From contig JAUCBJ010002486.1 in NCBI GenBank assembly GCA_032718475.1, positions 1 through 47,420 on the forward strand: 47,420 bases of DNA, written 5' to 3'. The notes beneath the pieces are model-generated. The model was not told where the DNA came from and made no database searches. It worked only from the letters and a program-made list of their open reading frames with translations. Shown here one piece after another: positions 1 through 47,420 of the stretch (positions within the stretch are counted from its first letter, which is position 1; every line of letters starts with the position of its first letter). The DNA comes from Nemertoderma westbladi. Taxonomy: Eukaryota > Animalia > Xenacoelomorpha. Both the position numbers and the translations under genes were made by a program.

Positions 1-235
1 GAGACAGAACATCGATGTACAGCATCGTTCCATTACATTAACTCGCTTGATATTCAAACAAAAACGTCGTCCTAACAACGTCAAGCCTCCCTATACCTGG
101 GCTTTCGCCACAGGTATAATAATAATATGGCGTATCAGATAACTGGAAATTTTAGTATTGGTTGTTACGACAAATCTAGCTAATAGTCAGCAGATATATT
201 AACGAAAGGCACTCCTAGCTGTACTTTCCGGCATG
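1..235 (+). pseudogene. Possible decayed Ty1/copia RNase H C-terminal remnant
   Basis: Translates to NIDVQH near 8-25 and ADILTKG near 190-210, resembling the copia KHIDxxHH...QxADIxTK motifs; stops and extra spacing lie between them. Confidence 0.3.
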
Positions 236-865
236 AAAAACACTTTTAACAATTGAATGGACACTTGAATTGTTTTAGTCAGAGATAATTTTAGACCAAC
301 GTTCAGCATAGTCGTAGTGCTATAATTGGTAGCTGTTGCCACCCAGTGAAGTGAAAAGTCAGTTGCCATAGGTTATATCTACTCTGCGGGTACAATGTGC
401 TAAATGAGCTGAAAGTAGAGTATAGTGGCCAAAGAGTGCAAGTAAAGCTGCAGTTTTAGTAATGACCAAATGTGCAAATGAGTTACTGTATAAGTGAATA
501 CTGTACCTTTACTGTTAACGTCCATCTCAGCTAGTCTGTCTGACCTCAATTTCAATTCAATTTTTCAATTCAAGTTTATTTATCTTCGTTATGGAATATA
601 AAAGGAGTGTTGATTCAGTCCGTAGAGACAAGTTGGTACAGGCTTATGTTTAAACAACTATGTTCAGGTATTTAATGAAATTCGAAAATTAACGTTAGAA
701 TCCATCATCGATTAAGTTCTACCATAGATTCAGCTACCGATGAGACCTATATTGCTGGTAGGTTTGCCGATATATATAAAAATCTTTATAATCAACCGTA
801 AGATTCCCATATTTGTCATATAGAAAAGGAGATTAAAGTTAAATTGGAGAATTAATCACCCTTAA

Positions 866-2038
866 CCCTTCCCCGACCATGGACTACATGGTAGTACATG
901 CAGGGACTGTTCCATGGACTACATGGTAGTTCATGGCTTTTATACTGACATTTAGGCATTCCTATGACGTTGGAACACAAACTGACGGTGTGTTTTATAG
1001 GCAACTGGAGCAGTTAATAAGTAAAAAAAATATAATTTTGTAGTACTGTATTAGGCCTACCAGACCAGTCTGCCCTAGCAACATAAATTTGAAAATGCTG
1101 AATTATGGCACTGCTACAGAAGTACAGCTCAATATAGTGCGTTACTGTATACTGTCTTAGCTGTGCATTTGATGTAAAGTGTCAAAGTTTGTACCGATAC
1201 TAGCGGAATCCGCCAAGGAGCTGGCTACGAGATCGAGAATGAGGATGATGATGACGACACAGACAATGGCTACGAGATCGAGAATGAGGATGATGATGAC
1301 GACACAGACAATCAGAAAATGACGGAATGAAGCATGCAGGGATAACGATAACAGCGAGGGAGAATGATGATTCCGAAATTGCTGGTTCCGATTCCGATAG
1401 AGAATCTGACAGTGATACTGGTACTGGTTTGTTATATAATCTACCGGTACCTGATTATGAATTATTGGAGGAATGAGACCTGGGACTGGGGTGGCGTGAT
1501 ATTGCATATGCGGAAGAAGACTCTGATGACACTGCAGTCTGACGGTTGGTTGCAGTGATGTTATCAATACAACTGGAAGCCTACAAACACCAACTGTTGA
1601 TCATGAGAGAGTATAAACTGATCATTTTGATAAAATTACATCTCGATGTCGATATACAACAATCTTGCGCAATTTTATTTACAATTATGTTGTCGGGTCT
1701 GCTGGGTAAATAACAAAACATTAAAGAAAATCAGATTTGTATGTGTTATTCTATTTTACGGTATTCTGCTATTTTTTACGATAAACCAAGATTGTGCCCT
1801 GGCGGTTTTGGTAATTACCAAACTCACAAGCTGAATTAATTAAACTGAATTAATTTGTTATTAATTATAATATTAATGTTCACAATTTTATGATGATTCT
1901 AAAAAACTAAAAACTGTGTTCGTAGGACCACCACAACCGAAGTTATGCACAGCTAAATTACAATAATATTTTTTTCTAAAATGTTGGAGCATTTGGCATT
2001 GGCGGGCACTAAATTTTAGATCCCTGGTCGGGAAAGGG
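866..2038 (+). mobile_element. Internally deleted (non-autonomous) piggyBac transposon
   Basis: TTAA on both sides (862-865, 2039-2042). 14-bp TIRs CCCTTCCCCGACCA / TGGTCGGGAAAGGG (1 mismatch). Subterminal direct repeat CCATGGACTACATGGTAGT at 877 and 912. The Asp/Glu-rich + strand stretch (1220-1420) resembles a piggyBac transposase N-terminus. The LINE continues across the site. Confidence 0.85.
1222..1312 (+). repeat. 45-bp exact tandem duplication inside the piggyBac acidic region
   Basis: GGCTACGAGATCGAGAATGAGGATGATGATGACGACACAGACAAT occurs twice, at 1223 and 1268. Confidence 0.95.
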
Positions 2039-2042
2039 TTAA

Positions 2043-2958
2043 ATCCACTTCTAGTTCCTCCCGAGATTGTTTCGGAAGCTATTCACCGTCTTAAGGGAGG
2101 GAAGCCTATTTCTGTTTGATTCCGACTGTTTAATCAATGCAGGGTCGATTCTTTTTGATCATTTAAGTGTTTTGTTCAATTCTTTTTTAGTCCATGGTTT
2201 CATACCAAAGTTTGTTTTGACGTGCGTCATCCTGCCGTTAATTAAGAATAAGTTGGGGGACCACACCTCATCAGGGAATTACCGAGCGATAGCTAATTCG
2301 AGTTTATTAATCAAGATATATTCGAATGGGTTATGATTCTGACTCAGTCTACACATTTGTCATTAGACGACCTTCAGTTTGGTTTTCAGTCGAAATGCAG
2401 TACGACCCAATGTACGTGGGCTGCTACGGAAGTCATTGGTCATTTGACTAGACACTCTACCCCGGTATTTGGTTGCCTTTTAGATCTATCGAAAGCTTTC
2501 GATATGATAGAATGGCAGAAGTTATTCCTCGAACTACTAAAGATGGGAGTGGCTCCACTGTTTCTTAGAGTTTTACTGTGGGTATATGTAAACCAGTCGT
2601 GTTGTGTCAAGTGGAATAACATCTGTTCCGATACTTTCACTCTGAAAAAAGGAGTCCGGCAAGGTTCGGTCGCCTCTCCGACGTTACTCTGCGTTGTTCT
2701 AAATATTCTTATAATAACATTACGTAACTCTGGAGTTGGTTGCAAAATAGGATCTTTTTATTATGGAATTTTAGCCTACGCAGACGACATATTTCTTTTG
2801 TGCCCAAGTATAACTGGACTTAAATATATGGTCGATATTTGTAATAAATTTGCGGCAGTCAATAAACTTAAGTTCAGCTCAGATCCTAATCCCTCCAAAT
2901 CAAAGTCGAGTGCATTCCATTTGGATATTCTTGGATGGAACAATCCGTTAAGATATCA
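2043..2958 (+). pseudogene. LINE reverse transcriptase domain, frameshifted
   Basis: ORFs 2067-2336 and 2333-2962 contain NYRAIA, QFGF, LLDLSKAFD, GVRQGSVASP and YADD. Confidence 0.9.
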
Positions 2959-5900
2959 CTAGGTGGGATAAATATTTCTCCATTTGACGCAACACCGCCA
3001 CGGCCGCTATGAGGGAGGTGAATACCGCGGCCGCTCCTAAAGCCGCAGGCCATCGCTAACTATATAGGTTAACTTGGGATTCTGGGGGACTTTTCGATGA
3101 AGGAACAGACCAAATTTTTTTATTTTCTCACCAGGGGAGCGGCTCGGAATTCTAAGATATTAGCAACTCTAACATTATTAAATCTAACCCTTCGACGGAC
3201 ACGGCGGACAAAAATCCGTCATTTTTTCGACAATTTTAAAATTTTTTTGAAAGGCGCTCTACAGTGGCTCGAAAAAACCCTAGGTTATTGCTTAGCCGAC
3301 GCCGGGATAAGATAGAAGGGATTAATTAGTAAAATCGTTTTTTTTTTCAAAAAAGATTACCACGCCTTTTTTCCGAAAATGTCCGTCAAAGTTGAAAAAA
3401 CGGACAAAATGACTTTGCGGGATCCGCTATAACTCGGCTAATATTAATCGTACGGGGACGAAAGTAACGCGGTTGGAAAGGGGAAGAGTGGTACTACCTT
3501 CGTATCCAATGGGGGTAAGATATTTATTAAAATTTCGGGTGGAAAAAGGGGCTGTAAATTTGTACGTTTTTGTCCGTCTTTTTTGGAAAACTTATTTCCG
3601 AAATGTTTAATTCGACAACGCGGGTAGGAATCCACTAATTCTTTTATGAAACTCGAAGACCATTGGGGCTACGTTCCTATCGAATGGGGGTAAAAAAATA
3701 TGTCGGCAATAGGGGCCAAAAAGGGCCAGAATTTGTAAAGTAGTTTTTAATGAATAATTTTTTATTTTTAACTTTAGTTGGTTAAGGTACATTCTATACA
3801 GTCAATATCCATACGGGGAATTCAAATATGCTATCGGTTTTGCTCCAAGGATGATATTAAAAAAATGAGGGCCAAAATTATAATTTCGCGCTTCAAACTT
3901 GCTTCGCGGGAAATCGTCTAGCTCGAACGAAAACTACTTAACTTACGGGAGATTTGTTTACACAGACTTATAGTGCGTTAAATTATCTATCTAACAGCGT
4001 TAATCACAGCGCCGGAGGTATTATAAAACTGGAGCGGCAGGCGATCGTGTGAAATATAATATTTATAAAAAGGGACGAAAAATTTTTTTTTTTAACAAAT
4101 CGCTATTCCATTATAATTTAGCGTATTGCGCCAAAAGTACCTGTAAAAAGTATCAAATTAACTCCGCTATCTTTTATCTTAACATATATAATTAAAATTA
4201 CAAATTTTAAGGGTCGAAAAATATCGCGTTATTTTGGCCCTTTTTTTTAATTTTTTTGGGGCCAAAAATAACCCATTCTCAAAAGATTAAGAAAAAAATT
4301 ACGGCAAAGAATATACCAATTTTATTGAATTTGGACCACCAGAACCGAAGTTAGAGCGATTTTAGTGAAAAAATAAAAATAATTTTTTTTGCAAAAAAAT
4401 TAAGAATGGTCAGGTCAATATTGGATTTCGAACCCGCGAACTTAGGTTTCATTAACGTGATTGATAACCACTAGACTATGTGACCAAGCGAATTTGAAAT
4501 TTTCGAGTGACTATTTTTAAACATAAATAACTTCGGTTCTACAGGGCCGTTTAATCTGAAACTTTTTTCATTGGATAGAGGATAGATTGTAGTGTGTGAA
4601 ATAGGATAAAACTTGGGAAAAGACTTATGTGCACTTAGTGCAAAATGCACTTAAATAGTGAACATTTTTTCGATATTTCAAACACTGTTATTTCCAGTTC
4701 TATTCATCGTAGAATGTTACTTTTTGGATTAAAATGTAGTTTGGAATGATTTCTAACTATAATCGTAACATTTGTTTAACTTCTTATGTCTATAAAGTGA
4801 CTTAAAAATGTCCATGAATATGGTCCAAAATCGCAAATCCAGATTTATTAAATTGGATTTTTGACACTTTTAGCGACTGACACTTTATCATACACCATCG
4901 TAGATCGGTAGAGGATAAACATAAGTTTGTTAAATAAGAGCCACCATTACGATCTGCTAAAGTGCATTTGTACAAATAAGTGTGCAAAAGTGCAAATTTT
5001 TTAATAAGGTCAAATTATATAGTATTGGGTTCTTTTCTTTGCAGATACTTTATTTTAATATTAATATGTTGTTTGAACATTACTGAGCGCATTAGGGGAT
5101 ATGCGTACAAATAACCGGCCCTTATGAGGCTTCGATTGGGTAAATTAATAAAACATAAGGTTGTATAGTATAATATTCTAAAAACCAGTGTGATATTAAA
5201 TGCACTTTAAATAATAAATAGAAATCAAATAACAATTGGACCACACAATTAAAAACTCGCACAATTTTGTACTTATTATATCGCTTCAAATTAATTCAAC
5301 AGTGGATATTTGTGGGAAGGGGGAAGTTACAGTGTGCATTTGGGTGAAGTTTGGTGAACTGCATTTATGCAGTGAATCCAAACTTCCCCCTTTGATATAT
5401 CATATACTGTACTTAAGACATGCTAGGGTGACGGGGAAATATTTGTTACTGTCACACTTTGCTTCCATTTATCCTATCCTTTATTATTACCCCAGTCAGA
5501 TAAGAGATAATAAATCAGTAAAAACTAAACTAAACTGTCTTTCATGCAAACAAATTTCTAACTAAAGACGGGTGAATGACCATGACCATGGAAATAATTT
5601 TAAATATAATTGTATATCAACTATTTGGGGAGGCTTCCAAGTTAAACCCGAAAACAATTATTTTGTTACATATATAGTAAATAACGTTGTATGTTCTTCT
5701 TCCTCTCATAATAAAATATAAATGAAATATCTCAGATAGCTATGCCCTGTAACATTTCACAACCAAAATATTTAAGTGTGAAAAGTGTAGGCCTACCACA
5801 CTCCGCCCAAACAACCGCAAACGCATAGCCAACAAATTTAACAAAAGGTTACATACATGTTGGGTTCATGACGAGATGAGTGAAAATTGATCGCGTAATA

Positions 5901-5990
5901 TAAAGTAAAAAATTAAGAGACGGGCTGGCTCTCCTCCACTTCTTACCCAATGGATATGTTGTTGTAATAATCTAATATTGGGGCGGCTTT
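2959..5990. mobile_element. ~3.0-kb non-coding insertion in the LINE; unclassified, possibly a Helitron/Helentron-type non-autonomous element
   Basis: The LINE peptide breaks at ...VKIS (2958) and resumes at LGGVVLPW (~5991). The left end reads ACTAG followed by an imperfect palindrome GGATAAATATTTCTCC, i.e. palindrome then CTAG|T on the minus strand. No TIR, clear TSD or credible ORF. Boundaries are uncertain by a few nt. Confidence 0.5.
4413..4485 (-). other. tRNA-derived sequence (Pol III A/B boxes), not a functional tRNA
   Basis: Minus strand reads GGTCACA-TAGTCTAGTGG (A box) ... GGGTTCGAAATCC (B-box-like) ... TGACC, with tRNA-like spacing and a partial acceptor stem. Confidence 0.5.
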
Positions 5991-6652
5991 CTCTCGGTGG
6001 CGTCGTATTGCCTTGGGTTAAAGAAGCAATACATCTTGGTCGCGCATTAGATTTTCGTTGTAACTTAGAATCAGATTGTATTAATAAACGTGACCAATTC
6101 ATCGGTAAGCTCCTCAATTGTCTTCGTCAGGAATTCTAATTTGCGTGACCGGATACAATTTGCAAATTACAACGTATATATTCGACTGCCTTTTATGGTA
6201 GTAATCTTTGGGACCTGTTCTCAGCTACATGTAACCGGTTATTTACAGCGTGGAATAAAAATTGTAGAATAATTTATGGTCTACCTTATAATAGCCATAG
6301 ATATTTTATATATAATATTGTGCAATTTAATCACCCAATGATTAGGATGCTTTCACGTTTTCTTAAATTTTCTATTGGTTTGCGTGAATCGAATAAATGT
6401 TGTTTATATAATTGTCAGTCTCGTGCTGGTAGTAATTTGAGGAATATTGCTAATTTTTGTAATGTAAACTTATTAGCATCCTTAAATATGAAATCTTTGT
6501 GTAATAAACGTTATGCACCTGTGCTACCGGAAAACGAATGGCGAATCAATATATGTAAGGAAATTATCGCTATTAGATCAGGGTCTTCAGAACTTAACAA
6601 TTTAACAGACACCGATTTATTTGATATTTTAGTCGCAGTCACAACTACATAA
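5991..6652 (+). pseudogene. C-terminal part of the same LINE ORF2
   Basis: LPWVKEAIHLG, ...EWRINICKEII...DILVAVTTT*; frameshifts and stops present. Confidence 0.75.
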
Positions 6653-7239
6653 TATGTTAATATTATTTTCTTTTTCGTTATATTCCTATTACCTAATCCT
6701 ATTATTATGCAGTATTGTTTATTTTTTGTATTGTCTATTGTGTTTATATTCTCAGTCTGCTCTATGTCATTTCCTATAATATTCATTGTTACTGTACTTT
6801 CAAATTATTTGGTTATGTATGAAATTAAATTAAATTAAAATATTACATAATATGAATTAGTCTATTGACATTTTTTACATATGGGGTGGAGGAAGGCACA
6901 ATAGCCTAGGCTAGTGGAAGGAACCGGAAAATAGATAAATATAAGTACCGGGGGGGGGGGGGGGGGGGTGGGTAGGTGTAGCTGGGTCAGCAGTCAGTGG
7001 TGTCAAGGACAAGGCCGATGAGGAAGTCAAATCCAAATGCAAAACTGCATCCGTCACCATCATAACCAAAACAGATGTAGCAGTAGAGTTTTGGTAGGTG
7101 TTGGAATAGATACTGTAGTTATAATATATAGTATTATAGGTTATTAGGTGAACCTAGAATGTTAGACATGTAAACACCGATGGAAGGGGGGGGGGGGGGG
7201 GGTGGAAGGGATTGGATGCACTGGCTCACTGATGTGTCC

Positions 7240-7895
7240 TCAGCAAGTCTCTGACCGGATGAGCATAAACTCAAAGGATGGTATGCTTAGGCTTGTGGAC
7301 GACTTCTGTTACCTGAGATCATGGATCCGGAAGTCAGATGAGGACAGGTAAGGGAAAGGCATGAATAGGCTTGAATAGGCTTTCCAGGATTTGGAAGTCA
7401 CAGAAACTTAAGGTACGATTATTTAGAGCAGCAGTAGTACCAGTACTCCTCTATGGGAGTCCATGCTGGGCTCTAACCTCAGAGGACACCAAATCTCTGT
7501 ATGGCACATTCACAAGAATGCTACGCTGGGTTAATTTTATCAAGTAAAATGTACACATCTCCAACCAGACACTACATAACATTGGATTGGTTCCCCCAAG
7601 CTTGACACTAGAACAAAGTCGCCTCCGCTTAGCAGGATATTGCTTTCGCCGTGAGGACTAGCCAGTGCATAATCTTTTGCTTTGGCAGACTCATTGTGTG
7701 AATAAGCACGGTGGACAGCCCATGACTTTCTTGAGACGCATCTTAAAGGACACTGGCCTTGAAGATGCGGCTGATCTAGCAAATGTCATGGGTGATAGGG
7801 AGTTGTGGTGGCACAATTTTATCGACAAGCCGGCACAGCATTCTTAAAAATGCAGCTGCAATGCAGCATGCCGATCCTAGTAGTAGCAGTAGTAG
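7240..7895 (+). mobile_element. 5'-truncated RTE-clade LINE 3' end
   Basis: Closely similar to the reverse complement of 22427-23105 (VDDFCYL, LLYGSPCWALT, DKPAQHS*); ends in a (TAG)n-type tail. Confidence 0.85.
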
Positions 7896-7909
7896 ACGCG
7901 ATGGTGAGA

Positions 7910-8285
7910 TACCTAATAAAATAATATTTAGCGGTGGCTATGTGAATAAAATATATTTTGTTAGATTTTTTGAGAAGATGTGTTCAGTTTTAGAATTTAT
8001 TATATCTTGGCTGAGCGCATTCCAGATTCGAGGGTCTTGAAATGAAGGGGATTGGCCGGCAGAGTCTAAGCAGATCTGTGGGATATAAAAATGGCCTGAT
8101 GAGGCTTCGCGGGTGTTATGTGTATGTATACTGACTGTTTTACGGAATAAATGAGTGAGAGGGTGGAAGTGTGTGTGAAAGACATCCTACATGATGCTGC
8201 AGACTTGGAACTTGTAAAGTTGCTCTAACGGCAAGTTATTTAATTGTTGATAAATTGGAAGGGTCGAAGATTTATAATAACTAAA
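7910..8285 (-). pseudogene. CR1/L2-group LINE ORF2 C-terminal remnant
   Basis: Minus strand translates STLPIYQQLNNLPLEQLYKFQVCSIM...SIHTHNTR, typical of CR1/L2 C-termini. May belong to the same copy as 12050-12575. Confidence 0.55.
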
Positions 8286-8300
8286 CGTTATACACTGGAC

Positions 8301-8408
8301 AATTAAGCCGTAGATACTATAGGGATGATGTGACGGGATCGTAGATCCCGACCGAATTAAGCCGTAGATACTATAGGGATGATGTGACGGGATCGTAGAT
8401 CCCGACCG
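8301..8408 (+). repeat. 54-bp exact tandem duplication containing a small hairpin
   Basis: AATTAAGCCG...GATCCCGACCG at 8301 and 8355; each unit has CGGGATC-GTA-GATCCCG. Confidence 0.9.
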
Positions 8409-8980
8409 GGTAAGATTTAGTATGCGTCACCTGACTGCTGGTCTGCTGGGCTAGTGTCCTTTTGGCTGAAAGCCGTTGGGGAAAATAACAGAGTCTGTGT
8501 TCCTCAATGTTAATGTTCCAAATGATAATAGCACAGAATTAGTATGTGATTGATATCGCAATACAGAATGACAGCAGTAAATCAGTAATAGATATTGGTT
8601 GGCGACGGTCAAAAACTATAACCGGTCTGCAACTCTGTGATTAATGAACTGACCGGTAAATCAGTAATACAGAATAACTATATGATTGATACACACAGAT
8701 ATTGGTTTCACCTCTTACTCTACTTGGCCTTCTGTACCCAATGGATGCTCTCCTATCTCTGTTCACGTGCTCCCCTGCCCGCTATTGGCTTATATACTAA
8801 TTGTGACTTTGGCACTCCCTGTGAGTGTTTCCCCCCGCCGCTAGCCTTTACTAGCTGTGTTCTCCCTCCGAGGTGGTTTGACCTCTCACCTCTCTCTGTG
8901 GCTTTAGGGCTTGTGTCCCCCCCCCCCCCCCCCCCAGTTGGTTATGAGGCGAGATTATTATTGGTAATCTCGTATCGCCA
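8383..8980 (-). mobile_element. Possible solo LTR
   Basis: Minus strand starts TG (8980) and ends ...GTCACA (8383), with TATATAAG, CCAAT and CACGTG inside. No matching TSD found. Confidence 0.25.
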
Positions 8981-9889
8981 ACTATATTGGTAAAATGCCA
9001 CTGGTCCCATTTTCGGGTGGATAATGCAAGGGAATTGAATCCGCTTACAGATAACTAAGAGAGAAAAATAAGGTTCGCATAATTGACGAGGGAAGAATAT
9101 GACGAAGACGATGTAATGGATTTATCGTGCCTCTTGGCACGATAAGCTCCTAAAACGGCTTTGTATCTCTAAAAGTTACAAGAAGTGCTATCTTTTCACT
9201 TATTGTTTTGGTTCCCGGCTGTCATAAAATATTTCCCACTAGAACTCGGTCCTTCAATGACTTGTTATTTACGGACATCCACAGCCCTTCAAAAATAGTG
9301 CAAAACACAGTGATTTCTGTTCTTCCCAAGATGTATATTGTTCCCTTCTGGCATATAAAAATAGTGTTCTGTAACACCATAGAAAAACCTCTGGGATGAG
9401 GAAAAAGAGAAAAAGGGTGAGGGGTGCTTTGGGTCCGTTATGATCCAAAGTATAGCCTCAAATAATCAAAATAATCCAAAAATATACAGAAAAATACAGT
9501 ATTTTTAGTCGTTTCGTTATGCTAAAAATACTCTGAAAAAATATAATCAAGGTTATGAAAAATCGTAATAAAATCGTCAAAGTTATGGAAAATCACAGGT
9601 TATGAAAAACGTCGTAATAAACTTGGTGCAGCTTCATGCTATTGGAACTTGGTGATAGTGCAGAACACCAGGTTACCGTCTGAGTCCAAACAGGGGTGGG
9701 ACCGATTGGACGCAAAGGTTACTGTTACTTTGCCCTCAAAACTATACAGTCGATCCTGGCGAGCCTGGGATGAACTTTATAACCAGCAGACTGACAGTAA
9801 CTGACAGAGTTGAAGCCTAGGGACACTGCTACTTTGCCCCCAAAACTAAATAGTCGGTCCTGAGACGAACTAAGTAGCCAGCGGACAGA

Positions 9890-10165
9890 ATGCGCGAGCG
9901 CTCTGGGGCTAGTTAGCCAGAGATCTCAGTCCTCGGCGGTAACGTCTTACCTTCCCAGCAACCACGAACCCATCTGCTAAGGCCGGCCTTGGAAGAAAGA
10001 AGACCAATACCTCAGAGCAGAGCTCGTTTAAGGCTAGTCAGCCAAAACTCAGTCCTTGGCGGTAACGTCTTACCTTCCCAGCAACCACGAACCCACTATG
10101 GCCAGCCTGGGAAGAAAGAAGTCCAATACCTTGGAGCAGAGCCTAGTATAGCTGCCAAGGCGGCC
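9890..10165 (+). repeat. ~123-bp diverged tandem repeat, with a third partial copy at ~11436-11530
   Basis: GGCGGTAACGTCTTACCTTCCCAGCAACCACGAACCCA at 9935 and 10058; GGAAGAAAGAAG(A/T)CCAATACCT at ~9991, ~10111 and ~11473. Confidence 0.85.
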
Positions 10166-10166
10166 T

Positions 10167-10408
10167 CATTAATGTTTGTGTACCTCATTAATGTTTGTGT
10201 CCCTAATTAATGTTTGTGTCCCTCATTAATGTTTGTGTCCCTCATTAATGTTTGTGTCCCTCATTAATGTTTGTGTCCCACATCAATGTTTATGTCCCAC
10301 ATTAATGTTTGTCCCCCTGATTAATGTTTGTCCCTCTGATTAATGTTTGTCCCACATTAATGTTTGTGGCGCTGATAAATATCTGTCCTTCATTTAATGT
10401 TTGTGTCC
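10167..10408 (+). repeat. Minisatellite, ~19-bp unit CATTAATGTTTGTGTCCCT, about 12 copies
   Basis: Directly visible head-to-tail array with no unique spacers. Confidence 0.95.
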
Positions 10409-11075
10409 AAGTTGCTATGGGGTTCCGGACGTTTTGGATAACTTGGTCAGCAACAAGCAACTTAATTTGAGTAACCATTAACTTTTAGTCTCCGTTATAT
10501 GAGGCATCTTTTACAGCAACAAACTTCGCGTTTACATAGAGCAACTTGATCGGCAACCTGACATGCTCACCAAGTTGCTGATAGAATTGCTCAAAATGTT
10601 TCCACGTACTGTAGAAAAAACAGTCTTTAATTATTCGTCATGACATAGCTAGACTTTGATCTTACTATAGAGTACCACCCATGGCTATATTTTATACTTA
10701 GAGTTCCGTTTGCTTGAATCTAAATTTTTTTCTTACAGTTATGCATTTGGCTACATTTTCTTCAATTTGTATTGATACATGATTCTAACTACAGTCCCGT
10801 ACTTATTTTAGAAGCAATTAATACCAAAATATCAAAAAATTATTGAGCACTTTAGTATAATTTTGAATTCAAAAATTTCCAACATGTGCGCAAGTGTGTT
10901 AGCTGTATTGTATGTGCTTATTTGTTATTATTGCATTCACAGGTAATACTAACACCTGCTCATGTGCTAATTAACATGTTAGATAGCACGTTTTAGCTAA
11001 TAACAAATGCGCACATGTATTACGGGCGCACTACGCACTAAAAAATTAAGGACGTACGATACGCCTTGGCTATAA

Positions 11076-11270
11076 TTTGATATATTTTGCGTGTTTTTTG
11101 TAAAAATTCGGACTTATGGTGTTTTGCCTAATTGAGGATGCCTTGTTTTCTAGGCAATACCCCGCAACTATCGTATAGTTACGGGATAATACCAGAAAAC
11201 GGTGTTCCCCTTGTTTTGGCAAAACACCATAAGTCCGAATTTTTACAAAAAAACCGCAATATATTTCAAA
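11076..11270. mobile_element. Small foldback/MITE-like palindrome (~195 bp)
   Basis: TTTTTTGTAAAAATTCGGACTTATGGTGTTTTGCC is the inverse of GGCAAAACACCATAAGTCCGAATTTTTACAAAAAA; imperfect pairing continues to the centre near 11170. Confidence 0.8.
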
Positions 11271-12049
11271 GGTGATTCTAAATTAAATAGAAAGTTTAGT
11301 TATATGAATTCTATATATATTTATTTGTCAAAAAACACAATAACAAGTAAACTGAGGCATCTCTCTAAAAAATAAACAATTTTTATCGATTTTCTCAGAA
11401 CTACAAAAATCGACTTAGGGGGTTCTGCCTTGAAGGTGGCGATACCTTCCCAGCAACCGCGAAGGCTGGCCTGGGAAGAAAGAAGTCCAATACCTTGGAG
11501 CAGAGCCTAGTTTAGCTGCCAAAGCGGCCAACTATGAAGGCTGGTTTTTGGGACTGACTTTCATCCAAATGTGGCCCCTTTTAAACCCGGTGTGGGGTCA
11601 AGTTGACCCCTAATTATCACCTAAACACAGTTTGTCTTTCTTGTGCAGTGATTTTACGTTCAACCCATGTAAAATATAATTAATATGTGGTTGTGAAACT
11701 GACCAATAACCGATTACTGATGAATGTCAATAGAGTTTGCTGGCCATCAATTATTCCTTTGCTAATAACTGGGTGAGATTAATAGGTGGGTGAAGGTTGG
11801 CGCACTGAATATTTCCGCATACAGGCGCATTGGATATTAACGGAATGAAATATTTCGGTGGGAAAGGGGGAAAAGGGAATAATTGTGTAGTGATTATTGC
11901 ATTTTAAAATCAGAATCATGACGGAGTGTATTTTGTATGTTTGCCTACGGAGGCGCGAAAAATCGATTACAGACGATAAAAGATACCTCCAGATCTAGAG
12001 ACTTTTTTGAGTTAGATGTTGTATATGAGGACGGTTTACTATTAATATA

Positions 12050-12575
12050 TAAACCGATATAGCTTTGGAAACGTGCTTGAGTTTAGCGCCGCTAATAAGG
12101 ACTGGGTATAGATAAGTGTGATTTGAAAAATTTGAAAATAAAATATGCTATATATTCAATTTTATTAATATTGAGGGGCAGTTTGTTGTCAGTGAGCCAG
12201 TCAGAAACACATGAGAGATTGGCGTTGACCTTGCCAGTAGACACAAGATTAGAACTGGATTTAGATCTGTGGATTAAAGATTTGTCATCAGCGAAGAGAA
12301 TGCTGAGGAAAGGACTGCAGTTGGGGAGGTCATTAACGTAAAGTAGGAACAGTAGAGGGCCAAGTACAGAACCTTGAGGAACACCTGTTAGTAAGTGATT
12401 AGTACGGGAATTAACGCCGCCGAGTGAGACAAACTGGGAACGGTCATGGAGATAGTTATAGATAGTGGAGTTCCACGGATTCCATAGCAACTCAGTTTTC
12501 TTAACAGGATTTTATGATCTAGAACATCGAATGCTTTACGTAGATCGAGGAAGATTACTGAGGTTAACTCGTTCT
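12050..12575 (-). pseudogene. CR1/L2-group LINE reverse transcriptase fragment
   Basis: FLDLRKAFDVLDHKIL, GVPQGSVLGPLLFLLYVNDL, LFADD, WLTDNKLPLNINK. Confidence 0.9.
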
Positions 12576-12869
12576 AAATCAAAATTGATTCAGGCAGATG
12601 ATATTAAATTTGTCCAGTGAGTCCATGTGATAAGTATAATATCAATTTACAATTATATAATATATAATTGGGGAGGATGCAATACATAAAATGCATAAAA
12701 TAACAATTAATATAAGTGATAGAAACTGCACAAAATAAATTAGTTGCTGTATAAATTACACGACTGGCAAATAACTTATATACGGGTATTAAAATATATA
12801 ACTCGTAAATGTATGTATATCTTATATTGGTTACTTTCAGTTTTAATCATGGAGCGAAAAACCCGGAAA

Positions 12870-13100
12870 CTAAACGTCGTACAGTCCGTGGTGTGGAGTG
12901 TCGGCCGTTCCCATCACTGACGCAGCATTTCCCACCAAAATCGCCACAGCAAGGCGCTGCAGGAGAAACTGGTGGGAGCGGGGTTCGTGCGTGGCGATGT
13001 GGAGGCGGGACCCGACCTCCCGTAGGAAGGTGGCAGTCTCGGGTCCTGGGCGGCCGAAAGTCTCATAGGCCACGGGGTTGAATAAGTGGCCCCGCTCCAT
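12870..13100 (-). pseudogene. 3' end of a CRE-clade non-LTR retrotransposon (C-terminus of the restriction-like endonuclease)
   Basis: FNPVAYETFGRPG...FLLQRLAVAILVGNAASVMGT matches the CRE-type FxPxxxETxG...QRLxxAxxxGNA signature; GC-rich relative to its flanks. Confidence 0.75.
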
Positions 13101-14744
13101 CACCTCCCAGTGATAAGTTGAGTATTAATAATTATTTCAAACACTTTGTTGAAAACTGAAAGTAAGGATATCGGGCGATAATTTGCAGATTGGAGAGATT
13201 TTACCAAACTTCAGATTCTTTCTAAACTTTTAAGGACTAAATACACCAAGTTTGGTTTATTTTTATCAAGGAATGACTGAGTTATTAGCGATCATAAATT
13301 AGACAACGACGACGACAGACGACTCGTTAATGGCACCCATGTCAAGGGTTCGATTTACAAGGGTACAATTATAATTTATTATTGGTGTTTTGGGTGAATT
13401 AATGGTTTCATATTATTATAACTTTCATTGAGCACAGCTGTACAAATCATTCAAAAAACTCATTGCCGACTTTGCAAAGTGTGCTACGAAAGTTATTCTT
13501 TACTACAGTATAAGTAAGTGGCGCAAAACAGCCGTAGATATGGCTATTCAAATTCATACAGCTAGCTGGTTCTTTATGTACTGTATGTATTGATGTGAAT
13601 CCTCTTGAATAAACAACTGAATGCTAACCTCTGAACTTGTGTTGGATGTCTCCGTCAATTGCACCTGGTACATTATCGGTGGATCATTCAACTGGAACCC
13701 GACTGGAGGTTTCCATGCAAACACAGAGACATTGTTGCCAACAATGAGAACTTGTAAATCATCCGGAGCGAGGGTGTAAACTATATAGGAAACGAATAGT
13801 CATTAATATATATGAAATTTGTATGATCCTGAACACCGCTGTGGTATTATAGTAGGGCAGATTAATGTAAAATCATTCAAATTGTGATACAAGCATGAAA
13901 TTTGGTACGAACGTTGCTTTGGGATCACTTTGCAAGAAAAATGTGCTAGCCACTTGGAATTCAGACATGGCGGCAACAAGTTCAGGTTTCCATGTCAACC
14001 AGTACTTAATATGATATATATAACCCTTAAATCTGGTGGAAGTTTCCAGAAAATGATTTTCATATATGTACATATGTGCACTACATTTTGAAAAATATAT
14101 GTTGAATATATAATTTTCATATAATTTGTTTGTTTCCTGAGAAACCGATATAAATTAAAATTTGAAATTTTTGAGTCATCTGCATCATGATATATTTGTT
14201 AAAATAAATAGGTTTGCTTTTATGTGTTCTCGTTTATAATTACAGTTCCAATCGAGATGAGTGTTGTGTTTAAGTAAAGTTATGTTAAAATAATCGTAAT
14301 CGTAAAATTGTTTAGCAACCACATCCATCATTCTTTCCATTTAAATAACTTTATTTTGAGGCTTAAATTTTATATAATTTTCGGATGACTTCTTATAATG
14401 TTGATTAACGATCATTGTTCGAAGTGATTCTAGAAATATTTTAATTGAGTTGTTGCCATGGCAACTATGGTAAACATGCTTAAGTACTTAAGTTGGAGCC
14501 AGTTCCCAAGAAGGCAACCTACCACTCTATGGTTCTTTTTGGGGAATCTCATTGATCTCGATTGCTGCAAAGCTATACAATAAAATTTTATTAAATCGCA
14601 TCAGGGATCCCATTGAGAGAATGCTCAGTGGAAATCAGAATGGGTTCCGTAAAGGTCGTGGGACCATGGAACCCATTTTGGAACTTAGAAGGATAATTGA
14701 AGAGTTATTAAAAAAGAAAGACAGGCATCTGGCTGTTATCTTTG

Positions 14745-14873
14745 TGACGTATATGAGTAGGGGGGTTTGGTGAACTTAGTATGACGTATATTAATGGTGT
14801 TGATATAAGTATGGAAATAGAACAAACCAAGCATTAGGCCTAGGTGTACTGTAAATAGCAGAAGTACTACACA
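14745..14873 (-). repeat. 3' LTR of the Mag-like element (129 bp)
   Basis: Shares its first ~78 bp and last 15 bp with 19584-19690; preceded on the minus strand by purine-rich AGGAAAGAAGTA (PPT). Confidence 0.85.
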
Positions 14874-15039
14874 TACTTCTTTCCTGCATTGTTTTTGGTT
14901 GCCTAGCAACGATACACTATGTTGCTGAGTTACAGTGCTAGGATACCAATACAGCTAAACTTGATTGCTTTTACAGCACTAGAGCAAGAATATAGTATTT
15001 ATATTGTAGATATCTGTCTCCCGATTGTGTATTTCACAA

Positions 15040-18000
15040 CTATAGCGGGTCTGTGAATCCATAGCGCTGGGGGGGTCGGATATTGCGCCCAGAACGTGTA
15101 CTTGATTGAGTCCGTTGGTCCGCGCGTTGTGGTGGGGTTGGTGAGGCGATGTCGGCCCAGGTCGGGGGTGTCACTGGCCGAGGGGCCTCGGGCTCTGGGG
15201 CAGCGGGCGGAGCGATTTGCGGGATAACCGGGGGAGGGCTGGGTAGGATCGGGGTGGGAGTGGGTTGTCCACCTTCCGAGGCGGTGCGTGGGCGGAGGAA
15301 GACGCGGTTGCGCCGCAGGACGCGTCCACTCTCCTGGCGGACCATGTAGTCGTGGTTCGCCAGCGCCTCGACGACCACGCCTCGTCCCGTCCAACGCTTG
15401 GTGGTAGCGTCCTGGACGAGGACGGGTGTCCCTACGGGCATGACATGGAGGGGGCGGGTGCGGAGGTCGTAGGCTGCGCGGAGGTTGCTTTTAGTCTGTT
15501 CGGCAACCTCGTCGAGTTCCTGGAAGCTCTTCCTCCACTTGGGGTCGAATGAGTTGAAGTGGGCGGGCAAAGCTTCCCGGATATTGCGTCCGTAGAGGAG
15601 TTCCGCAGGTGAGCGCCCTCCATATCGTGGGGTGTTGCGGAACGCGAGTATACCCTGGGCTATAAGGTCGACGTCGTGGTCAGCGCCCCGGACGAGTCGC
15701 TTCATCGCCTTGACGGCGGCTTCGGCGTGGCCGTTTGTGCGGGGTAGGTGGGGCGACGACGGGTTTAAGTGAACCCCCCAGTTGTTGAGGAAGTTCTTCA
15801 CGGCCTCGGATACGAACTGTGGGCCGCCATCTGGATGGAACTCCAGGGGGACTGCTGTGGCGAGGAACAGGAGCCGGAGTTTACGGATGATGGCAGCGGA
15901 TGTCGTATCGGAACCGAGGAGGAACAACGTGGGCCAGCCGGTATATTCGTCGGTAGCGACCATGTAGTTGGTGCTGTCGACGACGAACAGGTCGGCGTGG
16001 ATCCTCTGGAATGGGCGGGTGGCCTCGGGGTTCCGTTGGATGGGTTCCGGTGCGTGGGAGGGCAGGGACGACTGGCAGGACTGGCAGCGTTCGATGGCGA
16101 CGGCGATGTCGTTCGATATCGTAGGCCACCAGACCGACCGGGCCGCGCGTTCCCGGGTTTTATTGAGTCCCTGGTGGGCGGCGTGGAGCAGTCGGAGGGT
16201 GTTGGGCCGGAGCGCCCCCGGGATGTAGATCTGCGGCCCACGAAGGATTACTCCATCATGGACCATCAGTTCCGTGCGGTGCTGGAAGTAGGGCCGCATG
16301 TCGTCGTTAGCCACGTTGTGGCGGGACGTCGGCCAGCCGTCCCGGATCGTGGCGAGGAGCGCCACATAGATCGGGTCGGCGGCACCGGCTGTCCGGATCT
16401 CCTGGAGGCGGGCATCGCGGTCGTCGATCGTCGGAATGGACTCGGCGAGAGCAGCGGAGACAATAAACTCGCGGTCGTTGTCATCTTCGGCTGCGAGGAC
16501 GAAGTCGTCCGGAGTGGGTTTTTTGCGTGGGCAGCGGGAGAACGCGTCGGCGACGAGGTGGCGGGCCCCCTTCTGGTGGCGCGCGGTAAAGTTAAACCGC
16601 GAGAGGGCCGTCTTCAGCTTTAGTAGCCGATCGTTGGTGACTTGGTCGAGTCGCCTGTCATTTAGGATGGGTATTAAGGGGCTGCAGTCGGTGACTAGTT
16701 CGAAGTGGTTCAGCCCATGTAGAAAGTAGCGGCATTTATGAGCCGCCCAGGCCGCCCCGAGGGCCTCCAGCTCGGCCATCCCGGACCAGTTCGCCTCGTG
16801 TTTGGCGAGTGTTCGGGAGCCGCACTGGATGGTGAGCCATCGGTTTGGGGCCGGGTCCCACTGCCGGAGGAGGAAGCCGAGGCCGTGGAGGCGCGAGGCG
16901 TCAGTCAGTAGTTCAGTCCGCCTGTCGGGGTGGAAACCTGAGAGGTATAGTGGACTCGACAGCGCGGTCCGGGTTGCCTCGAACGCGTTCTGGTGCTGCG
17001 GAAGCCAAACCCAGGCGGCCCTGTCCGTGTTGAGACTGCGGAGGGGGTCGACGAGTTGGGAGATCTCGGGAGTCGAGTTTCCCAACTGTTGGGCGAGGCC
17101 CAGGAAGGAACGGAGTTCGCGGCGGTTAGTTGGGGCCGGGAAGTGGCGGAGGTCGTCGGTGAGGGCCGGATCGATCCGGTAGTGCCCGTGACTGACGAGG
17201 TAGCCCCCGAACCGGACCTCGGGGAGGCAGTACTGGACTTTGTCGGTGTTCAGCGATACGTTGGCGGTGTCGCAGGCTGCGAGGACGCGGGCGACGGCCT
17301 CCGGGTGTTCCTCGGCCGTGTCAGTGTGGATGATGACATCCTCCACTATCCGCCCGATGTTGGGGACTCCGCTGAGAGCGCGCGCCATCCTCGCGTTAAA
17401 CACATCGGAGCTGCCGTGCCACCCCATGGGCATCCGCCGGTAGCGGAAGTGGCCGCGTGGGGTTGTGAAGGTGGTGAGACGGCGGCTGGCGAGGTCGAGG
17501 CCCACCTGGTGAAACCCTTTAAGACCGTCGAGAACGGTGAAGTAGCGGGCCGAGGTGGGAATTCTCGAGACGACGTGGAACGGAGAGGGGGAGAAGTAGT
17601 TGGGGCGAACTGTGGCTTTATTAAGTTCGCGTAAATCAACCGTTATGCGGACTTTGTTGGGGTCGCTTTTCTTCCGCGTAACGACCATCGGGCTGAGCCA
17701 CTCGCCCGGGTTGTTCTCGTCCCCGGCGGGCTCCAGGATCCCCATGGCGATCTGGTCGTCGAGTTCCCGGTTGAACGCGGCCTCCAGGTTGACAGGGATG
17801 GAGCGGTTCGTATAGGACTGGTTGGGCTGGGCGCCGGGGGTGAGGTTGATGGTGAGTTCCCCTCCCGCCATGACTCGGCACTGCCCTGACAGTGGGCGGG
17901 GGAAACGGCGGTGTAGGGCTTCCCAGTCGGAGTGGGCGGATGCTACTGGGGGTGCCGGAGCGCCCGGTGGGGGTGACGGTGTGTTGGCGTTGGGTTTGGG

Positions 18001-18207
18001 TGGCCCAACAGGGACTGGTGGCTGGGCATCGGTGGGTGGCGGCGGCGTGATTGGCTTGGTTTGTTCTATAACCATGTGGTTCGTAATTGCCGCCAAGTTG
18101 CCACCGCGGAGTATCGGACTCCGCAGTACTCCCAGGGTGAAACACACCCTTCGGGAGAGGAGGGGCTGTTGCAACCCGTCGAGCACCCATAGGTCGGTGG
18201 TGCACAC
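15040..18207 (-). CDS. pol: Gypsy Pol (RT, RNase H, integrase), 1055-aa open frame
   Basis: WLSPMVV, VDLRELN, LDGLKGFHQV, RMPMG, IVEDV, TDAS, ELEALG, LHAAHQG...CQSC, HADLF, PDGGPQF, NGHAE. Confidence 0.92.
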   Translation of the reverse strand: MCTTDLWVLDGLQQPLLSRRVCFTLGVLRSPILRGGNLAAITNHMVIEQTKPITPPPPTDAQPPVPVGPPKPNANTPSPPPGAPAPPVASAHSDWEALHRRFPRPLSGQCRVMAGGELTINLTPGAQPNQSYTNRSIPVNLEAAFNRELDDQIAMGILEPAGDENNPGEWLSPMVVTRKKSDPNKVRITVDLRELNKATVRPNYFSPSPFHVVSRIPTSARYFTVLDGLKGFHQVGLDLASRRLTTFTTPRGHFRYRRMPMGWHGSSDVFNARMARALSGVPNIGRIVEDVIIHTDTAEEHPEAVARVLAACDTANVSLNTDKVQYCLPEVRFGGYLVSHGHYRIDPALTDDLRHFPAPTNRRELRSFLGLAQQLGNSTPEISQLVDPLRSLNTDRAAWVWLPQHQNAFEATRTALSSPLYLSGFHPDRRTELLTDASRLHGLGFLLRQWDPAPNRWLTIQCGSRTLAKHEANWSGMAELEALGAAWAAHKCRYFLHGLNHFELVTDCSPLIPILNDRRLDQVTNDRLLKLKTALSRFNFTARHQKGARHLVADAFSRCPRKKPTPDDFVLAAEDDNDREFIVSAALAESIPTIDDRDARLQEIRTAGAADPIYVALLATIRDGWPTSRHNVANDDMRPYFQHRTELMVHDGVILRGPQIYIPGALRPNTLRLLHAAHQGLNKTRERAARSVWWPTISNDIAVAIERCQSCQSSLPSHAPEPIQRNPEATRPFQRIHADLFVVDSTNYMVATDEYTGWPTLFLLGSDTTSAAIIRKLRLLFLATAVPLEFHPDGGPQFVSEAVKNFLNNWGVHLNPSSPHLPRTNGHAEAAVKAMKRLVRGADHDVDLIAQGILAFRNTPRYGGRSPAELLYGRNIREALPAHFNSFDPKWRKSFQELDEVAEQTKSNLRAAYDLRTRPLHVMPVGTPVLVQDATTKRWTGRGVVVEALANHDYMVRQESGRVLRRNRVFLRPRTASEGGQPTPTPILPSPPPVIPQIAPPAAPEPEAPRPVTPPTWADIASPTPPQRADQRTQSSTRSGRNIRPPQRYGFTDPL

Positions 18208-18600
18208 AGTTCCGAGGGCGGTGCACTGGAGGGTGGCGTAAATATCCCCTTAAAGGTCCACCCGAGGCGGCTCCCATTGGCGAGGCGGGGTGCCAGCGGG
18301 GTCTCAGAGTCCTTGTGGCTCGTCATCGGTTGGCCGTCGGGGTGGCGGAGGTTCTCGTGGCGGCCTCCGAACGCCCTGTAGATCCGCCAAGGGATGGTGG
18401 TCACGTTGGCTCCGGAGTCCGGGAGGAACTGCAGCTCCGGGATACCGCGGGTCGGGTCCTTGGTGACCTGGAAGCCGATGGTCACAGTTTCGAGGGCCTC
18501 GAGTCTCTCCATGGCCGAGACGTCCGGGATGGAGTCCAGGTCGAGTCCGTCCAGGATCGTGGACCAGACCTGGGCGTTGTGGGCGGACTCGTGGTCGTCC
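18066..18600 (-). CDS. Gypsy aspartic protease, in a frame different from both gag and RT
   Basis: LQFLPDSGANVTTI in ORF 18066-18512; exact frameshift points not determined. Confidence 0.75.
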
Positions 18601-19516
18601 CGTCCGTTGTCGGGTTCCTGGGTGGTGTAGTCCTAGTCCGTGGGTTCGGCGTTGGGCGGCTGCGGCACATTCGGTCGTAGTGGCCGACTTGGTTGCAGTG
18701 GCGGCAACGGGCCGTAGCGCCCGGACAACGTTTGCCGGCCTGGTGTGGGGGGTAACCGCACTGAGGGCACTTGGAGGATGACTTCGGTTGTCGCTCCTCG
18801 TGGACCGGGCCCTGTTGGTAGCGCCGGGGTGCGGCTGTAACGCGGGTGACGGCGGCGGCGGGGTTCGAGGGCAGGGCGAGCGATGCGGCGTCCTTGCGCG
18901 CTGCCCAGACGGCTTGGGCGAGCCGCAGTGCGTCGCCGAGGGAACAGTCGTTGGGGAGACGGAGGAGTTGCTCTGTAACTTCTTTGTCGCCGAATCCCGC
19001 AGTGAACTGGTCCAGGAGGCGGTCCTCTTGGTGGGCCTCCTTAGTGGCGAGCGCGGCGAAGTCGCACTTGGCGGCCAGGTCCCGGAGGGCGACGAGGAAG
19101 GACTCCGGACTCTCCTCGGGGAGGCGGTGACGTCGGGCCAACTGCTGCCGGTAAACCCGTCGGTTGGTCCCGCCGTCGATGTGCCGCCCCAACTGATCGA
19201 TGACGTCCTCCGAGTTCGCGTTTTGTTCGGTAGTAAGGGCGAGCCCCTTTACTACCGCGTTAGTGGCGCGAGAGAACGCCGTAGTGAGCGCGGCGCGACG
19301 TAGACAGAGGGTGGATCGACGTAGGTCGTTGGTGACGGCAGCATCCGGGGGATTCGCCGGGTCGGAGGTGAACAGGTTGAGGAGTCCCGATGTGGCGAGG
19401 AAGGCGTCCCATTCATCCTTCCAGAGGTCCCACGTTGTCTTCTCCGACTCGATGTCGAAGGCGGGCGGGGAGCTTCGCAGGATGAAGGTGTGGGGGTTGC
19501 GTGGATCTGTCGCCAT
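18482..19516 (-). CDS. gag: Gypsy Gag
   Basis: Likely start MATDP at 19516; WDLWKDEWDAF, ESPESFLVALRDLAAKCDF, CPQCGYPPHQAGKRCP...CRHCNQVGHYDRMC. Confidence 0.88.
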   Translation of the reverse strand: MATDPRNPHTFILRSSPPAFDIESEKTTWDLWKDEWDAFLATSGLLNLFTSDPANPPDAAVTNDLRRSTLCLRRAALTTAFSRATNAVVKGLALTTEQNANSEDVIDQLGRHIDGGTNRRVYRQQLARRHRLPEESPESFLVALRDLAAKCDFAALATKEAHQEDRLLDQFTAGFGDKEVTEQLLRLPNDCSLGDALRLAQAVWAARKDAASLALPSNPAAAVTRVTAAPRRYQQGPVHEERQPKSSSKCPQCGYPPHQAGKRCPGATARCRHCNQVGHYDRMCRSRPTPNPRTRTTPPRNPTTDGTTTSPPTTPRSGPRSWTDSTWTPSRTSRPWRDSRPSKL

Positions 19517-19567
19517 GTTGTTAATGGGGAATAGTAGGAGTTCGTAGGTCCAGTTTATCGGCGTGTT

Positions 19568-19583
19568 CGGAAGCACTGCGCCA
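19568..19583 (-). promoter_or_regulatory. tRNA primer-binding site of the Mag-like element
   Basis: TGGCGCAGTGCTTCCG directly abuts the 5' LTR end; the TGG is complementary to tRNA CCA (tRNA-Ser-like, not verified). Confidence 0.8.
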
Positions 19584-19690
19584 TGACGTATATGAGTAGG
19601 GGGGTTTGGTGAACTTAGTATGACGTATATTAATGGTGTTGATATAAGTATGGAAATAGAAGTACAGAAGTATTACAGAAGTACTACACA
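19584..19690 (-). repeat. 5' LTR of the Mag-like element (107 bp)
   Basis: TG...CA termini, bounded by the PBS and the TSD. Confidence 0.85.
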
Positions 19691-19744
19691 CTTTGTTGAC
19701 TTCTTCAAGGCCTTTGATTCAGTCTCTCGCTCACATATGTTCAG

Positions 19745-21138
19745 TAGGGTGGTGCGTTTTTTTACTTTTTTTCGATTTCGTTGTTCTACCCGTGCGCAAA
19801 AGTTGCCAAATGGTAAAAAAAAAATAAGGCAAAACAAATTTCTTTAAATTTGGTCTATATCTTCACGGATCCCAAGAGTGTTGAAATTTTTAGCCATAGC
19901 GATGCGCCATAATTAAATTTATATAGCAATATAACACGTTAATGAAAGATTAATGACTCAAGAAAGAACTTCCTACATGCATCAAATGGGTCCAAACTTA
20001 GTTAGATACCAAAATTTTAATTTTTGGATCAAGGGAACTAGTGCCACAGGCACATGGACAGAACCTACCATTTGGCGCAAGTGGTGATAATTCTCAATTT
20101 TCGCGATAGCCAACTTTGAGTTCTCCTACTGCATTAATATTATGCTCATCAGAACCGCAATGTCCGATTTAGTGGGGGTAGACAACTTCAAAACAAACGT
20201 AGAGCGAATAGTTCTGAAAATTGCAGAAAATGTGAAGTCCGGCACAAGTCTATATTACCGCCTTGATGCAAAATCGACAAATCCTCAAAAAATTTTATTT
20301 TGAATTATCTCAAGGAATCAAGAATAGACACATCTCAGAAATGATCGATGTAGTGGGTGTAGACACCTTTAAAATAAGAGTAGAGTCATTGGTTCTTGAG
20401 TTATTTTACTTAATGTCAAGACTATATCCACCAATTAATACTTGATATTGAGTTGACCCATTCCACACATTTTTACAAAAACTATAGTGAATTAATCACT
20501 ACTCTTTAATTTTGAAGGTGTCTGTATACACTAAATCAATTTGTTGCAGCGATGTGTCTATTCTTGATTCCTTGAGATAATTCAAAATAAAATTTTTTGA
20601 GGATTTGTCCATATCGCATCAAGGTGGTAATGTAGACTTGTGCCGGACTTCACATTTTCAGCGATATTTCAAAAACTATTCGCTCTACGTTTGTTTTGAA
20701 GGTGTCTACCCCCACTAAATCGGCCATTGCGGTTCTACTGAGCATAATATTAATACAGTAGGAGCAATCAAAGTTGGCCATCGCGAAAATTTAGAATTAT
20801 CATCATTTGTGCCAAATGGTAGGTTCTGTCCATGTGCCTGTGGCACTAGTTCCCTTGATCCAAAAATTAAAATTTTGGTATCTAACAAAGTTTGGACCCA
20901 TTTGATGACATTTGATGCATGCAGGAAGTTCTTTCTTGAGTCATTGATCTTTCATTAATGTGTTATAATTGCTATAAATTTAATTATGGCGCATCGCGAT
21001 GGCTCAAAATTTCAGCCCTCTTGGGATCCGTGAAGGTATAGACGAAATATTTTTTTTGCCTTATTTTTTACCATTTGGCAACTTTTGTGCACCGGTAGAA
21101 CAATGAAATCGAAAAAAAGTAAAAAACGCACCGCCCTA
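19745..21138. mobile_element. hAT-type non-autonomous foldback MITE (1394 bp)
   Basis: 8-bp TSD ATGTTCAG (19737-19744, 21139-21146); termini TAGGGTGGTGCG / CGCACCGCCCTA; arms are inverted copies for more than 600 bp. Confidence 0.92.
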
Positions 21139-22426
21139 ATGTTCAGCATACTTTCATTATATGGGATTCCTGATGAAATTATTGCAGCAATCAGATCAGT
21201 ATACGATGGTTCAACAACAACATTTGTGCGTACTGTTGACGGTGACACAGAACCATTTGAAGTGTTAGGGGGCGTCCTCCAGGGAGACACACTTGCACCA
21301 TTCTTGTTCATAATTGTGGTTGACTATGTTCTGCGCATGTCCTTAGATCATCATAATGATGATGGGGTGATGATAACTCCACCTACTGGCTCCAGAATTC
21401 GAGGAAATCTTGCAAAGCACCTAACTGATCTCGACTTTGCTGATGACTTAGGAGTACTCTCAGAATCACGGGGGGGGGGGGTGGCATTGGGCCATGCCCC
21501 CCCCCCCCCCCCCCCCCCCCTTGAACAAATGTTGAAAAGGCCGGAGAAATATCATTAAATACTGTAATATCGGTCAAATGCTTTGCCTTTCCAGCAAAGC
21601 AAAATATGTTAGTTACATTAACAGCCCGACCAGACAGATAGGATTAACATTGTCCCAACCCAGGCATATGGGTAGCCAAAGAAAGGTTAACTTAAGCTAA
21701 ATATAAGAAGACTCCATCTAAATGTTGTAGCCCTCAGCCACATTACCACTAATACCCCCCCCCCCCCCCACCCTCATCTCTACCATCGTAGTCTGTAAAT
21801 GTGGCCTTGTAACTTCGACATAATGGAAGCAAGGGGAGCCTAATTGACCACAAAAGGAGGGCGCCTCATTGTTACTGCTGTTCAGCACTGTGGGTACAGT
21901 GTACAGTGGGGAACAGCATTGAGGTTTTGACTCCATCTGTGTTCAAATAGTCTGACAGTGTTCAATATAGCAATGTAAGATAGGTACGTAGACCAATGTA
22001 ATAATATAGTGATGTAAGGCAATCTTATTGAAGGGAACTGGGTGGCCGCAGGCCATGGCCATTATGTGGTCTGATTGTATAAGTCGCTGGTTATGTAATA
22101 ACGCTTAATAGTCTTGTCAGATATCATACTGTCAATTGGTCTACTATTATTTTAATATTATAAAACGAACGGATGAACTATTTAATATCTATTTAATATT
22201 ACAGTATATTTAATATTATAGTGCAGTAGGGAGCCTATTATTATAACGTTGATAGAGTATATAATTGTTTATGTTTTTAATGTATCTATTTAACTATTTA
22301 AATCTATTTTTTAAATAATCAGGGCCGGATTTAAGCATATAGGCTGAGTAGGCCGCGGCCTAGGGCCTCCCACAACAAGGGGGCATTGTAGATGCCATCA
22401 ATGATGCTGACGACAGCAGGCAATCA

Positions 22427-23480
22427 TACTACTACTACTAGGATCGGCATGCTGCATTGCAGCTGCATTTTTAAGAATGCTGTGCCGGCTTGTCAACAAA
22501 ATTGCACCGCCACAACTCCCTATCACCCATGACATTTGCTAGATCATCCGCATCTTTAAGGCCAGTGTCCTTTAAGATGCGTCTCAAGAAAGTCATGGGC
22601 TGTCCACCATGCTTATTCACTCCATGAGGCTGCCAAAGTACAAGATTATGCACTGGCTGGTCCTCACGGCGAAAGCAATGTCCTGCAAAGCGGAGGCGAT
22701 TTTGTTCTAGTGTCAAGCTTGGGGGAACCAATGAGACACCTCCAATGTTATATAGTGTCTGGTTGGAGATGTGTGCATTGTACTTGACACAATGAACCCG
22801 GCGTAGCATTCTTGTGAATGTGCCATCCAGAGATTTGGTGTCCTCAGCAGTTAGAGCCCAGCATGGACTCCCGTAGAGGAGTACTGGAACTACTGCTGCT
22901 CTAAATAATCGGACCTTAAGTTTCCGATTAATTCTCGGTGACTTCCAAATCCTGGAAAGCCTATTCAAGGCTGCCCATGCCTTTCCCTTACGTATTCGAA
23001 GGTCCTCACCTGACTTCCGGATCCATGATCCCAGATAACAGAAGTCGTCCACATGCTCAAGCATACCATCCTTTGAGCTTATGCTCATCCGATCAGAGAC
23101 TTGCTGAGGACTTTCAAAGTTAACTGTCAGAATTTTGGTCTTTCTGGAGTTAATAAAAAGACCAACACTAGAAGCAGCATGTTCTAATGAGCTGAGGAGC
23201 CGTTGGGCTCCCTCTAATGATTCTGAGAGTACTCCTAAGTCATCAGCAAAGTCTAGATCAGTTAGGTACTTGGCAGGATTTCCTCGACTTCTGGAGCCAG
23301 TAGGTGGAGTTATCATCACCCCATCATCATTATGATGATCTAAGGACATGTGTAGAACATAGTCAACCACAATAATGAACAAGAATGGTGCAAGTGTGTC
23401 TCCTTGGAGGACGCCCCATAACACTTCAAATGGTTCTGTATCACCGTCAACAGTAGACACAAATGTTGTCGAAACCTCAG
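22427..23480 (-). mobile_element. 5'-truncated RTE-clade LINE (RT C-terminal half plus 3' UTR and (TAG)n tail)
   Basis: 337-aa open frame 22471-23484 with GVLQGDTLAPFLF, DFADD, YLGSWI, RLRFAGHCFR; tail seen as (CTA)n at 22427-22440. Confidence 0.92.
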
Positions 23481-24040
23481 GCAATCGTTGTCGTCAATCA
23501 TCCCAGGCATGGAAATCGATCAATTTGCTTACTGGGCGGAAAAGCCAACCAAACCACCAACGCACCAAGGTTAAGGCAGAATCAACAGCCGATCGCCTCC
23601 ATATGGTTGGAAGGCCCACTTCGAAAAGCTCCTCAATAATGACGGGGTATTGCCTGATAACTTTATAGAAGTAAAAGTGTCTGATTCTGTACTCCAGATA
23701 TTCCCATTGGCGATAGTCCTACTGGCTCTAGAAGTCAAGGAAATCCTGCCAAGTGCTGTACCAAAGTGATCTAGACTTTGCTGATAACTTAGGAGTACTC
23801 TCAAAATCACTAGAGGGAGCCCAACGGCTCATTAGAAAGGGCTGCTTCTAGTGTTGGTCTTTTTGTGTAACACCAAAAAGACCAAAATTGTGACAGCTGA
23901 CTTAGAAAGTCCTCAGCAAATCTCTGATCGGATGAGCAAAAGCTCAGAGGATGGTATGCTTATGTGAAAGGATGATAGGGAGTTGTGGCGGTGCAACTTT
24001 GTTGATAAGCCGGCACAGCATTCCTAATGCACGCTGCATT
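23478..24040 (+). pseudogene. Rearranged and deleted RTE fragments in the opposite orientation
   Basis: AWKSINLLTGRK (pre-RT linker), then a DFADN segment and a 3'-end segment (GATAAGCCGGCACAGCATTC) matching the neighbouring RTE copy. Confidence 0.7.
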
Positions 24041-24338
24041 GGGCTAGCCAATTGTGGATTGCATGGTGGTGACAAAATACTTTTGTTAAGCCGGTAATGC
24101 TCTGGCTAAACCCTATAGGCCTATATTTCATTAGTTAAACGAATTAAAAAGTACCCCTTTTTGGTAAAAACGAACCGCCCTATTAAAATTCTGGCTACGG
24201 GCATGTAAACTAGTACTGTAAAAACAAATTATATCTATTAGCTATCTCTATTTCTAATTTCAATGGGGGGGGGGGGGGGGGGGGGTGGTGGGGTTAACAT
24301 AATGCATGATGTGTACGCGTACGGTATTTATAAAAAGT

Positions 24339-24371
<33 letters not shown>

Positions 24372-24476
24372 ACTCCTTCATAAATTCCTAGATCCGCCAC
24401 TACTGGCGTTTAGTATCTGGATCTATTAGCAGCACAAGTTTTAATGTTCTTGACCGGCCGTTACCATTTCTGTCGG

Positions 24477-24860
24477 TTAATAAGAGTTTGTTTGTATGTG
24501 ACACTCCATTTCTCCCCAAAAAACTCTGGTTAAATATTGACATATTTCCCATTGTTTCTTTGAATATAGGTACGCTTTATCGCTGAACATCTCAGAAGGA
24601 TATTCCCACTGACGGCGTCTCAATAGCAAATGGTTTGGAGTTAACACATCAGATGAGTTGAGGTCATTGTTCATCGGACAACGGGGTCTCGAGTTTATCA
24701 ACAGTTCCACTTCCGCTAACAAAGTTTGGAATGTTTTTTCAGCAATAACTTGATGGTCCAATCTATCTAGGATTTTCCAATAGTTCAACTAATTTTATAT
24801 CCTTTAATTGATCTTCTCGCCAATTTGTTTCCATTGTAACAGTTGTCGCCGCACAAAGTT
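24477..24860 (-). pseudogene. BEL/Pao integrase C-terminal fragment
   Basis: FQTLLAEVELLINSRP...LTPNHLL...KQWEICQYLTRVFW parallels LTTLFVEIEAILNTRP...LTPAHLL...KAWKITQLLANKFW of the large BEL element. Confidence 0.8.
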
Positions 24861-24869
24861 GAGAAGGAA

Positions 24870-26109
24870 TAAATTCTTCAGCATTTTGGGTTCAATTTCA
24901 CTATTGTTCTACAAAGAGCATCTGGGACTATATTATCCTTTCCAGGGCGGAAATGCATATTAAATTGATAAGTAGAGTGTATCTCGCCATCTGGCTTGTC
25001 TAGTATTGTGTGCAGTTCCATGTACTAATGACAACTAGGGTTTATGATCTGTATATATGTCAAATAATCGCCCATACAAATAAGGATGATATTTCTATAC
25101 AGCCCAGACTAATGCCAAAAATTATCTATCGGTTGTAGAGTATCATTGTTCCGTCGGAGTTAACTTTCTACTGCCAAATGCAATCGGTTTTTGCACACTA
25201 CATTTTTCTTGTGACAACACTGCACCTAAACCAATTGAATTAGCATCAGTAGACAATTGAAAATTTAATGTAAAATCGGGTAAATCCAGCACTGGGTGGG
25301 TTTGTAATGCCTCTTTGAGTCTATCAAACGCTAACTGGCAATCAATACTCCAAACGAAATTTTTGGGTTTCCCAGATTGTATAGAATATAAAGGGGAAGC
25401 AATTTTTGCAAAGTTTTCAATAAACCTACTAAAAATTTAACCATGCCTGTGGATGTCTGAACTTCCTTTTGACAACCAGGTTTTGGATAATTGATAATGG
25501 AATTGATAATGGAATTTTCAGGGTCCGATGTTATCGTTCCATTCCCCACCATCACGTCGCATTCTTTCAAATGCGGCTTTAATTATTTGTAGATGGTCCT
25601 CTATTGAACGACTAGATAACCTGATGTCGTCTCGATATGGACATTATAGAGATATTCTGTATAGTTTTTCATATTTCGCGTTGAAGTTTTGGTCCTGAAA
25701 TACACCATCGCATCCAAACGGTATGACAGTGAATTGATATAAATTGTCACCCACTTGAAATGCAGTCTTTTGTCGTGATTCCTCATCCAATGGTATTTGC
25801 CAATACGCAATATCTAAGGTAGAAATCACATTGGCACTAGCTAACTCATCAAGGATATCATCAATTCGAGGTAATGGAAATTGGTCACGTATATCATTTA
25901 ACTTTTTATAATTAATAACGAAGCGTTTTTCACCTCCATTCGGACAATTTACTAAAAGGCAAGGAAATGCCCAGGGAGAACTACTGTGCTCTATGACATC
26001 CATTTTCAGCATTTTATCCACATGTTCCAGTATTTCCTTGGTCTCGGCTGGGCTCTTTCTATATGATCTAATATTTATCGGATCATTATTTTGGGTTTCT
26101 ATTGTTATT
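24870..26109 (-). pseudogene. Decayed Ty3/Gypsy pol (RT/RNase H); downstream half of the element that starts near 47316
   Basis: SSSPWAFPCLLV, FVINYKKLN, FPLPRIDDIL, YWQIPL, KTAF, PVLDLPDF...STDANSIGLGAVLSQ; many lesions. Confidence 0.85.
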
Positions 26110-26668
26110 CCAAAATTGTAACATTACTTAACGCCGTTAGTATTAACAACGAGTTGTTATTTAGCACTTTACAACTTTAGAGGACATTACAGCGTTGTAA
26201 TGACCTGTACATTTAGTATTGTATTTGGTGTTATAGTTTACGTGGTAACCCATGACGGCGTTAAGTAATGTCCACTGCGGGGACATAAGCCGTCATTGGA
26301 TACCACCTAAACAATAGGAGGAAATTTGCCTGACAGCCAGATAGGCCTACTGCATTACTATCAGGGGTATAGCTATTAATAACCAGTAGGGCCTAGCTAT
26401 ATTATTATAACATTGCTCCAAACGCCACCATAAATATAAGCTAACTTATTTATAACATAATTTATGTCATTTTTACATTTATTTATACAGCAACTAATAT
26501 AATTTGTGCAGTTTCTATCACTTATAATATATGTACAATATAGAATTATATTCTCTAAATGCCGTGGATTTTCAAAATTTTTATTTTATTCGATTTAACT
26601 TTGTTAAAAGATTACATTAAGTCCTCATTTGTATTTGCTATATCTATTTGTACGATGATTAGTCAAGT

Positions 26669-26752
26669 TGTTCAGTGACTCAGTCGGTAGAGCGTTGGAA
26701 ATTATATGTAGTGTGTATTGAGTTCGAATCCTAGTAGGTGCGAATTATTTTT
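26669..26752 (+). promoter_or_regulatory. tRNA-like Pol III A/B-box cassette in the 5' LTR (A box mutated in this copy)
   Basis: TGACTCAGTCGGTAGAGC ... GAGTTCGAATCC ... T-run; compare the intact copy at 44078. Confidence 0.6.
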
Positions 26753-26817
26753 TGTGCAGAATTTCAACTCATTTAAATTGACCGCTACAAATTAATTGCA
26801 TTTGCTTGAAGTAAGGT

Positions 26818-27088
26818 TAACCAATGAGACTGTAGTTATTAGATTGTAACCAATGTCGTACAAGTTATATATTTGCTGGACCAATAGCTATCTTTAAAAA
26901 CCTGTTAGAACCTATAGAACAATCGAGAATTTTCTCGATTGATTGCGGCACAAATTTGCTATATAAAGGTGCGATTTGTTCATTAGTTATTCAGTCTATC
27001 TTAGCATTCTTCTTCTGTTTCTTACATCCATTAGTTATTTCAGATTACATTGTTTATTGTAATAGTTATTGTTTGATTTTGTAATAAA
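26818..27088 (+). promoter_or_regulatory. Predicted LTR Pol II promoter and poly(A) signal
   Basis: Three CCAAT boxes (~26820, 26850, 26881), TATATAAA at 26960-26967, Inr-like TCAGTC at 26991-26996 about 30 nt downstream, AATAAA at 27083-27088. Confidence 0.6.
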
Positions 27089-28448
27089 AGTTAGAAATAC
27101 TTGTCACATCTGCCCTTTTCTATCTGTTTTACTATGCTTCACCACGGAGAACTCAACTGAGGGACAGGATGGCTGGCTAAACATCGGGCCACAGCAATGA
27201 ACGGGAACATCTAAGGAATGTAGACAGGAGACAACCCGCAATATCACTCTTAGTTATTCGCCCATCGCCTGAAAGGTTAGACAGCGTTCGATGCCTTGCT
27301 ACCTAAGTATAAGACCAAAGATCGAAGGTAGAGGTAGTGACACGCTGTACGCCTAAAATTACATCTAGGAACTGTACTGTTTTAATTCAGGAAAAAACCG
27401 CAGTAGACCTTCATATTCCTACGGGGGAGGGGGAGAGCAGGCAGAGATACTAGTACGCAGATAGGACGTAGGCACACCGGTACAAAGCATACACATTGGT
27501 AGGGTGCAGCAAACTGTACGCCTAACTCTTGCTAAGTACAGGTGCGTCTGTGACTATTTGTAGTACAACGGTGTCCATTGCATTAGAACTTGTAGGCTAG
27601 GAGGGTTACTGTGTTTCACCTGAATTAGGATTGTACCGTTCAGGCGGTAGGGCAGTTTACGACTAGGCGCAAATAAATTGAGGCTAATTAGGGATACTAA
27701 CATCTACCGTGTCCCCGCCGACATCCTGATAGGAAGTTACCAAGCCCACCTAGGTAACCAAAATTCTAGATAGGACGCCAGGCTAGCTATTAGTAACCGT
27801 ACGCCTACTGTAGTAAACTAACACATTTCTTCTTAGTATTAGGGACCTGGTAAATAAAAAATTGCCGAATTCTGGGCGTAGTATTAACCTTATGCCCGAA
27901 TTTGAGTCCTGGAAATACGCAAGAGGGGAAGGAGCCTTATTATTCGTGAGTATTGGACCTACAAGTTACAAAATTAGAATATTCGTAAAATGCACACCGT
28001 ACCCAGTAATTATATATATGAAGGAGCAAAACTGATCTTGACTGTTCAGAATTAACACACGCGCGTTAGAAATTATTTACACCTCAAAATATATAAAATT
28101 AACTTTTGTCCGTACTGCACTTTGCCCGCTAGTTAGACATCTCCAAATCTCTGCACCTAGCTAGCGTCCTTTTCGCCCAACCATATAAATCACACCGCGG
28201 CAAAGTATACGAGCCCCTTAGTCCGTCAGTGAGTCAGCCTGATTTTAGGATTCGCTGCGCGGGATTTTGTTTTATCGAAGTTTGTCTGTTCGTAGACTGT
28301 TTTCTGCCTCACCGGTTATAAGAGACCGATACTGCATATATATTCGCTTACTTGGAGTTTACTGTTTTGGTGAGAAGGTCGGATTTATGATTTGATCCAC
28401 AAACTTTACAGTAAGATATTGCAGGTATTGTTACTGTCGCTTCGAATA

Positions 28449-28460
28449 GTAGGAATATGA
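28449..28460 (+). promoter_or_regulatory. Non-tRNA primer-binding site candidate (self-priming)
   Basis: GTAGGAATATGA starts at the first base after the LTR and is the exact reverse complement of TCATATTCCTAC at 27411-27422; no TGG-initiated PBS is present. Confidence 0.7.
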
Positions 28461-29300
28461 GTATTATTTAACATATTTCCTAGAATAGTAGGAATATGTT
28501 TTACTGAACTACGGTTCGGTAGGACTAAAGTTATTTGAAAAATTTTGTATTTTGAGGTAAAAGTTTATATTTGATTAGCTAAGTGCTAATTTTTTGAAAT
28601 AAAATTTGATTTGAACCGCGTGTAAAATATTTTGGAATTGAATACCGGTGTTTAAAAGGGTTTAAATACCATATTGTACCGGTACAAAATTTTCGTAAAA
28701 GTAAAACCTAACTCTTTTGTTTTTCAGGATTCAGAACTCATTTCTAGGCTGTAACGAGAGCAAGACCGTGTTTAGCAAGTTTGGGAGATAGATAACCCAA
28801 CAACTTTGGTTGGGAAAATCGCACTTCGTCCGCAACGCTGGAAACGGAAAGGTTCACGTCCGGTTTGTATCTGGGAATCTGTTTTTCTGGAGAATTATTG
28901 GAGTGGGTGAGTTCGAAAAGTTGCATTAATCAGTTAGGCATTACCGTATTAGTTAAAATTATTGTGGGTTCCACTGTCTCAAGTATTTATGCATTCCGTA
29001 TGATTTCTTTGTTCATTGCTGAATTAGTCCGTAATTATTTGTATTTAATTTACCTTTTGATAACGCATATCGTTATCCGATTTATTTGTTATAAAATTGG
29101 CCGTTAGGCTAATTTTATTATATACTTATTCCGTGACATTTATTTGCTGTAAAATTGGCCGTTTAGGCTAATTTTATCCATTTGCTATAAAATCGGCCGG
29201 TAGGCTAATTTTATATGACTGTAATTAGTACCGTTTAAATATAAATACGGTAAATTTGATACTTTGACACTCACATTTTACTTGACTTACAACTACCGAA

Positions 29301-30138
29301 ATGAGTGACAAACAAGACTATACGAAGAATACACCTACCGACTATGACTCATGTGACGCGGATAAGTCAGCAGCGGAAGAACTACAGGGGAAGACTCGCG
29401 AGCCTACCGAACCTACACCGTGTGCGTCACCAGTACATCCAACGGGAGTACCGGATGCCGTAGTACGAGGCGACGGCAGGACCGAGGATTTTCTAACTGT
29501 TCCGCAACCTAGATACAGGGAAACGGACATGGTAAGTTCAGTAGGAAGCCAGGAGAGTGTGGTTAGAAGCGTCGGAGGCTACATGGCGCATATTACCAGG
29601 AGTATTGGGGAAGGCCAACGCATATTAGACGAGTTAACCGCTCCGATGTCTCGGTTTGAGTTCTACACCCTCCAGGTTAGAGTACAAAGTAGAGTACATA
29701 AGTCCGTAGATAATCTAATTGGTCTACAAGATCTAGCTAGACAGAGACAGGACGTGGATACTCAACTTAGAATCCTCGAGAAACTAATGATCGCTAGAGA
29801 GAAACTGATTCAGTTTAAGTCGACGATTAGGCAGATACAACAGGAACAAGCGGACCAGTTGTTAGGTGAGTCAGTTTCGGACGAATTATTGCAGCCCGAG
29901 GAAGAACAGGAACTGTACCGACTAGATGGACAATTGAAACATCTGACGGACCACTTACGTATGTGCGGCGAAGACGTCGGCGATTTGGAAACCGTGCCGG
30001 AATATACGAGGGAAACATCACCCGTACAAATCGAATCGGCACCGGGAATACTGGACCAATCGTTAGTGAGTATTCGCAGCGAAATTGGCGAGATAAGTAT
30101 AGTGACGTCAGAAATTTCCAGACAGCAACAACAGCACT
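29301..30138 (+). CDS. gag: BEL Gag-Pol polyprotein, 5' exon (N-terminal helical region)
   Basis: ATG at 29301, open up to the intron; joins the 31340 frame as ...RQQQQHY|TSDRQQREVEE when 30139-31339 is removed. Confidence 0.8.
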
Positions 30139-31339
30139 ACCTAAAGAGGTGAGGTCTCTATAGCGGTGGTGCTAACAGGCGGCGGCGGACTCGTGAGGGT
30201 CTGGGGGCACGTTAAATTGTTGTTATAGTGCTAGGGAGTCACTGAAGGCCCTCGTGTCTAACGAACCATGAATTGCCATGGTGCCGTGGTATCGCCTAGT
30301 CGGCCTGTTGCCGTACTGCCAGTCCTGTACACAGTAGGGGTGGTGGCATGGCGTGATTTGTGGCACATGTGGCGCGAACTATGTTTTGTATGTGGGCGAT
30401 CAGTGGCAGTTTGCTTGGGGCTTGGATGGTTCCATTGACCGTCAGCTGTTCCGTTTTTTTGATACTATATGTTATTGTCTCCATGTTCAGCTGACTTGGT
30501 CTTTGGTGGCATTGGAATAAACCGTCGGGTCTTGAGCTTTCTGTTGCTGTGGGTACGTGAGTACACGTGATTGTATGTGTGGCCACTGCGAGTGGGTATG
30601 GGAACCCTTGCCAGTTGGACAAGACGCCGCTGGTATTAGTAGGACCATACTTTACTGCGCCCCAGCATACTTTGTGCACACAAAGTTATTTTACCCTGTC
30701 GGTAAAATAAAGTACTCTCGATTTGCCTCCGGTCGATACAATTTTGTCCCTTCTGATTTTGTCTTTCCCGATTTTGACCCCGATTTTGTCTTTACCCGAT
30801 TTTGTCTTTGTGTGTGCATGGTATGTGTCAGATTTGTGTTTACCGTAGTGTACTTGATTTCGTGAACATCTGTTGAGTACACGTGTACAGGACGGGTAAG
30901 TGGTTACTTGTTCCTAGCTTTCGAGCTAGTCAATATTGTTTGTGGAACTTACTTCCCCTCAATATTGCCGGCGAGGCAGGTGAAAACGTGTCAATATTCC
31001 ATGTTGGGTAGCGCAAGCCCGCTTGGGACAAGACCGTCGGTTAGGTCCAAGGGCGACCTTGGTGCTCGATCGCTATCGACTGGTCCACCTGCCGGTTGAC
31101 TCTTTGTTATACTTTGAGTTGGCTCAATGTACAGTCAGGCCACAGTAAGTTGACAGTAGCCGCCCATCTGGCTACACGTTCGACGAGCTGTGCTGGTGTG
31201 ATCGGGGGACCGAAAACAGAACCCGGGAAGCATCAGGCCACCCTCCGGCCCGGTCTGATAATAACATCTGTCGGACTGGCCCCAGGGGTGGTGGAAAGGG
31301 GCTGCCTCGTGGGTGCGCCTCGGGGAGGAGCCCAGAAAG
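30139..31339 (+). ncRNA. Group I self-splicing intron (IE-like core), 1201 nt
   Basis: P1 AGCACU(30133-38)/GGUGCU(30168-73) with U.G at the splice site. P3 GGCAGGUG(30975-82)/CACCUGCC(31086-93). J3/4 AAA. P4 ACG(U)GUC/GACCGU. P6 CGGUU/GAUCG. P7 U(C)GACUG(31076-82)/CAGUCA(31132-37). P8 31094-31124. J8/7 CAAUGUA. Terminal G at 31339. Excision restores the frame. Confidence 0.88.
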
Positions 31340-34300
31340 ACACAAGTGATAGACAACAACGGGAAGTTGAGGAACAAGCTCAACTGTTGACGGCACAAGC
31401 GGCGGTAGAAGAAGAAAAACTACGCGTTGCAAATGTTGCGAGAATCTCTCATCTGCAAGAACAAGCTGAGTTGGAAGCAGCCGAAATGGAAAGGCTAGAG
31501 TTGGACATTGCACAACAAGCGGCAGCGGCCGAGTTAGCGCAACGAACAGCAGCGGCCGAGTTAGAGCGACAAGCGGCAGCAGCAGCGGCCGAGCTAGAGC
31601 GACAAAGGTTAGTTTCAGAAGCGAGAGCCGAGATGAAAAAACGGCAAATAAAGGCTCAATCAGCTATACGACAAGCGGAGTTCGAGGCGCAACAACAACA
31701 GACGGAACAACGCGAGAAAGAAGTTAAACTTCATTTCAAACTCGAGAAGAAGGCGAGAGAATTAGCCAACGCGAAGGAAGATCTGGATCTACAAGCCCGC
31801 GATCGATCGATGAGATCTCGTGACGGACATGATTTGGACCAGATAGAGGTAAGGCACCGCCAAATTCAGGAATGAATGAAGGAAGGAAGTGTAGGGGCAC
31901 CTGGGCGAGAAAGACAATTGGTCAAAGACTTATGTCAAAGATTCCCTCAAGTGAGTCAATCTTCGACACCAAAACTCGTTACGCACTACACGTACCCAAT
32001 GACGTTTAGGCCTACAAGGCCTTTGGATTCAAACGCTGTCGTCCGACCACCGTTTAATCAGTTTACATCGCAATCGACAACTTCGAGGAAGACTTGTGAG
32101 CCTACCGAACAACGGAGAACAGTGGATACGCGACCGTTTAATCAGTTTACATCGCAATCTACAACTTCGAGGAAGACTTGTAGCCTACCGAACAACGGAG
32201 ACCAGTGGATGATGTTCCGAAACGGAATGTTAGGATTCAGACAGCACAACGGACGCGAGCACGTCGACCACCGTATCCAGGTGACAGTAGTACTTCGAGT
32301 GAATCGGATTACCCGAAACGTGAGGTATTTAGAACAGGAGCGGCCGACGAATATAAACGTGAGCGTTCAGATAACTCCTTTATCGATAATCCTCCACAAA
32401 ATACACCAACACAGAAAGCGTTACAACCAACGGACGCAATTAGTACGCAACAACTCGCCGAAATAATGCGCCCAGTTGTCAACAAGTTGGCCCAGATAGA
32501 GGAACGTTTAGAGGAAACTCAAACCGATAGTTCGCGAGGTAACGAGTTCGAACACTTTAGACATCCGAAGCAGCAAAGAAAACAACCCTCGAGAAACACC
32601 TCGTATCAAGGAAAAGCGCCAAGACGAGAGAACATCAACTTGATTGCCAACCAAGGACGCGAAACTTTGAACGTGGCCGAGGAGATAGCGAAATTCGCAG
32701 CGAGACAAGGTTTACCGGTGCAACAACCACCGAAGTTTTCAGGTAACTCGAAACATTGGCACACCTTTGTGGACTACATCGAAACCCAAATAGCAGCGTG
32801 CGCCTTTACATCGAGGGAGAAATTCAACTACCTGCTACAAATGCTGACGGGAGAACCGAAACGTCTAGCGGAGACCTTTGTCGGTGTACCAGACGCCTTC
32901 GAACTAGCGTATGATCGCTTAACTTCGATTTACGGAGGCACGGTGAGTATGGCTAAGTCAGTGATAGAAGAACTCTGTAAAGGGGGGGCTATAACAAAAC
33001 CCGTTGACTTACTAAAATTAGCTGACGAGATTAAGAACGCCATTACTACACTACGCTCGATTGGACAACTTGACTACGCGAACACTCCGACAGTCCTATT
33101 AAAAATAATAGGAAGATTACACCATCGACTTCGTCGGGAGTGGCGAAAGATAGAATATCAGCGAGAAGAGAGAGGCGGATTCTTGAAGTTGGAAGACGTC
33201 TACTTACTGATATCCAGAGAGGCAGTAGTTGAGACGCGTTCGAACTACACGGACCAACATATTGTGGCGGAGGGAATAACATTACCATCCTCGAACCGAC
33301 AAAAACCTCAAACAACATCCACCAAGACGGTTACTTACGCCACATCGACCGACACCCGACAATTGTCGGACAGTAATAAGGTATCCGCACCAATTGGAAC
33401 CAAACAGATCCGACAGCAACTGACCACAGACTTTAGTGGTTGCCAATATTGCGAACGGCTAGGTAAACGACATACTAGCCATAAACTAAGAGGATGTCGA
33501 CTATTCCGCGAATTGAATTCGGAGGAACGACGACTACAAATACGGCCATTGGACTCTTGTTGGCGGTGTACGCTACATGGACATGTCCGTAAAGACTGCC
33601 CAAATACAGACACTTGTCCTTCTTGTGGACGCAATCATGACGGCTTGCTACATACAGACAGTCATACGCCGACCAAACGCTTCACCAGGGAACACCCGGA
33701 AGCGGCAGCAAGATGCAACACAGCATATAAGGGTCGAGAGTCGAAAACAACACCGACCTTCGTGACGCACATTAGAGATTGCTTCTCGGAACAATCAGGA
33801 TCGTCGGATGAAGAGTCGGAAGACGAAGACGTTTACTTTGATACTGGAGACGAACAACCATCGATTGCACTTCTGACGCCTGATCAATTAAAGGGGTTTA
33901 GTATAATTCCTGTCAAGATTACGGGCACAAAGGGGAGCAAACGGATCTACGCTATCCTGGATTCAGCCTCATCTCATAGCTACGTGGATGAGAAAGTAGC
34001 TGATGTTGTGACGGATCTCCGACAAGGTAAGAACGTCAGTTACACCGTAAGTAGTATGCATGGACAACGTGCAATACCAGTGACACGAGTTAAGTTGAAC
34101 TTAGACACTCTTCTTCCGAAATCGCAACATAGCGAAAGGGAGAGGTCTTTGTTACCCTTTAAAGATTTAACCTTTGCGGCCACAAAGGACTTTAGTAACC
34201 TACTAGGTCCTGTCCCAGAACAATCCTTGGAGGACCATAAGTACTTCAGACACCTTGGTGTACCTGAATGTCCTGTCAACTATAGGTCGGTAGCAATGCT

Positions 34301-37300
34301 GATCGGGACAGATCAATTCAACCTACATCAAGTGTGGGAAACCAGACCATCGGCAGTCGTAGCGGGAAACGCATACGCCTGTAGAACGCCGATAGGGTGG
34401 TATACTCGAGCGCCTATGCGCACACTGGATATAAGTGACGAGGAAGACGATATACAAAGTACATGTAGTTTATTAACTACAACTTCGACTCATTCCTTTT
34501 CACACGACGTAGACCATACTACACTACATTCAACAAAACATGACACGACGTGTGTAGCGAGAAGTATGATAAGTCACAAGGAGCAGCTAATCCACCAGGT
34601 GAGTTTAGAACTTGGGAAGAAGACGAGTCAGCCAGAGATTCCATCGACGACAGATGATAATGCCGGAAGGCTTGCGAGTCTACCTACACCAATAACCTCA
34701 ACAATGCCCGTCGATATCGATGACGACGCGTTAAGAAATCATCAAGTGGAACAAGCTGCACTGGACAAAGAACTAACGGAGAAGACTATCAGTTGGTTAG
34801 AACAAGATACAGCCGAACCTGGTAGCTACGAACCATGTATGTCGGAACAAGAGAAACAATCTTTGAAGATCATGGAAGATACTATCCGCCAGACGAAAGA
34901 CGGACATTATGAGGTAGGGATGCTATGGCGTAACCAACGTCCTAAACTCATAAATAACTATCCGCTAGCCTTAAGACGTTTACACTCAATACGACAACGT
35001 CTATTAAAGGACGAGAAAGCCCATCTGCAGTATAATACTCAGATGGAGACGTATTTGACCAAAGGATACGCTATCCGAATGACTAACCCAGAGATTGTGA
35101 CTGACCAGACATACTACTTACCACATCACTACGTGAGACATCCCGACAAACCAGACAAAGTACGTGTAGTTAATGACTGCGCGGCTCTGTTTGAGGGAAT
35201 GTCCCTCAATAGTGAGTTGATGGACGGACCAAACATGAACAATTATCTCATGGGGGTGATTATGTGCTTCCGTCAGCGTCAAGTAGCCTTTACTTGTGAC
35301 GTCGAAGCTATGTTTCACCAAGTGCGAGCGTTAGAGCGAGACAGAGACAGTTTGAGGTTCCTCTGGTACCCGGAAGGAGAATTAAGTCTACCACCGGCGA
35401 CTTACCAAATGCAAGTTCGCGTTTTCGGTGCCAGGGACAGCCCAAACTGTACGATGTACGCCCTAAAGCAAGCCGCTAGGGATCAGAAACATATATATGA
35501 CCCAGAGATAATCAAGATCGTAGAACGTGACTTTTACATGGACGATGGTTTACAGAGTTGTGACACAGTAGAACGTGCTATTACAGTAGCACATCAATTA
35601 CGGGACTGCTTAGCGGGCGGAGGTTTTAACCTCACCAAATTCGCCTCAAACAGTGCCGAATTGGTAGACTCATTCGGAACGACTGAGCGTGGAGGTGGTG
35701 ACATTGACCTAGAGTTCGAACCACTACCGACGACCAAGGTGTTGGGGCTCTTTTGGGACCCAAACACGGACAACTTTCGAGTGAAGGTGAGACTGGACAC
35801 TCAAGAAAACACTCTGACAAAGAGATCCTGCTTGTCAAAATTGAGTCGATTGTTCGATCCATTAGGATTCATCAGCCCAATAATACTGCAAGCCAGAATT
35901 TATATGCGCAGTATTTGGAAGGATGGACTGATATGGGACGAGCCGATCTCATCAGAACAAGTGGACTTATGGAAAACCTGGGAGGCAGAATTATCTTCGC
36001 TAGAGGATTATTCCATACCCAGAGTGTACTTTCCATTACAAACGACGTTTCCTGACAACTTGGAATTACATTGTTTCTCCGATGCCAGTGACAACAGCTT
36101 TGGTGTGGCAGCGTATTTACGCAGACAAGTAGACTCAGACGAGTTTGATGTTTCGCTCATTACTTCTAAGGCTAAGACCATGCCTAATAAGTATATGACG
36201 ACACCACGCGCTGAGCTACAAGCCGCAACCCTGTCAACCACAATCGTGAACCTTATACAGACGGAACTACAGTCAAGTTTACAGATATTTTATTGGACTG
36301 ACGCGACGTTGGTTTTGTTTTACATAAACAACGACACACTTGAATTCAAGCCATTCGTAGCTAACCGTCGCGCAGAAATTCTAGACCGTTCAATAAAGGA
36401 AGATTGGCGACATTGTCCCGGACCACAAAATCCAGCCGATATTGCGTCGCGAGGAATGATGCCTGAGGAATTCTGTAAACCGGAGAACAAAGAATTTTGG
36501 CAGCACGGACCACAATTCTTGCAAAGATCAACACTACATTGGCCGCCACTATACGACAACAAGTCTAACACTATCCCTAAAGACGCGGAAATTAAAAAAC
36601 CAAAGAAAGGGAAAGCAAAGAAAAGGACGGCGGCTAAACTCAAGAAAAAACCAAAGGCGAAATGGAAGGATATAACTTCAAAGGTCAAGAACGGAAGACT
36701 TGCGAGCCTTTCTACACCAGACGTATCGCCAGACAAACAACCAGACGCGTTACTAGACGGTCAACCAGACGTTTTGCCAGACACGTCACTAGATATTTCG
36801 CCGGATGTTCCGCGAAACATTTTACCAGACATGTCACAAAATGTTCTACCAGACACTAGTAACATATTGACAAATAGTAAAGCCGCAGTTTCCCTATTGG
36901 AGCGGCCTTGTATTGACAAACTACCAAATCTGACACACTTGAGCAACCATAAGCACAGTGAAACCTCATGTATTACAGATGTGGGTAGTACCTACGCTAA
37001 TGTAAATACAGGTGTTACTTTGCGCTCAAGAGACATACCAAACTTGCAACCTATGGCGAGACCTGGGATTAATATCGGCAGAAAAATAAGTTTACCAAAA
37101 CCCAGTGACCCCATAGAGTTCAAACCACCATTAACGATCGACTTACAAAGTACTGACAACCAAGGTAAGAAAACAAGGAAGGACAAATTACTTGTAGACC
37201 CGGACGGATCAACAGTCAACAAGGGAATACCTACCGGCGGACCCGTGGGCCCTTCTAGTAAATCAAAATCTTCCAAATTCTCCATTGACTTACCTGATGA

Positions 37301-38825
37301 CGTCACAAATACTTACGTCGACCGCATTGTAAACCTAACAGATTCTTGGACAAACGCTTGCCGAAAATTAGCGTGGATTGTACGTTTTGTACAATACATT
37401 AAAGGCCAACGCGACTTTACACGTCGACTTACATTGACTGAGATTGAAAGGTGTGAAATTAAATTAATTCGCCATTACCAACTGCGATATTTCGCACGCG
37501 AATTCACATCTATAAATCAAGGTCAACCAATCAAGTCGTCACCAATATTGAGTTGGAGTCCGATAATTTATAATGGCTTAATTTGTCATAAATCTCGGCT
37601 TCAAAACATTGACTTTAACACAAACTTTAGATACCCAATAATAATACCGCAACATCACGAATTACAACGTGCAATGATACTGGACGCACATTTACATCTG
37701 AAACACGCTGGAAGACACCACTGTCTTTCCTACTTACTTACAAGATTTGTATTAATTAGACCCAGTAAAGCGTTAAGTTCAGTGACACGTACGTGTATTA
37801 TTTGTAAAAAGGTACACTCTAGAATAGGTACTCAAGAAATGAGTGAACTTCCACAAGCACGACTCCAAGCATTCAGACCACCTTTTACAGAGACTGGAAT
37901 TGATTGCTTTGGTCCCATACATACGAAACGCGGACGTATACTAGTAAAACGCTGGGGACTGATTTTCACATGTATGTCCAGTAGGGCAGTTCATATTGAA
38001 CGTGTGATGGATCTTTCCACCAACGCGTTTATACTAGCATTGCGGCGATTTATCGCTAGACGCGGACTAGTGAAATGCTTGTACTCAGACCAAGGGACAA
38101 ACTTTGTTGGTGCCCGAAATGAAATTGCTAGAGCCTTTAAGAAATTAGATCATGATCAAATCTCAAACGAACTACGTCCTTACAAGATTGTTTGGAAGTT
38201 TAATCCTCCAGATAGTCCATGGAGAGGCGGAGTCTGGGAGAGATTGATTAGATCTATAAAAACAGCCATGGCAAAAGTAATTCCAGTAAACCACATTTTG
38301 ACAGACGACCAACTGACAACACTGTTTGTTGAAATCGAGGCAATACTAAATACTAGACCAATAGTATTAGTACCCGATGACAAACAATCCCAGTTTGCTT
38401 TAACACCAGCACACCTGCTTATGCAGGCACCGACTACATTAACGCCTATTTCTTTTCCAATGGAAGGCGATAGCTACGGTAGAAAAGCGTGGAAAATCAC
38501 GCAACTACTAGCTAACAAATTCTGGGAAATATGGCAAAACCATTATTTGCCCTCTATTTCTGCCAGAACAAACTGGTACAATAACACCCGCGCATTAAAG
38601 CCAGGAGATCACGTGCTGTTAGCAGAAGTGAATCTAAAAAGACGCTTCTGGATAACAGGTGTAATTTTAGCCACACATCCATCTATGGATGGAGTGACAA
38701 GAACTGTGACGGTACGGACAATTGACGGTCGTACAGTAGACAGACCGACTCAACGTCTCGTACTTCTTGAAGAGACTCGTAACGAGTCTGGAGACTACAA
38801 ATCTCCAACAAATGTTAGTAAATAA
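31340..38825 (+). CDS. gag-pol: BEL Gag-Pol polyprotein, 3' exon (two lesions: TGA at 31873-31875 and a 1-nt deletion near 32181)
   Basis: Coiled-coil region; PPKFSGNSKHW (BEL Gag core); three Cys/His knuckles; protease YAILDSAS; RT YLPHH...FYMDD; RNase H LHCFSDAS; integrase H-H-CIIC, IDCFGP, SDQGTNF, GVWERLI; FWEIWQNHYL. Repaired, spliced product is about 2774 aa. Confidence 0.93.
32050..32212 (+). repeat. 84-bp tandem duplication in gag; the second copy lacks one base
   Basis: CCGTTTAATCAGTTTACATCGCAATC... twice; TTGTGAGCC versus TTGTAGCC explains the frameshift between ORFs 31876 and 32205. Confidence 0.92.
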
Positions 38826-39489
38826 TTAGGAGTTTACAAATAGATTTCCACATACCTGTACACCGTAGTAAGGACAGAGGTAGAATTCCATTGTCTTTTT
38901 ATATGTGAACATTGAGGGTAGTACCCTTATGTGTCACATAGGAGCGGGATTTGTAGGTATAAGAAATGGAATTCTACTTGGAACTCACAATATTGAGACA
39001 TTTTCGAAATTTTAGACAATCCATTTGGATTTGAAAAATTTTTAAAATTTTCTCCAGTGAATAGATTTCAGGGTACAGTCGGGTGGAACTTAAAATTAGA
39101 GAAACAAGAGAGGAAGACTTGCGAGCCTTTCTTAAAATTTTAATTAAATTTTACACGGTCTTGTTTCAATAAGTTACGTCAATAAATAGACTTCCCTATA
39201 TTTATTACTAATTCTTGACTGCTTATTTTCTGATAATAGTTTGGGATCAAAAAGTGAGTATTTTAGACTCACAGCCAGTTTAGCCCAAATTCGTTTTTAT
39301 TTCGGCAAAAAATTTTAGATAAGAAGCAGCGTGTCATTAAAGAAACCCTAGATCTTAGGCTATGGGTAGGAGGTTAGAGCGTTGTCGAGCCAAAAGGGCA
39401 GACGAAAACTCTCACGTCTCCTCACAACTAACTACAAACTCTGTTGTATTCCCTCTAGTAGTAATGATTATGTAACTACACCTCTAATT

Positions 39490-42400
39490 ATGGAGAAGGA
39501 GATACATGGAGAGCCGAGATGGGGATATGATATCCAAGAGGAAGCAGCAGCGCCATTCGAGAGATTTGGAGCCAAAGACTACACTATATTTGGTATAAAG
39601 GAATTATCAGAAAGTACTGCGAAACTCGCGAGAACGAAATATGACTCAAATGTATTAAAGAGAAGGCAAAACGCATTAAATGAAAGAATCGAAAGTTTGC
39701 GCAAAACCTTCAATGAACTTTACCCGTACGACGCTTTGTGTGATACGGGAGACATTAGCGAAGACCCCGATACTGAAATTAGTCGTTTGTATCATACCAT
39801 GCAATACCTAAAGGCGCACGAACCTATGCCTGCGGTACGAGATGAATTCGATGGAATGCACCTTTACAGACGAACTCGAGGGGACGATAGAGAAACCAAG
39901 GAAGCATTTTCAGTTTATAAACTTTATTATCAATGCGGTTCTTGTATGCGCGAACAACGAAATGCGATTCCAATGCGTTTGAATAAGGAAAATCCTGAAC
40001 CGATATTGGCGAGGTGTTCGAACCATCAACAACTACGCTACCAGGAAGGAGGGTATCCTTTATCAAATCCATATCATTCGTTTGCTATGACCGGACCAAA
40101 GGCGGGAGAAACTGTCGTTTACCCACCTAAGGTTGTTGAACCCGATGTATTTGAACTTACGCTGGACGAGGCGAATCAGTCAACCCGCGTAAAGAAAGAA
40201 GCTCTTAGCCTATACAGAGCCTACAAGGCTTTCGAGAAAGGTGAGATGGAAGAATGGGGCGGAAGACTCGCGAGCCTACCTTACCATTGGACGTCACACG
40301 ATCAAACTCCAGCTAAGGAGATGACACCGGAAGTTTTCGAGAGCATAAACTTTGCTCAAAACTTTATTCAGAGACTACAGATTGCATCCCCGGAGAGGAC
40401 AAGAGAAATGCAACCATTTAGTACTTCGACTACGAAACCATTGAGTACGACACTCAATTTTCCTATTAGTATACCAGTCCGACAGGATACGACATACGAA
40501 ATACCCATCGTGGATCATCCAGAAATCATTTCAAACTTGGAGTTCCTTCCTGCAGTTGTTTTCAGCGATATGAGTAAGATATATGATTTACGTAGACATA
40601 TTACTCAAAAGGTCATGTATAACGTTCCACCTCATATTCAAGACTTTAAGGAACTGGATAGAGCTGGTGCTGATATAGCTCCGAGTAATTTGAAAGGATA
40701 TCTAACCAGAACGATTCGTTTATGGATTGGAACTGGAACCTTCGAGTCAGATACAGATATTGCCGCGGATTGGCGAGGTAAGGTTATTCGTTTCGAAGAT
40801 GATAAGGACATAGAAAAGATTTGGCAACCTTCGGAAGAATTGTTGGATGAATGGAATAGAACGTTTAGATCGTTTCAGGAAAATGGTTACATGTTTTACG
40901 ATAACGAGGGCGGCAGTCATCAACAGAGTTTGACTTCTAAGACTATACAAATTAGAGCGGCGGACGGAGTCTTGCACGTTTTCAGTAGACAGAGGAGCGA
41001 CAAACGAATGCCGATACCTCCAGCAAATACAAAGCGACACCATCTCATCACTGACATAGTAAAGAAGATGGACCAAGCTTGTAATATCGATGCTAGAATG
41101 CTACCGAAGATGGTAAGAAATATGATTTTAGATAAAACTGTTGTAAAGATTGGATCAGGAGTAAGGGAGGACTTAATTAGCGACTTCGCCGGCATGACGG
41201 ACAGCGATGACCGACTACCGACACCGTACGTCGACACTCGACCTCTTATTCTGTGGTCTATAGAACAGGGATATTTTCGTGAGTATAATACTCAGAAGAC
41301 TGGAACTGGATACATTTCCTACCTGTTATTCAATTGGGATTATAAGGAAAGTAAGAGAGCCAAGTATATTGAGACTTATGGAGAAGGTGATACTCCAGAT
41401 ATGAGTGAGTTTGAATCACAGCTCAAATGGAGAGGATGCGTGTATTGGGCTATTACGTCACCTCCAAGAGCGGTCCTACAATATTATTTAGCAATAGAGT
41501 CGTCAGTGAATGTTTGCTTAATCGCCGACATCGTGTCTCGGACTCTTAAAAGACATCCACTTTGTCTCGGAGAAGATCATACGTTCTACATGGAAGGGAG
41601 AATTCATACCGACGTGTTTAGACGATTTCTTGAACCCTTCTACAACTCCGACGCTCAGTGTAATGCCTTTACTCGAGCAGGATTTAGTATATTTCGAGAC
41701 GTGTATCTTCGCTGTGCGGGATCTCTTATCGAAAGACCATCTATGTTTACATTGTTACCCTATGAAGGAGAACGTATCGTGGAGGTTATGGATGAATCAC
41801 GGCAGACGCGCGCGCCCATCGGTCACCTTGGTGATGATTTCGAAGTAACTACTACGATCACTGACGATCCTTTAGAGGAACTTCTTGAGATAGAAAGGAA
41901 CCTCCCGAAGAAATCTCAGACGGAGATTCGACAACTTGAAGCAACAGATGCTGTAGTTTGTATACAACCTTCAGAAACATACCAACCCATAGATCCAGAT
42001 GATTATGATTATAGTGTGGGAGGAAGCGCTCGACCAATTGGAGATCTTATATACGAACGAGTGTGGTACCCTGCCAATACGATGTGTGGTAAATGAGGCG
42101 TCGCTGGACATCATTTGACCAAGTGCAGTGGAAAGCACATTACTACGACTCAACTAATCTGTGGATGGTGTGGAGATCAAGGGTCTCATACCTTTTATAC
42201 TTGCTGGAGATTTATGGCTCAATGTACTTATTGCAATATAAAAGGGCATCGAGCATCTGAATGCCAACTAAGAGACATACCTTATGAACACGAATCTGTA
42301 AAACTCGTGAGAAAACTATTCGATGAGTGGGAAGATTTAGCCGACGAACATGTATCGGCACAAAGAAGACGATTTCCGATGAGGGCGCATCTTGGATTTT

Positions 42401-42843
42401 GGGCGGTAAATCCCCAAACAATGATGTCGGAAGGATACATCTCCGCTATGCCCCAATATGACGAACTTATTGAGGTAGTCGATATTTTGCCTCACGACAG
42501 TGGATTCCGAGTAGTGCGTGAGTATCTATTACAGATTCACCCAGACAACAAGAACACGTGGAATTTTCAGAAAGTCGTAAATCGTATCACGTATGGTGAA
42601 TTTGATCGTTTCCGAACTGAAAAGCGGAATAAAGGAGCTTGGTTAACCGTAGCGTGGGCATACCGAGCCGCGTTTTACCACAAACGTATACGAGCGAGCG
42701 TATTCGAGGAAGAGGAGATCCTAGAGGCGACAAATATACCAGCCACTCCGGTTGCGCCGTCTGCACGTCACCCTCGGGAGGACGGACAGGGTAGGATCAT
42801 AAGGGTCCCAGAAAGTGAGCCAACAATTAAAGAAGTCTATTAA
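39490..42843 (+). CDS. Accessory ORF2: WRN/EXD-like DEDDy 3'-5' exonuclease domain plus CCHC zinc knuckles (one in-frame TGA at 42094-42096; possible frameshifted tail to 43216)
   Basis: ExoI-like MFYDNEG (40891), IQI, LPKMVRNMILDKTVVKIGSGVRED (ExoII-like), YVDTR, QYYLAIES (ExoIII-like). Then CGK*GVAGHHLTKC, CGWCGDQGSHTFYTC and CTYCNIKGHRASEC. ORFs 39382 and 42115 are in the same frame. Confidence 0.75.
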
Positions 42844-43324
42844 TATAGAAGAACGCAAGGGAGTTGAGCCGACCATTCGAATTACTCGGGATACGGTATC
42901 GCTTCCTAGAGAACCAACAGGAGGATCGGGACATACACCAGCTGATCAAAAGGGGGCGCAAGCTACTCTTGGGTCTGCGTCGTCCGCTTCCCGCGCGTTC
43001 CCAGACGTTTTACCAACTGTAGTGACAACTGATCGGTCACGAGGAATCGGTCGAGGTTTCGGGATACCTAATAGACGAATTTGTGAGGAAACGGTCGCAC
43101 TGTCTCCCAACGTCCAAGCGAAACCAGTGACTCGCCCCACGAGTCCCATATCGCGAGCAAAGTCACCTGTGCGCAGTTTTCGAGGACGCGGCAGGGCTCG
43201 ATCCACTAAGCGATAAAAGGGAGGGCAAGGGTGGACGGAAGACTCGTGAGCCTTTCTTGTGAATTTGTGATTTATTTGAATTATATGTTTTATATTTAGT
43301 AAGTTTTGTATTCTGGAAGAACTC

Positions 43325-43380
43325 ATATTTAGTAAGATTTATATTTAGTAAGATTTATATTTAGTAAGATTTATATTTAG
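43325..43380 (+). repeat. 16-bp tandem repeat ATATTTAGTAAGATTT (~3.5 copies) in the AT-rich 3' UTR
   Basis: Directly visible; lies within a looser ~290-bp duplication (43232 / 43519). Confidence 0.85.
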
Positions 43381-43938
43381 AAGGAAGTTATATTTTGCAA
43401 GATTTATATTTTATATTTGTGATTATTCCGAACTTATGCAATTTATATTGTTCCGAATACTATGCAATTTATATCTTATAAGCAGTATTTGTATTTACAG
43501 TGAAATAGAAAGTAAGAGTAGATGGAAGACTCGTGGGCCTTTCTTATAGTTTCATTTGTAAAGTGTTATATTTGTATTTAGAAAGTTTTATAGTTAGAAA
43601 GTTTTGTACTTAGAAAGACTCATATTTGTAATTATTCCGAACTTATGCAATCTACATTTAGGCACGAAAGTATTTGTAATTATTTGAATTTATGCAATAT
43701 TTGAGATGCAATAGATTTATATTGGTGAATTTAATTTAGATTTATATTGTGCTTACTTAGTAAAGCCTTAAATATGTAAAGTTTGAATTTGTAATTATTT
43801 TGTATCGAATCATTATGTAGAAAGGAAGTATTGCTTGAAATTTAATTTGTAAATATGTAAGTACGCCCTAAGTATTCTATAATTTGATTGATTATTGGTG
43901 AAAACCGTATATTTTATGCACGATAATATCCTGTTTTC

Positions 43939-43947
43939 ATGGAGCGG
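43939..43947 (+). promoter_or_regulatory. Short polypurine tract abutting the 3' LTR
   Basis: ATGGAGCGG immediately before the first LTR base, preceded by a T-run. Confidence 0.55.
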
Positions 43948-45857
43948 TATAGAATTATATTCTCTAAATGCCGTGGATTTTCAAAATTTTTATTTTATTC
44001 GAATTAACTTTGTTAAAAGATTACATTAAGTCCTCATTTGTATTTGCTATATCTATTTGTACGATGATTAGTCAAGTGGTTCAGTAGCTCAGTCGGTAGA
44101 GCGTTTGAAATTATATGTAGTGTGTATTGAGTTCGAATCCTAGTAGGTGCGAATTATTTTTTGTGCAGAATTTCAACTCATTTAAATTGACCGCTACAAA
44201 TTAATTGCATTTGCTTGAAGTAAGGTTAACCAATGAGACTGTAGTTATTAGATTGTAACCAATGTCGTACAAGTTATATATTTGCTGGAACAATAGCTAT
44301 CTTTAAAAACCTGTTAGAACCTATAGAACAATCGAGAATTTTCTCGATTGATTGCGGCACAAATTTGCTATATAAAGGTGCGATTTGTTCATTAGTTATT
44401 CAGTCTATCTTAGCATTCTTCTTCTGTTTCTTACATCCATTAGTTATTTCAGATTACATTGTTTATTGTAATAGTTATTGTTTGATTTTGTAATAAAAGT
44501 TAGAAATACTTGTCACATCTGCCCTTTTCTATCTGTTTTACTATGCTTCACCACGGAGAACTCAACTGAGGGACAGGATGGCTGGCTAAACATCGGGCCA
44601 CAGTAATGAACGGGAACATTTAAGGAATGTAGACAGGAGACAACCCGCAATATCACTCTTAGTTATTCGCCCATCGCCTGAAAGGTTAGACAGCGTTCGA
44701 TGCCTTGCTACCTAAGTATAAGACCAAAGATCGAAGGTAGAAGTAGTGACACGCTGTGCACCAAAAATTACATCTAGGAATTGTACTGTTTTAATTCAGG
44801 AAAAAACCGCAGTAGACCTTCATATTCCTACGGGGGAGGGGGAGAGCAGGCAGAGATACTAGTACGCAGATAGGACGTAGGCACACCGGTACAAAGCATA
44901 CACATTGGTAGGGTGCAGCAAACTGTACGCCTAACTCTTGCTAAGTACAGGTGCGTCTGTGACTATTTGTAGTACAACGGTGTCCATTGCATTAGAACTT
45001 GTAGGCTAGGAGGGTTACTGTGTTTCACCTGAATTAGGATTGTACCGTTCAGGCGGTAGGGCAGTTTACGACTAGGCGCAAATAAATTGAGGCTAATTAG
45101 GGATACTAACATCTACCGTGTCCCCGCCGACATCCTGATAGGAAGTTACCAAGCCCACCTAGGTAACCAAAATTCTAGATAGGACACCAGGCTAGCTATT
45201 AGTAACCGTACGCCTACTGTAGTAAACTAACACATTTCTTCTTAGTATTCGGGACCTGGTAAATAAAAAATTGCCAAATTCTGGGCGTAGTATTAACCTT
45301 ATGCCCGAATTTGAGTCCTGGAAATACGCAAGAGGGGAAGGAACCTTATTATTCGTGAGTATTGGACCTACAAGTTACAAAATTAGAATATTCGTAAAAT
45401 GCACACCGTACCCAGTAATTATATATATGAAGGAGCAAAACTGATCTTGACTGTTCAGAATTAACACACGCGCGTTAGAAATTATTTACACCTCAAAATA
45501 TATAAAATTAACTTTTGTCCGTACTGCACTTTGCCCGCTAGTTAGACATCTCCAAATCTCTGCACCTAGCTAGCGTCCTTTTCGCCCAACCATATAAATC
45601 ACACCGCGGCAAAGTATACGAGCCCCTTAGTCCGTCAGTGAGTCACCCTGATTTTAGGATTCGCTGCGCGGGATTTTGTTTTATCGAAGTTTGTCTGTTC
45701 GTAGACTGTTTTCTGCCTCACCGGTTATAAGAGACCGATACTGCATATATATTCGCTTACTTGGAGTTTACTGTTTTGGTGAGAAGGTCGGATTTATGAT
45801 TTGATCCACAAACTTTACAGTAAGATATTGCAGGTATTGTTACTGTCTCTTCGAATA
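43948..45857 (+). repeat. 3' LTR of the BEL element
   Basis: 1910-bp direct repeat of 26539-28448, followed by TSD TACAA. Confidence 0.97.
44078..44162 (+). promoter_or_regulatory. tRNA-like Pol III A/B-box cassette in the 3' LTR
   Basis: A box and D arm TAGCTCAGTCGGTAGAGC (44085-44102), B box GAGTTCGAATCC (44129-44140) at tRNA spacing, T6 run at 44157-44162. Acceptor and anticodon stems do not pair. Confidence 0.75.
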
Positions 45858-45892
45858 TACAATCATTTGGTAATGTTAAAATTTTGGAATAA

Positions 45893-46043
45893 AACTACAT
45901 ACATACTTGTTGCAAAGTACTTTACAGTGTTCTGAACCTCGTGGCTTTATTTTCACTCACTCACTAACGTTCGTTCGTGTAACAAAGCCACTCGGATCAT
46001 CACACTGTAAAGTTCTACTTTACACACAAGTATGTAAATAGTT
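45893..46043. mobile_element. ~150-bp foldback palindrome adjoining the MITE
   Basis: TACATACTTGT/ACAAGTATGTA, ACTTTACAGTGT/ACACTGTAAAGT and GTGGCTTT/AAAGCCAC are nested inverted pairs. Confidence 0.75.
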
Positions 46044-47420
46044 ATTACATTAGCTTCAATATGATGTCCAAAATCTGAAGAATCCTTTGCAAATACATCC
46101 GAAAATTCCCAACATATTTCTTTCAAATTTTCAACCTCTTTAGATGACCAGCTCATCGGGGATTCAAAATTGTTTAAGAAATCCCGTTTTACTAAGATGT
46201 TGTTCTCATTTTTGTCATTTATAGCCACTGCGCAACAACCTTTGTTGATATCATATGGGATAGTAATTTCCATTTTTCCAAAATCGATTTACAATTTTCA
46301 TGGACATTAATATATCTTTGCCTAATATATCTTCAACATCGTTACTTGGCATCACAAATCCAAACCATTGATTGACAAGTAACACGATCCCCTATACGAA
46401 ACTCAAAATATCCGTATTCCGTCACAGTAAAATTAAAACTACCCAGAGTTGTGAACAACTTTCGAGATCCACTCCGTATTTGTAATGCAGCTTGCCTAAA
46501 TTTTTTTTAAATCAGGCTCAAAACTGTAATTAGATCCAGAATCTATCAATGTTTTACAATTCTTACTCACACCTGTCACCCACACTGTTGTAGATAAGGC
46601 TGGCAATGACATTAATTTCCCGGTGTCATTGACAGCCCCGTCCCGTTTTTGGTTTATTTCTACAAACAGATGCTATATGATTTATTTCACCACATTTATA
46701 ACACCTTTCCTTTCCAACAACGTTGTGTTGAATGGTTACGCTTTCCACATTTGAGGCACTGAATTTCTGTCGACTTTGTTGCTGCACATTTCCACTTAAA
46801 TTCTTCATCTGGTAAACGTTGTATGAAAGCCGCTACCTCCTGAGGTGGCGCATTTTTGTTACTGTACGTACATCCATGCTTGTATGGTCGGACGTATGTT
46901 AGCGTTATTGGAACTCACCAAACGTTGCACAATTAATTGCACAATTAATTGCATTATCTTGCAAGTTCAGATAATATGCTAGAAAGCGTAACCGTTGTAA
47001 ACTCATCTCGGCAAATTCTGCAGCAATTGGTCGTATTTGTCGATACCATTCTACTTTAATTGCCTCAAACGCAGTTTTTAATGTAGTACGACTATCTACG
47101 AATTTATATTCCAATATTGATAATAATCCCCCTGATAAAATTGGTAACAAAGTAACCATTTCTTTGCCATTTGTGGATTCGTCATATTTATTTCGAATAA
47201 ACCATGCTTCCACTTGACGTGCCCACGCGGTGTACGATATTGATTCCACAGATAAGATTGGTATACCCGACATATAATAATAATTCTAACATAATATCAA
47301 GCTACACACTGCGCCATTATTATGTGTTTGAACAAAGAAAGTTGTATAATTAATTAGTTTTATTAACAAACATTTAACTGGCTTACTTTCCTTCCATCAC
47401 CCTATATAACTGATCGTATT
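46041..47420 (-). mobile_element. 5' half of a decayed Ty3/Gypsy element (LTR edge, PBS, gag, protease)
   Basis: PBS TGGCGCAGTGTGTAGC at 47316-47301; gag ATG at 47273; knuckle CYKCGEINHIASVC; protease KTLIDSGS (~46530-46555). EFSDVFAKDSSDFGHHIEANVIT joins IETQNNDPINIRSYR at ~26103, with GTTATT duplicated at 26104-26109 and 46041-46046. Confidence 0.85.

Follow-up and report, generated by a model that had tools for sequence, protein, structure and literature searches.

According to two reviews, group I introns of the nucleus are restricted to rRNA genes in eukaryotic microbes (PMC3679873, PMC10964413). Group I introns are also listed in a few non-bilaterian animals and in five shark species (PMC10964413), and a 2025 database places animal introns in placozoans, corals and sponges only, most of them mitochondrial IB4 introns (PMC11835236). 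The nearest printed precedent is that of endogenous Polinton-like viruses of protists (PMC12220804), which are integrated elements with group I introns in protein genes. These are however DNA elements, without an intron-purging reverse-transcription step, and their introns are detectable with RF00028. The IStrons of bacterial IS605/IS607 (PMC10690162, PMC13521648) also combine a ribozyme with a transposon, and their splicing conflicts with another use of the same RNA, but in IStrons the transposon lies within the intron and is thereby concealed in host mRNA, whereas here a retrotransposon hosts the intron. Within the listings and abstracts of the open-access literature searched, no group I intron was found in an LTR retrotransposon or in an animal nuclear protein gene. 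Self-splicing introns in planarian transposons are reportedly described in a preprint, which the literature searches did not retrieve.

The closest sequences found are introns in protein genes of giant viruses (Nucleocytoviricota), which have the same core and the same P2, P2.1 and P9.1 motifs; no description of this viral ID-like family was found in the literature listings searched. The viral introns have about 400–600 nt and belong to DNA viruses, whereas the element treated here passes through RNA in every cycle. Group ID introns, from fungal and algal mitochondrial cob, cox1 and nad5 genes (GISSD), have core segments like those of the present intron. The ID rows compared are about 200–330 nt long, organellar and with a short P9; in place of this compact periphery and organellar location, the intron described here has 1,210 nt, P2, an expanded P2.1, P9.1 and P9.2, no ORF, and a nuclear element as its host. 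The introns of nuclear rDNA (IC1, IE) are nuclear too, and an IE-like periphery (CUAGUC...GGCRAG around P2.1, as in IE2 rows) is shared with the present intron.

The window, i.e., the whole stretch of 47,420 nt of Nemertoderma westbladi DNA that was analysed, holds a 19.3-kb BEL/Pao LTR retrotransposon with the intron block in its gag gene (Table 1). From its sequence, the block is read as an ID-like group I intron in the gag-pol of a multicopy BEL/Pao family, one that likely self-splices from U30138 to G31348 and thereby permits translation of Gag-Pol.

Table 1. Coordinates of the retrotransposon, its genes and its intron (positions in the window)
Feature	Position	Strand	Evidence or remark
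Left target-site duplication TACAA	26534..26538	.	Right copy 45858-45862
5′ LTR, 1,910 bp, ends TAT...ATA	26539..28448	+	1891/1910 identical to 3′ LTR, gap-free
gag exon 1 (279 codons + 1 nt)	29301..30138	+	Last base is splice-site U30138
P1, U30138.G30168	30133..30173	+	A30133-U30138 with G30168-U30173, plus 3-bp extension
Group I intron, 1,210 nt, no ORF	30139..31348	+	Fold, homology, sister copies
P2 and start of P2.1	30174..30305	+	Homologous to giant-virus introns (viral 5′-domain profile, alignment)
P2.1 expansion, ~570 nt, G/U-rich, ORF-less	30370..30935	+	Folding z-score
Catalytic core P3-P8, P7 guanosine site, ID-like	30969..31139	+	107.2 bits, E about 1e-30
P9, P9.1, P9.2, further hairpin; P9.0 G31138.U31347; terminal G31348	31138..31348	+	
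gag continuation	31349..32466	+	Interrupted in window copy
Open 2,213-codon frame	32184-38825	+	DUF1759 Gag core, RT region, Peptidase_A17, integrase (zinc domain), DUF5641 (Pfam)
Accessory frames, 908 and 248 codons	39370..42843	+	Without membrane segment
3′ LTR	43948..45857	+	Pairs with 5′ LTR

The element is assigned to BEL/Pao by its Pfam domains, its LTRs and its target-site duplication, 5 bp being the length expected of BEL/Pao. Protein relatives of the 2,213-codon frame in this class have 25–46% identity, and the named ones are from a mollusc and mosquitoes. The 99.0% identity of the LTRs and the presence of the TACAA duplication show that the window copy is young and integrated. Downstream of the block its gag has a stop codon (31873-75) and a frame change near 32180, the latter adjoining an 84-bp duplication at 32049-32181; with gag broken in this way, the window copy cannot itself show function. 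Gag exon 1 matches no Pfam family, and protein searches with it gave no relatives, then one low-complexity match. None of six window proteins was matched in a protein cluster collection, and a BEL relative of the element was not found in viral contigs. The window ORFs tested are those of mobile elements only, with no host gene among them; PMC3118150 reports BEL/Pao elements from metazoans only. Since the accessory frames lack a membrane segment they are not env-like. The 908-codon frame gives a weak 3′-5′ exonuclease lead (atlas 0.79), and the 248-codon frame displays two Cys/His knuckle-like motifs.

The 5′ LTR is not followed by a TGG primer site, and the 12 nt immediately after this LTR (28449-28460) are the exact complement of a contiguous LTR stretch, 27411-27422, a complementarity that suggests self-priming. 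A tRNA-like stretch is seen by eye in each LTR (26660-26740 and 44070-44150), where ARAGORN found nothing. In the 5′ leader, a pyrimidine-rich AG at 28728 suggests that gag is preceded by an ordinary spliceosomal intron. A separate GC-rich element of the Ty3/gypsy type lies on the minus strand at 14745-19675, with terminal repeats of ~90 nt and an open RT-RNaseH-integrase frame; no group I core was found there.

The preliminary description, which was made from the sequence alone, had proposed that the gag ORF of an LTR retrotransposon is interrupted by a group I intron, with a gag stop at 30152. The stop is read at 30150-52, within the P1 loop and 11 nt inside the intron. All of the helices named in that description, U30138.G30168 included, are found in their places in a pair-by-pair check, and they form a P3-P7 pseudoknotted core with P4, P5, P6 and P8 in the correct order. 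P1 pairs with the gag exon at 6/6 positions. P3 (30975-82/31086-93) has Watson-Crick pairs at 8/8 positions, followed by an A.C, and J3/4 is AAA; P4 (30986-92/31032-37) carries one bulged, extra U. P6 is present, with the arm CCAAGG-GCGA-CCUUGG, and J6/7 is CUA. P7 (31076-82/31132-37) displays the bulged C31077 and the guanosine-site pair G31078-C31136, and P8 is present, with CAAUGUA as J8/7. The P9 domain has a folding z of -2.8, and the P2.1 expansion has -2.6, compared with -1.0 for a gag stretch of the same size. A descriptor consisting of P3, AAA, P7 and J8/7, composed after the block had been seen, was met in 0/5000 dinucleotide shuffles of the block. The block had also been called GC-richer than gag, but its GC content is about 0.50 versus 0.48–0.50 in the surrounding gag, and its compositional signature is instead a switch from A-rich to T-rich. 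Six-frame translation of the intron gave no long ORF outside the gag frame that could represent a homing endonuclease, and two frames of 100+ codons in the P2.1 expansion have no Pfam match.

A search of the block with RF00028, which had been suggested as a check, gave no match at the gathering threshold or at E<=10. However RF00028 likewise misses eight control loci that have clear homologues (5 viral, 3 mitochondrial), and its negative result is therefore uninformative and refutes nothing. Similarly, in PMC6125680, this model gave no significant archaeal matches where subtype models found 39 introns.

Homologues were sought with a 19-base pattern of P7 and J8/7 taken from the window. The pattern is present at 29 viral loci, and 28 of these, many of them redundant, hold the same core with a complementary P3 of their own. 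The viral homologues interrupt NCLDV genes for capsid, DNA polymerase B, RPB2 and D5. A metagenome scan with the same pattern gave four loci, namely three mitochondrial nad5 introns and the locus L030; fungal mitochondrial nad5 introns are among the homologues, at least one of them with a LAGLIDADG ORF. Thirteen matches came from prokaryote genomes, but 12 of these resemble AT-rich introns of the mitochondrial ID type and are probably contaminating DNA. Annotated phages gave no match, and no viral contig has the exact P7-P9 junction of the window.

A covariance model, R1, was built from 26 homologous cores with the window excluded. It matches the window at 30969-31139 with 107.2 bits (E about 1e-30), the next window match having 10.2, although the core score is partly circular because the search for homologues was seeded with a pattern of the window. 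Across the 26 homologues, 98.2% of cells are paired in the drawn structure, and 0/500 shuffles reach the covariation result. Among these homologues, both partners vary in 7/9 pairs of P3, and the outer pair of P7 is U-A in some and C-G in others. As the seed came from the window, profiles were also built from viral peripheral domains alone. These match the window in the expected order at 30172-30305 (E 2.4e-11) and 31139-31237 (E 0.039), and have no match at the corresponding place in four mitochondrial-type controls; the peripheral matches are less circular than the core score.

These results leave little of the proposal that the block is an ordinary insertion, either a non-autonomous transposon or foreign DNA, whose resemblance to a group I intron arose by chance. 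The lack of an Rfam match and the presence of a CAACAAC repeat on both sides of the block could be taken in its favor. However, CAACAAC is glutamine-coding exon sequence that flanks the site in intron-free copies too, and no terminal inverted repeat >= 30 nt is listed. The 107 bits were obtained against an independent model, and no shuffle of the 5000 reproduced the descriptor. Chance resemblance is effectively refuted by the covariation, the core score and the peripheral profile matches together, and is assigned a negligible probability. The block is almost certainly a group I intron within gag, and the original identification is upheld by the R1 score, the peripheral profiles, copy variants and intron-free copies.

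The core segments GAAAACGGUCAA, AGACCGUCGG, AUCGCUAUCGACUGG and AAUGUACAGUC agree by eye, nearly base for base, with curated GISSD ID rows (supplement of PMC6125680). They differ from the IE2 rows of the same supplement, a comparison that covers IE2 only within IE. Thus the core appears ID-like, by eye against the GISSD ID rows, with a periphery that is that of viral introns; the earlier subgroup guess of IE/IC does not agree with this. A tree computed for 34 cores (114 columns) places the window next to the locus L085 (support 93), and both are within a clade that holds 14/19 viral introns (support 96). The inner branches are weak and the sampling is biased by the pattern, so that a donor is not established.

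L085 (1-1299) is a 1.3-kb contig in a bacterial MAG record. It shares with the window the core (99 bits) and the motifs of P9 and P9.1, and its ORF-poor, G/T-leaning 5′ region is > 900 nt long. The contig has no host gene, and may be eukaryotic DNA that represents a second case of the long form. L030 (1917-2170) has a related core of 43.5 bits, without a normal P3, and a P9 nearly identical to that of the window. Its core is situated ~500 nt behind a frame that resembles eukaryotic tyrosine-recombinase clusters (atlas 0.96–0.97; Phage_integrase in 10–61% of members), and L030 is possibly a second kind of mobile element with an ID-like ribozyme. At loci L002, L013, L034, L052, L053 and L014, splicing apparently takes place after G (G-C) or C (C.A) and not at a U.G pair, as judged by eye. 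L008 displays two such introns 555 nt apart, with an 11-nt exon between them, at the 3′ end of a capsid gene.

With respect to the 5′ splice site, the G of the U.G pair in P1 occupies the sixth position upstream of AACAGG, and this spacing is shared with viral homologues, whose 5′ ends in this comparison are fixed by their host proteins. This shared G/AACAGG register supports U30138. At the 3′ side both G31339 and G31348 are in frame, and the preliminary description had preferred G31339, with an H-Y-T-S-D junction, and had given G31348 as the alternative. In 15/15 placeable viral introns, the penultimate base, next to the terminal G, is paired with the base that directly follows P7; the viral 3′ ends were placed by eye from exon continuity in 15/19 cases, with L034 ambiguous and L006, L065 and L074 unplaced. 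In the window, U31347 pairs with G31138, whereas A31338 (a G in other copies) does not, which fits G31348. The second P9.0 pair, present in 13/15 viral cases, is missing in the window (G.G). In addition, a divergent copy from run X4 stays in register with the window as far as 31348, apart from a C for U31347, and then continues into unrelated sequence. Intron-free copies are colinear with the G31348 site only, and one of them reads Y-R-Q-Q across the site. P10 does not discriminate between the two sites (3/4 vs 2/4 in-register pairs, by eye). Since P9.0, the divergent X4 copy and the intron-free copies agree, the 3′ end is best placed at G31348 and not at the first choice. Joining U30138 to A31349 restores the frame exactly with an H-Y-R junction, and the predicted intron has 1,210 nt.

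The P1 loop also contains, at 30149, a sequence similar to a spliceosomal donor, GUGAGG, which includes the stop codon. The spliceosome might thus remove the block by way of AG/GUGAGG, with the ribozyme fold as a passenger, and an in-frame UAG at 31352 could be cited in support. However, of 27 AG sites in 31046-31419 six are in frame, and the sole in-frame AG with a pyrimidine tract (0.75) is a GAG at 31118, within P8; the in-frame YAG sites have 0.30–0.50 pyrimidines. Removal by the spliceosome leaves the conserved core unexplained as well, and is regarded as very improbable.

Other copies of the element were compared in the contigs of four runs of DNA type, which come from three studies and bear the same organism label, and in those of X5, a presumed RNA run under a second label. 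Variants were read from contig summaries limited to the best-supported rows, in one of the listings the best 40 of 480 substitution rows. Among the rows listed, 23 variant sites are in 30930-31400, with 0/23 in the 56-nt catalytic core (P about 0.04), and no variant is listed in the guanosine site, J6/7 or J8/7 across the four runs. Two paired changes are present in other copies, A30978G with U31090C in P3 and C31047U with G31062A in P6a, the latter at equal contig depths in X3, X4 and X5; the pairing of variants is inferred from contig depths and not from phased molecules. In addition, U31046C converts a U.G pair to C-G. On the other hand, a P9.1 pair is disrupted by U31194C, for which the rows list no change of the partner base, U30965C breaks a drawn pair whose partner changes in one loose end only, and a single X3 contig has U31347G, which would break P9.0. 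An alignment of copies had been suggested earlier as a check; the comparison of contigs supports the proposed intron, with intron-free copies, paired changes in P3 and P6a, and an invariant catalytic core.

At 31210-31218, many other copies resemble the viral P9.1 loop (variants at 31210, 31211, 31217 and 31218), and the window copy has drifted there. A minority of contigs have a cluster of changes at 30169-30175, in the guide strand of P1. They might reflect an intron located elsewhere whose guide has been altered, but the summaries do not include the 5′ exon of these contigs, and the cluster is not counted.

Intron-free copies are found in three of the four runs. The joints are 30133-31348 in X2 (depth 256) and 30133-31347 in X3 (depth 411), versus depths over position 30169 of 2843 and 5167 in the same runs; in X4 the joint is 30114-31392, with 64 letters between and a depth of 34. 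In X4 the depth over the intron is ten times higher, which is not taken as a measure of copy number. A further X3 contig reads QQEFY-RQQ across the intron site. The junction letters of the intron-free copies differ from those of the predicted spliced product, and the copies therefore look like sister subfamilies. The exact spliced junction, which is what loss through reverse transcription of spliced RNA would give, is absent among the DNA joints listed, from contigs that drop rare variants. X5 has few contigs, which are pieces of the intron, and neither junction is covered.

The copies also bear on whether the intron is still active. It could be a descended group I intron in which splicing is lost or rare, in non-autonomous copies mobilised by the proteins of intron-free sisters, with the fold kept for packaging or simply young. 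The intron-free copies in three runs, the lack of an exact spliced junction among the listed DNA joints and the broken gag of the window copy are consistent with this, and myxomycete introns that depend on host factors also have large ORF-less expansions (PMC3679873). However, the catalytic core is invariant while the periphery varies, and the stems show paired changes. P1 fits the gag exon at every one of its six pairs, and the splice sites restore the frame exactly. Moreover, a family that never translates should not keep an open pol frame of 2,213 codons. Loss of splicing is thus considered improbable, if less so than removal by the spliceosome, and these features of the sequences argue that active copies probably retain functional self-splicing.

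The unspliced frame ends at 30152, before capsid, RT and integrase, and Gag-Pol therefore needs removal of the intron. Group I chemistry consists of two transesterifications, started by a guanosine in P7. In the element, a free guanosine bound in P7 would attack the U.G site in P1, and the 5′ exon would then attack G31348, held by P9.0, so that the exons join in frame. Proteins would be made from the spliced RNA, and unspliced RNA would be packaged and reverse transcribed by them. As no endonuclease is encoded, we infer that the intron is inherited through unspliced RNA; the numerous, variable and young intron-bearing copies point to unspliced RNA as the usual template for reverse transcription. 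This retention of the intron may be a selected switch, e.g., with the P2.1 expansion as a packaging signal, or may simply reflect slow splicing.

For an intron without an endonuclease in an element that has its own RT, reverse splicing is the simplest route of entry. The intron probably entered by reverse splicing into the RNA of an intron-free ancestor, followed by the action of the RT that the element encodes. Its donor probably belonged to the lineage of introns that is known today from giant-virus genes, though the transfer could have run in either direction. Mobility by reverse splicing and reverse transcription has been postulated, with complete evidence lacking, according to PMC3679873. 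A wider proposal may also be made, i.e., that a giant-virus-type ribozyme has been domesticated as a switch between mRNA and genome, with the 570-nt P2.1 expansion as packaging signal, that it has spread by reverse splicing and RT to other retroelement families, and that it belongs to a family of long ID-like introns of eukaryotic mobile elements which stays hidden from Rfam and includes L085 and L030. This proposal is tentative, and as a whole rather unlikely.

The puzzle posed by the locus is that a self-splicing intron, which an RNA-replicating element would be expected to lose, is retained in this family. A recently active LTR element with an intact intron in a protein gene breaks the rules that such introns are found in rRNA genes only, in microbes only and, in animals, mainly in mitochondria of early-branching lineages. 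The intron class is unseen by Rfam, and more cases have therefore likely been overlooked in animal genomes and giant viruses. Mobility through reverse splicing and reverse transcription can be tested on this element in nature and, if the switch reading is true, the element would be a natural case of this long-postulated route.
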